Position numbers and translations under genes: made by a program. Positions 1 through 64,000 of a DNA stretch of 64,000 nt are shown here, piece after piece (position 1 is the first letter of the stretch; each line of letters starts with the position of its first letter). Source of the stretch: Promethearchaeota archaeon Loki_b31 (lineage in GTDB: Archaea > Asgardarchaeota > Lokiarchaeia > Sigyniarchaeales > SOKP01); NCBI GenBank assembly GCA_005222975.1, contig NJBI01000005.1, positions 1-64,000 on the forward strand. The letters run 5' to 3'. The notes beneath the pieces are model-generated. The model searched no databases. It saw only the letters and a program-made list of their open reading frames with translations, and was not told where the DNA came from.

Positions 1-416
1 TATGAAGTTAATTTATGCCGTAATGACCACCCAGAAACCGAGGGGCGATACGAGTTCTTGGGCGTCCCGCACTTCTCGATTTTATAAAAAACGATGGTTT
101 ATAGAGACGGGGTTTTCCGACTTAAATAGGATGGGTAAGCGCTGGAAATCGAAATACGATAACACGAGATATTTAGACATGCTGGTTCGAATGCTCCTTT
201 ATAACTCGTGGAAGATTAACAAGGCGTGGCTCAAAAAATGTCGTAAAAAAGGGAAGATACGCCAAAAGTGGACCTTACAAGACAACCAAGACGCTTTAGT
301 TGATTTATTTCTCGAGGCGTAAAGAAAATTAACAACGGTGTATCAAAAAGGTGAGAATAATGTCGGTTCAGAAAAGAATAAAAATTAATAGAAAAAAATT
401 ACTTCCTTAGATACTG
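1..416 (+). mobile_element. Right end of an IS4/ISH3-like insertion sequence (partial; left part outside window)
   Basis: Transposase C-terminus followed by a possible right terminal repeat ending ...CTTAGATACTG at 416 (reverse complement CAGTATCTAAGG, a CAG-type end). The left end and target duplication are not visible, so the boundary is tentative. Confidence 0.55.
2..322 (+). CDS. DDE transposase, C-terminal part (IS4/ISH3-like)
   Basis: YKKRWFIETGF matches the Y-x2-R-x3-E signature of IS4-type transposases; more GC-rich than its flanks; probably 5'-truncated by the window edge. Confidence 0.8.
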   Translation: MKLIYAVMTTQKPRGDTSSWASRTSRFYKKRWFIETGFSDLNRMGKRWKSKYDNTRYLDMLVRMLLYNSWKINKAWLKKCRKKGKIRQKWTLQDNQDALVDLFLEA

Positions 417-485
417 AGTATATAAAAAAATCAATAGTTATTACTTTTTCAGGGGATTCTGATAACTCATGAAACCTATGAGCTT

Positions 486-1022
486 TTATTGAGTTCTATT
501 AAAAACGAGATATGCTAAATCAGAAAAGATTGCTTCAATATTCTTATTAGTATCTTCTTTTACAGAAATTTCGTAATATAAGGTAATATTATTTCTCGAT
601 AAATACCGTTCAAGATATTCTTGCTCAATATTTCTTTTAACCATTAAATCCACTTTGTTTCCTAAAAGAATAATTGGTAATGTGGGATCATGCGCACGGA
701 AAATTGGAATGTACATTTCAATATTATATAGCGAACTTTTAGTCATTATATCAAACATCAATAAACCTGCGTCCGCGTCTTTAACGAGCTTTTCTAAGAA
801 AAAATTAAATCGCGCTTGAAAAGACAGTTTCCAAAAGTGAAGTGTCACATCCGACTCAATTAGAAGCGGCACATCTTTAGAATAGTAATCTATTCCAATG
901 TGAAAAGAGCTTTTAAAAGGACTAATCGAATCAAATTTGTGGCAATATTTTGAATATAAACTACTCAATCCATCAGAAGCACTACTTAGAGAAATAATTT
1001 TATATATTTTTCTTTCATTCAT
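486..1022 (-). CDS. Rab/Ras-like small GTPase with degenerate G1/G3 motifs
   Basis: G4 (GNKVD) and G5 (EISVK) are intact and LLMFDI is present, but G1 reads SSASDGLSS and G3 reads WKLSFQ. Confidence 0.75.
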   Translation of the reverse strand: MNERKIYKIISLSSASDGLSSLYSKYCHKFDSISPFKSSFHIGIDYYSKDVPLLIESDVTLHFWKLSFQARFNFFLEKLVKDADAGLLMFDIMTKSSLYNIEMYIPIFRAHDPTLPIILLGNKVDLMVKRNIEQEYLERYLSRNNITLYYEISVKEDTNKNIEAIFSDLAYLVFNRTQ

Positions 1023-1078
1023 TCAAACAACCTAGGTTCTTTTCAATAATACTAAATAAAAATTTAATAATTTCTATA

Positions 1079-1549
1079 TTAAGAAGTTTTTATCTTGTTT
1101 TCATTGAACGCATCATCAATTATTGGTTTATCTTGACAATACCCCATAACTAATAAAATAAAGATTATAGCACACCCAAGAAGTTCAAAAGCACCAATAG
1201 GTAGAAATAAAATGGTAAGGATCATGGTTAAAAGTAAACTACCAATTCCAATCCAAAATCCCCATAATAAATTTTTCATAAGCCCAATTGCAGAAACAGT
1301 TCTCATTATCGTAAAAGCCCAGAAAAGGGGTGCGAGAGATAAAGGTTGGGTTTCCATAAGTTGTTTTATTATCGGGACACCCCATTCTAAATAAAGATTT
1401 GGGATGATCTTAAATGCAATTAGGACAATTGCTACGCTATCTGATATTTCTAGTAAGGAGTAGAGTAGCATTGAAATTGATGCTACATATAAATACTTAT
1501 TTTCTTTAATTTTATGGGTGTGTTTGGACTGTTCCATAGATATATTCAA
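1079..1549 (-). CDS. Multi-pass membrane protein, unknown function
   Basis: About four hydrophobic helices; co-directional with neighbours. Confidence 0.7.
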   Translation of the reverse strand: MNISMEQSKHTHKIKENKYLYVASISMLLYSLLEISDSVAIVLIAFKIIPNLYLEWGVPIIKQLMETQPLSLAPLFWAFTIMRTVSAIGLMKNLLWGFWIGIGSLLLTMILTILFLPIGAFELLGCAIIFILLVMGYCQDKPIIDDAFNENKIKTS

Positions 1550-1565
1550 ATCATTTTATTATTAT

Positions 1566-2180
1566 TTATTTTAATTTTGATGCCTTTATTAATTTCGGAA
1601 ATAATGCTCCCGTTCTTTTCTGATATTCCGTATATTTTTCACCGAATCGTTTAACAAGATCTATTTCTTCATAGTGAATCATTATGGGTGTATAAATTAT
1701 GATGAACAATGAGGAAAGGATTACTAAAAACCATGAATTAAACATAAAACTCATAGCAATGAACATAGGAAACTCTCCAAGAGTTTGAGGATGTCTAATA
1801 TAGTTATAAATTCCACTATACATTTTTGTTTCTTTAGAAGGAGTTAGAGTTTCAGCCCCAGCATCCTTCATCCCCCTTATCAGAAGATATATACCTGGTA
1901 TCAATATACAGATCCCTATGATTATCCCAATCCAGATATTTGAACTAATGATCCACTCATTTGCAATGGGAAGAGGAAACCAAATCCAAAGGATTAAATT
2001 TGCAATAGATATAAATTCAGCAAATCCTCCAATTGAGCGGAATTTTTTACAATCTTTCCAAGCTTTGTCACCATATTTTTCTGAACGCTTCATGGGTTGG
2101 ATACTGAGGGTGTAAAAATAGCCCATAACAAAAAAGGTGCATAGTAATGAAATAAAATTTATGATCGAGACTAGAACCAA
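1566..2180 (-). CDS. Isoprenylcysteine carboxyl methyltransferase / PEMT-like membrane methyltransferase
   Basis: TM helices plus GIYNYIRHPQTLGE and EExxLxxRFGxxYxxY motifs. Confidence 0.85.
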   Translation of the reverse strand: MVLVSIINFISLLCTFFVMGYFYTLSIQPMKRSEKYGDKAWKDCKKFRSIGGFAEFISIANLILWIWFPLPIANEWIISSNIWIGIIIGICILIPGIYLLIRGMKDAGAETLTPSKETKMYSGIYNYIRHPQTLGEFPMFIAMSFMFNSWFLVILSSLFIIIYTPIMIHYEEIDLVKRFGEKYTEYQKRTGALFPKLIKASKLK

Positions 2181-2289
2181 ATTTTTATGCCTCTTATTAC
2201 TGAATATTATTTAGATGTAAAAATTATTGAAAATATTTATAATTATCGCAGCCTTTAAACAAGCTTGAAATTAATTTAATATTGACTAT

Positions 2290-2459
2290 CTACGCCATTC
2301 CAATAAGATATTTAAAGAATAAACCCCAATTTTTAGAGTGTACGAAAAAAGCAGGGATTTTATTTCTGCATTCTCTGCAAGAATCTCCAAATCGATCCTT
2401 TAGTTCTTTTTCTTCTAAAAATTAATATGATTATACATTCCAATGTATAAAATTATTAT
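2290..2459 (-). pseudogene. 3' relic of a second ICMT/PEMT-like gene
   Basis: Manual translation gives IILYIGMYNHINF/LEEKELKDRFGDSCRECRNKIPAFF...GMA* with one frameshift. It parallels EEIDLVKRFGEKYTEYQKRTGALF of the adjacent gene. No 5' part is present. Confidence 0.6.
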
Positions 2460-2553
2460 ACATAATTATGAATCTTTAATTAAAATTTAATTAAATATCT
2501 TAAACTAAAAAAATATTTACTTTAACAGAGTAAATCTATGAGAAAAGAAAATA

Positions 2554-2874
2554 TTAAAGTTTTGTACCACAATATCGGCAAAAGTCCTGATTACTATCTG
2601 ATAATTTTTCTCCACAGGAAGGACAATAACTTATCGCTTTAGAATTTAATCTGGGAGCTTGAGTTTGAAGTGTGGCTTGTGAGGTAACTTGTTCTGGAGA
2701 TCCCCATACTCTACCTTTACAAAATGGACACTGTGGTTCTTTTATTGAGTAAGAAATGAGGTAGATAATTCCAGGAATAATCCAAACAGCAAATAAAAGA
2801 AAACATAATATTGCATTAAAACTCTTCTGCGGTTCTACAGTCGTTTTACAGTTTAAACAATATTTCACTTTCAT
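2554..2874 (-). CDS. LITAF-like membrane zinc-ribbon protein with an extra C-terminal zinc ribbon
   Basis: CLNC-hydrophobic segment-CPFC, then CPSC...CRYC. Confidence 0.7.
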   Translation of the reverse strand: MKVKYCLNCKTTVEPQKSFNAILCFLLFAVWIIPGIIYLISYSIKEPQCPFCKGRVWGSPEQVTSQATLQTQAPRLNSKAISYCPSCGEKLSDSNQDFCRYCGTKL

Positions 2875-3030
2875 ACCTCTAAATTTGAAAAATCTAATTT
2901 AAGATTTCTTAAGATTAAATTAAATTGATTATGTTAATAATTTATCTAAATTTGTATAAAAAAGTTTCGGAGAAAACTATCTGGAGAAAAAATTTCTTTA
3001 GAATTAAGATTAAATCTTACGATTCTTTTA

Positions 3031-3415
3031 AATCATAAAATTTTGAGACAGGCACTATTTGATTATAATTTGAATGGTATAAAAAAAAATTCTAATTTAA
3101 GTTTAAGGAACAAATTATTCAAATTATTTGATATTATTAAAAATGGTTATTTTGATCCAGATATTTTCAAACATGGAAATCCTAGATGCTCACTTTTTAG
3201 AATATAAGGTTTATATGAGAATAAATTATTTAGATCTGATCTAGAACCGTTTGAAGGGGATTTAATCAAAAATAACATTTTTAGTCTGAATCCTTTAATT
3301 GGACAAAAATTATCTAAGTTAGTAAACAGAGCAGAAAGTTTTTATCGAAAAAAAATGCAGCATTTAGCATGGATCATAATCTTAAACATTTTTTTTAGAA
3401 AGATTTGTTTTTAAA
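3031..3415 (+). pseudogene. Decayed paralogous fragment of the pre-nuclease region of ORF 4279-7020
   Basis: Manual translation KILRQALFDYNL...RCSLFRI*G...GQKLSKLVNRAESFY...FSMDHNLKHFF aligns with KILRQAPFEYNL...RCSMFRIKG...GQKLSQMILNAESFY...FSIGNNIKHYF. There is a TAA at 3205-3207 and frameshifts near the 3' end. Confidence 0.8.
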
Positions 3416-3670
3416 AACATAAATATAAGTGGATTTGATTTTATTTTAAATAAAAAAATTAAATAAAAAAGGTTGTTTAAAAATTTAATTAAAGCATCTT
3501 TATTGGTGTTGTTATAAATATTTACGATGCTCAATAATCCCTTCTTTCACTGAACGTGGAATTACGGACTTCATTCATGTAATTCTTGATATTAGATTTT
3601 TTTTTTGTTCTTTAAATAAAAATGTTATAATTGGGTAGTAATAAGTTAAAAAATTTAAAAATAAGTAATT

Positions 3671-4282
3671 ATGCCGCATGTTATTGAAGATCCTTATTTT
3701 GAATCAAAAATTGAGGAATTGTTTAATGAATGGTATGAAATTGAGGGTGTAAGGAAAATAAAAGAACTTTCACGCCAGCTCCGAACTTTTTTTAATTATA
3801 AGATGGAAGTAGTAAGATATCGATTTCGATCCAATCTCTCTCCCACCGAAAACTGCACAAACACTAATGTTTTCGACCAAAAACAAAAGATTGAATCACT
3901 AACTCTTGAATTCATAACCATGCTTAAAAAGATGAAAAAAATTGACCAAACGCTTGAGCAAGCGATTCGATCTCTATTTTTTGAAGATAACAAATCACAG
4001 TTGAAAAAGCTATCAAAAATATCTGAGCAGTTGTTCATATTAATTCACTTTTTTTCAGAGGAAAGTCTTCACAGTCACCCAAAATTTCTTAGATTTATCG
4101 TAATATTAGCACAAGATATTTGTTTGGTGAATAAATGTTTGTACATGCAATTCAGCGAATTCTTTAAGGAACTTGAAATAAACTATAACAGTTTAGAAGG
4201 AGAACTTAATATCTTATTAGACAAAACACCAGTTGAGAAGAAAAAATTAAAAAAACAACTCAAGGAGAGATTAACTTCATGA
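3671..4282 (+). CDS. Helical hypothetical protein, translationally coupled to the nuclease-domain gene
   Basis: 203-aa ORF; ATGA 4-nt overlap with 4279. Confidence 0.75.
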   Translation: MPHVIEDPYFESKIEELFNEWYEIEGVRKIKELSRQLRTFFNYKMEVVRYRFRSNLSPTENCTNTNVFDQKQKIESLTLEFITMLKKMKKIDQTLEQAIRSLFFEDNKSQLKKLSKISEQLFILIHFFSEESLHSHPKFLRFIVILAQDICLVNKCLYMQFSEFFKELEINYNSLEGELNILLDKTPVEKKKLKKQLKERLTS

Positions 4283-7020
4283 AGGCATATACTAATGTGT
4301 CACGGAAAACTGTGGGAGAAGATCGAGTTGCAATCTGTCCAAATTTTGGTTGTGAGTTTATGTCGCGAGTTAAACCTCTTAAATTTGGATTTCTGGGTTT
4401 TGGTAAATATCCGAAATGTAAGAAACATCACATTCCATTAGTCTACATTGATGAAAGGATCGGTGATTTCGTGGATGCTGCTTTAGCGTGCTTGTTTGAT
4501 AAAACAGGACTCCCTTCAAGTGAATTACTTGCGAGTATAAAATCAAAATTCCCTGATGAATTAAACTCTTTTGTACAAGGATGGGTGTATTGTATCACGG
4601 TTGGGAGGGGGGCATCCATAGTTTCACACTACATGGATACGATTTCGAATACTTATCTCAAGCAATTAACCAAGAAACAGATAAAAACACTTAAAAAAGG
4701 AGATGTTTCTAAAACGAATCTCGTAAATAAAGCAATTAAGAATGGAATGAATGAAATCACCCATCAATATACCCGACTCGTCAAGCACATTCGGATTCAT
4801 TCTGAGGTCCTCATTAAGCAAAGTCAACTTAAACCACTTTCTAATTCTCTTAGAAATCATTTAATCAGTTGGCAAAAAAATATGATAAAACAAAATATGG
4901 CATTCAATTCCGAAGAAATGAAACAAAAAATTCCGCTTCTTGCATTAAAAACTTATTATGATCAAATCCTAAATGTGGGTACATGTCGATGCCTTATAGG
5001 ACTGAATCCTGAAAGTAAAAAAGCTAAGAAAGTAAAATTAACCGCGTTTGATAGATTTTCTGCTTATCATGATTTTTACACTGAAAAGTTAGCAATGAAG
5101 TTTACAAAATCCGATATTAATGACATTAGCACAGGAATTAAATTAAGCGTTAATAAAAATGACTTAAACTCAATTGATAAAAAATTAGGGCCTTTTAAAT
5201 CTCTTAATCACGATAAATCCTATATAATGTCTCATAACGAAAACTCTAGTTCCGATGATGATAAAAATCTCTGTGGGTCTCTCGTTAATCAGGCTAACGA
5301 GAATATTCACATTTTAGAAAATTTTAGTTCAATTCTACAAGAACTTAAAAGTAAATACAAAAATCAGAAAATAACGCGTGATCATATAAGTGAACATTGT
5401 GAATTGACTTCAAACTTCCGAAAATCAGGTATTTTAACAAAAAAGAGTTTTAAGAAATTACAGAATTTACTCGGAAGGCCGATTGAAAAAGAAATTATTT
5501 TAGGTTCTTATAGCAAGAATAAGGTTTTAAACATAAGACATAATAAAAATTTAGCAGAATTTATTGGAGTTCTTATTGCTAAAGGGCATTTAGAAAAAGA
5601 TCGAATGAGGATTAATCTTTCAGGTGTTTGTAAAAATCAAATTTTTTTAGACTATATAAAAGATTTATTAATTGAAATTTTTTTGCTAAAAGAGGAGAGA
5701 CTATATTTTAAATTTGGTAAAGATATGTCATATATATGTGTTAATAGCATTGTTATTCTTCATGAATTAAGGAAATTGGGAGTCATCTCAAAAATCTCGA
5801 ATGTTCCCGTTATTCCCAAATGGATTTTTACAAGAAATGATTTTATAGTTTCGTGTTTAAAGGGGATGTTTGAAATAGCAGGTCAATTAATTGTTAATTC
5901 AAGAGGATCTTTAGAAATAAGGTTTATTCGTCCTAAACGGTTTATTGTAGAATGTTTTAGAGATTTATGCTTTAGATTAGGTTTAGATCTCTCCCGTATT
6001 TACTCTTATCAACGAAAAATGGAGATTTATTCAAATAGCTCTTCTATTTCAAAAAAATTTTATGTTAGTATGAGTAAAAAAGCTAGTTTAAAAAGATTTT
6101 TTAATTTAATTTCTACTTTAAAATGGGAGTTATCTAAAGATAGAATTCAGTCTGTGCTGGAAGATAGAGGATCGTCTATAGCTGAAGTTTTAGAATTTAA
6201 ATTTAAATATGATATAAGGGATAAAATTTTAAGACAAGCTCCTTTTGAATATAATTTGGATTATTTGGACCATATTCCAAATCCAATTATAATACAAAAA
6301 TTGGCACATTTATTCCATATTATTGATGATCGGTTATTCAGTCTTGATATGTTTGGAAAAGACAGTCTTAGGTGTTCTATGTTTAGAATAAAGGGTTCCC
6401 AAGAAATAAAACTATTAAGTTCATTTTTTAAACCTTATGAAGATTATTTGCTAAATGGGAATCATGTTATTGTTGATTCTATAAATGGGCAAAAATTATC
6501 TCAAATGATTCTCAACGCAGAGAGTTTTTATAAAAATAAAGATGATGTTTTTAGCATAGGCAATAATATCAAACATTATTTCTTACAAAGATATGCGTCT
6601 AAATTTAAACCTCGATATGACTCTATTTTAGCCTCTGAATTATTGCTATGGTCTGAAGTAAACGATAATCAATATGACATTAATCACATTACAGGTCATG
6701 CAGATTATCTAGTATATGATCCATCTTGTAACACTTTTTATTTATGTGATTATAAACCCGATGAGATTAATTTTTTACCCACCATTCCTCAGGTTGCAAT
6801 GTACGGTATTCTGTTTGATAAACTTATTAATTTTAAGAATATTAACATAAAATGTATTACTTTTAATAAAAAAGATTCTTGGGAATACGATCCTTCTATT
6901 TTATTTATTCATATTCCTGTAATAATAAAAAATTTACAAGATCAGGGATTTCCAATAGACCCAATATGGCAAAAATGTTTTAGCAATGACTATAAGACTT
7001 TTTTTATTAATACTATTTAA
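4279..7020 (+). CDS. Multidomain protein: N-terminal Cys/His (Zn-binding?) domain + degenerate LAGLIDADG endonuclease-like domain + C-terminal PD-(D/E)xK nuclease
   Basis: CPNFGC...CKKH at the N-terminus. LAEFIGVLIAKG and CLKGMFEIAG resemble the two LAGLIDADG helices but lack the catalytic acids. GHADYL...CDYKPD...PQVAMYG is a RecB-type nuclease motif set. Confidence 0.75.
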   Translation: MKAYTNVSRKTVGEDRVAICPNFGCEFMSRVKPLKFGFLGFGKYPKCKKHHIPLVYIDERIGDFVDAALACLFDKTGLPSSELLASIKSKFPDELNSFVQGWVYCITVGRGASIVSHYMDTISNTYLKQLTKKQIKTLKKGDVSKTNLVNKAIKNGMNEITHQYTRLVKHIRIHSEVLIKQSQLKPLSNSLRNHLISWQKNMIKQNMAFNSEEMKQKIPLLALKTYYDQILNVGTCRCLIGLNPESKKAKKVKLTAFDRFSAYHDFYTEKLAMKFTKSDINDISTGIKLSVNKNDLNSIDKKLGPFKSLNHDKSYIMSHNENSSSDDDKNLCGSLVNQANENIHILENFSSILQELKSKYKNQKITRDHISEHCELTSNFRKSGILTKKSFKKLQNLLGRPIEKEIILGSYSKNKVLNIRHNKNLAEFIGVLIAKGHLEKDRMRINLSGVCKNQIFLDYIKDLLIEIFLLKEERLYFKFGKDMSYICVNSIVILHELRKLGVISKISNVPVIPKWIFTRNDFIVSCLKGMFEIAGQLIVNSRGSLEIRFIRPKRFIVECFRDLCFRLGLDLSRIYSYQRKMEIYSNSSSISKKFYVSMSKKASLKRFFNLISTLKWELSKDRIQSVLEDRGSSIAEVLEFKFKYDIRDKILRQAPFEYNLDYLDHIPNPIIIQKLAHLFHIIDDRLFSLDMFGKDSLRCSMFRIKGSQEIKLLSSFFKPYEDYLLNGNHVIVDSINGQKLSQMILNAESFYKNKDDVFSIGNNIKHYFLQRYASKFKPRYDSILASELLLWSEVNDNQYDINHITGHADYLVYDPSCNTFYLCDYKPDEINFLPTIPQVAMYGILFDKLINFKNINIKCITFNKKDSWEYDPSILFIHIPVIIKNLQDQGFPIDPIWQKCFSNDYKTFFINTI

Positions 7021-7137
7021 ATTCACTTATATAACTATAAGTTTTTTTAATTTTGAACTTTAAATATCACATATAATATTATTAGTTATATTTTCTCTTA
7101 AAAGCTATTTATGATATGATTTTAATATTGATTAGAT

Positions 7138-8043
7138 ATGCCAAAGAATATAAAAATTCCAGAACCAGAAAAAAATCTCAAATTCATTGATACTCATTGC
7201 CATCTAGGAGGTCTTCCACACCCAAAGCGAGATCAACTACCTTCTGATGAGCAACAATATAAGGACTTTTTTAAAAACGGTGGTGCTTACATAATAACAA
7301 GCTCGATCAATAACAATACTCTTGATTTAATTTTAAAATTTATTATAGGAAAAGAAAGAATGGGTTTCACATGTGGCTGGGCACCTCAAACTGTTACTTA
7401 TACACCTAAATTCCAATACGAAGGAGAATGGAAAAAATGGGTTGATTATATTGAAGGTAACCAAGAGCAATATTTAGCAATCGGTGAAATTGGTTTAGAT
7501 TTTCATCATGCTAAGACTCTTGAAAAGAGAAATAAACAAGTTACCGAACTGAAGAAAATTTTTGAACTGACTGTTAGTAATAATAAGCCTTATGTTCTTC
7601 ACGTTAGAAACGCTGCTGAGCACGAGTTTGATAGAGTTAACCCTAAACACCGCTTTAATAATAGAGATGGAGCTACAAAAGAAATTCTTAATATTATTAA
7701 GGAATTTAATGTTAATCCAAAAATAGTTATGTGGCACTGTTTTTCGGGGCCACAGGAGTATGGAATTTCTTTACCCAAGCAAGGTTATATGCTTTCCATT
7801 CCTAGTTCGGCTTATAGTATTAATAAATGGCGGAGAGTTACAAAAAATACTCCATTAAATTCTCTACTTACGGAAACTGACAGTTATTACCAACATCCAT
7901 ATCTACGAGGACCCGTGAACGTACCGTTAAATGTTAAATATTCAATTGCGGCTCTTGCATTTTCTCATAATGTACCGCAAAGTATCGTTAGTGAAAGAAC
8001 TATAGAAAACGCAATTAAATTTTTCGACTTAGATATTGATTGA
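7138..8043 (+). CDS. tatD: TatD family DNase
   Basis: DTHCHL, AIGEIGLDF, LHVR, HCFSG and LTETDS motifs. Confidence 0.92.
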   Translation: MPKNIKIPEPEKNLKFIDTHCHLGGLPHPKRDQLPSDEQQYKDFFKNGGAYIITSSINNNTLDLILKFIIGKERMGFTCGWAPQTVTYTPKFQYEGEWKKWVDYIEGNQEQYLAIGEIGLDFHHAKTLEKRNKQVTELKKIFELTVSNNKPYVLHVRNAAEHEFDRVNPKHRFNNRDGATKEILNIIKEFNVNPKIVMWHCFSGPQEYGISLPKQGYMLSIPSSAYSINKWRRVTKNTPLNSLLTETDSYYQHPYLRGPVNVPLNVKYSIAALAFSHNVPQSIVSERTIENAIKFFDLDID

Positions 8044-8141
8044 TAAAATATTTGGGAGTTTATCTCTTTATTTTTAAAAAATACGCTTTAAATAATGACT
8101 TAACTATTTTTATTCGATAATTAATTTAATAAGATATTAAG

Positions 8142-8669
8142 GTGGATTATATGAAAATTCTAATTACTTATTTTTCCAATACGGGAAACACAGAAAAAAT
8201 AGCTAAAAGTATGAAGGATGGCTTAATGGATTACGATGTAGACTTTACTCCCGCTAAAGATGTAGACCCTACAACATTGAGTTCATATGATATTGTGTTT
8301 TTAGGTTCAGGAGTTTATGCTAGTAGAATTGATAAATCAATCTTAGCTATGATAAAAAAAGCTGTTCCTGAACTCCCTGCAAAATATGTTTATTTTTGTA
8401 CGCATGCCAGTTTAAAATTATTTCAAGAACCATTTAAACGGATAACTGGTATCATTAAAGAGCATAATTGCGAAATTATTGGTGAATTTGATTGTGTGGG
8501 CGAGAATTTAGGCATACCTTTAGATACTCAGTTAGCTATGTTAGAAAGATTGCCAGAAGATCAAAGAGAGAAAGCGAAAAAAGATAGAGAGAAAATTAAA
8601 GGGCGCCCCAATGAAATGGATCTCGAAAACGCTAAGAATTTTGCTATTTCTTTAGTGAAAAATCTCTAA
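8142..8669 (+). CDS. Flavodoxin family protein (start possibly ATG at 8151)
   Basis: YFSNTGNTEKIA FMN-binding loop; LGSGVY. Confidence 0.88.
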   Translation: MDYMKILITYFSNTGNTEKIAKSMKDGLMDYDVDFTPAKDVDPTTLSSYDIVFLGSGVYASRIDKSILAMIKKAVPELPAKYVYFCTHASLKLFQEPFKRITGIIKEHNCEIIGEFDCVGENLGIPLDTQLAMLERLPEDQREKAKKDREKIKGRPNEMDLENAKNFAISLVKNL

Positions 8670-8835
8670 ATTCTTCTTTTTTTATTTATTTATAAAATCT
8701 CATCATAAAACAATGCAGATTTTGCATTAAAGTTTTTATTATTGTAAATAATCATAAAAATCAGTCTAAATTTTATTTAAATATTACCTAACAAATCTAA
8801 TCTTAACCTATTAAATTAAAAATAAAAATACGATT

Positions 8836-9942
8836 GTGAAAAAATTGAGAAATTATAAAATCGCTCTAATTGTTATATCTGCTCTTATTGTTGGTGGAGG
8901 TATTGGTTTTGTAGTTACCGGTTTTGCAACAGCCGGTAGTATCGATGCTTCATTTAGTTTCCAATATGAACCAAGCTCTCCCGATCCTATTGAAGATTTG
9001 AGTATTAATGCTGATATCGGAAAAATTATCGTTAAATATAATACTACTGCGACTCCTTATTTCGCAGAAATCGATGTTAATTTAAAAATTACGGGTTTAT
9101 TCATGTCTGGTAAAAATTACACGGATTTCTTTAAACCACATACTGAATGGTGGGCTGAATCATCTGGTATATTCAATCTTGGGGTTTTACCAGATGTTTG
9201 GTTTGATCCTTCCCACTGGTTTAAATCTTATGAAATTACAATAACAGTTACACTGAGAACCGATGTAATATTTGATATTGAAGCCACAATGGCTACTGGT
9301 GCGATAGAAATGTCAGTTCCAGATGATGTTATCTTAAATAACACTTCCCTTACTTCGAGTACAGGTTCAGTTAAATTAACCACATTAGGCAACAATGAAT
9401 TCCAAGGGAAAGTTGGACTTCAGACTAGTACGGGGAGCGTTGATCTTTTTGCCAAAAATACCAATTTTAATCATGGGTTTGAAGCATTTACATCAACGGG
9501 GTCACTTCTATTAAACTTTACAGATTGTCGCATGGGAGATGATTTAGCTGGAATTGTCTCAACTGGGAGCGTGACATTCAAAAGTTATAACATGGTTTAC
9601 GATAAAGATATAGATTTAAAACTTGAAACTTCAACGGGTAGTATCGATGCGGAGATTTATCAATATATAAATATGGGAGCTAATGTCACTGGTTCCATGA
9701 AATCATCAACAGGAAGTATAGAAGTGTTATACAGAGATAATTTAGCTAATACAGGCGTTAAATTTACAAGCTCGATCGGCACAGGATCTATCAATTATAT
9801 AGATCATGCTACTATGGAGATAACAGGAGTATTAGAAAATATTTATTCTTCATATAATTATGGAGCAGCGACATATAAATATACATTCGCATTATCAACA
9901 TCTACCGGTAACATCGATGTTAATGGTCGAAGTGCTCAGTAA
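8836..9942 (+). CDS. Membrane-anchored DUF4097/adhesin-like beta-repeat protein
   Basis: N-terminal TM helix and many repeated STGS(V/I) beta-strand motifs. Confidence 0.7.
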   Translation: MKKLRNYKIALIVISALIVGGGIGFVVTGFATAGSIDASFSFQYEPSSPDPIEDLSINADIGKIIVKYNTTATPYFAEIDVNLKITGLFMSGKNYTDFFKPHTEWWAESSGIFNLGVLPDVWFDPSHWFKSYEITITVTLRTDVIFDIEATMATGAIEMSVPDDVILNNTSLTSSTGSVKLTTLGNNEFQGKVGLQTSTGSVDLFAKNTNFNHGFEAFTSTGSLLLNFTDCRMGDDLAGIVSTGSVTFKSYNMVYDKDIDLKLETSTGSIDAEIYQYINMGANVTGSMKSSTGSIEVLYRDNLANTGVKFTSSIGTGSINYIDHATMEITGVLENIYSSYNYGAATYKYTFALSTSTGNIDVNGRSAQ

Positions 9943-10067
9943 TAAAAAATCTGCTTAAAAATTATATCTTTTTTTAATTATTTTTTTTTATTTTTTAAAA
10001 ATAGGTAGTTGTAAAACTGATTTTAACTAATTTTTATAAGAAAAAAAAAGAAAATAAGAATTAGATT

Positions 10068-10919
10068 TTAGCTATAAGTTAAAACTGTAACGACTGGTAA
10101 ATGATCTGAACCAAATTCTTCAGGAATATTTATTCCAGGAATAAAATCTCTGACAACATAACTATTAATTACGCTACTATAACCTGTACCAAAAATATAA
10201 TCAATTGATTCTTCAGGGATATCATACAAGCCCACAAAACTAGGAAATGTATTACCTTTAGAAAAACCATCCATTGTATCGCTTAAAAAAGTTCGGATAG
10301 TCTGAATTTGCACTGTGTCGTTTTCTAAGTTGAAATCTCCCATTAAAATTTTGGGATTACCTGATGTGACCGCGTTAGTTTTTGAAAGTACAAAATCTAC
10401 CTGAGCGGTCATATCTTCGCTCCAATTAATTAACCCTAAATGAGTTACGAATATATCCAAATTTAACGAGGAACTAATTTCAACAACTCCATGAATTAAG
10501 ACTCGTTGAGAAGAAATACTGGGAATTAAATAACCTACTGTGGATTTAATTGGATATTTACTTAGTAGAGCGCATCCTCCTTGATGTTCGTTTTCTGATG
10601 GAAAATAGAAAAAATGCATACCTAACCTATTCGATAACCAAAGTGCCATATCAATTCCTTGAGTTGTAATCCTACCATTATCTACTTCTTGTAAACCAAG
10701 AATGTCGGGATCTTCTGTCAAAATATTTTGTGCTATTCGTTCTAAGTTAAGTTTATCGTCGTATCCTTGTCCAAAATGTATGTTATATGTCATTATTTTA
10801 AATTCTGTTTTTGAGGTTGGTGATTCTACCGGAAATTCACATATCCCATACATTAAGAAAGCGGTTATTAAAGGTGTGAAAAATAAAATTAATATTATTA
10901 TATTATACGATTTTTTCAT
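10068..10919 (-). CDS. Membrane-anchored endonuclease/exonuclease/phosphatase (EEP) family enzyme, CWH43-C-like
   Basis: N-terminal TM helix; MTYNIHFG, DILGLQEVD, THLG, MGDFN, IDYIF and GSDHLPV motifs. Confidence 0.88.
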   Translation of the reverse strand: MKKSYNIIILILFFTPLITAFLMYGICEFPVESPTSKTEFKIMTYNIHFGQGYDDKLNLERIAQNILTEDPDILGLQEVDNGRITTQGIDMALWLSNRLGMHFFYFPSENEHQGGCALLSKYPIKSTVGYLIPSISSQRVLIHGVVEISSSLNLDIFVTHLGLINWSEDMTAQVDFVLSKTNAVTSGNPKILMGDFNLENDTVQIQTIRTFLSDTMDGFSKGNTFPSFVGLYDIPEESIDYIFGTGYSSVINSYVVRDFIPGINIPEEFGSDHLPVVTVLTYS

Positions 10920-12199
10920 CTTTTAGATCCCTCCTTTTTTGATTTAAGCATAATTGCCCCAAAACTTGAAATGGTGAATAAGATTCCTGCTATTAGCATA
11001 ACTATAGGACCTAAACCTTTGAATGCTTCTATTGTTCCTGCCCAGTCTGTTGTAAAGATATGAAGTACATCAAATATAACCATGAATGCAAATCCAATTG
11101 TAAATCCATTGGATATTGTTTTTACTTTTTCCCATTTAAAGCTAATTTTCATCATTCGAGAAATGAGTAGATAGAAGTTTAAATACATGATAATAAGAGA
11201 TATTGAGATAAAAATACTTGCAACATAGGTTAAATCTTTAGGAAAGAAGAAAAGCAATATCAGCGATAAGATCATAAATGCGTTTAAGATAATCGAGAGT
11301 TTAAGATCTAAAAGAGAATCTATTTTTATGAACAGTATCAAGCAAGTTGCCAACATTAAACAAATGATATTTAGGATGTTATTAAAGTAATAACTAGTTG
11401 CGGTATATTGAGCGATAACATTTGGGTATAAGAAAAGGCTAAACTGTAAAAAGAAAAACATTCCAACTCCAACGAAGATCAACGAATTCAATGTTTTATA
11501 CTCGATTTCTGCAGGTTTTTCTGGTTTAATCTCACTAGAAAAGCGGGGAAAATATTTATAGCTCAAATATATACATAATCCGCTTAAAGGAATTTGAAAA
11601 ATCAACCAGAAATATTGCGTTAAATTCCAATCTAAGATTAAGCCAGGAGTTAAGAGATATATATCGAGAGATAAGCCTAATGTCCGAATAAAATAATCTA
11701 TAAGAAACGCAATTAGGATTGTTAAGGTTATGAAAATTATTTTATGATTCGACTTAATCTCATCGTTTTCTCTTAACCATAATGTACTGAAGGTGCTTAT
11801 GTAAAAACCGTAGAAAGTGATAATCAAACCAGCACAAATAGTTTCCAATTTAGACGGTAATTGAAAAGCTAATAATAATCAAAATATTACTATAGCAAGT
11901 ATTGAAAATTTCATCAATTTATTTAACCCAACTTTTTTGCAGATCGTATTGGTCAACCCTGGTATAAAGAAAAATATTAGAGCTAAAAGAATCATCCCAT
12001 TTACAAGAATGTCTTCTCCGAATACGACATGAGTTATTGAGACATACACACCTGGTATAAAAGCTCGCAAAGCCTGTATAAAGAATAGGTTAACATAAAT
12101 AGTTACAAAAACAAGCCCAATAAAATTTTTAGTGCCTAATTTTTCTTCTATCTCTGTCAACGAGAAATCGGATTTTAATTTAATTGCCATTTTATTCAC
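10916..12199 (-). pseudogene. Multi-pass membrane protein interrupted by one in-frame TGA (track ORFs 11879-12199 and 10916-11848 are one gene)
   Basis: Read-through LAIVIF*LLLAFQLPSKLETICAG stays in frame across the TGA at 11879-11881; 4-nt overlap with the EEP gene. Confidence 0.75.
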
Positions 12200-12287
12200 A
12201 TTTTTTTATTAAATTGAGATATTTTTAATATAAAGTTAATTGAATTATAATATTATAATGATTTTATTTTTAATTTAAATCTTACAT

Positions 12288-13109
12288 TTAAATTTTATAG
12301 ATTTCAGGACGTCGGTCTTTAAGAGTAGTAGCAGCTCCACGTTTTCTTTTTTTGTGTAGAACCTTAAGATCTAATTCACCAGTTATTACCATTTCTTCAT
12401 TTGTTTTAGCTTCAGCAATTACTCCATTAGAATTCCAAGGAGTTTCGCATGGACTTAAAATTGACGATCTTCCCCATCCTTCCATTCCTTTATGCGGAGA
12501 TTCTCCTACCAAACACGAATGGAGGACGTAAATCTGATTTTCTATGGCTCGTGCTTGGCAACAATGCCTTACGCGCCAGAATCCAGCTTCGCCTATGGTA
12601 TATGAGGGGCAAAAAATAACATCAGCCCCTTTTAAAGTTAATGTTCGAGCTACTTCTGGAAACTCCATCTCGTAACAGATAGCCAAACCAATGTTCGCTT
12701 TTTCGGTTTCGAAAACTTCTAAAGTGTTTCCAGGAGTCACCCCCATACTTGCTTCTAATGGAAAAAGATGCGTTTTTCGATGTATCAATAATTTTCCATC
12801 GGGGCAAAATATATGCCCTATATTATACTCCTTTCCGTTTTCAATTGTTAAGTGCGAACCCCCTACAATATATTGCCCTTTGTCTTTAGATAAGCGAGCG
12901 AAAAGGGTTCTGTATTTCTCAGTGAATTCAGGTATTTTATTCAAATTGTTGTTTGGAATTAGATATTGAAGTTCTAAAGTAATAGTCTCGGGAAACACGA
13001 CAAAATCCGAATCCTCGGCTTGGTTTAATAAATTTTCCACATTATTAGCGAATTCTTCAAAACTTTCAATTTGTTTATACGCAAATTGAACACACGCTAC
13101 TTTAATCAT
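12288..13109 (-). CDS. Carbon-nitrogen hydrolase (nitrilase superfamily)
   Basis: Catalytic E-K-C: VFPE, RKTHLF, ICYEMEFPE; ARAIENQ. Confidence 0.92.
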   Translation of the reverse strand: MIKVACVQFAYKQIESFEEFANNVENLLNQAEDSDFVVFPETITLELQYLIPNNNLNKIPEFTEKYRTLFARLSKDKGQYIVGGSHLTIENGKEYNIGHIFCPDGKLLIHRKTHLFPLEASMGVTPGNTLEVFETEKANIGLAICYEMEFPEVARTLTLKGADVIFCPSYTIGEAGFWRVRHCCQARAIENQIYVLHSCLVGESPHKGMEGWGRSSILSPCETPWNSNGVIAEAKTNEEMVITGELDLKVLHKKRKRGAATTLKDRRPEIYKI

Positions 13110-13167
13110 TTTTCTCTTTCTTTTTAATTAAAAGATTAAATCTTTTTTAGATAATATATTACAATCT

Positions 13168-14217
13168 TTACATTTTAAATGGTAGCTTAGTTTTAGGAGG
13201 AATAGTTTCTATATATTTGCTCCTGAATTCTTCGTTTAACATCGGGCATTCTTTTTTTGCCCAAGTTTCGCACATCATTGGATGGCCCCACATTCTTTCT
13301 AAAATTGTTTTCAGAGGTTCTTCCCTAATATTTCCGAAAGTAAGTGGCATAAAGCAACAAGGCTGGACATCTCCATAAGGCGAAATATAAAAATACACGT
13401 TATCTGCTATTCCCCTGCATTGACTTGAACTTTGAGTTTGAAAATAAAAATCTCTACATACAAATGGAAATTTCGCAATTTTTCTAACTTTTCTCTCTTC
13501 TTGAGCCGTCAATTTTACCTCAGGATTATATAACCATCTACCCGCTGGTGTAGGTAATAAATATCTTACTCCATTTGCACCTAACTCTCTTGCTAATTTG
13601 ATTACATCTTCAAATTCACCGTTAGCTAGATTTTCTTTGGTTACATAAGTAGAAAGTGCACATTTTAGTCTCACTTCAAGAGCATTTTTTATACCCTGAA
13701 CGGCTTTATTATATACTCCTTTCATTCCGCGCAATTGGTCGTGTTTTTCTGGAATTGGACTATCGATGCTAACATAAAGCATTTCTAAACCGCTATCCTT
13801 TAATTGTCTTGCAAAATCTTTCGTGATTTTTAATCCATTTGTATCACAAAATACATACACAGCTCTTTCTGAAGCGTACTTTATTAATTCCATTATATCT
13901 GCTCTCATGGTTGGTTCACCTCCAAAGAAGTTGACCACAAAAGCTTTAGCAGATTGATCTAATATGTCCTTAATTTCATCAGTCGAAAGTTCTCGACGTG
14001 GTTCATTTTTGTAATTACCCACGCAACAATGTGGACATTTAAGCTGACAGTTATACGTTATACCAAACATAAGATAGAAGACATCTGCTCTTCCTTTAAT
14101 TCCCCCCCTTTTTTCATTAAACCATTTTGTCATACTCTCTTGATCATAAGTTAATGGAATCTTATGTTCTTCCCATAGGTTTTCGTCTTCCGAAAATCTT
14201 TCATCTTCTAATTCCAT
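13168..14217 (-). CDS. Radical SAM protein with SPASM/twitch domain
   Basis: CQLKCPHC, FFGGEP, DTNG; C-terminal C...GDVQPC...FGNI. Confidence 0.9.
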   Translation of the reverse strand: MELEDERFSEDENLWEEHKIPLTYDQESMTKWFNEKRGGIKGRADVFYLMFGITYNCQLKCPHCCVGNYKNEPRRELSTDEIKDILDQSAKAFVVNFFGGEPTMRADIMELIKYASERAVYVFCDTNGLKITKDFARQLKDSGLEMLYVSIDSPIPEKHDQLRGMKGVYNKAVQGIKNALEVRLKCALSTYVTKENLANGEFEDVIKLARELGANGVRYLLPTPAGRWLYNPEVKLTAQEERKVRKIAKFPFVCRDFYFQTQSSSQCRGIADNVYFYISPYGDVQPCCFMPLTFGNIREEPLKTILERMWGHPMMCETWAKKECPMLNEEFRSKYIETIPPKTKLPFKM

Positions 14218-14352
14218 ATTTTACACCCTTATACGATATCTCTCTTCAAAATCAATTATTACTATTAATTTGCTAAATTAGTTTATAAAGATTTTTACTA
14301 AAAAGTAATTTTAGAATAAAAAATTAAGGAAAATTGATAATTCCATTTATTT

Positions 14353-15531
14353 TTACTTCTCAATTTCAATATCCAATTGATCTATGATTTCCATTAGGTC
14401 AAGCACTTCAAAATCGAAGTTATAATTTTCGTTAGCGTCGCTTAAATTCGTCCTACAAAAAGGACATACTGACGATATTACCGTTGCTTCGGTCTCCTTC
14501 GCTTCATCAAGGCGTTCTTTTGATATTTCTACAGACCATTCCGGATATCCAATTTTTACGCCTCCTCCTGCTCCACAGCACCAAGCAAAATTCCTATTTC
14601 TTTTCATTTCTACTAATTTTAACCCCGGGATTTGCTTGTAAATTGCTCTAGGAAGTTCATAAACACCCATATGCCTTCCAAGATGGCATGGGTCGTGATA
14701 AGTCACTGTTTTATTATACTCCGATTTAAACTTTAATTTATCATCGTCTAACAGTTGTTTTACTAATTCTAAAGTGTGGAACACTTCAAAATCGTATTCT
14801 TCGCCAAATTTTTCGAAATCTTTCTTAAATGTTCTATAACAACCCGCACATGAGGTAATAACTTTAGTAGCCCCAGTATTTTTAATTTGAGCGATATTAT
14901 AGCTCATATAATCTTTAACAATGCTAAGTTGACCAGTTCGAATCATAGGGCTCGTACAACAATGTTCATCTATTAAAGTGAAATTAATACCGCTTTTTTT
15001 TAGGAATCTTAAAGTTGAGTCCCTTAAACTTTGTTGGCGATAATTAGAAGTACATCCAATATAATAAACACAATCTGCTTTATCTGGTAAGTCAAATTGT
15101 TTTTTCAACTCTTCATTATCAGAGTTAGACTCTCCATAAGGATTACAATTCTCTTCGCAACGAGAAACCAGAAACTCTTGGTTTTTAGCAGGCCCAATAT
15201 GTTTTACAGCTAATTCTCTTAGAGCCTCTATTATATCTACGATATAATCGGCGTAAGGCGCTTGACAAGCGTCCATACAAGCTCCACAAGTTGGACAAGC
15301 AAAAATAGCGTCTTTTAAATCCTCAGACCATTCCAATTCGCCAGTTACGACACCCCTTATTATTCTTATTTTCCCAGATGCCCAATATGATTCGAATAAA
15401 AACTTTTCTCCTGAAGGACACGAAGGTTCGAAACCCTTATAAGAATATTTACAAGTAGAACAACGGATACAATTATCAAATGCTAATTCCAAAACATCTT
15501 TTCCCATGAGACTTTTATCAATCTCTACCAC
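14353..15531 (-). CDS. Fe-S oxidoreductase, GlpC/GlcF/HdrD-like (2x4Fe-4S + CCG domains)
   Basis: CIRCSTC, CPTCGACMDAC, YHDPCHLGR and CCGAGGG motifs. Confidence 0.9.
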   Translation of the reverse strand: MVEIDKSLMGKDVLELAFDNCIRCSTCKYSYKGFEPSCPSGEKFLFESYWASGKIRIIRGVVTGELEWSEDLKDAIFACPTCGACMDACQAPYADYIVDIIEALRELAVKHIGPAKNQEFLVSRCEENCNPYGESNSDNEELKKQFDLPDKADCVYYIGCTSNYRQQSLRDSTLRFLKKSGINFTLIDEHCCTSPMIRTGQLSIVKDYMSYNIAQIKNTGATKVITSCAGCYRTFKKDFEKFGEEYDFEVFHTLELVKQLLDDDKLKFKSEYNKTVTYHDPCHLGRHMGVYELPRAIYKQIPGLKLVEMKRNRNFAWCCGAGGGVKIGYPEWSVEISKERLDEAKETEATVISSVCPFCRTNLSDANENYNFDFEVLDLMEIIDQLDIEIEK

Positions 15532-17013
15532 TTATGTATTCCACCTTCCTGGGTTAAATATGTTGTTTGGGTCCATACATTTCTTTATTTTTTCAAAGAG
15601 GTTAATCCATCCTGGGTTAATCTTCTTGCGCATTTTTTCCGTCATCCAAGCAGGGGTTTTATAAGGAATACATCCTAAATCAATGGACACATCCGTGATT
15701 TCTTCTAACAACTTGTGGTATCTTTCTTCTTCGCCTTCTTTAAACTTGTTATAACGCATAATAGGACGAAATATCGCGTAATGACTTGATTTCATCATCT
15801 TCATGTAAATAAATGGAGTGATATTGTGTTTATAAAATAATTTATACACCTTTTCGATTAGTTCTTCGAGCTTGTGACTTGGAGCATACGAACCAAACCA
15901 AGTTAAACCTGAATACTCTACTAATGAAAGTACTACGGAGGGTAAATCGAGGTAACACCTAAGCCTTAAGTTAAATAATTTGATGTACTCGTCAGCATTA
16001 ACTAAAATTACTTTTTTCCCTTGTTTATTTAAATTCTCGATTACATTGGATAAAATTTCCATTCTAGCATTGAATTGATTTTTTGTTTTTGCCGAGATTG
16101 AAAACATCACTGCAAAGTATGGTTCACCCGGAAATTTTTTAGGTTCAGGAATTTCTATAGCCATCTTTACTACTTCGATGTTAACTGCTGAAATATCGTC
16201 GATGACATCCATTCTCCCGACTTCCCTCATTACTGAAGCTACATCTGTAAGTTCAAAAGCTATTGCGATATAGTTTTGTTTGATGGATGGATTAGGCCAT
16301 AGTTGAACGGCACATTTGGTTACTAAACCCGTCATACCTTGCCAGTTTATAAAGATTCCCATTAAATCAGGCATAGGGTATCTACACCACCAACTATCGG
16401 GGCATGCTTCTTCCTTTCCATAAAAACACGAGCCAATCCTAGCGATTTCGCCGTCAGCAGTAATTACCTCTAATCCGTTAATTGAATCGCCCATGGACCC
16501 AATTTTACACGAGAGATTATTCATACCACTCAATATCACATTTCCAACAACCCCTGCGTATGGAGGAGCAAAAGGATAACTATATCTTAGGTGAGGGTAA
16601 TTTTCGTCTAAGTGTTTTTTCAATTGACCAAAGGTAACTCCGGGTTCTAAGAGAGCATACATCATATTGTCATCAACATGCAAAATTTTATTCATCTTTT
16701 TACCAAAATCAACGAGAATTCCACCGTTTTCCGGAATTGTTAAACCTCCTACGTTATTTCCTGATATGTAAGGAACAATTGGAATTAAATTGTAATTACA
16801 AAACTTAACTAATTCGATTAATTGCGATGTATTTTCAGGAATAACTATGAAATCAGGCATATGAGGCTTACATTCGGTCATATCGTACGAATAGGGGTAT
16901 AAATCTCCAGACTTATTGGTTACATATTTTTCTCCAAATATTTCGACTAACTTTTTAAACACATCCTCTTTGCTTATCTTCTCATACACATTTCTTTCTT
17001 TTGTTTCGGTCAT
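15532..17013 (-). CDS. FAD-linked oxidase (GlcD/VAO-PCMH family)
   Basis: PDFIVIP...SGNNVGG...GGILVD, GLEVITADG, GLVTK, DPNNIFNPG. Confidence 0.9.
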   Translation of the reverse strand: MTETKERNVYEKISKEDVFKKLVEIFGEKYVTNKSGDLYPYSYDMTECKPHMPDFIVIPENTSQLIELVKFCNYNLIPIVPYISGNNVGGLTIPENGGILVDFGKKMNKILHVDDNMMYALLEPGVTFGQLKKHLDENYPHLRYSYPFAPPYAGVVGNVILSGMNNLSCKIGSMGDSINGLEVITADGEIARIGSCFYGKEEACPDSWWCRYPMPDLMGIFINWQGMTGLVTKCAVQLWPNPSIKQNYIAIAFELTDVASVMREVGRMDVIDDISAVNIEVVKMAIEIPEPKKFPGEPYFAVMFSISAKTKNQFNARMEILSNVIENLNKQGKKVILVNADEYIKLFNLRLRCYLDLPSVVLSLVEYSGLTWFGSYAPSHKLEELIEKVYKLFYKHNITPFIYMKMMKSSHYAIFRPIMRYNKFKEGEEERYHKLLEEITDVSIDLGCIPYKTPAWMTEKMRKKINPGWINLFEKIKKCMDPNNIFNPGRWNT

Positions 17014-17031
17014 GTATTTGTTTTCACCTCA

Positions 17032-17454
17032 TTATCTTGTTTCTTTATTTAATTCAAAATAATTATTGTTGGGGTCTGAAGCAACCATTTTCATCGTTTC
17101 TAAAAAGATTTTCATGAATTTTAACACAGTTCCAATTTTTAACAATCCTTTAATTTTAAGCTTATGTTTAAGGAATGCTTTTACAGGATTTAATCTACCA
17201 AAGGCCAAATCTAAAAATGTGTATATGTCCATTTTTACTTTCAGATTTATCTTTTTATCAAAATCCTTTGTTTTAAATTTTATTTCATTACGGTCAAATA
17301 TAACTTCTACTGGGTAAAAACCATCAACCTCAATTAAAACTGTTTTGTTCCAGTTTAAGACTAGATTTATGAAATCCTCATCGTCTTTCCTATAACTTAA
17401 AATATTTTGCAATGTAATGGTAATCAAATCTTCTCCTTTTTGAATCGAAATCAT
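17032..17454 (-). CDS. SCP2 sterol/lipid-binding domain protein
   Basis: FLDLAFGRLNPVKAFLKHKLKIKG is typical of SCP2. Confidence 0.8.
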   Translation of the reverse strand: MISIQKGEDLITITLQNILSYRKDDEDFINLVLNWNKTVLIEVDGFYPVEVIFDRNEIKFKTKDFDKKINLKVKMDIYTFLDLAFGRLNPVKAFLKHKLKIKGLLKIGTVLKFMKIFLETMKMVASDPNNNYFELNKETR

Positions 17455-17650
17455 TTTTATTTTCCTACTAGTATTTTAGTATATATAAAAGTAAAATTGA
17501 CCTTAGAATTTAAATAGTTAATCTTTCGATAATTCAAATTTTAAAATTGGTATATTCCTTGTTAGAAATAAATAAAATTAATTAATATCAATAACATAAT
17601 AATTTTTAAGTTAAAATTTTAATTAAAAAAATCAAAAAAGCGAATAAAAA

Positions 17651-19117
17651 ATGAATATAAACGATGTAGTCTCTGAATTAAAGCAAAAAATAGGAGAACG
17701 ATATGTTTCGGATGATCCTGAAATACAATTTTTATATCATTACGATTTTATTACGGCTGAACCAGAAGGTAAATGTGATATTGCTATAATGCCAGATACT
17801 GCAGAACAAGTCCAAGAAATAGTAAAGATTGCCAATAAATATAAAATCCCTGTGATACCATGGGTTTCAGGTATTAATTTTGGCTCAATAGCCACACCTC
17901 GAAAGGGTGGGATTGTAGTTGACTTAAGAAGACTAAATCGCGTTCTTGAAGTAAATGAAGACGATTTGTACGTTGTAGTTGAAGGAGGAATTACTTGGGC
18001 TGATTTAAAAGGATATCTCGACACAAATCACCCAGATTTAAAAGCCGGAATAACATGGTCTCCTCCAGGAACTGGAGTGATACCTTCTTGCTTATGCTAT
18101 GGAATGTTTGATCTTGGTATGCTTGGGGGAACAGGAGCAGAGTTTATTAATGGCTTAGAAGTAGTCTTGGGTTCTGGAGAATTAATAAGAGTTGGTTCAT
18201 GTAGTCTTTCTAATTATTGGTATGGTAGACAACCATTACCAGACTTAGCCGGACTATTTATTGGTTGGGAAGGGACTACTGGAATAGTTACTAAAGCAGC
18301 AATAAAATTATGGCCAAAATTACCATATAGAGCTGATTTTTTACCAATAGCTCCAAGAATAGATGATGGTATACCAATGATCCTTAAACTTTCAAAAGCA
18401 GGATTAGGTATTATCGATCTATGCGCTCTAAATATAGGCTGGTGTCAAGCACTTATGGGATTGGATGAAGAACATGTTGCTAAAGATCCTTTAGAATTTG
18501 GTTTGCCAGATTTTTTTGGACTAATCTCAACTCAAGCATATACAGAAAAACAGCATGAAGCACAGTGTGAGGGGATAATGAATATATGTAAAGAATACGA
18601 CATGGACCCACTTCCAATTAAAGAACAATTAGAATCTTTTCCCGAAAATCTTCAAGGAATTATGGGACATTTAACACCATCCACAGGAGGCCAAACTCCG
18701 GTTCAATTTTGGGGGTGTTGGAATTTTGCTAGAGGGGGAGGTGGACAATGGATAGGAACCTATTGTTCCACAAGAGATATCATAAAGTTTTACAATATAT
18801 CAAGAGAAATCTGTCTAAAATATGATAAACCCCCCCAGTTTTATAGTAGAATTATGATGGGTGGTCATTATTGCGTTGCTCGTACGAATATAGGTTTTAA
18901 TAAAAATGACCCTGAAGATATAAAAAAAACAAGAATTCTTCTTAAAGAGATTCATAAAGCAGTGCAAAATTTAGATGGCGTAGTTATGTATAAACCTCCA
19001 CTATGGGCAGTTCAGTACTACAAGGATAAAACCCTACCAGCAACAACAAAATTAATTGAGAAGATTAGAAAAATACTTGATCCTAATAAAATAATGAACC
19101 CTGGACAAGGGGTTTGA
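17651..19117 (+). CDS. FAD-linked oxidase (GlcD/VAO-PCMH family), paralog 2
   Basis: GGIVVDL, GLEVVLGSG, GTTGIVTK, DPNKIMNPG. Confidence 0.9.
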   Translation: MNINDVVSELKQKIGERYVSDDPEIQFLYHYDFITAEPEGKCDIAIMPDTAEQVQEIVKIANKYKIPVIPWVSGINFGSIATPRKGGIVVDLRRLNRVLEVNEDDLYVVVEGGITWADLKGYLDTNHPDLKAGITWSPPGTGVIPSCLCYGMFDLGMLGGTGAEFINGLEVVLGSGELIRVGSCSLSNYWYGRQPLPDLAGLFIGWEGTTGIVTKAAIKLWPKLPYRADFLPIAPRIDDGIPMILKLSKAGLGIIDLCALNIGWCQALMGLDEEHVAKDPLEFGLPDFFGLISTQAYTEKQHEAQCEGIMNICKEYDMDPLPIKEQLESFPENLQGIMGHLTPSTGGQTPVQFWGCWNFARGGGGQWIGTYCSTRDIIKFYNISREICLKYDKPPQFYSRIMMGGHYCVARTNIGFNKNDPEDIKKTRILLKEIHKAVQNLDGVVMYKPPLWAVQYYKDKTLPATTKLIEKIRKILDPNKIMNPGQGV

Positions 19118-19127
19118 GGTAAATATT

Positions 19128-20372
19128 ATGGAAAAAGAAAAGAATGTTAAGTATATAGAAGGAAAAGGTATAACTCTGATTACAACGGTGGCAAATCAAA
19201 AAAAACTTGATAGATACAAGGATTTAGAATATTATAAGGATATTTTATATCAATGTGGAAAATGCGGTACTTGCCGAACAACATATCAAGAAGAATTTTG
19301 GTCTCGTGTTTGTCCTTCAGGAGAGTTTGGACAGTTTGAAGCTTTTTATCTTGGAGGGAAGAATCTTCTTAGTTGGGGTGTATCATCTGGAAAGGTTAAA
19401 TGGTCAGCGAATCTTTCTAAAATATTGTATCAATGTTCAGTATGCTTGGCATGTACGCAACAATGCCAAATACCAGAAATTCACCATTATGCTGGAGAAT
19501 GGTTAATGGCCATGAGAGAGCAGGCTGTTAAACTAGGTTTAGGACCTATGCCAGAACATTCTAGATATACGGATCATATCCTAATGGAAAATAATCCTTA
19601 TATGGAAGAACATAACAAAAGATTGAATTGGTTACCCCCTCATTTGAATCAATCGTCCAACGCAAAAATTGCATATTTTGTTGGGTGTACTTCAAGTTAT
19701 CGAGAGCAAAATGTCGCGATTGCAACAGCGGAGATATTAAATGCCCTAAAAATTGAATTCAAAATTCTGAAAGATGAACACTGTTGTGGTTCTCCAGTAT
19801 ACATGACGGGTCAAACTAATAAAGCTAAAAACATTGCTGAGACAAATATGAAGATTTTTAATGACGCTGGAATTGAGAAAATTATTACTTCTTGCGCTGG
19901 ATGTTATCGAATGTTAAAAGAAACATATCCAAATAAGTTTTGTATTAAGCATGAAATTGAAGTAATGCATTTACCAGAATTCTTATTAGAGAAATTTAAT
20001 AAAGGAGAAATAAAATTTAATAAGAATCTTAATATGATGGTGACTTACCACGATCCTTGCCATATCGGACGACATATGGGAATTTATGACCAACCAAGAA
20101 TGCTTTTAAAAAAAATACCGGGTATTAAATTAGTGGAAATGAATCGAAATAGAGAAAACGCTTGGTGTTGTGGTTCTGGTGGAGGGGTTAGATCAGCATT
20201 TAAAGATTTATCTGAGTTTGCAGCAAAAGAACGTATTGAGGAAGCAAAAACTACTTCTGCAGATGCAATAGTCTCATCTTGTCCTTTCTGTTTAAATCAG
20301 TTTAAGTCTAATATCAAAAATGAAGAAATTAAAGCTTTAGATATCGCTGAATTGGTTAGAAAAGTTCTATAG
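19128..20372 (+). CDS. Fe-S oxidoreductase, GlpC/GlcF/HdrD-like, paralog 2
   Basis: CGKCGTC, CSVCLACTQQC, HCCGSP, YHDPCH and CCGSGGG motifs. Confidence 0.9.
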   Translation: MEKEKNVKYIEGKGITLITTVANQKKLDRYKDLEYYKDILYQCGKCGTCRTTYQEEFWSRVCPSGEFGQFEAFYLGGKNLLSWGVSSGKVKWSANLSKILYQCSVCLACTQQCQIPEIHHYAGEWLMAMREQAVKLGLGPMPEHSRYTDHILMENNPYMEEHNKRLNWLPPHLNQSSNAKIAYFVGCTSSYREQNVAIATAEILNALKIEFKILKDEHCCGSPVYMTGQTNKAKNIAETNMKIFNDAGIEKIITSCAGCYRMLKETYPNKFCIKHEIEVMHLPEFLLEKFNKGEIKFNKNLNMMVTYHDPCHIGRHMGIYDQPRMLLKKIPGIKLVEMNRNRENAWCCGSGGGVRSAFKDLSEFAAKERIEEAKTTSADAIVSSCPFCLNQFKSNIKNEEIKALDIAELVRKVL

Positions 20373-20490
20373 TAGTTTAAATTCATTATCTTTTTTTATT
20401 ACTTTATTTTACTAACTTTAAATCAATAGAATAAGTTTGAATAAGAATGAAATTAGTAAATTAAAAAATAAAGAAGGTTAATAATACTTA

Positions 20491-21258
20491 ATGCAAAACA
20501 AAATTATTATAGAAAAGATAAGAGATTTCTTAGAAAGGGAACGAAAGCACGGAAAGCTCTTGGTCTTTTATCGTTCAGACTCGAATCACACTGCTATTTT
20601 AGATAATTTTGGGATTAAAGTTGAATTGAATAAATTTAAAGAAATCATCCTTGAAGAAGAGACGGGTATAGAACTTGGTGGGATGAAAAAAAAATCCTTC
20701 TCAATAATATTTCCAATTGAAGATGCCCAACTAATCGATACTGGAAAAATAAGTTTATTAGGTCCAGAAATTGATAAATGTTTGGATAAAAATATAGATT
20801 TTGGGATGATGATTTTAATTGGAGTCGAGAACAGCACAGAGAAGGATATAAATGAGTTAAGGCAATTGAGTTTTATCTCTAATGGCATGGAAGGGTTTTC
20901 CATTCGAACTATTCCTCGCAGGTTTTGGTGTAGATTAAGTACATCAACCTTGCAGAAAGGATTTTCATTCGAATTTTTAGGAAATGCTATTATTTCTCTA
21001 TACAAACAAAAATTTAAAGGTTTAGTTAAAACTATAGAAGTTATATTAATCAGTTCATATCCCGATTCTATTAAAAATTTCATTACGCTATCGTCAGAAA
21101 TTACAGATAGGTTTAAAGAAAAATGGAGAAAAAAAATAGAAGAATGGAAAAAGAGGATTGATTGCGATTACGATTGGGGTTGTGAAATATGCCCTTATCA
21201 AGAAGAATGTTTAGATATTAAGCAAGTATTAGTTTTAAGAGAGGAGATTGAGAAATAA
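20491..21258 (+). CDS. Small acetyl-CoA synthase beta-subunit-like (CdhC-related) protein with C-terminal Cys cluster
   Basis: ELGG...SFS, GKISLLGPEID, EGF...R.WCR.S...GFSFEFLG resemble the ACS-beta N-terminal part. C-terminal CDYDWGCEICPYQEEC; next to CooC. Confidence 0.6.
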   Translation: MQNKIIIEKIRDFLERERKHGKLLVFYRSDSNHTAILDNFGIKVELNKFKEIILEEETGIELGGMKKKSFSIIFPIEDAQLIDTGKISLLGPEIDKCLDKNIDFGMMILIGVENSTEKDINELRQLSFISNGMEGFSIRTIPRRFWCRLSTSTLQKGFSFEFLGNAIISLYKQKFKGLVKTIEVILISSYPDSIKNFITLSSEITDRFKEKWRKKIEEWKKRIDCDYDWGCEICPYQEECLDIKQVLVLREEIEK

Positions 21259-21281
21259 ACGGATAAATTGAGGTGTATTAA

Positions 21282-22058
21282 ATGAAAAACCAGAGAAAAA
21301 AGCCACTTATAGTTGCTATTGTCGGAAAAGGAGGGGTTGGAAAAACAATTGTAACAACTCTTATTGCTAAAGCAATTTCAATCTCTTATAATTTCAAATT
21401 ATTACTGATTGATGCAGACCCTACTCATCCGCATCTTAGTAAAATGGTTAATTTACTTCCTGAGAAAAGTCTCGAGATGGTTAGAGCCGAATTAATTGAT
21501 AAAACAATAAATAAAAAAAAAGATATCCAAACGCTAGCAGAGAACATAGATTTTGAGGTTTATAGCGCTATTAAGGAAAGTAAAGATTTTAGTCTGTTTT
21601 CAATTGGTCAGCCCGAAGGTCCAGGTTGTTTCTGTCCCTCGAATGCTCTACTACGAAAAGTTATAGAATCAATTTCTAGTGATTTTGACATCGTTTTGAT
21701 AGATTGTGAAGCGGGACTTGAACAAATTAACCGAATGGTAATTAAATCTGTTGATATTATCTTAATTATTTCAGATATATCTCTAAGGAGTATAGAAACT
21801 GCTAAATCAATTAAAAAAAGCGCTAAAAAATTTACAAACTATAGAAAAATAGGCGTTATAATAAATAGAGTTAAAGGTGATATTACTAATATTCTGGATA
21901 AGCTTAGAGAATACGATTTACCTTTAATTGCATTAATTCCTGAAGATGAAATTCTAACTAAATTTGATTTAGAAGGTAAGGCTATAATTGATGTTCCAGA
22001 AGATTCTAAAAGTTTTCAAAAAATAACAAATAATATAGAAAAAATACTAGAAATCTGA
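21282..22058 (+). CDS. cooC: CooC/AcsF nickel-insertion ATPase
   Basis: Deviant Walker A GKGGVGKT, IDADP, GPGCFCP, DCEAGLE. Confidence 0.88.
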   Translation: MKNQRKKPLIVAIVGKGGVGKTIVTTLIAKAISISYNFKLLLIDADPTHPHLSKMVNLLPEKSLEMVRAELIDKTINKKKDIQTLAENIDFEVYSAIKESKDFSLFSIGQPEGPGCFCPSNALLRKVIESISSDFDIVLIDCEAGLEQINRMVIKSVDIILIISDISLRSIETAKSIKKSAKKFTNYRKIGVIINRVKGDITNILDKLREYDLPLIALIPEDEILTKFDLEGKAIIDVPEDSKSFQKITNNIEKILEI

Positions 22059-22269
22059 ACATTGAATTAAATATTCTTTTCAAGTTAAATCTATAATTTT
22101 AAGCCTAATAATAACACCAATCTGACAGTTTTCTCTTAATTTACTATTTATAAAAGTTTAAATATAAAAATTTAGATTGAAGAATCAAGAAAGAATGTCT
22201 TATTTTTAACTGAAACTAAAAAAAATACAGTATAATTATAGATCCTTAATTGTATAGCATTCTGGGTTA

Positions 22270-23859
22270 ATGAAAATGTTGCGACAAATATATATCTTAA
22301 AGGATGGGAATATAATATACGAGAAAGACTTTGGTAAAGTCTTGTCTTCTGAAAATTTTCAAAGTATTTATCAAGAAGTTGAGGCAGAGATATCTCGTGG
22401 TCTTTTAAACGATTTTGGAAGCTCTAATTTTTTTAAACATAGAATTATATATACCGTAGACAGAGCTTTAAAATTAATCTTTATATTCATAATTGGATTC
22501 AATGATGATATGGAAACTGTAAAACTAGAATTAAATAAATTAAAGAATGATTTTTTAGAATCATTTGGTGATATTCTCGACAATTTAGATCCATCGCTCT
22601 TCGAAATATTTAACCCATTAATAGAATCAATTCATAAAAACATAAAAACTAAAATCTCGTTGGTAGGATTTTCTGGAGTAGGGAAAACAACAATTACTAA
22701 ATTAATACGTAATGAAGAGGTTCCCGAAACGCACATTCCTACAATAACAGGTAAAGTTTCCACTATTAAAATTGGAAAGTTAACCTTCCATTTATGGGAT
22801 TTTGCTGGTCAAGAACAATTTAGCTATTTATGGAACGATTTTATCCTGGGGAGCGATGCTGTCCTCTTAATTACAAACTCAACTTTAGAAAATGTAGAGA
22901 AAAGCAAATACTTCGTTGAATTAATAAAAGAACAGACACCAAACGCGCATTCCGCTGCAATTGCAAATAAGCAAGACTTAGATGGGGCGTTAAGCGTTGA
23001 AAAGATCGAAGAAATACTCGGAATCAAGACATATTCGATGGTTGCAATTGAACCCAATAATCGAGATAAAATGGTCCAAATCGTTGCAGATATCTTAGAA
23101 ATGAATATGGAAGAATCAACGCTATTGAAACCTTTATTTGAAAGAGATCAATTAATTCAATTAGCTAAAAAAAGCTTAGAAAACGGAGATATTGCTGAAA
23201 GTGCGAGTTATTTTGATAAAATCGCAGACTTATGTCTTGAATTGGGAGATGATGCTCTTTATAAAGAATTTTACCTAAAATCTGAAAAATTAAAACGATA
23301 TCTACCCGATATAACAAATCTTCAAGAATATCAAAACAATACCGATCTAAACGACTCTGACTCCGATGACGATGGACTGACTGATGGACAAGAAGTTAAT
23401 GCTTACTTTACTGATCCAAATGACCCCGATAGTGACAATGATGGAATGCCAGACGGATGGGAAGTAAATAACAGCTTAAACCCTAATGTTGACGACTCTG
23501 CAAACGACCCTGGTGGTGATAGGTTAACAAATCTTCAAGAATATCAAAATGATACCGATCCAAACGACTCTGACTCCGATGACGATGGACTGACTGATGG
23601 ACAAGAAGTTAATGCTTCCTTTACTGATCCGAATGACCCCGATAGTGACGATGTTGGAATGTCAGACGGATGGGAAGTAAATAACAGCTTAAACCCTAAT
23701 GTTGACGACTCTACAAATGACCCTGGTGGTGATAGGTTAACAAATCTTCAAGAATATCAAAATGATACCGATCCAAACGACTCTGACTCCGATGACGATG
23801 AACTGACTGATGGACAAGAAGTTAATGATTACTCTACTGATCCGAATGACTCTGGTTAA
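22270..23859 (+). CDS. Longin-like domain + Arf/Rab-like small GTPase + helical domain + thrombospondin-type-3-like Ca-binding repeat tail
   Basis: G1 GFSGVGKT, G2 PTI, G3 DFAGQ, G4 NKQD. N-terminal beta-beta-alpha pattern (IYILKDGNIIYEKDF); DxDxDG repeats at the C-terminus. Confidence 0.85.
   Translation: MKMLRQIYILKDGNIIYEKDFGKVLSSENFQSIYQEVEAEISRGLLNDFGSSNFFKHRIIYTVDRALKLIFIFIIGFNDDMETVKLELNKLKNDFLESFGDILDNLDPSLFEIFNPLIESIHKNIKTKISLVGFSGVGKTTITKLIRNEEVPETHIPTITGKVSTIKIGKLTFHLWDFAGQEQFSYLWNDFILGSDAVLLITNSTLENVEKSKYFVELIKEQTPNAHSAAIANKQDLDGALSVEKIEEILGIKTYSMVAIEPNNRDKMVQIVADILEMNMEESTLLKPLFERDQLIQLAKKSLENGDIAESASYFDKIADLCLELGDDALYKEFYLKSEKLKRYLPDITNLQEYQNNTDLNDSDSDDDGLTDGQEVNAYFTDPNDPDSDNDGMPDGWEVNNSLNPNVDDSANDPGGDRLTNLQEYQNDTDPNDSDSDDDGLTDGQEVNASFTDPNDPDSDDVGMSDGWEVNNSLNPNVDDSTNDPGGDRLTNLQEYQNDTDPNDSDSDDDELTDGQEVNDYSTDPNDSG
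23314..23856 (+). repeat. Intragenic tandem repeat, 213-bp (71-aa) unit, about 2.5 copies
   Basis: ACAAATCTTCAAGAATATCAAAA recurs at 23314, 23527 and 23740; the units are near-identical. Confidence 0.95.
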
Positions 23860-23955
23860 TACGAATGATGAGTAAATAAAAATCGTAAAATGATTTAGTT
23901 TTAATTATAAAACTTAATGTTCAAAAAATTAAAATAAAAAAAAATAAAAAATAAT

Positions 23956-25059
23956 TTATTCTTTAGATTTTGTTTTAAGCTTGTAAGGACGATATGCATC
24001 TTCAAGCACATTTAGATACTCAATTAAAACCGGCTCTGATTTTGATTTCACGTCGTATTGATGTAGTATCGTACTTAACATATATCTAGGATATACAAGG
24101 GAAATATGTAAGTCAGAAAGCAATGCATAATATTCAGTTCCATTTTCTCTTTGGAATACGTGTAAAATTTTATTATCCCATAACTTCTTAATTCCGCCGT
24201 CTATATCATCTACTCCTTTTTTTCTAAGTTTTTCCAAAGTATTCCTAGTTACTATTGCGATTCTCATTAATTTTAGTATCTCATATAACTGTGGATCAGT
24301 GAGAATATCTACTAATTTCAAATTGTCATCTTCAGAAGGTCGGTAATTTTGAAAGAATCTTCTAACTTCAGAGTTGTACGCTTCGACTAAAGGTTCAGGA
24401 AGTCCTCGCCCTACAGGATCGCTCAATATTTTGAGAGGTGGTCTTCTAATCATGAATATGTCGTTTATGAAAAATAGTAGCTCAGAAGGCATTCCTTTTA
24501 CAGAAGCTTCTTTTACGATATCTTTTTTGATCAGTTCAATTAAGATCGCATCAATATCAAAAAAGCCTCTACGGTATTTATCTTTTAACCACACTTTTAG
24601 TTCTGATTTGGAAACGACTCCTTCGTCTCTTAATCTGTTTATGAGTAATCTATTTATTTCATCTTGAAAAGTTAAAGCGAGAGCTTGTTCATTGTTTAGA
24701 TGAGGGTAAGCAGACAAACGTTGGAACAAAAAGGGAATCATTTCGAGATATGCTCGATTTTCAAAATTCTGAAGGATTATCCGTGATATATCCGCCAATC
24801 CGCCTTCGTAAAGGTCTGGGTCGTCGTCCAAGTTTAAAATTAAAATGAGATATAACGGTCTTTCACCTCCAGTATAGTATGACGCAATATTCAAATGACC
24901 CACCATTAAGCTTATCATTCCGGGGTCTCCCGTATATTCATGAGCGGCATAGATTTGCATTAAGGTCTCATCCGATATGATAATTTCTTCGGGGTACTTT
25001 GTAATAATATCCGTACTTACTTTAGGGTCCCATCTCATTATGATAAATCCAATTGGCAT
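23956..25059 (-). CDS. uDENN/longin-like N-terminal domain protein with probable winged-helix C-terminal region
   Basis: IIMRWDPKVSTDIITKYP...IASYY...LILIL fits a longin/uDENN pattern. The C-terminal half has helix-helix-helix-beta patterns (ELIKKDIVKE, KLWDNKILHV). 1-nt overlap with the upstream surface protein. Confidence 0.6.
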   Translation of the reverse strand: MPIGFIIMRWDPKVSTDIITKYPEEIIISDETLMQIYAAHEYTGDPGMISLMVGHLNIASYYTGGERPLYLILILNLDDDPDLYEGGLADISRIILQNFENRAYLEMIPFLFQRLSAYPHLNNEQALALTFQDEINRLLINRLRDEGVVSKSELKVWLKDKYRRGFFDIDAILIELIKKDIVKEASVKGMPSELLFFINDIFMIRRPPLKILSDPVGRGLPEPLVEAYNSEVRRFFQNYRPSEDDNLKLVDILTDPQLYEILKLMRIAIVTRNTLEKLRKKGVDDIDGGIKKLWDNKILHVFQRENGTEYYALLSDLHISLVYPRYMLSTILHQYDVKSKSEPVLIEYLNVLEDAYRPYKLKTKSKE

Positions 25060-28000
25060 TAGTCTCTATCGCCTCCTTTTTTGGATTTTTTCCCTTTCAA
25101 TGGAATAGTCTTTAATTTCAAATCACGCGTACCTAATGTATCTTCAAGGGAAAGGTCTAAAGCTTTCCAATCTTCTCCGAATAATTTCAGCATCATTTGT
25201 TCCTTTGTTTTGATTGCATAAGATTCAGATATAGTTTTTTTTGATTTTATCGTACTTTTAACTTTCCTGATTTTTTTGACGAACTTTGGAATTCTCGCCT
25301 GCTGAATAACCCTATAAGTTATTAAACTTCCAGCAATGCCAACAATAGCGGCAGTAATTAAGATAAAGTAAAACACGGGCATGCCAGGAAATAGTTCTTC
25401 CATTTGTATGTTAATGACTATTCTAATTTCTTGAGATGTGAAATTTACTATTTGAACTCTTATTATTCCAGACAAGAGATTTGGTGCGAAAAAGGCTTCA
25501 ATTACTTCGGTTTCGAAAGTCAATGAATATATGCCAGGAGAAGTTTCGTTAAAATTGTATTCAGATCCTCCAATACTAAGGGTTACCGTAGCGTTTTCTA
25601 ACGGAATATTTCCTCTGGTTATATCTTGTAAATTTATTTCAAAACTTACGCTATCTCCATGAATTACATTAACTTGGTTTCCCACTAAATTTTCTACGCT
25701 TATCTCAACCTCAAATTCTCTTAAAACCATCTCTAAATTAATAAGGGCTGATTTTGTCTCATAGTTTTCTTTTTGTAATGTAACATATAAATAGTAAAAA
25801 CCGACTTGTTGATGTTCTGTGTTAAAGTCTAAAGTATAAGTTTTATCTTCGCCTTGTATTAGCGTTCCTGAACCGTCTCTACCTGGAATAATACCTCCAC
25901 TTTCATTTAATTCTTGCCAGATGTAAGTAGCAATTGTCAAATCCCCTAATATTTCCAGCGTATTAGCATCGCTATAAGTAAATATGAAATTGTGAGCATC
26001 CTGAACCCATACTTTTGGGTTTAGATATACTAATTCGCTTTGTCCGTTAAGATCAGTTTTTCTCTCAAGTATAGTAAGGTAAATCAAGAAATTAGATTGC
26101 GTAGTATAATTTTCAAATGAAGCTATAACATTAATAATTTTAAGTCCCGTACTTTGAGCATCTGAAGTGTTAATTGTAAATGTATAATACAAGTTATTTA
26201 AAGGGTCTGTAAATACATTAATAGGGTTAAGACCCATCCAAGTATAAGTTAAAGTAGCACCCATTAATGGGGTACCTGTTTCATCTATGAAATATTGTAA
26301 TGAAATATTTACAAGTTCATTGTAATATGCAGAAATAGACTGATCCAATATCTCTATACGCGTATCATAATCATGGACGCTGATATCTGTAGGTATGGTT
26401 TTCACCTTAACTATGAAATTCACCGAATTAGGTTCTGGATATCCAGGATATAAACCTTCTATTACCACGTAATATAATTTATAAGTACCTCCCGCAGATA
26501 ATCTATTAGAATTAATCGTTGCCGTAAAATTTCCAGGACCCGATCCTCCTCCCATAGTCTCAGTTATTAAATCGATCTCTGAGCCAATTTCTCTAAAATA
26601 TAATATACATGTCGCACTAGGATCAGTTATGGCATTCCATGTAATTCCGTTGTCTAGAGTATAATTAAAGATTACAGAATAGGTTAAATCTTCGCCCCAA
26701 AACACTTCTAATGTCCCAGAAGAATTAAAGAATGCTGTGTCATAATTTGTAATGTTTATTTCTTGTTTGAAAATTATGTTGAATGTAATTGATGCGGCTC
26801 CCAATAAAGTATAGTTATAAAACTGTACGCCGTTATTATCTGTTGGTCTCCATTGAATATCAGGATATAAGTATGTTACATTGAAATCTGCGTTAGTTAT
26901 GTTAACAATATCAATTGAAAAATTATATACTCTATCTTTAAAAAACCAAAATGGAATATCATTTATTTGACCATAAGCATATCCATTTCTATCAGAATCA
27001 GATATTAGGTTAGTTATAGCCTCTCCGGTTTGATTGTCAAAAACTTTAACCACCGCATCTACTGGTGCTCCTTCTGGAGATAACTCATTTATATTTATAA
27101 CTCTAATATTTAATCTTGATAAATGTGTTTTATTTAAGACGTTGCAAGTCTCGAGTAAATCAATCGTAATAAGCCCATTACACGTAGTATCATTTACGCC
27201 GTTTATCTCAATAAATAGTCCATAAACCTCGAACTTTTCGCTTTCTAACTTTAAATTCTCCACCTTAGGAATGTCAATTTCTATAAAGTCATGATCCTCG
27301 TTAAAACCATAACCATCTTCGAAATATATTAGGTTTTCATCGCCAGTACCTGTTGAGTTGTATTTATCTATATAATAAATCGAAACATTCGTTAGTTGAT
27401 TGTTCATTCCCGTTAATGTGATGTTGGCTTTAATAATATTCTTATTTCCAAAATCGGTTCTCGATCCATCAGTGTAAACGATTTCTTGTACAAGGTATCG
27501 TTCTTCACTCAAGGGTGCTAAGTTTGTATCATCAACTAATAGAGCGTGAGTTTTACTTTTTACGTTTTCATATTCGTCCCTGGTAATGTATGATTCGTTT
27601 AGCAGAAATGGACTTTCGCTATAATCATCGTTTGCGTAAAAAACTCTGAAGTAATAATCTGAAGTATTAAGCCATCGAAATGTTGCTTTTCCATTATTTT
27701 CCAGCGTTAAGGTATCTAATAAAACACCACCATTACTTTCATTGATTTCAATGTATCCATAATTTAAAGGAATTCCTTCCCAATCTGTGACCTCAAAATC
27801 TATCGTCCATAAATTTAAGGTGAAATCAAAACTGTACGATGTTCCATTAAGGATTTTTACCATACTTCCTACAAATTCTTCACGAGAATCTAAAGTGTAA
27901 TTTGCTGTAATATTATATTCGCCATTAAGTAACCCTGAGAAGAATACGGAACCATTGAAAGCAGATGTATATGCTGAATCAACAATATAACTTGGTGTAC

Positions 28001-29441
28001 CTTTAGCAGATTCGTTTAATACAAAAATTTCGGCATTAGGCACAATACGACCATCAACATCTCTAGCTGTAATCGTTAACTCAGATTTACGAGCTTGTAC
28101 TTCGTGAACTGAAGCAGTTAAAGTATAATTAAATCCTAGATCGTCAACTTGGAAAAACGCTGATTTTTCTTTGTATGATGCATCTGATTCGTCACCCCAT
28201 ACCCCAATTTCGAAAAATAATTCTTTACCCATATAACTACTTAAATCAATGTAAATATAACCAGTTAGTTCTCCGTCGCTAGAACCTGATACCGTATCTA
28301 CCGTAGTAGAATGATCAGGAAAATCAAATAATTCAGTAGTATCATCCCACTTTCTCGCTGGAACATTATAGTATGCGTTTCCATCGTAAGATTCGGCGTA
28401 ATTCTGGTAAGTAGGGCTTATGTCGTTATCATCGTGGTTATCAGGGTCTGGATCGTAATGAGGACTCGACCCATTTAGAATTTTTATAAAGTAACCATCT
28501 TTATGGATCGTATCTGGATTTACGTTTTTAGGTCTTTCAAATCTAAACGTTCTGATGTTTCTATATACCTTTAAGAAAATTCCACCACCTTCAACTATTG
28601 GAACGGTAAATGGATGAGAAAAGAGGGTTCCAGCATAATCGTGAACAATTGGATCCTCTGAAAATTCGTAAGCAGCGCCCCATTTATAAGCATATGTTCC
28701 TTGTGCAACTCTTTCTGCTCCTGTCGGATTATCAAGCAACTTATTTTCAAAATATTCATAACTAGTTGCTGAACTATTGGATGGATCAGGACTTGGATTA
28801 TTTTTGCCCTTTATCGTGTCAACTGGATTATGCGAGAATGTCCACCCGTCAGGTACAAATTTAACACTAGTATCAATATCTAATTCAAAATCACCATTTT
28901 TAACCCATCCAAAACTATCGTTTGGGTCTTTAGATTCCGCATTGACAGCTCCTGTATTTCCGAAATACATATAAGCGTCGATTTCAAACGTATTTTGAGA
29001 AATATTGGTGTCAAAAAAGACTATTGCATAATTTAAAGAAGGGTAATCCTTTACTACATAATATTTCCGTAAAACACCGTTCTCTACGATTCTTATGTCA
29101 TCTAAATCTGGCTGCATCTTTCCTGCTTGTACTAATTCGTCATAATTGAAAGAGAAACTAACGCCAAAATTGGTAAAATTTAGAGCGTATGGGTTGGTTA
29201 TGTTTACCAAACACCTATATTCAAAAGATGAATCCCACCACGATGCTTCACCAAAAATGCTTAGTTTAGGCGTATCAAAAGTATCATAACCAATTTCAGT
29301 GTCGTCATAATAGTTAGGGAGCGAAGGATCTGGGGATTGTTTCGATGAGAACAATGCCGGATTTATATAGACGCTAGACACTAAGAAAATCGAAATTAAA
29401 AGCAATTGTTTAAAGTATTTTGTGTTTATCAATTCTATCAA
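25059..29441 (-). CDS. Large single-pass cell-surface glycoprotein (DUF2341-like domain, Ig-like/beta-sandwich repeats, C-terminal TM and basic cytoplasmic tail)
   Basis: Signal-like N-terminus; WWDSSFEYR...DDIRIV...YMYFGN (DUF2341-like); NGDFE; many N-x-S/T sequons; TM YFILITAAIVGIAGSLITY followed by a Lys-rich tail. Confidence 0.85.
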   Translation of the reverse strand: MIELINTKYFKQLLLISIFLVSSVYINPALFSSKQSPDPSLPNYYDDTEIGYDTFDTPKLSIFGEASWWDSSFEYRCLVNITNPYALNFTNFGVSFSFNYDELVQAGKMQPDLDDIRIVENGVLRKYYVVKDYPSLNYAIVFFDTNISQNTFEIDAYMYFGNTGAVNAESKDPNDSFGWVKNGDFELDIDTSVKFVPDGWTFSHNPVDTIKGKNNPSPDPSNSSATSYEYFENKLLDNPTGAERVAQGTYAYKWGAAYEFSEDPIVHDYAGTLFSHPFTVPIVEGGGIFLKVYRNIRTFRFERPKNVNPDTIHKDGYFIKILNGSSPHYDPDPDNHDDNDISPTYQNYAESYDGNAYYNVPARKWDDTTELFDFPDHSTTVDTVSGSSDGELTGYIYIDLSSYMGKELFFEIGVWGDESDASYKEKSAFFQVDDLGFNYTLTASVHEVQARKSELTITARDVDGRIVPNAEIFVLNESAKGTPSYIVDSAYTSAFNGSVFFSGLLNGEYNITANYTLDSREEFVGSMVKILNGTSYSFDFTLNLWTIDFEVTDWEGIPLNYGYIEINESNGGVLLDTLTLENNGKATFRWLNTSDYYFRVFYANDDYSESPFLLNESYITRDEYENVKSKTHALLVDDTNLAPLSEERYLVQEIVYTDGSRTDFGNKNIIKANITLTGMNNQLTNVSIYYIDKYNSTGTGDENLIYFEDGYGFNEDHDFIEIDIPKVENLKLESEKFEVYGLFIEINGVNDTTCNGLITIDLLETCNVLNKTHLSRLNIRVININELSPEGAPVDAVVKVFDNQTGEAITNLISDSDRNGYAYGQINDIPFWFFKDRVYNFSIDIVNITNADFNVTYLYPDIQWRPTDNNGVQFYNYTLLGAASITFNIIFKQEINITNYDTAFFNSSGTLEVFWGEDLTYSVIFNYTLDNGITWNAITDPSATCILYFREIGSEIDLITETMGGGSGPGNFTATINSNRLSAGGTYKLYYVVIEGLYPGYPEPNSVNFIVKVKTIPTDISVHDYDTRIEILDQSISAYYNELVNISLQYFIDETGTPLMGATLTYTWMGLNPINVFTDPLNNLYYTFTINTSDAQSTGLKIINVIASFENYTTQSNFLIYLTILERKTDLNGQSELVYLNPKVWVQDAHNFIFTYSDANTLEILGDLTIATYIWQELNESGGIIPGRDGSGTLIQGEDKTYTLDFNTEHQQVGFYYLYVTLQKENYETKSALINLEMVLREFEVEISVENLVGNQVNVIHGDSVSFEINLQDITRGNIPLENATVTLSIGGSEYNFNETSPGIYSLTFETEVIEAFFAPNLLSGIIRVQIVNFTSQEIRIVINIQMEELFPGMPVFYFILITAAIVGIAGSLITYRVIQQARIPKFVKKIRKVKSTIKSKKTISESYAIKTKEQMMLKLFGEDWKALDLSLEDTLGTRDLKLKTIPLKGKKSKKGGDRD

Positions 29442-29653
29442 CTTTTTTTTTAAATTTATAATTATTAGCTATATAATCTAGGAAGAAATATTTAAATGCA
29501 AACATGTCAGAAGATTTAAAAGTGAATTTTTTAAGTTTTCTGTATTTTAAATCCTTCAATTTTAAGATATATTAGAATATAAGAAAAAATTCGGTTTAAG
29601 ATGTATTATAATAACAAACGATACGAATAATATTTCATTACTAGAGTAGGAAA

Positions 29654-30694
29654 TTATAAATTAATCAAACAATATTCCACAAACTTTATAGGATCTAAAG
29701 CACATCCGCTTGAATCAAGCCCCCCGAGCTGGTCAAGCAAATTTTGGAGAATATTATTTCCGTTAAGCCACAAATCCTTTAAATTCATTAAAGATTCTAG
29801 CCCTTTTATCTGATTAATTTGATTATTTCCCAAGTCTAATGTCTCTAAATTTTGAAGAGTCTCAAGTCCCTTTATGAAAGTAATCTCGTTCCCCGAAAGA
29901 AATAACTTATTTAATTTCGTTAACGAATATAATCCGTTAATCTCGTGAATTTTATTATCTTTTAAATTCAAAACTTGTAAATTTTTACAGTTATCTAGAC
30001 CTTTAATCAGTTCAATTTGGTTTGCCGTAATCCACAACGTTTCTAACTGAGTAAGAGAATCTAAACCTTTTAATTCTTGTATTTGGTTATCATTTAGATA
30101 TAATTCCTTTAAATTTTTCAGATTTTTAAGCCCCTTAATGCCAGTTATTTGATTACCTGCCGTATTCAAAACTTTCAAATTTTTTAGATCTTCAAGTCCT
30201 TTAAGTTTTGTTAGCTGATTTCCAGCAAGCCAAAATACTTCTAAATTCTGTAATTCAAGCCCTTCTACATTACTAATTAAGTTCCAAGACAAATCTAATT
30301 TTTGAAGCGAAGTTAAAGAATTAAGCCCGCTCAACTGATTAATTTGATTCCCTCTTAAATATAATTCATTTAACTCAGTAAGATTATCTAGCCCATTTAT
30401 TTCTGTAATTTGATTTGATGCTAAATGCAAGATTTTTAGGTTTACTAATTCTTCTAATCCCGAAATTTCGGTAAGATTATTGCTTCCACAATTTAATATT
30501 TCTAGGTTCTGAAGCGTTTCTAATCCTTTTATTTCCGTAATCTCATTTGAACTAAGTTCTAGATGAGTTATATCAACTTTGTCTAAACCTTCAATTTCAG
30601 AGATATCTTTAATTTCTAATAAACCAAGATCTAGAAAACCATCCTTAATTTCAAATTTTTCGTTCTTATATTCAACAAATTTCATGCGCTTCAC
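29654..30694 (-). CDS. Leucine-rich repeat protein, SDS22-like
   Basis: About 13 repeats of the 22-aa LxxLxLxxNxIxxIxGLxxLxN unit. Confidence 0.93.
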   Translation of the reverse strand: MKRMKFVEYKNEKFEIKDGFLDLGLLEIKDISEIEGLDKVDITHLELSSNEITEIKGLETLQNLEILNCGSNNLTEISGLEELVNLKILHLASNQITEINGLDNLTELNELYLRGNQINQLSGLNSLTSLQKLDLSWNLISNVEGLELQNLEVFWLAGNQLTKLKGLEDLKNLKVLNTAGNQITGIKGLKNLKNLKELYLNDNQIQELKGLDSLTQLETLWITANQIELIKGLDNCKNLQVLNLKDNKIHEINGLYSLTKLNKLFLSGNEITFIKGLETLQNLETLDLGNNQINQIKGLESLMNLKDLWLNGNNILQNLLDQLGGLDSSGCALDPIKFVEYCLINL

Positions 30695-30876
30695 TTGAAT
30701 AAAAAATTCGGTTATTTTTCAAATTGATATCTCTGAGATTTATATTAAATTATTTAAAATTTATAGTTTTACGTTATATTCCTTACTTTTTTAAATATCA
30801 ATCAAAATTTAAGCGTACTTTTTTCCTATAATTTCAAACTTTAAAATAAATCGCAACCTTTAACACTTGATTTGGA

Positions 30877-30987
30877 ATGTTATTTTGTTTGAAATGTAAA
30901 ACTAAAACAATTGGTACAGAAGAAGGTTACTACTATTGCAAAGTATGCAAAAAAATTACTCGCTTTTTTACGTTAAGATTCAAATGA
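30877..30987 (+). CDS. Zinc-ribbon microprotein (36 aa), not in ORF track
   Basis: MLFCLKCKTKTIGTEEGYYYCKVCKKITRFFTLRFK*, with two CxxC knuckles. Confidence 0.6.
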   Translation: MLFCLKCKTKTIGTEEGYYYCKVCKKITRFFTLRFK

Positions 30988-31095
30988 TAAATAGCTTTCG
31001 CTTAAATGTATATAATATACCCTTTTAGGAATGAGACGTACATAAAAATATTAGATGTGTGTTGACAACCCCCGCTAGGGTTTTAGGGTAACGGT

Positions 31096-32067
31096 TCAAA
31101 CACCAATGTGAAAATAAGATTCAATATTTTCGTCCATATTGCTTATCTCGTTAATTACCAATGAAAACTCTTCAGTAGAGATCCCTTTTCTGTTTATTAA
31201 TTTGCTCACTAAATGATAGTATTTCTCGTAAACTTCTACAGAAGCAAAATTTTTTAATTTTGAACTAAAAGAGTACAGATTCGAGTAAACTTCTTTAAAA
31301 TCACCTTCTATTAGTGTCCTTTCTCCGAAAGTATCTAAGGCTACTTTTAACGATTCCTTGGCTCGGTTTAGATAATATTTCAATCGTATTTTCTGGTCAT
31401 TGATCTCATTAGCTATAATTTTAGCCTTTTTTTGGTACTCTAAAAAGAATTCTTCGTCTTCTAACTTATCTGAGAGCTCTAGTATTAGTTTGCATAAGGA
31501 AAATTTTTTTAAAACATTATTTTCTTTTAGAAGGTTATTAATTATAATTGTTCTCTCGTTTTCTAAATCTTTTCTTTCGTCTCTTAGTTGATCTGAAATT
31601 TTTCCTCTCTGATCCCATATAGATTTTAAAAAATCTTTCTGTTTTTCAATTAATGCATTAGGATCTAATATTTTTCGATGGGAAAGTATGATATCATTAA
31701 TTTCTTTATCAAAATTTTCGAAATCTTCCGATTTGACAGCGTCAACTAAGAATAACTCTTTATAATTTAAAACGATATTTTTAAGCTTTGAACTTAACTT
31801 TTGAATTTCTTTTTTATCATCTTTTTCAGCGATTATCACTAAGTCAATGTTAGCTTCTAGTATCCTAATTATAGAAGCCATTAAATCTCCTAATCCAATT
31901 GTTTTTAATTCCTCTATACCCTCATTTACCATTTCAGAAACAAATAATTTTAATGCAGAAAAAAAAGAACCAAATAGGTCCATATGAGAATCAATATCTA
32001 CTTGAAACTCTTTCTCATAAAGTAATTCTCCTGATTCAATTTGATAAAGAAATAAAAAATAAAGCAT
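31096..32067 (-). CDS. Longin-like N-terminal domain + helical domain protein
   Basis: FLFLYQIESGELLYEKEF...LFGSFFSALKLFVSEM...LKTI is a longin pattern, followed by helical repeats. Confidence 0.7.
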   Translation of the reverse strand: MLYFLFLYQIESGELLYEKEFQVDIDSHMDLFGSFFSALKLFVSEMVNEGIEELKTIGLGDLMASIIRILEANIDLVIIAEKDDKKEIQKLSSKLKNIVLNYKELFLVDAVKSEDFENFDKEINDIILSHRKILDPNALIEKQKDFLKSIWDQRGKISDQLRDERKDLENERTIIINNLLKENNVLKKFSLCKLILELSDKLEDEEFFLEYQKKAKIIANEINDQKIRLKYYLNRAKESLKVALDTFGERTLIEGDFKEVYSNLYSFSSKLKNFASVEVYEKYYHLVSKLINRKGISTEEFSLVINEISNMDENIESYFHIGV

Positions 32068-32299
32068 AGGTTCATCAACTAAGGTTAAATAATAATTCTT
32101 TTAAATTCTCCTAAAAATAGTTATCTTTCATATAATTGTACAAGGATATTAAATTTGAGTGATAAAAATCATAATACACTATCTTTTTTTTAAATTATTA
32201 AAAAAAACAAATAAGTCTTATCTTTTATTTAAATAAGGCTTAGATAATTTCTATTTTATAATAAGAACATTTTAAAAGTTAATTCGTGATTAAAATACT

Positions 32300-32452
32300 A
32301 TGAACGCGGTAGTTTGTAAAGAATGTGGGTATTCGTTTTCCGATAAAGAACCTGATAAATATTTCTGTCCTAATTGCTCCAAAGAAATGAAATTTATGAA
32401 GATTGAAGCTTTCTGTGGTGCAAAACCCGGAGAACTCTATGAAAAAGATTAA
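32300..32452 (+). CDS. Zinc-ribbon/rubredoxin-like microprotein (50 aa), not in ORF track
   Basis: MNAVVCKECGYSFSDKEPDKYFCPNCSKEMKFMKIEAFCGAKPGELYEKD*. Confidence 0.7.
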   Translation: MNAVVCKECGYSFSDKEPDKYFCPNCSKEMKFMKIEAFCGAKPGELYEKD

Positions 32453-32601
32453 AATAAAAAAATTTATCTGAAATTAAAATTTTTCAACGATTTGCCATTC
32501 TTACTAGTTATTTTTAAGAACTAGTTGATTTTTATAGATTTTGGATATTGCCAGAAAATCTTAAGAATAAAATTATAAGTGTAACTACTTTCTTATATTC
32601 T

Positions 32602-33309
32602 ATGACTGAAGCATTATACATGAAAGATTCCTATTTAAAGAATTGGAACGCTAAAGTTGTTTCTGTAAAAGATGATAAATATATTATCCTTGATAAAACA
32701 GCTTTCTATCCTAAAGGAGGTGGCCAACCATGGGACGAGGGTTATATAATTAAAGACGGTGATAAATTTAAGGTTGTTTATGTAGGTAAATTTTCTGGGG
32801 AAATTAGCCACGAAGTAGAAAAACCGGGATTAAAAAAAGGAGACTTGGTTACATGCGAAATCGATTGGGAAAGGCGATATACCTATATGCGTTATCATAC
32901 TGCTTGCCATCTCGTCTCAAATCTACTATTCCGAAGAGCGAACGCTAAAATCACAGGCAACCAGATTGAATTAGATAAAGCAAGAATGGATTTCTCAATG
33001 GAGGATTATTCTCCTGAGAAATTACATACTTATGTTAATGAAGCAAATGAAATTATCCAAAAAAATCTACCTGTTACAATTGGTTATTTATCTCGAGAAG
33101 AGGTTTTACAAAAACCAGAACTAGCTAGATTAGCAATAGGATTACCGAAAAACATTAAGGAATTTCGTATTATTAAAATTGGAGATATAGACGAACAAGT
33201 AGATGGTGGAACGCATGTTAAAAATTTGAATGAAATTGGCGAAATTGAAATCATTAAAACTGTTAATAAAGGAAAAAATAATCGAAGAATGTATTTTGTT
33301 ATAAAGTAA
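32602..33309 (+). CDS. alaXM: AlaX-M alanyl-tRNA editing protein (ATG at 32602 preferred over track start 32548)
   Basis: LDKTAFYPKGGGQPWD, RYHTACH, DGGTHV (HxxxH...xxxxH Zn site). Confidence 0.9.
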   Translation: MTEALYMKDSYLKNWNAKVVSVKDDKYIILDKTAFYPKGGGQPWDEGYIIKDGDKFKVVYVGKFSGEISHEVEKPGLKKGDLVTCEIDWERRYTYMRYHTACHLVSNLLFRRANAKITGNQIELDKARMDFSMEDYSPEKLHTYVNEANEIIQKNLPVTIGYLSREEVLQKPELARLAIGLPKNIKEFRIIKIGDIDEQVDGGTHVKNLNEIGEIEIIKTVNKGKNNRRMYFVIK

Positions 33310-33313
33310 GAAA

Positions 33314-33859
33314 ATGATAAAAATAACTTATTTTGTTCACGGAACTACGACACAAAATGAGATGGGAGTAGCTGCGGGTTGGTTACCTGGTGATTTATCA
33401 ATTTTAGGATTAAAGCAATCAATTGAGTTAGGAAACATAGTATCAAATAAAAAATTCGAAGTAATATTTTCTTCTGATTTAAAAAGAGCTGTTGATACAG
33501 CTAATCTCGCATTTGGCAGTGAATTTCAAATAATTCAAGATAAGCGATTAAGAGAAGTTGATCTTGGTGATTTCACAAATAAACTTGTTTCTGAATTTCA
33601 ATCCAATTTTTCCGAATATATTAAAAAACCATTCCCTAATGGAGAAAGTTTTAAGGATGTTGAAACTAGGATTTCTAAGTTCTTAAGTTCCATAAGGAGA
33701 AAATATTCTGGAAAATATGTCGCTATCGTTGCTCATCGTGCACCTCAATTAGCGCTAGATGTAATTTTAAGAAGTAAAACATGGAGACAAGCGATTGCTG
33801 AAGATTGGAGGCTAACCAAATCTTGGAAACCCGGTTGGGAATACTATATTCGAGAATAG
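33314..33859 (+). CDS. Histidine phosphatase (phosphoglycerate mutase-like)
   Basis: FVHG, SSDLKRA, RLREVDLG, PNGES, IVAH. Confidence 0.88.
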   Translation: MIKITYFVHGTTTQNEMGVAAGWLPGDLSILGLKQSIELGNIVSNKKFEVIFSSDLKRAVDTANLAFGSEFQIIQDKRLREVDLGDFTNKLVSEFQSNFSEYIKKPFPNGESFKDVETRISKFLSSIRRKYSGKYVAIVAHRAPQLALDVILRSKTWRQAIAEDWRLTKSWKPGWEYYIRE

Positions 33860-33874
33860 AAAAAAATTATTTAA

Positions 33875-34315
33875 TTAAAAAAAGATTCTAAGAAAATTAT
33901 CCACCACTTCAATTGTTTGATCTTCCCTACCTGACTTAGGAAAAACCTTATTTAATAAATAAGTTTCAATTTCCATCACATCAAGACCGACTAGCTTATT
34001 TTCTGCTGTTTTTATTATGTTGTTAATAATTTTAGCAGCACTAATGATAGTTGATTGATCAAGTCCTAGAACATTTCTAAATCGAGAAGCAATAATTTCT
34101 TTTAAAGCACCAACATCTACATCAAAGGACAGATAAAAATTTGATTTCAATGTATCCTTTAGGATTTGATTTAATTTATCTAGCATTTGTGAAGTTTCTG
34201 CTTTGGGTATGAATTTAACACCGTTTCTTTCCATTTTATCATAGAACTCAACAAATTCTACAATTCTTGGATCATTTAAAGCTCGATATTTTTGATCTGG
34301 ATAATCTTGACATCC
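33875..34315 (-). pseudogene. 3' fragment of an arginase/ureohydrolase family gene
   Basis: The frame extends upstream to GCQDYPDQKY... and contains FYLSFDVDVG and GLDVMEI. The N-terminal half is absent and the fragment ends at a junction near 34315. Confidence 0.7.
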
Positions 34316-34758
34316 TTTTAATTGGAGTCAATAAAAGTGAAATAGAAAATGATGAATTAAGGCAATTGTCTTTTATCTCCAATAGCATTGAGGGTTTTCT
34401 AATAAGAACAATTCCTCGGAGATTTTGGTGTAGAATAAGTTCCAATACATTACAACACAATTTTTCATTTGAATTTTTAGGAAATGCAATCTTTCATCTT
34501 TATCACCAAAAATTTGGAAATTTGATCAAAGCTATGGAAATATTCTTTATCAACACATATACAGATTCAATAGGACATTTCAAAGAAATCTCTTCCGAAA
34601 TAACAGCACAATTTGCCAAGAAATGGAAAGCCAAAATCGAAGAATGGAAAAAAAGGGTTGACTGTGAATATGCTTGGGCATGCCAAATTTGCCCCTATCG
34701 AGAAAACTGCTATTATGTTAAAGAAGTTCTAATTAAGAGAGAAGAATTAGGAAAATGA
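34316..34758 (+). pseudogene. 5'-truncated paralog of the ACS-beta-like gene 20491-21258
   Basis: ELRQLSFISN..EGF.IRTIPRRFWCR...CEYAWACQICPY. Similarity to 20491 starts abruptly at TTTTAATTGGAGTC (about 34316). Confidence 0.8.
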
Positions 34759-34835
34759 AAAATCTTGAAAAAAAACCATTAATCCTCGCAATTATCGGAA
34801 AAGGTGGTAAAAAAAACCAAACTTTATTGTACTGA
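34755..34835 (+). pseudogene. 5' stub of a second cooC gene
   Basis: MKNLEKKPLILAIIGKGG then diverges and stops; compare MKNQRKKPLIVAIVGKGGVGKT at 21282. Confidence 0.75.
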
Positions 34836-34857
34836 TTTCATCTAATTAATCTAATAA

Positions 34858-35835
34858 TTAAATGTTAAACATGTCGTCATACATATCGTCTTCTTCTCCC
34901 TCTTCTCCCTCTTCACCCTCTTCTAGTTCAACCCCGTACCAATATTGCTCTTGCGCTTTCGTCTTTCTTTTTATTTTCTTTCGTTCTTTGTATTTTGGTT
35001 TTTCGTCATAGCGTTTAGTATAAATTTTTTCGTATTTTGCTCTTAAAGCTTCTACATCTTCAACTTGTCCTATTTTCTCTTGTAAACCATCTTCAAAGAA
35101 ATAATTTCTTTTAAATTTTTTTGCTGGAATTCCTACGTAGATATAACCATCCTCGAGTTTTTGATCTACCGTTGTTATTGAATTAGCAGCTAAGACGCTT
35201 CTTTTTCCGATATAAGTACCAGGCATGATTATTGCGTGAGATCCAATTCTAACATCGTCTTCAATAATAGTTCTCTTAATTATGAGGAGATTACCGATAA
35301 TTACACTAGATTGTACAATTGCTCCTTGACCAACAACAACGTTTTTTCCGAACGAAATAAATTCAGTATCCACCCAGCCTTCAAATAAAGAGTTTGAAAA
35401 TTTTGTCTTTACACCGAACACTTTAAAGCAAATATTGTTTAAGAAAGGAAAAGGAAATCGATGACTTAACCAAAATGGCCATCTTTTTATTATATTCCTA
35501 ATACACCAATACCGATAATCCTTATCGCTTGGATGTCTTAAAAATATGCCAACTTGTGGCTTGTGAATGACATTAACGGCCATAAATAAGATTTTGGCAA
35601 TAAAAATTGCACTAAATACAAGGGTAATATACATTGGTAGAATTACAAGAGGTAGGAAAGTATAAAAGTGAATCGGTCTACTATAATTCCACAAAAATCG
35701 CCAATAAACCCAAAATTCTAAAAAAACAGGAATAAAACTGAACCAAACAATAATTAGATAGAAAAATAAATATCTTTTCTTTACTAAAACTGTCGGTATA
35801 AATGGACCTATGCGCATAGTATTAGGAATTGACAT
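34858..35835 (-). CDS. Membrane protein with left-handed beta-helix (hexapeptide) domain, module C, copy 1
   Basis: Two TM helices, then FGKNVVVGQGAIV / IEDDVRIGSHAII / IGKRSVLAANS and YVGIPAK; acidic EEG tail. Confidence 0.85.
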   Translation of the reverse strand: MSIPNTMRIGPFIPTVLVKKRYLFFYLIIVWFSFIPVFLEFWVYWRFLWNYSRPIHFYTFLPLVILPMYITLVFSAIFIAKILFMAVNVIHKPQVGIFLRHPSDKDYRYWCIRNIIKRWPFWLSHRFPFPFLNNICFKVFGVKTKFSNSLFEGWVDTEFISFGKNVVVGQGAIVQSSVIIGNLLIIKRTIIEDDVRIGSHAIIMPGTYIGKRSVLAANSITTVDQKLEDGYIYVGIPAKKFKRNYFFEDGLQEKIGQVEDVEALRAKYEKIYTKRYDEKPKYKERKKIKRKTKAQEQYWYGVELEEGEEGEEGEEDDMYDDMFNI

Positions 35836-35837
35836 TT

Positions 35838-37676
35838 CTACCCTTCATTATTTTCCGTTTTTATTAATTTCTTTTTATCCTCATCAATATTAACTTCGTG
35901 TGTCATCTCAACTTTCACTTGCTCGTCAACATCGCGCTTTATTATAATATCTCTTCTCTCTTCGGCATATTTATTTTCTTTAAGTTTAATTCCGGGAATT
36001 CCAAAATATATCCAATTTGGTTCTAAAATTTGATTATATGTAGTTGTACTGATAGCGCCCATAACCGAATCGTGTCCCATTATCGTGCCAGGCGCGATAG
36101 TGGTGTGACCACCAATCATAACATAATCGTCAAATATAACCTTTTTAATTATTAAGTATTTGCCGACTACCATTGAGGACATTATTGTTGCTCCTTGTCC
36201 AATTAAATTATTTCGCCCAAAGTTTACAAATTCGGCATCGCACCACGCATCGTTTAAATGACTCGAAAGATCCATATTTATTCCAAACCATTTAAACGCT
36301 ATTACATCTACCCAGGAAAATGGAGAATTTCTAATTAGCCAGAGGCTGATCTTTTTTAGTTCTGTTCTCAACATCCAAAACTCGTAATCTTTATCTCCAA
36401 TTTCAGCGATAAAAATACCTTCTCGCGGTTTATGTATTAAATTTACAAGAATTAAAAGCAATTTACTAAAAAATAACACTCCGAAGATGAATATGTACAA
36501 CATAGAAAAGATTGCGACTGGTAAAAACAAAATCATTATTAACCCAAAATATCGTGTACATTCATACCAATAAATCGCAACTAATAAACCGCTTAACCAG
36601 AAAATGGGAATATATACTGCCAAAAATTTAACATTTACTCTGCTAATAGCGCTACTAGTAGTAAAATCTAATGCTAGATCTTCTTTTGTAAGACTCTCTA
36701 TATCAACTGGTTCTTCTTTTTCCTGCTTAATCGTAAAATCTTCTTCAAGTTCTTCTTTAATTTTTTCTTTAGTTTTGTCTTTTTTATTTTTTGTAATAAA
36801 ATCATTAAGAGAATCGTTTCGCTCTAAGTCTTCAGGTGTCAAACCTAAATAATCCATAATTTTTTTTTTAAAAATTTTTCGCAGGGGGATTCCTACATAA
36901 TATTTCCCTCCTTTTAATACGCTGTGTTTCGTACATGAAGCTAAGGGTAATAAAAAAGAATCTTTGCCAATTTCGGTTCCTGGACCTATTTGATTCATCG
37001 CAGCGAGGGTAACGTTGTCTTTCAGCTTTATTTCGAAATAGGATATGTTCCCGAAGATGCCCTGCACTAAATGAGACGCTAACGTAGAGTTTACGCCGAT
37101 ATAACAGTTTTTCCCAACATCAATGAATTTATCTGATCCAACAGATTCTTCAATTGTGGACCCTTTTCCAATTTTGCTTGAGCGGGTAAAATTAAAAAAC
37201 CAATTGGAAAGCCAAGGGATCATTCCTTTGGTAAATACATTTTTTCCATATTTTATCATGAAACTTCTCATATGATAATAATTTGCCGTCTTACTTTGTA
37301 TGTTTCTTGGGATTATTCCATTTTTTGAAGGGGACATTTTTTCAGTAATACTCCAACACAATTTTGTTGCTAATCCAATGAATAATAGGTGTATAAGATA
37401 ACAAACTATTATTAAAAGCGGCATTAAAATCAATGAGAGGAGGGGATACAGTTCTGTGAAAAGCATAACAAAATTGCTGGTTTCTAAAAAGTATTTTCGA
37501 AAAATCATAAAAAAATATGCCATTAAGATAATACCAGGGATTATCCAAGAGGAATAGTAAATAACAGCAAATATCAATATGTAGATTTTAAATTGTATTT
37601 TCACGGTTTCTTTAATAACGGCTTCTTGAGAATCCTCTGATTCATCCAATGATTCTGGTTTTATTTTTTCAACCAT
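35838..37676 (-). CDS. Membrane protein with two TM+LbH modules (A-B fusion), copy 1
   Basis: The N-half matches 41897-42847 and the C-half matches 40983-41894; hexapeptide repeats in both halves. Confidence 0.85.
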   Translation of the reverse strand: MVEKIKPESLDESEDSQEAVIKETVKIQFKIYILIFAVIYYSSWIIPGIILMAYFFMIFRKYFLETSNFVMLFTELYPLLSLILMPLLIIVCYLIHLLFIGLATKLCWSITEKMSPSKNGIIPRNIQSKTANYYHMRSFMIKYGKNVFTKGMIPWLSNWFFNFTRSSKIGKGSTIEESVGSDKFIDVGKNCYIGVNSTLASHLVQGIFGNISYFEIKLKDNVTLAAMNQIGPGTEIGKDSFLLPLASCTKHSVLKGGKYYVGIPLRKIFKKKIMDYLGLTPEDLERNDSLNDFITKNKKDKTKEKIKEELEEDFTIKQEKEEPVDIESLTKEDLALDFTTSSAISRVNVKFLAVYIPIFWLSGLLVAIYWYECTRYFGLIMILFLPVAIFSMLYIFIFGVLFFSKLLLILVNLIHKPREGIFIAEIGDKDYEFWMLRTELKKISLWLIRNSPFSWVDVIAFKWFGINMDLSSHLNDAWCDAEFVNFGRNNLIGQGATIMSSMVVGKYLIIKKVIFDDYVMIGGHTTIAPGTIMGHDSVMGAISTTTYNQILEPNWIYFGIPGIKLKENKYAEERRDIIIKRDVDEQVKVEMTHEVNIDEDKKKLIKTENNEG

Positions 37677-37859
37677 TTTTTATCATGTGAAAAGTAATGA
37701 TAAGCTAATAGATAAATTCTTTTTATTATTTACTCAGTCAAATATTACACATTAGTAAAATAGATATGTTTTTTACTTTTTAAATTTATATTAACAACAA
37801 AACAGCCAAAACGATTAAGAGCTAACCTTAATATCACACAAACTAATAGAAAAAATAAC

Positions 37860-38258
37860 ATGAAGAATAGATGTGAAGATTGTGGAAATTGCTGTATCGA
37901 GACAGAGATGATTCTCTCTGACCAAGACATCGAAGCTATCGTTAGTAGTCATAAAACAACCTTAAGAAAAACAGATTTTGTACAAAAAAATGAAGATAAC
38001 TTTAATCAATTAAAAAATTTTAACGGACATTGCTTCTTTTTCGATGGAGAAACAAAATTATGTAAAATTTACGAGATAAGACCTCAAGGATGCCGATTTT
38101 ATCCTTTAATTTACGATTCAGATAAGAAATCATGTGTTTTTGATAGCGAATGTCCACGACCAGAACTTTTTTATCCAAATAAGAATACAGTTCGAAGAAC
38201 TTGCAAAAAGATAATAAGTTTCTTAGAGAACCAAGTAATTTTTTCTAAATTACGATAA
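37860..38258 (+). CDS. YkgJ family (CxxCxxCC) cysteine-cluster protein
   Basis: CEDCGNCC...CFFF...CKIYEIRPQGCRFYP. Confidence 0.88.
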   Translation: MKNRCEDCGNCCIETEMILSDQDIEAIVSSHKTTLRKTDFVQKNEDNFNQLKNFNGHCFFFDGETKLCKIYEIRPQGCRFYPLIYDSDKKSCVFDSECPRPELFYPNKNTVRRTCKKIISFLENQVIFSKLR

Positions 38259-39252
38259 TAGTTTTTATATAATCTCGGTTTTTCTCGTAAGAAACAAAAG
38301 CTTCTTGAATATAATTTAACGCATACTCTTTAGAAATTAATCCTTTAACCTTAACTTTTCCTGAACTTAACCCTTCAATAGCTTTATCAAAGGGACCACA
38401 TCTACTGCTGTAAATAGTAATTTCCCTGACCACAATATCGGTAAAATTAATTAGAGTTTCTAACCCGTGAGTACTTTTTATGTGGACTTTTCCACGCGTT
38501 TTACACGAAGAAACAACATCCTTTAGGGCATCTAGGTTTCCTGTAGTATCAACAACGATATCAGCTCCAATGTCTTTTGTTAATTCTCTAATTTCAGTTT
38601 GTATATCTTTTACATTCAAACGATTAATTGAATAGTGTGCGCCAAACTTTTTAGCTAAGGCAAGTTTTTTATCTGAACCGTCAATTACAATTAACTTTAA
38701 TCCTTTTAATAACGCAACTTGAGTTAGCAATAAGCCTAACTTTCCAAGACCAAAAATTGCAACAAATTTATCGTCTTTTTCTATAGGCATCATTTCAAAA
38801 GTTTGATAGGCTGCGGCTAACGGTTCGATAAAGGTAGCTTCTTCGTAAGAAATCTTTTTCGGTAATTCGTGTATCAAATAAGACTCGACAGCAATGAACT
38901 CCGCGAACGCTCCATTGATATCGATCCCTAAAGCTTTTCTAGAGATACATTGTGTAAACATGTCTCGTTTACAATAATAACATTCAAAATCAATGTTACT
39001 ATTAATTTCTGAAGTCACTCGTTTACCTAGCCAAGTGCGGGCTACATTTTTCCCTACTTCTACAATTTCACCAGCAAATTCGTGCCCTAATATGAGTGGG
39101 ATGGTAGTTGGAAGATATCCACTTACTATTGCTATATCCGTGCCACAAATTCCCACAGCTTTTACTTGGATTAAAACTTGAGAATCCTCAGGCTCAGGTT
39201 TAGACACTTCTTTAATAGCAATTTTGTGCCCATCAAATACAGCAGCTTTCAT
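38245..39252 (-). CDS. Zinc-dependent alcohol dehydrogenase (MDR, threonine-dehydrogenase-like); start probably MKAAVF at 39252
   Basis: GICGTD, LGHEFAG, IEPLA, GLGKLG. Confidence 0.9.
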   Translation of the reverse strand: MKAAVFDGHKIAIKEVSKPEPEDSQVLIQVKAVGICGTDIAIVSGYLPTTIPLILGHEFAGEIVEVGKNVARTWLGKRVTSEINSNIDFECYYCKRDMFTQCISRKALGIDINGAFAEFIAVESYLIHELPKKISYEEATFIEPLAAAYQTFEMMPIEKDDKFVAIFGLGKLGLLLTQVALLKGLKLIVIDGSDKKLALAKKFGAHYSINRLNVKDIQTEIRELTKDIGADIVVDTTGNLDALKDVVSSCKTRGKVHIKSTHGLETLINFTDIVVREITIYSSRCGPFDKAIEGLSSGKVKVKGLISKEYALNYIQEAFVSYEKNRDYIKTIIVI

Positions 39253-39271
39253 GTTTTGAATCTTTTTAAGA

Positions 39272-40057
39272 TTATTGAAGATAGAACTCTGGTCTTCTAT
39301 CATTTAGTATATCATTATAACTATTAAGTTTTTTATCTCTTGTGTGGATTACATCAATTTCTATAAATTTAATATAGACTTTATCCATTGGTGCGGACGA
39401 GAGTATGTCCCCATTATAAGACGTGATTTGGCTTCCCCCCGTAAACTTAAAATCGTCTTCTCCCCTTACTTCGTTGCCAATTCTGTTAGAAGTTACAGCA
39501 AAAACGCGATTTACCAAACAATGAGTAGTCATAGCTTTTTGGCAATACGGAAGTACTAAGTTAGCGGGATGCGCAATGATATCGGCTCCAAGAAGCGTGA
39601 GCGTACGAATTGTCTCCGGAAAAAACCAATCGAAACAAATCATTATTCCGATTTTCACATTGTTTACTTCATAAATTCGTAAAGGCTTGTTTCCAGGAGA
39701 GAACCATAGGCGTTCTTTATAGTATAGATGGATTTTCCTATATGTGCCAATAACTTCATTTTTTGAAACTATCATCGCAGAATTGAATATTTCATCGCCA
39801 TCTTTCTCAATAAATCCTCCAATTACGACCCCACCTGTATCTTTTGATAATTTCTTTAGAAATTGAGCGGTTTGCCCGTTAATGTCTTCCGCTAAGGATT
39901 CAGCTTCTTTTTTAGAAATGAAAGCGTAACCTGTTGCGAAAAGTTCAGGTAATACAATTAAATCTGCTTTGGTATTGCTTAATAAAATCGTTACTTGTTC
40001 AAAGTTTTGAGTTTTTTCGCTAAAGGTTGGAGAGGTTTGAACATAACCAATTTTCAT
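39272..40057 (-). CDS. Nitrilase-family amidase/acyltransferase
   Basis: VLPELF, YRKIHL and ICFDWFFPE catalytic triad; 2 nt downstream of the LbH module C gene. Confidence 0.92.
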   Translation of the reverse strand: MKIGYVQTSPTFSEKTQNFEQVTILLSNTKADLIVLPELFATGYAFISKKEAESLAEDINGQTAQFLKKLSKDTGGVVIGGFIEKDGDEIFNSAMIVSKNEVIGTYRKIHLYYKERLWFSPGNKPLRIYEVNNVKIGIMICFDWFFPETIRTLTLLGADIIAHPANLVLPYCQKAMTTHCLVNRVFAVTSNRIGNEVRGEDDFKFTGGSQITSYNGDILSSAPMDKVYIKFIEIDVIHTRDKKLNSYNDILNDRRPEFYLQ

Positions 40058-40059
40058 GA

Positions 40060-40986
40060 TTAATCCTTTTCTTCAGTTTTTTCTATAGTTATTTCTTCGG
40101 ATTTTTCTTTTCTTATGTGAATTCTTCTTTCTTTGAGAGGTATTTTTTTTTTAACTTGCCGTTTAACATATTGTTCGTCGTATTTCTTTAATAATCCGTC
40201 AAGGTCTCCAATGGTTTTAGTAAGTTTTTCGAGTGGAATGTCTTCGAAAAATCTATTTTTCTTGAATTTTTTCGCAGGACCCCCATTGTACACCCAACCT
40301 TCTTCTAGTTCTTGACCTACCATTGTAGACGACCAAGTGTTTAAAATACAGTTTTTTCCTATATGGGTGCCTGGCATAATTATTATATGTGCGCCTATTC
40401 TAACGTTTTCTTCAATGATAGTTTTTTTAATGATTAAAAAGTTTCCTATAATAACTGAAGATTGTATTATAGCGCCCTGGCCAACAACTACATTTTTACC
40501 GAACTCAATATATTCAGTATCCACCCAACCTTCAAAAAGCGAGTTAGAAAATTTTGTTTTTACACCAAATACCTTGAAACAAATATTGTCTAAAAATGGA
40601 AAGGGAAATTTATGCGCGAGCCAGGTTGGCCACTTTTTAATTGTATTTCTAAGACTCCAATATCTATAATCCTTGTCTGCGGGATCCCTTAGAAAAACGC
40701 CTTCTCTTGGTTTGTGAAAAACATTAACTATAATTAATAAAATTTTAGCAAAGAATATCGCAGCAAACACGGTTGTGATGTACATTACAATGAAAAAAAG
40801 AGGTAAAAACACGTAGAAATGAAGTGGTCTTATATCATACCACAACATTTGCCAATACCACCAAATTTCCAATATCGCAGGAAGTAGACTTATCCATATT
40901 AAAAAAATATACATAAGCAGATACTTTTTCTTAGCCAGTACGGTTGCACAAAAAGGACCTATGCGCATTGAATTCGGAACGCTCAC
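40060..40986 (-). CDS. Membrane protein with LbH domain, module C, copy 2
   Basis: Close paralog of 34858-35835 (MS.PN.MRIGPF, DKDYRYW, FSNSLFEGWVDTE). Confidence 0.85.
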   Translation of the reverse strand: MSVPNSMRIGPFCATVLAKKKYLLMYIFLIWISLLPAILEIWWYWQMLWYDIRPLHFYVFLPLFFIVMYITTVFAAIFFAKILLIIVNVFHKPREGVFLRDPADKDYRYWSLRNTIKKWPTWLAHKFPFPFLDNICFKVFGVKTKFSNSLFEGWVDTEYIEFGKNVVVGQGAIIQSSVIIGNFLIIKKTIIEENVRIGAHIIIMPGTHIGKNCILNTWSSTMVGQELEEGWVYNGGPAKKFKKNRFFEDIPLEKLTKTIGDLDGLLKKYDEQYVKRQVKKKIPLKERRIHIRKEKSEEITIEKTEEKD

Positions 40987-41894
40987 TTTTTAACGCCTCC
41001 CTTTTTTCTTCTAAATAAATGTTTTTTATCTTCGTCGATATTAACTTCGTGCTCTACCTCAATTTTTTCTTCTTCGTCAACATCTACTTTTTGTATAATA
41101 TCTCTTCTCATTTCAGCGTATTGATTAGGTTTTAATTTTCTAGCCGGAATACCTGAATATATCCACCCGTCTTCTAGTTTTTGATTAAGAGTGGTAACTG
41201 ATACCGCACCTAAAACAGTATCTTTTCCAAAGTGAGTTCCAGGGGCAATCGTGCTCTGCCCTCCAATAAGAGCGAAATCTTCGAAAGTTATTCTTTTAAT
41301 GATTAGATAATTACCTACTACCATTGAGCTCATTATTACTGCCCCTTGACCGATAGTTACGTTGCTTCCAAACTTAATAAATTCAGCGTCACACCAGGCA
41401 TCGTTCAAGTGGCTTGAGAAATCCATACTTACTCCAAACCAACGAAATGCTATTACATCTATCCAAGGTAAAGGCCAGTTTCTTATTAGCCACAAAACAA
41501 TCTTCTTTATTTCGGTTCTTAACCTCCAAAATTCAAAATCCGTGTCTCCCTTCTCAGTTCGGAATATTCCTTCTTTGGGAAGGTGAATTAAATTTATTAA
41601 AATTAACAGAAGCTTACTAAAAAAGAAGCAACTAATAATAAATAGAAATGTGAACGCTAACAATAAAAGTGGTAAAAATAACAATTTAATTATCCATGGT
41701 AGTTTGCTTACAGTGTAGCCGTACCAAAAAGTTGCTACAATAATACCTGAAAACCAAAAAATTGGTAAATATACTATTAAAAACTTAAGACTAACTCTGT
41801 TTATAGCAGAACTTGTAGTAAAATCAATATTAAAGTCAGAGTCATCATCTATGTTTTCAGGACCTTTATTTTCATCTTCTATAGTTTCAGCCAT
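40983..41894 (-). CDS. Membrane protein with LbH domain, module B, copy 2
   Basis: DFTTSSAI.RV, HLNDAWCDAEF and IMSSMVVG are shared with the C-half of 35838-37676. Confidence 0.85.
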   Translation of the reverse strand: MAETIEDENKGPENIDDDSDFNIDFTTSSAINRVSLKFLIVYLPIFWFSGIIVATFWYGYTVSKLPWIIKLLFLPLLLLAFTFLFIISCFFFSKLLLILINLIHLPKEGIFRTEKGDTDFEFWRLRTEIKKIVLWLIRNWPLPWIDVIAFRWFGVSMDFSSHLNDAWCDAEFIKFGSNVTIGQGAVIMSSMVVGNYLIIKRITFEDFALIGGQSTIAPGTHFGKDTVLGAVSVTTLNQKLEDGWIYSGIPARKLKPNQYAEMRRDIIQKVDVDEEEKIEVEHEVNIDEDKKHLFRRKKGGVKK

Positions 41895-41896
41895 TT

Positions 41897-42847
41897 TTAT
41901 CTCACGCCTTTATTTTTTATTTTTTTTTCATTTTTTTCAGCTTCTTTTTTTATCCTCTCTAACTTTGCGTTTTCTTGCTTAACTCTTAAGTCTTCAGCCT
42001 GAACTAAATTATCTTCGTTAACCTTTAAATAATCCATAATTTTCTTTTTAAATATTCTACGCAAAGGCAAGCCAAAGTAGTAATTATTTCCTTTTAACAA
42101 ATTATGCTTAGTTGCTGCTGCCATTGGCAATAGATAGGAATTATCTCTTAGGTCGCAACCAGGGGCAATGTTATTAAAACCCCCTAAAGTAACATTTTCT
42201 CCTAGCTTTATTTCAAAGTACACAATATTTCCGAAAATCCCCTCAACAAAATGGCTAGAGAGTGCCGAATTAACGCCAATATAGCAGTTTTTTCCGATGT
42301 TTACATTTCTATCCGTAACTACTGATTCTTCGAGCGTAGAACCCTTTTTAATTACGCTGGTTCCTACAAAATTAAAAAACCAATTTGCTAACCAAGGAAA
42401 TATTCCTTTCATGAAAGCATTTTTTCCGTATTTAATCATAAAGGATCTTATATGGTATAAATTAGCAGTTTTAGAAGGGATGTTTCTTGGAATAATGCCA
42501 TCTTTACTAGGTGAAATTTTTTCCGTATATCTCCAGATAATTCGCGAGATCAAACCTACTAAAAATAAGTGGATCAAATAGCTCACAATAAGAACTAACG
42601 GTAAGGCTAAAAAAGATAGTAAAGAATCAAGGTTCGTAAAGACAACAAACAGGTTATCTACCCTTAAAAAGAGTGGGATAAAAACTAATAAGACATACGC
42701 CATAAAAACAATTCCCGGTATTAAATATGAACAATAGTATATAACAAAAAAGATACTCAAATACCAATGGAATTGGAGTTTAATTTTTTCTTTAGCAACT
42801 TCACCATCAGAGTCACTCATATCAGGCGGTTCAATTTCGTCTAACAT
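41897..42847 (-). CDS. Membrane protein with LbH domain, module A, copy 2
   Basis: PSKDGIIPRNI, GKNCYIGVNSALSSHFVEGIFG are shared with the N-half of 35838-37676. Confidence 0.85.
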   Translation of the reverse strand: MLDEIEPPDMSDSDGEVAKEKIKLQFHWYLSIFFVIYYCSYLIPGIVFMAYVLLVFIPLFLRVDNLFVVFTNLDSLLSFLALPLVLIVSYLIHLFLVGLISRIIWRYTEKISPSKDGIIPRNIPSKTANLYHIRSFMIKYGKNAFMKGIFPWLANWFFNFVGTSVIKKGSTLEESVVTDRNVNIGKNCYIGVNSALSSHFVEGIFGNIVYFEIKLGENVTLGGFNNIAPGCDLRDNSYLLPMAAATKHNLLKGNNYYFGLPLRRIFKKKIMDYLKVNEDNLVQAEDLRVKQENAKLERIKKEAEKNEKKIKNKGVR

Positions 42848-43296
42848 TTTTTACTACACCAATATTATCGTTAAAATAGATTGTTTTTAGTATTTGAACT
42901 TTCTAAATCAAATTTAATATTATTAATATTAATAATATAGTAATCAATTTCAATTTTTTTTTTTAAATATGCTAACCAATAAAAAGATATTAATAATGAA
43001 GGTTTCTATAAGTTATAAAAACCGACATAAATATATTAGAAAACCATAAGAGATGTAATATAGATAAGTCGTTAAAAATTTAAACTAATTGGGTAATTGA
43101 ATAGTAGATGTAGAATTAAAAGAAATATGCAAGATTTTAACAGATTCATCAATCGCTTAATAAGATTGAATCAATAATTTTATATTATATTATAACTTAA
43201 ATTAAAAATTAGGTTAAGGCAATTAAAATTTAGATATTTTTAATAACGCCGATAAAATTAATGTATTAACCATTATCGCAATTAAGGAGTAAAATA

Positions 43297-46200
43297 ATGT
43301 CTGAAAATTCGTTTTCATTAGTAGATTTGTATCCAAAATATGTAATAAACTCGAAAGGAGAAAAGAAAAAATTCGAAGTTACTAACATAGCAAAAGTATT
43401 AAACAAAGAAACTGGTCTTGATATGCACATTGCGGAAAAAGTTACAGAAGATGTAGTTCGAATAATTATTGGTCTAGGAGTTGATGAGATCACTACTAAT
43501 TACATTAGAGAATTAGTATGTGTCGAGCTAACCCAACGAGGTTTAAATAAATACCGAAATCTATTCGCCCGAGCTATCAATTTGGAAAACATATCTTTCA
43601 CGTTAGACGACAATTTTATTGCTAAATTTATAGGGAAACAACCTGATTGGGGGCCTTTAGGGCACATCACATACAAAAGAACTTACGCCAGAGTTGTAGA
43701 AGGAGAGAACAGAAAAGAAGAATTCTGGGAAACGATCAAAAGAGTTGTCGAAGGTTGTTATTCAATCCAAAAAGAGCACTGCATTAAGTTAAGTTTACCT
43801 TGGACCGATGCTAAAGCTCAGAATTCTGCTCAAATAATGTATGAAAAAATCTGGAATTTTAAGTTTTTACCTCCAGGAAGAGGTCTTTGGATGATGGGGA
43901 CCGAATTTATCGCACGTCACGGTTCCATGTCGCTTAATAACTGTGGTTTTGCCTCTACCGACGATATTAACTTAAAATACTCGAAAGCGTTTCAATTTGT
44001 GATGGATGCGCTAATGTTGGGTGTGGGGGTAGGTTTTGATACGAAAGGAGCGGGTAAAATTACAATTAAAAAACCTATAGAAGATCATTTTACTTTTCAA
44101 ATACCCGATAGTAGAGAAGGTTGGGTGGAAGCACTTAAACTTGTTATAGAAGCGTATTTTTTAGGTAAGCGAATTCCAAAGTTTGATTTTAGCTTAATCA
44201 GGTCTGCAGGTCAGCCAATTAGAGGCTTTGGAGGGATTGCCAGCGGTCCAGACCCTTTAAAGGATATGTTGATGAATATTCAAAAGATTTTAGAAGCTCG
44301 AATTGGTCAATCAATAAGTTCACTTGACATTTTGGATATTATGAATCTCATTGGAAAATGCGTCGTCGCTGGAAATGTTAGGCGTAGTGCTGAGATTGCA
44401 TTAGGGGAAGCCACCGATTTAGAGTTTATAAAGTGCAAACAAGACAAAGAAAAACTTTATTCGCATAGATGGGCAAGCAATAACAGTATATTTGCAAAAA
44501 AAGGATTAGACTATTCTTTCATAGCAGATCAGATTTCCGTGAATGGAGAACCGGGAATTCTTTGGTTAGAAAACGCAAAAGCGTATTCTCGAATGGGAAA
44601 CCCACCAGACCATAAAGATAAGAAAGCTGCGGGCGTGAACCCTTGCATTACAGGTGATACATTGATTGCTGTCGCTGATGGTAGGAATGCTGTAGCAATA
44701 AAACTATTGGCAGAAGAAGGAAACGATGTTCCTGTGTACTGTAAAGATGATAAAGGATTAACAGTAATAAGAATGATGAGAAATCCAAGAATTACAGGCT
44801 ATAATGAGAAAATATATGAAGTAAAATTGGATGATGATAGTATAATAAAATGCACAGGAAATCATAAGTTTATTTTAAGGAATAAAACATCTAAAGAAGC
44901 TAGAGAATTAAGAAATGGAGATAGTCTAATGATAACGCCAAAATGGCAGACAACTTGGGCAGAGATAATGGGAGAAGAAAAGAAGAAAAGATCAATTTAT
45001 TGGATGTTAAATAATGGAATGAAAAATACTTTCGAACATTCATTTATTTATGAACAATTTAATAAATGTAAAATTCCCAGTGGGTATGTTCTCCATCATA
45101 AAGACAAGGATGGTTTGAATAATAGAAAAAGTAATTTAGAACTTATGCTAAAGGATGATCATGATTCTTTACACGATATATCAGGTGATAAAAATCCTAT
45201 GCGTATTTGGTATCCCCATGCTACTCCTGAAGAAAAACAACAATATCATCAAAGGATGTCGAAAGCTACTTCCGGTACCAAAAACCCAAGATATTCTGGA
45301 ATCTCTAATGAGCAAATTTATAATGAGATGATTTCCTATATCAAAAGAACAAATGAACCATTAACTATTCCCGCTTGGAAAGAATATTCAAAAGAAATAG
45401 GATTAATATCTTCTTTTACTGAATTTCGTGGTTCATTATTGAATTTCATTAAAAGAGCGAATATTGAATCTGGATTTGAACATTTAGATAACCCAGCTCT
45501 AATGAGAGAATATAAAAAATATATTAATTTACTGAAAGAAAGCGATCTTGAGTTAATTTTTGAAGATGGTATGTTTGTTGTAAAATATTGTGCATTATGT
45601 AGAAGGGAATTTAAAGTAAAATATGGCAGACGAGAGCAAGCTTATTGTTCACATAAATGTGCTAATAAAATAGCTGCAATTAAGGCAGGCGCAGCGATGA
45701 AAAATAAAGGAAAAAGAAATCAACAAGAAGCTAGAAGAAAATTATGTCAATTATTTGCTCAATATATTTATGAACAAAATGAGGTTCCTCAGTTAGCTGA
45801 TTTCTTAAAGTTTATTAAAGAAAATGGAATCAACGATTTTAGAACTGCTGGAATCTATAAAGGTTATCAATATGTAATGGATAAGATCACTGAGAAATAT
45901 GTTTGTCAAAGAATCTCTGTTCGCTCATTAAGTAAACATCAGTATAGGCAACAAATGGCACTAAAACTAAAAGACTGTGGTCTATCTTATAACCATAAAG
46001 TTGTATCAGTTAATTATATTGGGGAAACTACAGTTTATAACGGCACAGTCGATGATTTCCATAATTATGGAATTATTCTAACTGAAAAAGAAACTAAATC
46101 AGGTAGACCAAAACTTGAAATGATTTTTACTGCGAATTGCGGAGAACAAACACTAGAGTCATTCGAGCTTTGTTGTTTGGTTGAAACCTTCCCTTCAAGG

Positions 46201-47025
46201 CATGAATCATACGAAGAGTATCAAAACACTCTAAAGTACGCTTATTTGTATGCCAAATCTGTTACGCTCGTAAATACGCATTGGCAAGAAACTAACGCAG
46301 TGATGCTTAAGAATAGGCGAATGGGAATTTCACAAACAGGAATAATTGAAGCTTTTGTGAAATATGGGAGAAGGACTATATTAGACTGGTGCGATAAAGG
46401 CTATAAATATTTACGAGAATTGGACGAGGAATATTCTGATTGGTTGTGCGTCCCAAAATCGATAAAAATTACTACGGTTAAACCGAGCGGAACCGTTAGC
46501 TTACTTCCGGGAGTCACTCCTGGAATTCATTATCCTCATTCAGAATACTATATTAGAAGAATTCGCATTTCGAAGAATTCTGATTTGATAGAACCCATTA
46601 AAAACGCGGGTTATCGCATAGAGGACGATTCTTATTCTCCTAATACTATTGTAGTCGAATTTCCCGTCCACGAACAATTATTTGAACGTTCCAAGGACGA
46701 TGTTTCCATATGGGAACAAGCGGAAAATGCCGCAGACTATCAAAAATATTGGTCCGACAACCAAGTATCAATTACGATTACATTTAAGCAAGACGAGGCA
46801 AAACAGATTAAACACGTGCTGGAGTGCTTTGAAGATAAGCTAAAAAGCGTGAGTTTTTTACCGATTAAAGAACACGGTTACAAACAAGCTCCTTACGAAG
46901 AAATCACAAAAGAAAAATTCGAGGAAATGGTTTCAAAACTTAAACCTTTAGATTTGGATAAAACAAAAGATAGAGCAATAGGAAGTAAGTTTTGTGATTC
47001 GGAGGCTTGTGAAATTAAGCTTTAA
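43297..47025 (+). CDS. nrdJ: Class II (B12-dependent) ribonucleoside-triphosphate reductase with N-terminal ATP cone, intein-containing
   Basis: YKRTYAR, PPGRGLW, LNNCGF, GNVRRSAE, NP/CGEQ active site, TVKPSGTVS, C-terminal CDSEAC. Confidence 0.95.
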   Translation: MSENSFSLVDLYPKYVINSKGEKKKFEVTNIAKVLNKETGLDMHIAEKVTEDVVRIIIGLGVDEITTNYIRELVCVELTQRGLNKYRNLFARAINLENISFTLDDNFIAKFIGKQPDWGPLGHITYKRTYARVVEGENRKEEFWETIKRVVEGCYSIQKEHCIKLSLPWTDAKAQNSAQIMYEKIWNFKFLPPGRGLWMMGTEFIARHGSMSLNNCGFASTDDINLKYSKAFQFVMDALMLGVGVGFDTKGAGKITIKKPIEDHFTFQIPDSREGWVEALKLVIEAYFLGKRIPKFDFSLIRSAGQPIRGFGGIASGPDPLKDMLMNIQKILEARIGQSISSLDILDIMNLIGKCVVAGNVRRSAEIALGEATDLEFIKCKQDKEKLYSHRWASNNSIFAKKGLDYSFIADQISVNGEPGILWLENAKAYSRMGNPPDHKDKKAAGVNPCITGDTLIAVADGRNAVAIKLLAEEGNDVPVYCKDDKGLTVIRMMRNPRITGYNEKIYEVKLDDDSIIKCTGNHKFILRNKTSKEARELRNGDSLMITPKWQTTWAEIMGEEKKKRSIYWMLNNGMKNTFEHSFIYEQFNKCKIPSGYVLHHKDKDGLNNRKSNLELMLKDDHDSLHDISGDKNPMRIWYPHATPEEKQQYHQRMSKATSGTKNPRYSGISNEQIYNEMISYIKRTNEPLTIPAWKEYSKEIGLISSFTEFRGSLLNFIKRANIESGFEHLDNPALMREYKKYINLLKESDLELIFEDGMFVVKYCALCRREFKVKYGRREQAYCSHKCANKIAAIKAGAAMKNKGKRNQQEARRKLCQLFAQYIYEQNEVPQLADFLKFIKENGINDFRTAGIYKGYQYVMDKITEKYVCQRISVRSLSKHQYRQQMALKLKDCGLSYNHKVVSVNYIGETTVYNGTVDDFHNYGIILTEKETKSGRPKLEMIFTANCGEQTLESFELCCLVETFPSRHESYEEYQNTLKYAYLYAKSVTLVNTHWQETNAVMLKNRRMGISQTGIIEAFVKYGRRTILDWCDKGYKYLRELDEEYSDWLCVPKSIKITTVKPSGTVSLLPGVTPGIHYPHSEYYIRRIRISKNSDLIEPIKNAGYRIEDDSYSPNTIVVEFPVHEQLFERSKDDVSIWEQAENAADYQKYWSDNQVSITITFKQDEAKQIKHVLECFEDKLKSVSFLPIKEHGYKQAPYEEITKEKFEEMVSKLKPLDLDKTKDRAIGSKFCDSEACEIKL
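44644..46137 (+). mobile_element. Intein (498 aa) with HNH homing endonuclease, inserted in the RNR NP^C active-site motif
   Basis: Begins CITGDTLI; block B CTGNHKF; HNH motif HHKDKDGLNNRKSNL; block F VYNGTV; ends IFTAN before Cys+1. Removal restores GVNPCGEQ. Confidence 0.93.
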
Positions 47026-47240
47026 ATTAGTATTTAGCTAATTATAATATCTTTTATCTTTTCTTAATGTATATCTTGCCTAAAAATTGTCAACTTAAAA
47101 CAATAAAATTATTAACTTCAAACAATATTTGTATAACTAATAAAATTCTTAAGAAAAAATGTCTTATTAAGAAAAAATTAAAAGCTATCTAAGAAATTTA
47201 ATTTTATTACAAGAATAAAATAATGGAAGAGTGAATAAGT

Positions 47241-48149
47241 ATGGAAAATGATCCTGAAGAAGATAAAAAAAAGAGAAAGGAAAGAGCGAAGGCAAGGGCT
47301 GCTCCTACGAAAAAAAAAGTAGCTAAACCAAAAAAAGGTGAGGAAGTTCAAAAACCTAGGGGAAAAATTGTTTATAAAAAGATAAAAGTCAATTTTTGGA
47401 GAACTCGTTTGCACGACGAGGAATTGGGCATACATCAACAACTCAAATATACCGCAAAAACACGTTGGTTTTCTAAAAACTTCGATATCGAAGGTGTAAT
47501 TGAAATAGACGACCAAAAGAAAAATATCATTGCTTTTAATAAGGAGCAATGGGAAGAGAGCCCGATAGAGGAGAAGAGACTCGTGTGCCGTTATTTTACG
47601 ATTATGGAAGAAACTATGGCATCAACGGCTAAAGGTGGTAATTTTAAAGGGGGAATAGAGTTAAGCATAGCTCATTCTCTCATTCAGAGTTTTGAAATTA
47701 AGCACCCCGGACCGGTTTTTTACGCACAAATTCCAGGAGTAAAAAGTTTAATTCGATTCGTAAGAGGATGGCGATTCATCGGTTCACGTTGGACCTTCCC
47801 CCTCTTACCTGAAGAAAAAGGCGATAAGCTCCAGATGGTTTTAGCAAAAGGAGTTGTCGGTCCCGGGAGGAACTATAAATTTTTAATCGGAAAGAAAATA
47901 ATTGCGAGAATAGATGGGCATCCTATACAAAAAGAATATATTCTTGAAATCTTCGATGAAGATTACGCAAAAGACAAAACTTTTGTTCGCTATATGATAC
48001 TTTTTGGCTTGGCTTGTAACTTTATGGACGAGGCTAAAAAAATAGTTAAAAGATTGTATAAAAAGATGAAATCAACAGGTACTACAGATTATAAGATACC
48101 CAAAACTGAACTTGACCTTTTCCGCAACCCCAGAATGATGAGAAGGTAA
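47241..48149 (+). CDS. Hypothetical protein, possibly LURP-one/tubby-C (scramblase-like) fold
   Basis: Lys-rich N-terminus, beta-rich core, C-terminal hydrophobic helix (YMILFGLACNF). The fold call is tentative. Confidence 0.5.
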   Translation: MENDPEEDKKKRKERAKARAAPTKKKVAKPKKGEEVQKPRGKIVYKKIKVNFWRTRLHDEELGIHQQLKYTAKTRWFSKNFDIEGVIEIDDQKKNIIAFNKEQWEESPIEEKRLVCRYFTIMEETMASTAKGGNFKGGIELSIAHSLIQSFEIKHPGPVFYAQIPGVKSLIRFVRGWRFIGSRWTFPLLPEEKGDKLQMVLAKGVVGPGRNYKFLIGKKIIARIDGHPIQKEYILEIFDEDYAKDKTFVRYMILFGLACNFMDEAKKIVKRLYKKMKSTGTTDYKIPKTELDLFRNPRMMRR

Positions 48150-48310
48150 AATTTACATATAATAAACTTTTTTATTTTTTCTAATTTTTTTTAAAAAGAC
48201 TTTTACAAGAAGATCTACAATTTAATACTTACTTAAAAACTAATAAGAATTAATAAAAAATTAAGAAAAAAAATAGGAAAGAATCTTTTTTATTTTTTTA
48301 AATTTTGAGT

Positions 48311-49081
48311 TTAGCTCAACATTTTGCGTTTCCAAGACTTGTAGGCTCTAGTTTCCTTTCCTCGATAAATCGCTTTTTTTCCAGTTTGTTTTTCGTAGAT
48401 TTTATGAAGACTTTCGTCGTCTTCTCCCTTTAATTCTTCTCTTCTAATTTCGTCTTCGATTTCGTCTTCTTCTTCTATTCTTTTAACGCGTTTGAGGACG
48501 ATAAAGACTCCATGATTCCAAATAGCAAACCCCAAATAGACAAGCATCACAATAACAAATAACATTAATCCAACAAACAAAACCCAATCTCCAGGGTTGA
48601 AATGCGTTATAATGTAATACCAAAAGTCCCTAACTAAGTCTACGAAAAATGTAGGAACTATTACGACAAATAATGTTATGAGAAATAGATAAACACTAAT
48701 TAGTGTTACTGCTATTAAGAGTCTTAGCGTTGTGTAGTCTTCGTACTTCTTGGCTAATATTCTATCCTTGAAGAGTCTCTGGCATAATCTAAGTATACCT
48801 CCTCGAAATAAAGTATAAAATAGGACGAGCAAAAACATATGTAATACGATAATCCCCACGATAATTAAAGCGGCGGCACCAGGACCCCAACCTGCTACTA
48901 TTTCCCATCTACCCGATTCTATTAACCATCCAATAATCGTTAACCAAATGCCTAAAATCGTGATTGCTGAAGAAACTATAATTGAGTAATAAATCGCTTT
49001 AGCAATGCGTAAATCCCAGGTTGAATACTCGTCTAAGGGATTAGCCGCTCTCGTTGGTTCTCTTCTTGGTTTTCTAGGCAT
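48311..49081 (-). CDS. Four-TM membrane protein, unknown function
   Basis: Four hydrophobic helices and a charged C-terminal tail. Confidence 0.75.
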   Translation of the reverse strand: MPRKPRREPTRAANPLDEYSTWDLRIAKAIYYSIIVSSAITILGIWLTIIGWLIESGRWEIVAGWGPGAAALIIVGIIVLHMFLLVLFYTLFRGGILRLCQRLFKDRILAKKYEDYTTLRLLIAVTLISVYLFLITLFVVIVPTFFVDLVRDFWYYIITHFNPGDWVLFVGLMLFVIVMLVYLGFAIWNHGVFIVLKRVKRIEEEDEIEDEIRREELKGEDDESLHKIYEKQTGKKAIYRGKETRAYKSWKRKMLS

Positions 49082-49216
49082 AATTTTTTCACTCTCAAAT
49101 ATTTTAAATTAGATTTTCAAATTTTTATTATTATATTATATGTATTTTAATTTATTTGAATGTTTTCTATTTAATTATTAAATAATAAGTGATTGATAAG
49201 ATTCTAAAAATTAAAA

Positions 49217-49663
49217 TTAATAAGGTGTTTTTAGTGAAGAATGGCAATATGGACATTTGACAGCGTCGGGTTTTATATCTTCTCCGCAGTAGGGACAAAA
49301 TGTCTGATCTTCTTTTTTCTTATCGGTTATTTCCGATGGCGCTTCTTCTTCCTCCTCTTCGGCTCTCTTTTTAGCTTCTATTTTTTTTCCAGCCTTTTTG
49401 AGAACCCTTTCTTTTGTGGTAAGTGGCTCCGTTTCTTCCTCAGGTTTTTTATGTGGTTTTCTTGAAAATTCTACTTTTGCTCGACAAGTAGGACAATAAA
49501 CCTTCTTCTTATTCATGTAGTAAAAGGCAAATACAATACCCGCGATCCCTATTGTTGCAATCGTTACCATCACCCATATTATTTTTTGAAATGTTTCTAT
49601 TGGCTTTCTTACGGCGTGATCGATTTCTTTATCGCAAACTTTACAGTAAATGTACTTTGTCAT
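49217..49663 (-). CDS. LITAF-like membrane zinc-ribbon protein with C-terminal zinc ribbon
   Basis: CKVC-hydrophobic segment-VYCPTC; C-terminal CPYC...CPYC. Confidence 0.72.
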   Translation of the reverse strand: MTKYIYCKVCDKEIDHAVRKPIETFQKIIWVMVTIATIGIAGIVFAFYYMNKKKVYCPTCRAKVEFSRKPHKKPEEETEPLTTKERVLKKAGKKIEAKKRAEEEEEEAPSEITDKKKEDQTFCPYCGEDIKPDAVKCPYCHSSLKTPY

Positions 49664-49848
49664 AATTTTCCACTTATTAATTAAACTATATTAATTTTAA
49701 TAATAGATTAGTTTAATTAAAAAAATTTCCATTATTTTAAGAAGTTCGTTATTTCTTGATTTGAAAAATTATTGCTTTAGTCCTTAATAAAAACTTTTTA
49801 CGCATATATCATTTTAATAGTTATATACTCGTACAGATTTTAAAAAAT

Positions 49849-51180
49849 ATGGAAAAGAATTTATTTTACATAGAAACTTACGGATGTACGTCAAATAAGG
49901 CGGATTCCAACATTATTTCTAATGTTTTATTTAAATCGGGATACACTGAAACAACGCTTGAAGGCGCTGAATTCGTAATTATTAATACATGTGCCGTAAA
50001 GCAACAAACCGAAAATAAAATAAAATCTCGTCTGAAAGAATTGTATAACACATACAAAAAAGAAACAAATAAGTATTTCATCATCGCGGGCTGTTTGCCA
50101 CATATAGCACCAAATTATATTGATGTGGTCAAAAAGATAATCCCAAACTTTTCTGCCATTATTGACTTAGAAAATTTAAACGATCTTCCTTTAATATTTC
50201 AAGATATTAAATCCGGAAAAACTAATCTAGTTTTTAAGTCCAAAAGTTCGATTGATAAATCAACATTTTTGATCGAACACCCTAAAGAAAAAGTTACTGG
50301 AATTTTACCGATTTCGGAAGGATGTTTAGGTTCTTGTACTTATTGCTGCGTAAAAAACGCCAGGGGTCGATTAAATTGCTATAATCCGATAAATATCGTA
50401 GAGAACGTAACACATCAGTTAAAACAAGGAATTAAGCAAATATACTTAACATCTCAGGATTGTAGTACTTACATGTATAATAACACGAGATTAGTCGATT
50501 TAGTTCGAGAAATTGTGCATTTGGATTACAAGTTCTTCTTAAGAATTGGAATGCTAAATCCAAGGTTTATTGTTGATAATTTTGATCAATTAATTTCTAT
50601 ATTCAAATTTGATAAAGTGTACCAATTCTTACATATCCCCATTCAATCTGGAAGCGATCCTGTTCTCAAAAAAATGAATCGTACTTATTTAATTTCAGAT
50701 ATAGCAGAAAAACTCAAGATTTTGAGGAAAGAATTTCCATACATAACCATCTCGACAGATATAATATGTGGGTTTCCTGAAGAGACTGAAGATGATTTTA
50801 CGAAAACAATAGGCTTAATAAAATGGCTGAATCCAGAAATCCTCAACATTTCAAAATTTACTCCACGACCTGGAACAAAAGCTAAAAATATGGAACAAGT
50901 GAATAGTAAGATTATAAAAAAACGGTCCACAATACTTTCTAATGTCTTCCGCGAATCCTTGAGTAAAATAAATACTAACTGGAAAAATTGGGAGGGTGAG
51001 GTTTTAGTCTTACATGAAGGACTTAAACCAAATCAGGTTTTTGGCAGAAATTTTGCTTATAAAAATGTATTTATAGATAATTATGATGACGACATTGGTT
51101 CATTTGTTAATGTTAAAATAGAAAAAGTTGAAGGTTTTAACCTATTTGGAAAAATCGGGAGTAAAAACTCTTTTCGTTAG
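49849..51180 (+). CDS. tRNA methylthiotransferase, MiaB-like (probably archaeal/eukaryotic e-MtaB type)
   Basis: ETYGCTSN, NTCAVK, AGCLP, CLGSCTYC, HIPIQSGS, C-terminal TRAM-like region. Confidence 0.9.
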   Translation: MEKNLFYIETYGCTSNKADSNIISNVLFKSGYTETTLEGAEFVIINTCAVKQQTENKIKSRLKELYNTYKKETNKYFIIAGCLPHIAPNYIDVVKKIIPNFSAIIDLENLNDLPLIFQDIKSGKTNLVFKSKSSIDKSTFLIEHPKEKVTGILPISEGCLGSCTYCCVKNARGRLNCYNPINIVENVTHQLKQGIKQIYLTSQDCSTYMYNNTRLVDLVREIVHLDYKFFLRIGMLNPRFIVDNFDQLISIFKFDKVYQFLHIPIQSGSDPVLKKMNRTYLISDIAEKLKILRKEFPYITISTDIICGFPEETEDDFTKTIGLIKWLNPEILNISKFTPRPGTKAKNMEQVNSKIIKKRSTILSNVFRESLSKINTNWKNWEGEVLVLHEGLKPNQVFGRNFAYKNVFIDNYDDDIGSFVNVKIEKVEGFNLFGKIGSKNSFR

Positions 51181-51995
51181 TGATGTTTTATTTAATTTGA
51201 GTAGTTTCGCCTCAAAAGGTTCGCAATAATCGTGGTCTACCCATATACGCGTTCTACCTTCAGATAATGCTTTTTTGATAACACTCCAATTTGGATCCTT
51301 TAATTCCTCTGGATTAAGAAGAAGTTCAGTCCAACGTGTTGCCCATTCTTTAAGGGGATTGTGAATATCGGTTCCTGTCGATAAAAATATCGGTCTTGGT
51401 AATTGATTGTTTTCTTTAAGCCTTTCTAACCAGTGAACTGTTTTGGGGTCGTACCACCGCATTTCGTTATTGATTTCAAACCCATCCACGCCCCATTCTA
51501 AAAGTTGCTGCCTTGTAGGATGAGTATATTTTCCTTTTCGAAGCTTGGTTGGTCCATTGTCCATGTAATGTGATCTACTTGAACAATTGCGCCCATTTCC
51601 TTTGCTCTCTTTATAGCAGACTTAATTTGATCATCAGTTGGATTAAATTTAATTTTCCCTGGGAAGTCCTCAATACCTAAAAAATTGAGATGGATACGGA
51701 GGGTAGTCCACTCGAATCCGGGAATAATAACAATTTCAGGATATTTATCTTGGAGTTCTAAAATGTACTTATTGTTTTTACCAGTATTGTGATCAGTTAG
51801 AACAAAAGCGTTAAATCCATTTGCTATATGCCACATAATACATTGTTCTGGAGTCATCCAACCATCGCTGGCTGTTGAATGCGCGTGAGTATCAAGAAAG
51901 AAGCCCTTTTCCGGTAAAATATCTGATTTTCTTTTATAATCAAACACATAATCGGGAATTTTACCTTTCAAATTCGAATAAATACCTTGCTTCAT
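51142..51995 (-). pseudogene. PHP-domain phosphoesterase split by a single frameshift (or a sequencing error)
   Basis: DTHAHSTASDG, LTDHN, GFEWT, VDH in one frame, then GVDGFEI and GTDIH in the next; the shift is near 51545. Confidence 0.8.
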
Positions 51996-52111
51996 GTGAT
52001 AGAAATATGTATTAAATTGATTAAATTCTTTTTGTAACTAAAAGGAGTTTAAAAAAAGGTTTATAAATGCTATTTTAAACCTTATTTCATTAAAAAAATT
52101 ATTAATATAAT

Positions 52112-52999
52112 TTATTTAAACCCGTTTTTTTCTAAAAATGCTGTTAATCTGGCACGGTGAAACTTCAAACCAAGCTCGTCGGGGTTCATTCCAAAAGATA
52201 AAGCGAATAACTCAGTTAAATATAGGATTGGTATCTTAAATTCGTTATTAGATTGAGTTCCTGCTTTCTTTTGGTTGGTATCCATTTGTTGGAAACAAGC
52301 AGGGCAAATAACGACAAATACATCAGCCCCAGCTTTTACTGCGCTAGAAAATTTATTTGCTAACAGTTGCATCGATGGCGCTTCTTCAGCGTTACCAACG
52401 CCAGACCCACAACAGAGCATCTCTTCGACGTAATCTATTGGTGTCGCTCCTGTCGCAGCTACTAGTTCTCTTAATTTCACAGGTTCCATTGGGTCGTCAG
52501 TTTGAACAATTTCAGAAGGTCTATTATAGTGACATCCTGTGTGGCACGCAACTTTTAACCCTGAAAAATCGTGAGTAACAAATTCTTTTATTTTCTCGGG
52601 ACCGTAATCGTGTAAGACCTCTACAAAATGCTTTACGTTAATTGAACCCTTGAATTCTTTTCCAATTCCTTTTAAAATTTTGTTTATCTTTTCCTTTTCG
52701 TGTTCGTTGTTGTTTAACTCTACATTCACAAGTTTAAGGGTTTGAAAACAACCATTACATAGTGAAACGATATCTTTTCCTTCGGCTTCGGCAAGCGTTA
52801 GGTTACGAGCACCCATTGCCAACCAACTTGTATGGTCAACTGAATTAAAACCAACTGGATCGGGACAACACGCAAAAGCAGCGTCGGAAGTTTTTATTCC
52901 TAGTTTATCAAATACTTTACGGGCGCTAGCTTCTATGAACGGAATTCTGTTGCCAATAGTGCAACCAGGAAACAGTTTATATTCTTCAACTTTTGCCAT
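52112..52999 (-). CDS. hdrB: Heterodisulfide reductase subunit B
   Basis: FPGC, CCPDP, CNGC, HTGCH, CCGSG, CPAC. Confidence 0.92.
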   Translation of the reverse strand: MAKVEEYKLFPGCTIGNRIPFIEASARKVFDKLGIKTSDAAFACCPDPVGFNSVDHTSWLAMGARNLTLAEAEGKDIVSLCNGCFQTLKLVNVELNNNEHEKEKINKILKGIGKEFKGSINVKHFVEVLHDYGPEKIKEFVTHDFSGLKVACHTGCHYNRPSEIVQTDDPMEPVKLRELVAATGATPIDYVEEMLCCGSGVGNAEEAPSMQLLANKFSSAVKAGADVFVVICPACFQQMDTNQKKAGTQSNNEFKIPILYLTELFALSFGMNPDELGLKFHRARLTAFLEKNGFK

Positions 53000-53015
53000 A
53001 ATAAATTCTCTTTTC

Positions 53016-53513
53016 TTATTTATTTATAATTTTATTTAATTTAGTTTCATTTAATATTGTTTTGACTTCTTCAATGTTTGGTGTTTCAACTTTAGGAAGT
53101 CCTAATTGTTCTCTTCTTCTTTCAATTGCGGGTTGAGGTGGGATTGCTTTGCCACTATCGTAAATTGCTGAAGCTTGAATCGTATAGTATTCCGGTCCTT
53201 CACCCATAGCAATTGACATATTTTTTAGTACAGTAAAAACGCCAGTTAATTCAATTTTTTGAGGACATATCTCGTCACATGTGTCGCACATAGTGCAACC
53301 CCATATATTAAAACTATCGTCCCCTCCAAATATGTTTCCTCTCAATCCCAGAAAAGAATTTAAGATTAAATTTCGAGGGTTATATCTATTTGGTGCGAGA
53401 TCCGCAACCGGACAAACATCTGTGCAACGATTGCATTGATAGCAATATTTTAAAGCGTCGTGAATGTGAGCATCCATTATCCTCTTTTTTAATTCGTAAT
53501 CAATCATTACCAT
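53016..53513 (-). CDS. hdrC: Heterodisulfide reductase subunit C
   Basis: CYQCNRCTDVCP and CTMCDTCDEICP; adjacent to hdrB. Confidence 0.92.
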   Translation of the reverse strand: MVMIDYELKKRIMDAHIHDALKYCYQCNRCTDVCPVADLAPNRYNPRNLILNSFLGLRGNIFGGDDSFNIWGCTMCDTCDEICPQKIELTGVFTVLKNMSIAMGEGPEYYTIQASAIYDSGKAIPPQPAIERRREQLGLPKVETPNIEEVKTILNETKLNKIINK

Positions 53514-54916
53514 TATTCTTCTTCCTCAATTTTATCGTGATATTTATGACCTAAAACGCTATCTGCTAAAGTAAATCTATTAAACAATCCTGCTGGATCT
53601 TTTATCGCTATCGTTACCTCGTCGACATCGCGGTCGGCACAGAGAGAACCTAAAGCACTAATAAATTTTAGACCTTGATCTTCTACTCCCACTGGAGGGC
53701 CATAACATCCTAAGCAAGGTGCGTTCCCTTTATTTGGACAAATTGCACCGCAACCGGCTTGTGTTACAGGTCCCAAACATATATAACCTTGCTCTAAAAA
53801 ACATGTATCCATGGAGGGTAATCCTTCATAGTCTCTTTTCAATTCAGTTGGAACTTTATCAGCGACTTCTCTATCGCAATGGCTACAAACCGTTTTAGAA
53901 CTGAACTTAAAATACGGATCGTTCTTTAATAGGAACAATGAAGTTCCAACGATTTCATCGATAGTATTAGTCCCAGTTGGATTGACATCTAAAATTAGTT
54001 TTGGACCTTTCTCAGTTTCAATTTCCTTTACTTTGAAACTGTCGGGTTCGTAAGCTAATCGCTGCAATAAATCTCCCCTAAAATAAAAGTTGGTAATATT
54101 TGACGCGCCTAAGTACAGATTAAGAAAATGCTGTAAACTAGCTCCTGTTTCAGCGTCTAATTCTTCCACACCATCTAATATCTGTTTTAATTGCTTAGAC
54201 TTCTCACCCGGTTTATTTGTGGGCTTAAAGCAACCAAAACATATATCTCCTTCGTGGGGGCACATTAATTCGCATCCTGCAGCTGTAATTGGTCCATAAC
54301 ACAATTTACCCTTATCTAGAAAACAGCCTTCTTTGAAAAGGTCGCAATTTTCGCATACACACTTATTCTTGTCAAGAGAACTTGGGCCCTCGCCCACTAA
54401 TGTAAACAAATATGTTATCGCAGCTACTATGTTATCCGTCGTTGGTGGGCATCCAGGGATAAATACATCTACATCAATTATATCTTTTACGTTAACAATA
54501 AATTCCTCAATTCCAGGTACATGTTGGTCTGGCTCCTTTGGATTTTCATCAGTAATAGATTCGGTTTCCATAAATTTTCTTTTTGTTAATTCGTCTTTAT
54601 CAAACAAATTTGCTAAACCTGCTACGCTTCCATAACAAGCGCAAGTCCCAAAAGCAACTATTATACTGCATTTCTTTCTCATCAATTTAATATTGGCTGT
54701 ATCTTGTTTAGTTCTAGCTATACCTTCTAAGAATCCAACAACAATACTTCCATCTTTCCTTGCTTTCAATGAATCGTGCTTGAAATCAACTACAGCCGGC
54801 CAATAGACGATATCTAAATTAGGCAGAATATTGAGTAGTCCTAGATGGGCGTTCAATAAACTCTGATGACAACCCCAACACGAACTTAACTGCATAAACG
54901 CAACGGATACAGGCAT
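53513..54916 (-). CDS. mvhG: F420-non-reducing hydrogenase small-subunit-like protein (MvhG/VhuG) with duplicated distal Fe-S domain
   Basis: SSCWGC, EG, FGTCACYG, IPGCPP, then two CxxC...C.L..G..C.GP.T.AGC...CP....C.GC blocks. Confidence 0.8.
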   Translation of the reverse strand: MPVSVAFMQLSSCWGCHQSLLNAHLGLLNILPNLDIVYWPAVVDFKHDSLKARKDGSIVVGFLEGIARTKQDTANIKLMRKKCSIIVAFGTCACYGSVAGLANLFDKDELTKRKFMETESITDENPKEPDQHVPGIEEFIVNVKDIIDVDVFIPGCPPTTDNIVAAITYLFTLVGEGPSSLDKNKCVCENCDLFKEGCFLDKGKLCYGPITAAGCELMCPHEGDICFGCFKPTNKPGEKSKQLKQILDGVEELDAETGASLQHFLNLYLGASNITNFYFRGDLLQRLAYEPDSFKVKEIETEKGPKLILDVNPTGTNTIDEIVGTSLFLLKNDPYFKFSSKTVCSHCDREVADKVPTELKRDYEGLPSMDTCFLEQGYICLGPVTQAGCGAICPNKGNAPCLGCYGPPVGVEDQGLKFISALGSLCADRDVDEVTIAIKDPAGLFNRFTLADSVLGHKYHDKIEEEE

Positions 54917-55112
54917 TCTTATAATTTCCTCAATACAATCATATATCTTATTTTATATATTAATTATATTGGTTTAATGCAAAATTTATTAAAAAATTTG
55001 GTAAATCAAATTTTAGTTTAATCTCTTTTATTTACTTCTGAAATTAGAAGAAATCTTTTTCTAATACATGTATTAAAAGAAAACCCAAAAGATGTTTTTT
55101 TTTCAGTTATTA

Positions 55113-56696
55113 CTAAAATGTATATTTTTTTCCTTTTTCAGGCAAAATTACTTTTCCAGATAATCCAAATTCTTGAAACGTTTCGGGATGTTCCGTATGT
55201 ACTGGTATTATATTTTCGGCATCAATTTTTTGAAGAAAATCTATTAAGTCATCTACGTTGCAATGCCCTGATGAATGAACTGTTTTAGTTTTTGATATTC
55301 CGAATCTTTGTAGCCACATATCTAACTTTTCTTCTTTTATGATCATCTCGTCATTAAATGGGTCAGTAACAGAGTTTAGAAATAAAGTTTTACCAGGTTT
55401 CTGATCTAAATCGATTAATTCGCTCAGCATAAAATAATCAAGATAGAGTAAATATTTTTCAGGTTCTTTTTTAACATCCTTGTATGTAACATAGTTACCA
55501 ATTTTAAGGATATCTTTTTGATATCCTTTATAATCTGCGGATTCGAATTTGCCCCAACCTTTTCGTGGTAGATATATAACGAAGTTTTTATCACTAAAAT
55601 CAGGAAGATCATAATTGTCATAATATTGTTTTATAATACTTTCTTCCATATTATCAAGTCTCATTCTAAAGCAATCGATTAAGTGAAATATTTTGGGGGT
55701 AATCGCGAATCTTCGATTGAACTTTTTTGCAAGTGAATAATATAATAAAATTCTATCGAGACTTCTAGAAGGACATCTCACAAGAATTAACCCCGGATGA
55801 CTCCTAATAGTTTCTCTTGAGTGAACTTCTACATCGCTTTCAGATTGTTCATCACTACGATATTTGCCTTTCCTAAAATCTTCAATATTCGGAACTCTTG
55901 TACCTTCAGTAATAATTGCTATTGGATTGGATTCACAAGCTTGTTTAATAAAATCATTTACCCAAACACTATGAGATCCATGCCGTCTAAAATCGCCTGT
56001 GTAAATGACACTTCTCCCATCGCACTCAATAATATAGGAACAAGCACCTGGAATTGAATGGTCTGTTTGAAACTGAGTGATATTGATCTCGCCTTGAGAC
56101 GATTTAAATGACAAAGGTATGCCTTCTTTTATAATCTTAATTGGTCTCTTAATTTCTGATTGATTGTAATCCGGTTTGGTCGCTCTCTTATATTCAATTT
56201 CACTATCCTTACGTTGTCTTTTCTTTGGTACGATTTTAAAAATTTCATAAAAATTTAAAACTTCATGTATGAGAGGGTCAATTGAAGTGCTTGTAAGATG
56301 TTCGATTATCGTATTTGATATCCAGTTCATATAGATTGGTGTTTTTTGTTTGAGAAAACATATGAATTTGTAGTGGTCCATATGTGCGTGCGTAAGAAAA
56401 AAGGCATCAACAATATTTTCATTAGTAGTAATAATTTTATATGGTTCTGAATTCAAAATATCCGAAAATGGAGTAATTAGATCGTTTCGGTATAATTTAT
56501 TAATGGAGGGTATAAGACCTAAGTACAAATAATCAATAATTCCATTTAATTTGCGTGGATTTAGGAATTCTGAAAAATATTTTTGATTTTCACTAAAAGA
56601 AAGACCAAAGTCAAAGAGAAACTTTTTATCTCCAATATTAATGAAGATTTTATTTCCTCCAATTTCTTTAATTCCACCAAAAATTTCAAGATTCAT
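55113..56696 (-). CDS. Metallo-beta-lactamase fold hydrolase, RNase J-like
   Basis: GGIKEIGGN, THAHMDH, DHSIPG, YTGDFR, HSSGH, PVHTE. Confidence 0.85.
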   Translation of the reverse strand: MNLEIFGGIKEIGGNKIFINIGDKKFLFDFGLSFSENQKYFSEFLNPRKLNGIIDYLYLGLIPSINKLYRNDLITPFSDILNSEPYKIITTNENIVDAFFLTHAHMDHYKFICFLKQKTPIYMNWISNTIIEHLTSTSIDPLIHEVLNFYEIFKIVPKKRQRKDSEIEYKRATKPDYNQSEIKRPIKIIKEGIPLSFKSSQGEINITQFQTDHSIPGACSYIIECDGRSVIYTGDFRRHGSHSVWVNDFIKQACESNPIAIITEGTRVPNIEDFRKGKYRSDEQSESDVEVHSRETIRSHPGLILVRCPSRSLDRILLYYSLAKKFNRRFAITPKIFHLIDCFRMRLDNMEESIIKQYYDNYDLPDFSDKNFVIYLPRKGWGKFESADYKGYQKDILKIGNYVTYKDVKKEPEKYLLYLDYFMLSELIDLDQKPGKTLFLNSVTDPFNDEMIIKEEKLDMWLQRFGISKTKTVHSSGHCNVDDLIDFLQKIDAENIIPVHTEHPETFQEFGLSGKVILPEKGKKYTF

Positions 56697-56929
56697 TTTT
56701 ACATTATGGATAAATCAATTGTAGATATAAATATAATAACCCTAAATAGAATCATAAAACAATTGAGATATAAACCTTTACTTTATGATTTCATTTAATA
56801 TTAATTAGATTCTTTTGTATAATTAAACAGAGAATTTTTTTTAAATCTTTTTTGTTTTTCCATTATTGAATTAACTAAATATAATATTAAAATTACTAAA
56901 TTTAATAAAAAAATAAAAGAAAGGATTAT

Positions 56930-57532
56930 TTAATCGAAATTCGTTCCACATTAGTTGCAGAAATTGGCTTTAATAGGCAATTTCTCGCCACAGTTTGGGC
57001 AGAATTTGCTATCAAGGTTTTCCATGATAGAATCATTGCTTTTTGTTTTTTATGTAGAGACTTATTTTTCCCCTTTCTTAGGTTTCTTTATTTTGTATCG
57101 ACCAATAACAGCAAGGATAGTTCCAGTAAACGCAAACCCTGAATTGTATGTAAACAAGCTGTACATTTGATCCAAAATTGTTTGAACGGCAGAACTGACG
57201 GCAATACCCGAGTATCCCAAGATCCAAATACCTACGTAAAAGACTAACCCTAACATTCCAAAACTCGTGGCAACCGTAATGATAATTCTACCTAATCCAA
57301 TTTGGTTTATCATTATCAAGATAGCTCCTACGATAACAGAATATCCCCCAAAAAAAGCAATGTACTCTAAAACAATTAGTATTACGGAAACCAATGGCAT
57401 AAATTCTGGACTAATATACGAAGATACAAGATCAGCCAAATAGACCTAAAACTCGGCGCTCCCAATTGCTGAACCTATAATCATTAAAATCCCACCAAGA
57501 AAACACAATAAAATCCATATTAAATTTTTCAT
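56930..57532 (-). pseudogene. Membrane protein with C-terminal zinc ribbon, carrying four in-frame stops
   Basis: One continuous frame: MKNLIW...SAEF*VYLADL...KGEK*VST*KTKSNDSIMENLDSKFCPNCGEKLPIKANFCN*CGTNFD*. Confidence 0.7.
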
Positions 57533-57610
57533 TAATCCCACTTTTTTAAAAAAATTTTTTTATTTAGATATCAATAAGATAAAAATTAAAGTTTGAGTTT
57601 TTATATCACA

Positions 57611-58420
57611 CTAAATTTTAATTCTTTTGGGGTGAGTATAAATATTCATCGTACCACCCCTGACAAAGCCAATTAAAGTAATTCCATAGGAAAAAGCTAA
57701 TCTTATGCCAGATTCAATAGCGGCAGATAGTGAAGCAACAATAGGTATTTGCGCTCTTACAGCTTTCAGAACCGAGTCACCCGTTAACCTACCGGTTGAG
57801 GTTAAAATTTTATTGTTGAACGATTCTCCTTTCAATAGCATATACCCAATAACTTTATCTATTGCGTTGTGCCTTCCTATATCTTCTTTGACAGTTATTA
57901 GGTTTCCCTTCATATCAAAGATTGCAGCTCCGTGACAACCGCCTGTCTCTCTAAATAGTTTTGTTTCTTGTTGCATCTTAACGATAGTCGAAAAAATCAC
58001 TTCTTGGCTTATTGTCTCTTGTTTTTTAAGATCAAATGTTGCATTGGTCTCCTTCAATTTCTCTTTAATTAAATTGCGCCAAGGCGAGGGAATTCCACAT
58101 GTAGTATCAATCACTCTACTAACGGGATTCACGTCTAAAATTTTTGAACTGAAATTTATAGTCTCTACTAAGTCAACGTAAACCCGTTCTTCTATATTAT
58201 CAATCTTGATAGCTTTAATATCTTCTATACAATTTATGATTCCTATAGAATACAAGAATCCTGTAGCCAAATCCTTTATGTCTTTATTTAAACATATTAT
58301 ATTCACTAAAGGTTCTGAATTTACAATAATATCGATTGGGCTCTCTATTAGAACTACATCTATCTCTTCGATTCTTTGATCCTTGCGAATTCTAGTAATA
58401 TTTACCTTTCTTTGAAACAT
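57611..58420 (-). CDS. fdhD: Formate dehydrogenase accessory sulfurtransferase FdhD
   Basis: TTCG, TGGCHGAA, EDIGRHNAIDKVIG, STGR, GFVRG. Confidence 0.93.
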   Translation of the reverse strand: MFQRKVNITRIRKDQRIEEIDVVLIESPIDIIVNSEPLVNIICLNKDIKDLATGFLYSIGIINCIEDIKAIKIDNIEERVYVDLVETINFSSKILDVNPVSRVIDTTCGIPSPWRNLIKEKLKETNATFDLKKQETISQEVIFSTIVKMQQETKLFRETGGCHGAAIFDMKGNLITVKEDIGRHNAIDKVIGYMLLKGESFNNKILTSTGRLTGDSVLKAVRAQIPIVASLSAAIESGIRLAFSYGITLIGFVRGGTMNIYTHPKRIKI

Positions 58421-58680
58421 CTACCATTCCCTTTTCTTGATTAAGTTAATATTTAAAGAAGGTTTAAATATATTTTAATTACTTAGCTAATAAAATAAAC
58501 TTCTATTTATTATAAATCTATTACATAGCAATTTTAAACGATTTAGATTGATTGAAATGGATTATAATACTTTCGAGCAAATTTCGAATACTTTAGAATT
58601 AAAAAAATGTTGACAACAATAATAAGGAAAAATTGACTCTTACCTTTGATTTAAATATTACAAACTCCTTATAAAACTAG

Positions 58681-59124
58681 ATGAAGAGACCTATATATAA
58701 AACCATATCCTTTCAAGAGTTGAAACAAGGTACGAATGATGTTTTTAAGCAATATGATGAAATTCAATTAGCATATCTTTATGGCTCATATGCTAACGCA
58801 ACTCAAACGGAATTTAGTGATATTGATATAGGAATTGTTTTAACAGAAAGTTTTAAAGAATCTGCTTTATACTTTGCTGAATTAAGCGTGAAGATTGAAA
58901 AAAGTTTAAATTTCCAAATTAATATAGATTTAAGAATTTTAAATGAAGCAACACCTCGATTTTTATTTCAAGTAATCAAAAATAATAAAATTCTATATTG
59001 CAAGAATAAAACTTTTATGTATGAGTTTGAACTTAAGGTTATGTATGAGTATCAAGATATTAAACCAATGTTAGACATGTACGATAAGATTTCAGTAATG
59101 GAGGTATTTAATGATGAAAATTGA
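58681..59124 (+). CDS. mntA: MntA-type minimal nucleotidyltransferase antitoxin
   Basis: YLYGSYA...SDIDIG (GSx10DxD). Confidence 0.88.
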   Translation: MKRPIYKTISFQELKQGTNDVFKQYDEIQLAYLYGSYANATQTEFSDIDIGIVLTESFKESALYFAELSVKIEKSLNFQINIDLRILNEATPRFLFQVIKNNKILYCKNKTFMYEFELKVMYEYQDIKPMLDMYDKISVMEVFNDEN

Positions 59125-59554
59125 TCGTGATGTTCTTTTAACTAGATTTAAAAAAATGGACAATTTAATTCAAAATTTAAAAGAAATAAAGAAAAAACCC
59201 AAAGATGAATTCCTCTCTAATTACCTCCTTTATTTAAGCACTCAAAGAGCCTTAGAAATGTGTATTAATATTTGTATCGATGTCGGAAATCATATTCTTT
59301 CAATGAATAAGAACGGGAAACCAGAAACTTATGGTGATATTTTTACTGAGTTATCGAAACTAGGTTTAATAGACAAAGAATTGAAAGAAATTCTTATAAA
59401 AATGGTAAAGTTCCGTAACCTATTAGGTCATTTGTATATGGAAATAAGCAATGAAAAAATATATGAAATTCTCCAAGAAAATCTTGATGATTTCAATCTT
59501 TTTAAAAAAGAGATATATTCGAAATTTAAAGAACAACTATTAAATGAAAAGTAA
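59111..59554 (+). CDS. hepT: HepT/DUF86 HEPN RNase toxin
   Basis: FRNLLGHLY (Rx4HxY); overlaps mntA. Confidence 0.88.
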   Translation: MMKIDRDVLLTRFKKMDNLIQNLKEIKKKPKDEFLSNYLLYLSTQRALEMCINICIDVGNHILSMNKNGKPETYGDIFTELSKLGLIDKELKEILIKMVKFRNLLGHLYMEISNEKIYEILQENLDDFNLFKKEIYSKFKEQLLNEK

Positions 59555-59587
59555 AAATATATTAAAAGTAATTAGAAACGATAATTT

Positions 59588-60436
59588 TTAAACGGCTATA
59601 AATAACCTGCCATTGACACCTATATTAAGTTCCCCTGTCTTTTTACTAATAGCAGAATGGTTTTTCTTTACAGAATGGTCTCCACTGTACTCAATAAATT
59701 TCCCGGATATTTTTTCACCATTGAATAGTTCAATTTCTTTAACTTCCCCAATTTTTATAAATGATGGAAGTACGGGGGTTTTTCCCTTAATCACTATAGT
59801 TCCTTTTATTTGGTCCGCTCCAACGCAGCGGTCTGCATCGCCTTCAACTATGATAGTCGCACCATGCGAATGAAGCCCTAAAAATGCTGCTGCTCCGCCA
59901 CAATATAAAGTAGGGAATCTTTTAGCAACTATAGAACCGTTTGCCCATATCATTGATTCGCTACCAACTTTGCCTTTAACTCGAATCACACCATTTCTCA
60001 TTCCCTGCCAAAATCCTCTATATGCAGAGCCAGTATAATGACCAGAATCTCCATTGATCTCAAGTTCACCACCTTTAAGCATAGCTCCAGCCCAATCGTC
60101 TGCATTTCCATTAACTACAATTTTCCCCCCCGACATGTTATTTCCTACGTGCATACCGACATCACTATTAATCACGATTTCTCCTCCCTTCATTTTTTCG
60201 CCAATACGCTTTACGTTAGATATATCGCCATCTATAATAATTTTAGTGTCAGCAACTTCAGCTGATTTTCCAGAAACATCAAAAAAATTACCAATAGTCG
60301 TTAGTTCTTTAGCGTAATATAACGGTAATTTCTTAATATCGCTTAGAGTCTTCCCAGCGAAATTATCTGGTGTGATACTATCTGCTTCTAAAGGAAAATC
60401 TAGTTTCTTTTTTATTTTTAACTTAATATCAGCCAA
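59588..60436 (-). CDS. fwdC: Formylmethanofuran dehydrogenase subunit C
   Basis: LEADSITPD, KRIGEKMKGG, GxGxG beta-helix repeats, AYRG. Confidence 0.92.
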   Translation of the reverse strand: MADIKLKIKKKLDFPLEADSITPDNFAGKTLSDIKKLPLYYAKELTTIGNFFDVSGKSAEVADTKIIIDGDISNVKRIGEKMKGGEIVINSDVGMHVGNNMSGGKIVVNGNADDWAGAMLKGGELEINGDSGHYTGSAYRGFWQGMRNGVIRVKGKVGSESMIWANGSIVAKRFPTLYCGGAAAFLGLHSHGATIIVEGDADRCVGADQIKGTIVIKGKTPVLPSFIKIGEVKEIELFNGEKISGKFIEYSGDHSVKKNHSAISKKTGELNIGVNGRLFIAV

Positions 60437-60439
60437 ACT

Positions 60440-61774
60440 TTATTCACCCATCTTTTCTTTCACATTTTCTATTAATCTTTCTAATATTTCTTTGTCAGAC
60501 AAACATTCTCCCGGTGGTTCCTTTACTTTCCTCAATCTTAAAGGAACTTTATCCATACGGTAAGCAGTTCCTTCGCACTCAATACCGGCAAACGCTGCAG
60601 GTAAAATTACGTCGGCAAATGCAGATGTTGGGGTTTCATGCGGTTCTATTGAAATTAAGGGATGTTTGAATAAATTTCTTACTGATGCTGCGGGAAAATT
60701 ACTTGCTGGATCAGAGGCTACAATTAATGTAGCGTCTATTTCGTCTCTCATTAGAAGATCGACAGAAGAGAATTCTCCAGGATTATAACGCGGATATCCT
60801 CTTGAAAAATCAATAGAATACGCGTAGCCTGTATTCCAAGTAAAAACTTGGTTTGCTCCAGCGACATTGTAATGCCCTCGCATGGGAGTCAAAAGAAATT
60901 TAGTATGGTCGTTCAGCTCCCTAACTAAGCATATTGCTGTGTCAACGTTGCGATGATGTGCTAATGTTTGCGTTAACCCCATACCGAAGAAAATTACTCC
61001 AAACTTACACGATTTTAATATTTTCACTAGTTCTTTCATTTTTTCTATTGGAACGCCAGCAACTTCTTTTACGTCTAGCTCTGTACCTCTTACCATTGCT
61101 CTAATTGCATTTAATAGTTCGTAATCCTCGTTAGGATTTATTTTGATGTATAAGTCTGCAATTTGGGCAGTGTGAGTATTTCTCGGGTCTACAACTACAA
61201 TAAATCTATCGTTTCTACCATCAGTTCTAAAATAACCCCTCACAAAATTGCTGTATCTACTTAAATGTCGAGGGTGAGCATGAACTGGATTAGACCCCCA
61301 AAAAATTACTAAATCGGCTCTATTTTTATATTCTCCTAAAGTGGACGATGGCGCACCAACATCTTGTATTGCTAATAAGCTAGGACCGTGACAAACCGAA
61401 GCTGTATTATCTAAAAGAGCGTTTAATATTTCAGCTAACTCAACGCCTTTACTTTGAGCTTCACATTCAGTGCTGGAGAATCCATACAATAGAGGTCTTT
61501 TGGCATTAATTAATATCTCGGCAGATTTATCAAGTGCTTCGTCCCATGAAACTTCTTTAAATTCTCCTTTCTTTTTAATTAAAGGTTTCATATAACGATG
61601 CTCGCTATTTGAGGATAAGAATTTTTTACTGCCAATTTGGCAAGCGTTTCTCACTTCAACAACTTTATTTTCTTTAACATCCAGATCTATTTCAAGGTCA
61701 TCACAAAAAGTTCCACAAAATGGACAAGGAACATCACATATCGTCTTAAGCTTTCTTTCTACCATTCTTTTCAC
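60440..61774 (-). CDS. fwdB: Formylmethanofuran dehydrogenase subunit B (Cys form)
   Basis: CPFCGTFCDD, ASVCHGPS, HAHPRH, MRGHYNV, AYRMD. Confidence 0.95.
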   Translation of the reverse strand: MKRMVERKLKTICDVPCPFCGTFCDDLEIDLDVKENKVVEVRNACQIGSKKFLSSNSEHRYMKPLIKKKGEFKEVSWDEALDKSAEILINAKRPLLYGFSSTECEAQSKGVELAEILNALLDNTASVCHGPSLLAIQDVGAPSSTLGEYKNRADLVIFWGSNPVHAHPRHLSRYSNFVRGYFRTDGRNDRFIVVVDPRNTHTAQIADLYIKINPNEDYELLNAIRAMVRGTELDVKEVAGVPIEKMKELVKILKSCKFGVIFFGMGLTQTLAHHRNVDTAICLVRELNDHTKFLLTPMRGHYNVAGANQVFTWNTGYAYSIDFSRGYPRYNPGEFSSVDLLMRDEIDATLIVASDPASNFPAASVRNLFKHPLISIEPHETPTSAFADVILPAAFAGIECEGTAYRMDKVPLRLRKVKEPPGECLSDKEILERLIENVKEKMGE

Positions 61775-61778
61775 TCCT

Positions 61779-62174
61779 CTAAGCCTCTTTCAATTTTCCT
61801 ATTAATTCCAAAGCATCTAATACCTTTCCGCTTTTAATAACTTCAACCTTTGCTTTCATCCCTTTATATGTTGGAGTGCCACACCCTTGTGAATCGGGAT
61901 TCACAAGTTGATTAGCCCATGGACCCATCGGAACGAATAATATCCCGGGATGAGGTCCCTCTTCTGAAATTGTAGAATAGACTATAACCTCTCCAAAATC
62001 AGTTGTAATTTTAACAGGAGTTCCAACAAGGCAATCTAGTTTTTTAAAATCGTTTCTATCGAAAGCACAGATACCCGCAGCTCGGACATTTTCCTTTGTT
62101 ACTTTTCCACCTTCAAGAGCTACTCCTTGGTTAATCGTTCGACCAGTTAATAAAATTAAATTTTCTAAACTCAT
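61779..62174 (-). CDS. fwdD: Formylmethanofuran dehydrogenase subunit D
   Basis: LTGRTINQG, FVPMGPWAN, GTPTYKG. Confidence 0.93.
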   Translation of the reverse strand: MSLENLILLTGRTINQGVALEGGKVTKENVRAAGICAFDRNDFKKLDCLVGTPVKITTDFGEVIVYSTISEEGPHPGILFVPMGPWANQLVNPDSQGCGTPTYKGMKAKVEVIKSGKVLDALELIGKLKEA

Positions 62175-62176
62175 TT

Positions 62177-62887
62177 TTAAGAGCCCTCCTTTTTACTCCA
62201 TCTTAATGTTTTCAATCTTTCTAACAATGGTGGCCAAAACAATTTGCTAAATTCACCAGAAGTTTTCACTTCGGTAATTTCAAGCTGCAACGCTCCCGTT
62301 GGACAAGCATTATCGCACGCTCCGCAAGCCACGCAGGCATCTTGGTCGACAACTTCTACATTTTTAGACATTTCCCAACCGTGCTCAGGTCTTTTAGCTA
62401 TTTTAATAGTTCCTGAGGGGCACACTTCAGCGCACGATCCACATCCCTTAGCACATTCTTCGTCAATAACATTCACAGTTGCTTTAGCGTATTGTTTTAC
62501 TATTCTATCGTTATTTAACTTTTTCGCTTCAAATTCAATTTTAGGAACTACTTTTTGAGCAACAATAGGGATATCTACTAAATTAATTATTTCTCCGTCT
62601 TTTTTTAGCGTCAATGCGCCAAATGGGCACATAATTACGCAAGTGCCACAAAAAACACATTTATGAGGGTCGTATATTTCTGATACTATATCTTCGGTTG
62701 TTGGAAATCGACGTGATGCTCCAACAGGTCCTCTGGAAATAGCTTCTTTGGGACATACTCGGGCGCAAGTTCCACAACCTACGCATTTGGATCTATTTAA
62801 AATAAGTTCTAAACTTTCTGTTAAAAATTGAACTTTTACATGTTCCTCTTCTTGAGTTAAAGTTCTAGATATTTTAGGAAACGACAT
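62177..62887 (-). CDS. fwdF: Polyferredoxin, short FwdF-like (four 4Fe-4S motifs)
   Basis: Four CxxCxxCxxxCP-type motifs; inside the fwd operon. Confidence 0.7.
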   Translation of the reverse strand: MSFPKISRTLTQEEEHVKVQFLTESLELILNRSKCVGCGTCARVCPKEAISRGPVGASRRFPTTEDIVSEIYDPHKCVFCGTCVIMCPFGALTLKKDGEIINLVDIPIVAQKVVPKIEFEAKKLNNDRIVKQYAKATVNVIDEECAKGCGSCAEVCPSGTIKIAKRPEHGWEMSKNVEVVDQDACVACGACDNACPTGALQLEITEVKTSGEFSKLFWPPLLERLKTLRWSKKEGS

Positions 62888-62890
62888 TTT

Positions 62891-63148
62891 TTAAACTCCC
62901 TCCATAACTTCAATTCTGATTGCAACTTGAGGACACATTTTTACGCATACTCCACAGCCGTCGCAATTAATTTTTCTTTCTTCATTGTAAATAGGTACCG
63001 CAATTCCGTTTTTAACTAGTATAACTGCATTTTCCTTGTTCAAATAACTTTGTTTCCTCAACTGGTTAAAATTAATTGGACAACTTACAACGCACGCATT
63101 GCACCCAGTGCAAGTGTTTCTATTTATTTTTAATTCGTAAATTTGCAT
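62891..63148 (-). CDS. fwdG: 2x[4Fe-4S] ferredoxin, FwdG-like
   Basis: CTGCNACVVSCPIN and CDGCGVCVKMCP. Confidence 0.78.
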   Translation of the reverse strand: MQIYELKINRNTCTGCNACVVSCPINFNQLRKQSYLNKENAVILVKNGIAVPIYNEERKINCDGCGVCVKMCPQVAIRIEVMEGV

Positions 63149-63152
63149 AGTT

Positions 63153-63575
63153 TTATGCCTCCTTTTTCATAGGATTAGGTCCTAATTCTTTTAATTCATG
63201 GACAAATTCTTCGACAATTTCGGTCAGCTCTGCACCTTCAGAAGCCGAAACGAACGTGTACTTAACTCGTTTAGGGTTAATACCGAATTGTTTTAGATAT
63301 AGATGAAGCATTGGAATTTTTCTCATTGTTTTTAAGTTTCCCTCAACATAATGACAGTCGCCTACATGACAATGAGACACTAATACGCCATCTGCCCCAT
63401 TTCTTAGTGCGTCCAAGATAAAATGTGGTTCTACTCTTCCTCCGCACATTACGCGCATAATCCTTAGATTTGCGGGTCGCTGCATGCGAGATGTTCCAGC
63501 TTGGTCAGCGCCAGCGTATGTACACCAGTTACAACATATACCTAAAATGAATGGATTAAATTCGCTTTCGGTCAT
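63153..63575 (-). CDS. mvhD: Hydrogenase/Hdr [2Fe-2S] subunit MvhD (Cys form)
   Basis: CCNWCTYAGAD, RVMCGGRV, GADGVLV..C..GDCHY, SASEG. Confidence 0.93.
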   Translation of the reverse strand: MTESEFNPFILGICCNWCTYAGADQAGTSRMQRPANLRIMRVMCGGRVEPHFILDALRNGADGVLVSHCHVGDCHYVEGNLKTMRKIPMLHLYLKQFGINPKRVKYTFVSASEGAELTEIVEEFVHELKELGPNPMKKEA

Positions 63576-63755
63576 TGTTATTCAATAATATAATTTTTAG
63601 GATAAATCAGTTAATAAGTTTATAGTCTATAAAAATTATGATATAAAATTAATTTTTAAAAAGTATATTATTTTAAAAAATTTAGTATAAGACTTTTTAA
63701 AGTTGTTAAATAAATAATAATATTCAAAAAAGTCAAAAGGAAATTATAAATCTAA

Positions 63756-64000
63756 ATGGTAGATTCAATAATCTCTAAATTGCTCAATTCTGACGAACCT
63801 TCGATAAGGTATAAAGTTTTAGTAAAAATTTTAGGCGAAAATCCTAACTCTAAAGAAATTGAAGACCTTCAGCATCAAATAAAAATATCTCGTCGGGTAC
63901 AATCATTACTCTCTGAGAGGGATTCTGATGGAAGGATTCCGTTTCATCCTTATAGAAAATGGTACGGTGCTCATTGGGTATTGACCAGCTTAGCAGAGCT
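63756..64000 (+). CDS. 5' part of a prenyltransferase/squalene-cyclase-repeat-like protein (runs off the window)
   Basis: Manual translation MVDSIISKLLNSDEPSIRYKVLVKILGE...SERDSDG...YRKWYGAHWVLTSLAE; open to the window edge. Confidence 0.55.
   Translation, partial: MVDSIISKLLNSDEPSIRYKVLVKILGENPNSKEIEDLQHQIKISRRVQSLLSERDSDGRIPFHPYRKWYGAHWVLTSLAE

Follow-up and report, generated by a model that had tools for sequence, protein, structure and literature searches.

Triads of membrane beta-helix modules in Lokiarchaeales, distantly related to poly-lysine synthetases, are probably a new kind of membrane acyltransferase

The Asgard gene triads described here probably encode a new kind of membrane acyltransferase, since they are distant relatives of the Pls/PosA enzymes that come without the amino-acid-loading front end. 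Two such triads lie in the window, by which we mean the whole 64,000-nucleotide stretch of lokiarchaeal DNA that was analyzed (contig NJBI01000005.1), and each comprises three modules (A, B, and C) made of two transmembrane (TM) helices and a left-handed beta-helix (LbH). With somewhat better than even confidence, we read the product as a heterotrimeric membrane acyltransferase in which A, B, and C would stand in a 1:1:1 ratio around a single active site, with a CoA-thioester as the donor and a membrane acceptor.

Results

Both gene sets were found on the minus strand, each with three modules of two TM helices plus an LbH, as a preliminary description of this DNA had claimed. The open reading frames also agree with the layout that it gave, namely, an A-B fusion plus C in the first copy and separate, coupled A, B, and C genes in the second. 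The triads and the genes between them are as follows:

34858..35835, minus strand: C1, module C of triad 1, motif QSSVIIG, beginning 2 nt past the A1B1 stop
35838..37676, minus strand: A1B1, the natural A-B fusion of triad 1
about 36747-37676, minus strand: module A of A1B1, motif ASHLVQG
35838-36746, minus strand: module B of A1B1, motif MSSMVVG
37860..38258, plus strand: CxxCxxCC (YkgJ-like, PF03692) protein, transcribed away from the A1B1-C1 operon
38245..39303, minus strand: Zn-dependent alcohol dehydrogenase
39272..40057, minus strand: carbon-nitrogen hydrolase (nitrilase/amidase type), beginning 2 nt past C2
40060..40986, minus strand: C2, module C of triad 2, motif QSSVIIG, GTG start
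40983..41894, minus strand: B2, module B of triad 2, with Ser in place of His (MSSMVVG)
41897..42847, minus strand: A2, module A of triad 2, with two TM helices, a linker, and an LbH; His motif SSHFVEG

The 2-nt gap at the A1B1/C1 and C2/nitrilase boundaries is also found between A2 and B2, and B2 overlaps C2 by 4 nt, which indicates tight coupling. Hydropathy and Pfam analyses showed that every module has a pair of long hydrophobic segments ahead of its Hexapep repeats, with PF00132 scores over the gathering cutoff of 27 for C1 (41.8 bits), A1B1 (39.0 bits), and C2 (37.6 bits) and slightly under it for A2 (26.8 bits) and B2 (21.4 bits). When triad 1 was compared with triad 2 by BLASTP, like modules were 57% (A1/A2), 61% (B1/B2), and 63% (C1/C2) identical; across module types, identities were 37 to 39% for B versus C and 21 to 31% for A versus B or C.

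The preliminary description had made its reading depend on A, B, and C being conserved together, and a synteny survey bore this out: the A-B-C order was kept in 13 of the 14 triad loci read in ten related genomes; the pattern is not due to chance. The single exception, in the sister family (f2), has A and one B/C-like gene. Strong module matches were present in every one of the 25 same-family genomes and in both genomes of the sister family, and every sampled Lokiarchaeales genome carried modules (2 to 15 matches each). A second triad type is cyclically permuted and consists of a C'-A' fusion plus B'; one metagenome protein, P0247, has all three modules of a type-2 triad in a single chain (C'-A'-B'). 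The natural fusions found are thus of the A-B, C'-A', and C'-A'-B' types. Homologues of A1B1 (n = 428) fell within 336 to 1,071 aa, at least 120 of them being A-B fusions of 590 to 646 aa; the search found no A1B1 relatives longer than 1,072 aa, which is weak evidence against NRPS-fused Asgard forms. The triad rule had exceptions: two genomes had A-A-B-C sets, contig C17 of the source genome and family f2 had two-module sets, and a solitary A-like gene lay on contig C64 of the source genome.

Inspection of the sequences verified that His is restricted to module A (ASHLVQG or SSHFVEG, with Ser in MSSMVVG and QSSVIIG), as had been claimed. The module A His shares an alignment column with the His that is invariant in the QTHLF motif of Pls C3, and the third residue after it in module A is acidic or an amide. 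In this column, His occurs in 13/13 single-module relatives and 11/11 Asgard A-clade modules, in Pls it occurs in C3 only, and it is missing from every B, C, B', and C' module. Most bacterial stand-alone three-module proteins have the His in the middle module only, and certain of them have it in all three modules. Because the His is confined to A and is invariant in the single-module relatives and in Pls C3, we would place one catalytic site in subunit A, with B and C as putative structural or substrate-shaping partners. Some LbH transferases operate without a catalytic His.

The preliminary description had treated a match to profiles of Pls-type terminal domains as decisive for its comparison with poly-amino-acid synthetases, and such a match was found. 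The best NCBIfam match for C1, C2, and B2 was TIGR02353 (37 to 41 bits), on which A1B1 and P0247 scored 45.7 and 54 bits, respectively, against a cutoff of 423.1; A2 gave no match to this family at an E value of ≤1. An hhalign profile of the Asgard modules matched genuine Pls/PosA terminal domains (97.7%, E value = 2.5 × 10−12) and bacterial stand-alone three-module proteins (99.2%, E value = 2.7 × 10−19), the latter over 178 columns that run from TM2 through the LbH and include the PxxxG motif. Those bacterial proteins score 157 to 184 bits on TIGR02353. Pls/PosA, the enzymes of epsilon-poly-L-lysine and delta-poly-L-ornithine, likewise have three modules of two TM helices, a linker, and an LbH that are predicted to form one pseudo-threefold domain, and they have His in one of the three modules, in the same column (QTHLFED in Pls versus SSH[LF]V[EQ]G in Asgard). 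The Asgard triads differ in layout: in Pls one polypeptide holds the three modules, downstream of A and T domains, but in the window two or three genes encode them and A and T domains are lacking. Gene order also puts the His module at the front in the Asgard triads and at the end in Pls.

The resemblance to the Pls terminal region thus stood as homology but not as family membership. In the tree, all Asgard modules formed one clade (SH-aLRT 100) and Pls C1 to C3 formed another (96), and the Asgard modules grouped with single-module and bacterial stand-alone proteins, apart from the Pls clade. The AU test rejected a clade of His-bearing modules (delta lnL = 129, P value = 2 × 10−5). Together, the tree and this test ruled out one ancient triplication common to the Asgard modules and Pls. 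The window's open reading frames had no AMP-binding or PP-binding match, in keeping with the claimed absence of adenylation and carrier domains, and domain searches of the 92%-complete genome gave no match to PP-binding (carrier protein) or PPTase. On the sequence evidence, then, the Asgard triads arose through a triplication independent of Pls, and they are not members of the Pls/PosA family, given this separate origin, scores far under the cutoff, the lack of A and T domains, and the lack of a carrier or PPTase match.

Alignments and hhalign defined a signature for the 2TM-LbH module, with a TM hairpin, a PxxxG(x)[FYI] turn, two linker helices, and an LbH ending in G-x-P-A-x-K. A whole-library profile search returned 7,520 representative proteins at an E value of ≤1 × 10−3, which include single genes, pairs, triads, and fused chains from bacteria and archaea. 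In literature searches, no publication dealing with archaeal or stand-alone Pls-type forms came up. The bacterial stand-alone three-module proteins, such as P0375 (MBK8576353.1, Elusimicrobia), P0323 (Omnitrophota), P0341, and the SDR fusion P0366, are like the triads in having three 2TM-LbH modules and no NRPS front end, but they are single chains of 650 to 690 aa in a clade of their own. The Elusimicrobia gene is in an operon with an SDR, a glycosyltransferase, and an AMP-binding enzyme, which follows it.

Around the triads, the nitrilase/amidase-type gene probably shares an operon with triad 2, and the nitrilase-triad arrangement recurs in three genomes (G071, G113, and G049). Judging from the 335-aa length of its homologues, the alcohol dehydrogenase probably begins at the Met near position 39252. 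Clear homologues of the CxxCxxCC protein (48 to 62% identity) adjoin triads at 6 loci, and L017 has a weak 29% match. Triad neighbors vary (nitrilase plus alcohol dehydrogenase, CxxCxxCC, acyl-CoA dehydrogenase, and DUF1295), and no consistent donor-activating or acceptor-making partner was found in the gene context of the triads; being inconsistent, the neighbors give no pointer to donor or acceptor. UvdE, HypF, PfkB, and tRNA synthetases were further neighbors.

Pls and PosA carry out the iterative isopeptide polymerization of a diamino acid. We think it unlikely that the triad is a true Pls-like polymerase, one that would join amino acids or another bifunctional monomer iteratively and extrude the polymer via the helix bundle. 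The activated monomer would have to come in trans, for example, as aminoacyl-AMP or aminoacyl-CoA from stand-alone AMP-binding enzymes or as aminoacyl-tRNA. The preliminary description had proposed a search for co-occurring stand-alone A and PCP domains. The source genome has 18 AMP-binding genes, and an AMP-binding gene follows the Elusimicrobia three-module gene; however, AMP-binding genes were close to triads at only 2 of 28 Asgard loci, and the source genome gave no T-domain (PCP) or PPTase match. The only characterized members of the superfamily, homologous to the triads, are polymerases (PMC10522769), and the single-His asymmetry is as in Pls, but the Asgard modules branch apart from the Pls clade. 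Although the operon amidase could act like the polymer-degrading peptidase that adjoins some Pls genes, the several paralogous triads per genome would be unusual for a single polymer synthase.

AlphaFold2 folded the natural three-module chain P0247, a type-2 paralogous fusion separate from the window's genes, into one confident unit (pLDDT = 83.2, pTM = 0.84) from a shallow alignment of 45 rows, tiled from C'-A' and A-B fusions, with MAFFT versions that mis-registered the C'-A' fusions dropped. Each module of this model has two long helices, a strand, two helices, and an LbH, and these elements come in the order that was published for the modeled terminal domain of PosA (PMC10522769). The A1B1 fusion alone modeled poorly (pLDDT = 56, pTM = 0.40) and was left out of the fold search. 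In the P0247 model, six helices form three pairs that surround the three LbH domains, and the products of the window's split genes may be arranged likewise.

These results also bear on whether A, B, and C could be three separate homotrimeric membrane acyltransferases that act serially on one substrate and are co-inherited via a common pathway. LbH enzymes are normally homotrimeric, the single-module relatives presumably are as well, and two- or four-module sets exist. We nevertheless hold this to be quite improbable: B and C are without the His that every single-module relative retains, A-B, C'-A', and C'-A'-B' fusions are common, P0247 models as a single unit, and gene order and the 1:1:1 ratio are maintained.

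Among solved structures, sequence and Foldseek searches matched the LbH part best to AntD (3VBI), maltose O-acetyltransferase (1OCX/4ISX), and galactoside acetyltransferase (1KRU), so that its nearest solved relatives, AntD and maltose O-acetyltransferase, are CoA-dependent acyltransferases. The soluble LbH matches span only about 15% of the three-module model, with query-normalized TM-scores of ≤0.15, and neither search found a solved structure with the entire architecture. Soluble LbH acyltransferases are trimers with active sites at the subunit interfaces and CoA thioester donors, but their three subunits are identical, their three sites are equivalent, and membrane helices are absent.

Gamma-carbonic-anhydrase (gamma-CA) families were among the weaker matches, and archaeal single-module relatives adjoin Atg22/MFS and OPT transporters, as might be expected if the triad were a degenerate LbH scaffold and no acyltransferase, for example, a gamma-CA-like or transport-associated membrane module. 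Mitochondrial complex I provides a precedent, a heterotrimeric gamma-CA module that is for the most part inactive. In plants and protists, this gamma-CA/CA-like heterotrimer is a membrane-attached LbH assembly of diverged paralogues with mostly degenerate sites; it differs from the triads in its metal-site chemistry, is peripheral and without helix hairpins of its own, and is not closely related. A scaffold role seems very improbable to us, as the triad of metal-binding His residues is absent, the top sequence and fold matches are CoA-dependent transferases, and conservation of the His and the acidic residue follows the Pls C3 pattern.

Discussion

In the acyltransferase reading that we prefer, A, B, and C would join 1:1:1 into a membrane-embedded pseudo-threefold heterotrimer, in which six long membrane helices (three hairpins) would bear three cytoplasmic LbH domains packed like those of ordinary LbH trimers. 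By homology, an amine or hydroxyl acceptor would attack a pantetheine thioester. With no carrier-protein or PPTase match in the genome, the most likely donor is free acyl-CoA, and the acceptor is probably membrane-bound or moved through or along the helix bundle.

Predicted heterotrimers with a single putative catalytic His have at least three separate origins. To our knowledge, the polymerizing domain of Pls has so far been regarded as a curiosity confined to one small NRPS family, and we know of no solved structure of it; the 2TM-LbH module is a large superfamily that is almost wholly uncharacterized. The split Asgard form, with its separate subunits, offers a tractable system for the mechanism of Pls-type domains.

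Lokiarchaeales are among the archaea closest to eukaryotes. Because every sampled Lokiarchaeales genome has modules, the triad product is likely to matter for their envelope or membrane. A bolder idea, which we put forward as doubtful, is that lokiarchaeal cells run several paralogous, NRPS-independent Pls-type membrane machines, born of their own triplication, that would either make and export a hitherto unknown polymer or transfer acyl groups to membrane lipids or to molecules of the cell surface. If this were true, the triads would define a new class of enzymes that build the archaeal envelope, with the poly-lysine polymerase as just one among the branches of an extensive family of membrane LbH enzymes.

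Organization of the two triads

The two gene sets (triad 1, A1B1 and C1; triad 2, A2, B2 and C2) and the genes between them were laid out as follows.

Genes of the two triads, in order from A2
41897-42847, minus strand, A2, first in transcription order
40983-41894, minus strand, B2, downstream of A2
40060-40986, minus strand, C2, downstream of B2
39272-40057, minus strand, carbon-nitrogen hydrolase, after C2
38245-39303, minus strand, Zn-dependent alcohol dehydrogenase (ADH), after the hydrolase
37860-38258, plus strand, CxxCxxCC gene, divergent, between ADH and A1B1
35838-37676, minus strand, A1B1 fusion, beyond the CxxCxxCC gene
34858-35835, minus strand, C1, after A1B1

Open reading frame (ORF) coordinates and junctions agreed with the preliminary description of two A-B-C sets, one an A-B fusion plus C and the other three coupled genes; triad genes were separated by 2-nt gaps or joined by a 4-nt overlap (window G+C, ~31%). 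In every module, hexapeptide repeats came after a pair of long hydrophobic segments, an arrangement that fits the proposed anatomy of two transmembrane (TM) helices and a left-handed beta-helix (LbH). Same-letter paralogues were 57% (A1/A2), 61% (B1/B2), and 63% (C1/C2) identical by BLASTP, and across modules identity was 37-39% for B versus C and 21-31% for A versus B or C. As first described, His was restricted to the A modules (ASHLVQG and SSHFVEG), with Ser in B (MSSMVVG) and C (QSSVIIG).

Other window genes were also noted. An AlaX-like trans-editing protein (32548-33309, plus strand), which combines tRNA_SAD with the C-terminal part of tRNA-synt_2c, is kept near triads in four related genomes, probably through plain synteny, and homologues of a leucine-rich-repeat protein (LRR_4, 175 bits; 29654-30694, minus strand) also occur near triads in related genomes. 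A 163-amino-acid (aa) ORF with a partial CdhC match (34267-34758, plus strand) corresponds to the last 147 residues of a protein in the related genome G071; that 255-aa protein also matches 20491-21258 (plus strand), and the ORF looks like a truncated paralogous copy. A 1242-aa class II (B12-dependent) ribonucleotide reductase (43297-47025, plus strand) is split by an intein of roughly 490 aa with an HNH endonuclease; its orthologues lack the insert in G071 and G049 (744-748 aa) and carry it in G135 (1147 aa).

Distribution and gene order

Searches returned 708 homologues of C2 and 428 of A1B1; those with names were all Asgard MAG proteins, and neither set included a characterised protein. The organism names attached to close homologues indicate Promethearchaeota/Lokiarchaeota. 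Among 151 genomes spread over the phylum, strong matches were found in 25/25 of the window's family and 2/2 of its sister family (2-15 per matching genome); outside these families, the only matches were weak, generic LbH ones. The NCBI names Thor-, Hod-, Hermod-, and Odinarchaeota on proteins 62-69% identical are at odds with that pattern and may have been misassigned.

The co-conservation expected of A, B, and C was borne out by a synteny survey: 13 of 14 triad loci, from ten genomes, kept this order, with either three separate genes or A and B fused ahead of C. An additional A was present in two genomes, with tandem A-type genes ahead of B and C (L024 7163-9042 in G071; L025 15058-16922 in G113); these sets are the closest relatives of triad 2, which has a single A. 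The sole sister-family locus read had A plus one B/C-like gene. The window's genome also holds a second triad type (contig C82), a two-module pair (C17), and a lone A-like gene (C64). An MFS_2 sugar-type transporter 1.2 kb upstream of the C17 pair is broken into abutting 117-aa and 345-aa ORFs (G000:C17:49005-50396; L112 5006-6397), possibly by a frameshift or assembly error.

The type-2 triad, found in 13/13 genomes examined, consists of a C'-A' fusion (~520 aa) and then B' (~250-300 aa). A profile was run against 1.84 billion representative proteins; the 7520 relatives that it recovered (126 at E<=1e-30) include P0247, a Promethearchaeota protein of 797 aa in which C', A', and B' are naturally joined, in that order, in one chain. 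In the module tree B' clustered with B, and C' likewise joined C; it follows that the two types are paralogues that differ by a cyclic permutation of gene order. Such a permutation does not alter the arrangement in a ring. Beside the fixed gene order and the single-chain fusion, three separate homotrimers of A, B, and C appear improbable.

Predicted structure and relation to Pls/PosA

The A1B1 fusion by itself gave a poor model (pLDDT 56, pTM 0.40); P0247, modeled from an alignment (A6) tiled from C'-A' and A-B fusions, reached pLDDT 83.2 and pTM 0.84. Each of its three modules repeated a pair of long helices, a short strand, a second helix pair, and the beta-helix, the same element order as AlphaFold and RoseTTAFold give for the PosA terminal domain (PMC10522769). 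The PosA model has six bent membrane helices below three five-turn LbH, packed like the trimer of a sugar-nucleotide acyltransferase (PMC10522769); the packing of the P0247 modules is predicted from pTM alone. Foldseek matched only soluble LbH acetyltransferases in the PDB, each spanning one module (query-normalised TM-score <=0.15), and neither Foldseek nor sequence search of the PDB found a solved structure with the whole architecture.

The suggested resemblance to Pls-type terminal domains was upheld by profile matches. TIGR02353 was the best NCBIfam match of C1, C2, and B2 and the second-best of A1B1, at 37-46 bits covering the LbH part alone; it also matched in 13 of 14 control genomes, and taken by itself this match is a weak pointer. 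The link is strengthened by bacterial proteins that match both profiles (P0341; P0323 from Omnitrophota; P0375 from Elusimicrobia; and P0366, an SDR joined to three modules in one protein). Stand-alone proteins of this kind (650-690 aa, three modules only) matched the Asgard profile with E values of 1e-30 to 1e-44 and TIGR02353 at 157-184 bits, in two or three stretches reaching into the membrane parts. By hhalign, the Asgard module profile aligned with the bacterial three-module proteins (99.2%, E 2.7e-19) over 178 columns, comprising TM2, the conserved PxxxG(x)F turn, the linker helices, and the LbH end. P0341 was collinear with the terminal domains of four annotated Pls/PosA genes from Rhodococcus, Sphingomonas, and Kitasatospora plasmids, and the Asgard profile matched these domains directly (97.7%, E 2.5e-12; best module, C3). 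The triads belong to the same 2TM-LbH superfamily as Pls/PosA and very probably share their terminal-domain architecture. Membership in the Pls/PosA family itself was rejected (scores below cut-off, no A/T domains, triplication of separate descent).

Donor and gene context

The absence of a front end, noted at the outset, extended beyond the triads, which have no A/T domains: the 92%-complete genome gave no PP-binding and no PPTase match. One stand-alone condensation-like ORF (463 aa, G000:C48:49504-49899, L129), off the window's contig, matched the NRPS condensation domain (44.6 bits, profile positions 29-169). None of the genome's 18 AMP-binding genes lies beside the window's triads, and such genes occurred near Asgard triads at 2 of 28 loci. 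On this gene complement, a polymerase like Pls, sharing its architecture and fed its monomer in trans, seems unlikely.

Nitrilase and/or ADH genes were near triads at 6 of 14 loci (five genomes), with an uninterrupted triad-nitrilase-ADH run only in G071 and G113, of the same genus; clear CxxCxxCC homologues were present at six loci. DUF1295 (steroid-reductase-like) lay downstream of the triad in three genomes, and acyl-CoA dehydrogenase was a recurrent neighbour of the type-2 triad, adjoining it divergently in 7 of 13 genomes. Poseidoniales single modules lie downstream of an Atg22-type MFS transporter. An Elusimicrobia operon of SDR, three-module 2TM-LbH gene, 722-aa AMP-binding enzyme, and glycosyltransferase (L033 7063-13276, MAG JADKCG010000022.1) may offer the most informative setting from which to guess a substrate within the superfamily. 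The neighbours lean toward acyl or lipid metabolism and transport, without fixing the substrate.

Active site and origin of the triads

In a single alignment of 66 modules, His was carried by 13/13 single-module relatives (2 TM plus LbH, 220-300 aa, from bacteria and archaea), by 11/11 modules of the Asgard A clade (A, A', and the lone C64 gene), by Pls C3, and by the central module of the bacterial three-module proteins, and by no B, C, B', or C' module. Pls/PosA have an invariant QTHLF(E/H)DR in C3 only, and nearly every module with His has E, Q, or D at the +3 position after it. The pattern across single-module relatives and the A clade therefore indicates that A keeps the ancestral site and that B and C lost it. 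With that site kept in A, a non-transferase scaffold is the least credible alternative. Ranked above polymerase, homotrimers, and scaffold as most likely, and favored at somewhat better than even confidence, is a heterotrimeric acyltransferase: A, B, and C would assemble 1:1:1 in the membrane, A would supply the sole active site, and an acyl group would pass from a CoA thioester donor to the amine or hydroxyl group of an acceptor that is membrane-associated or translocated.

In the module tree, the Asgard modules formed one clade (SH-aLRT 100) with A on one side and (B, C) on the other, Pls C1-C3 formed their own (96), and the bacterial three-module proteins formed a further clade. A topology uniting the His-bearing modules from all three lineages as a single clade, a grouping that came from the His pattern and was put to the AU test once the tree had been seen, was 129 log-likelihood units worse and was rejected (p-AU 2e-5). 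On this phylogeny, heterotrimers with a single catalytic subunit would thus have arisen independently from single-module ancestors at least three times, and the two-module sets of the sister family and contig C17 look like intermediates.
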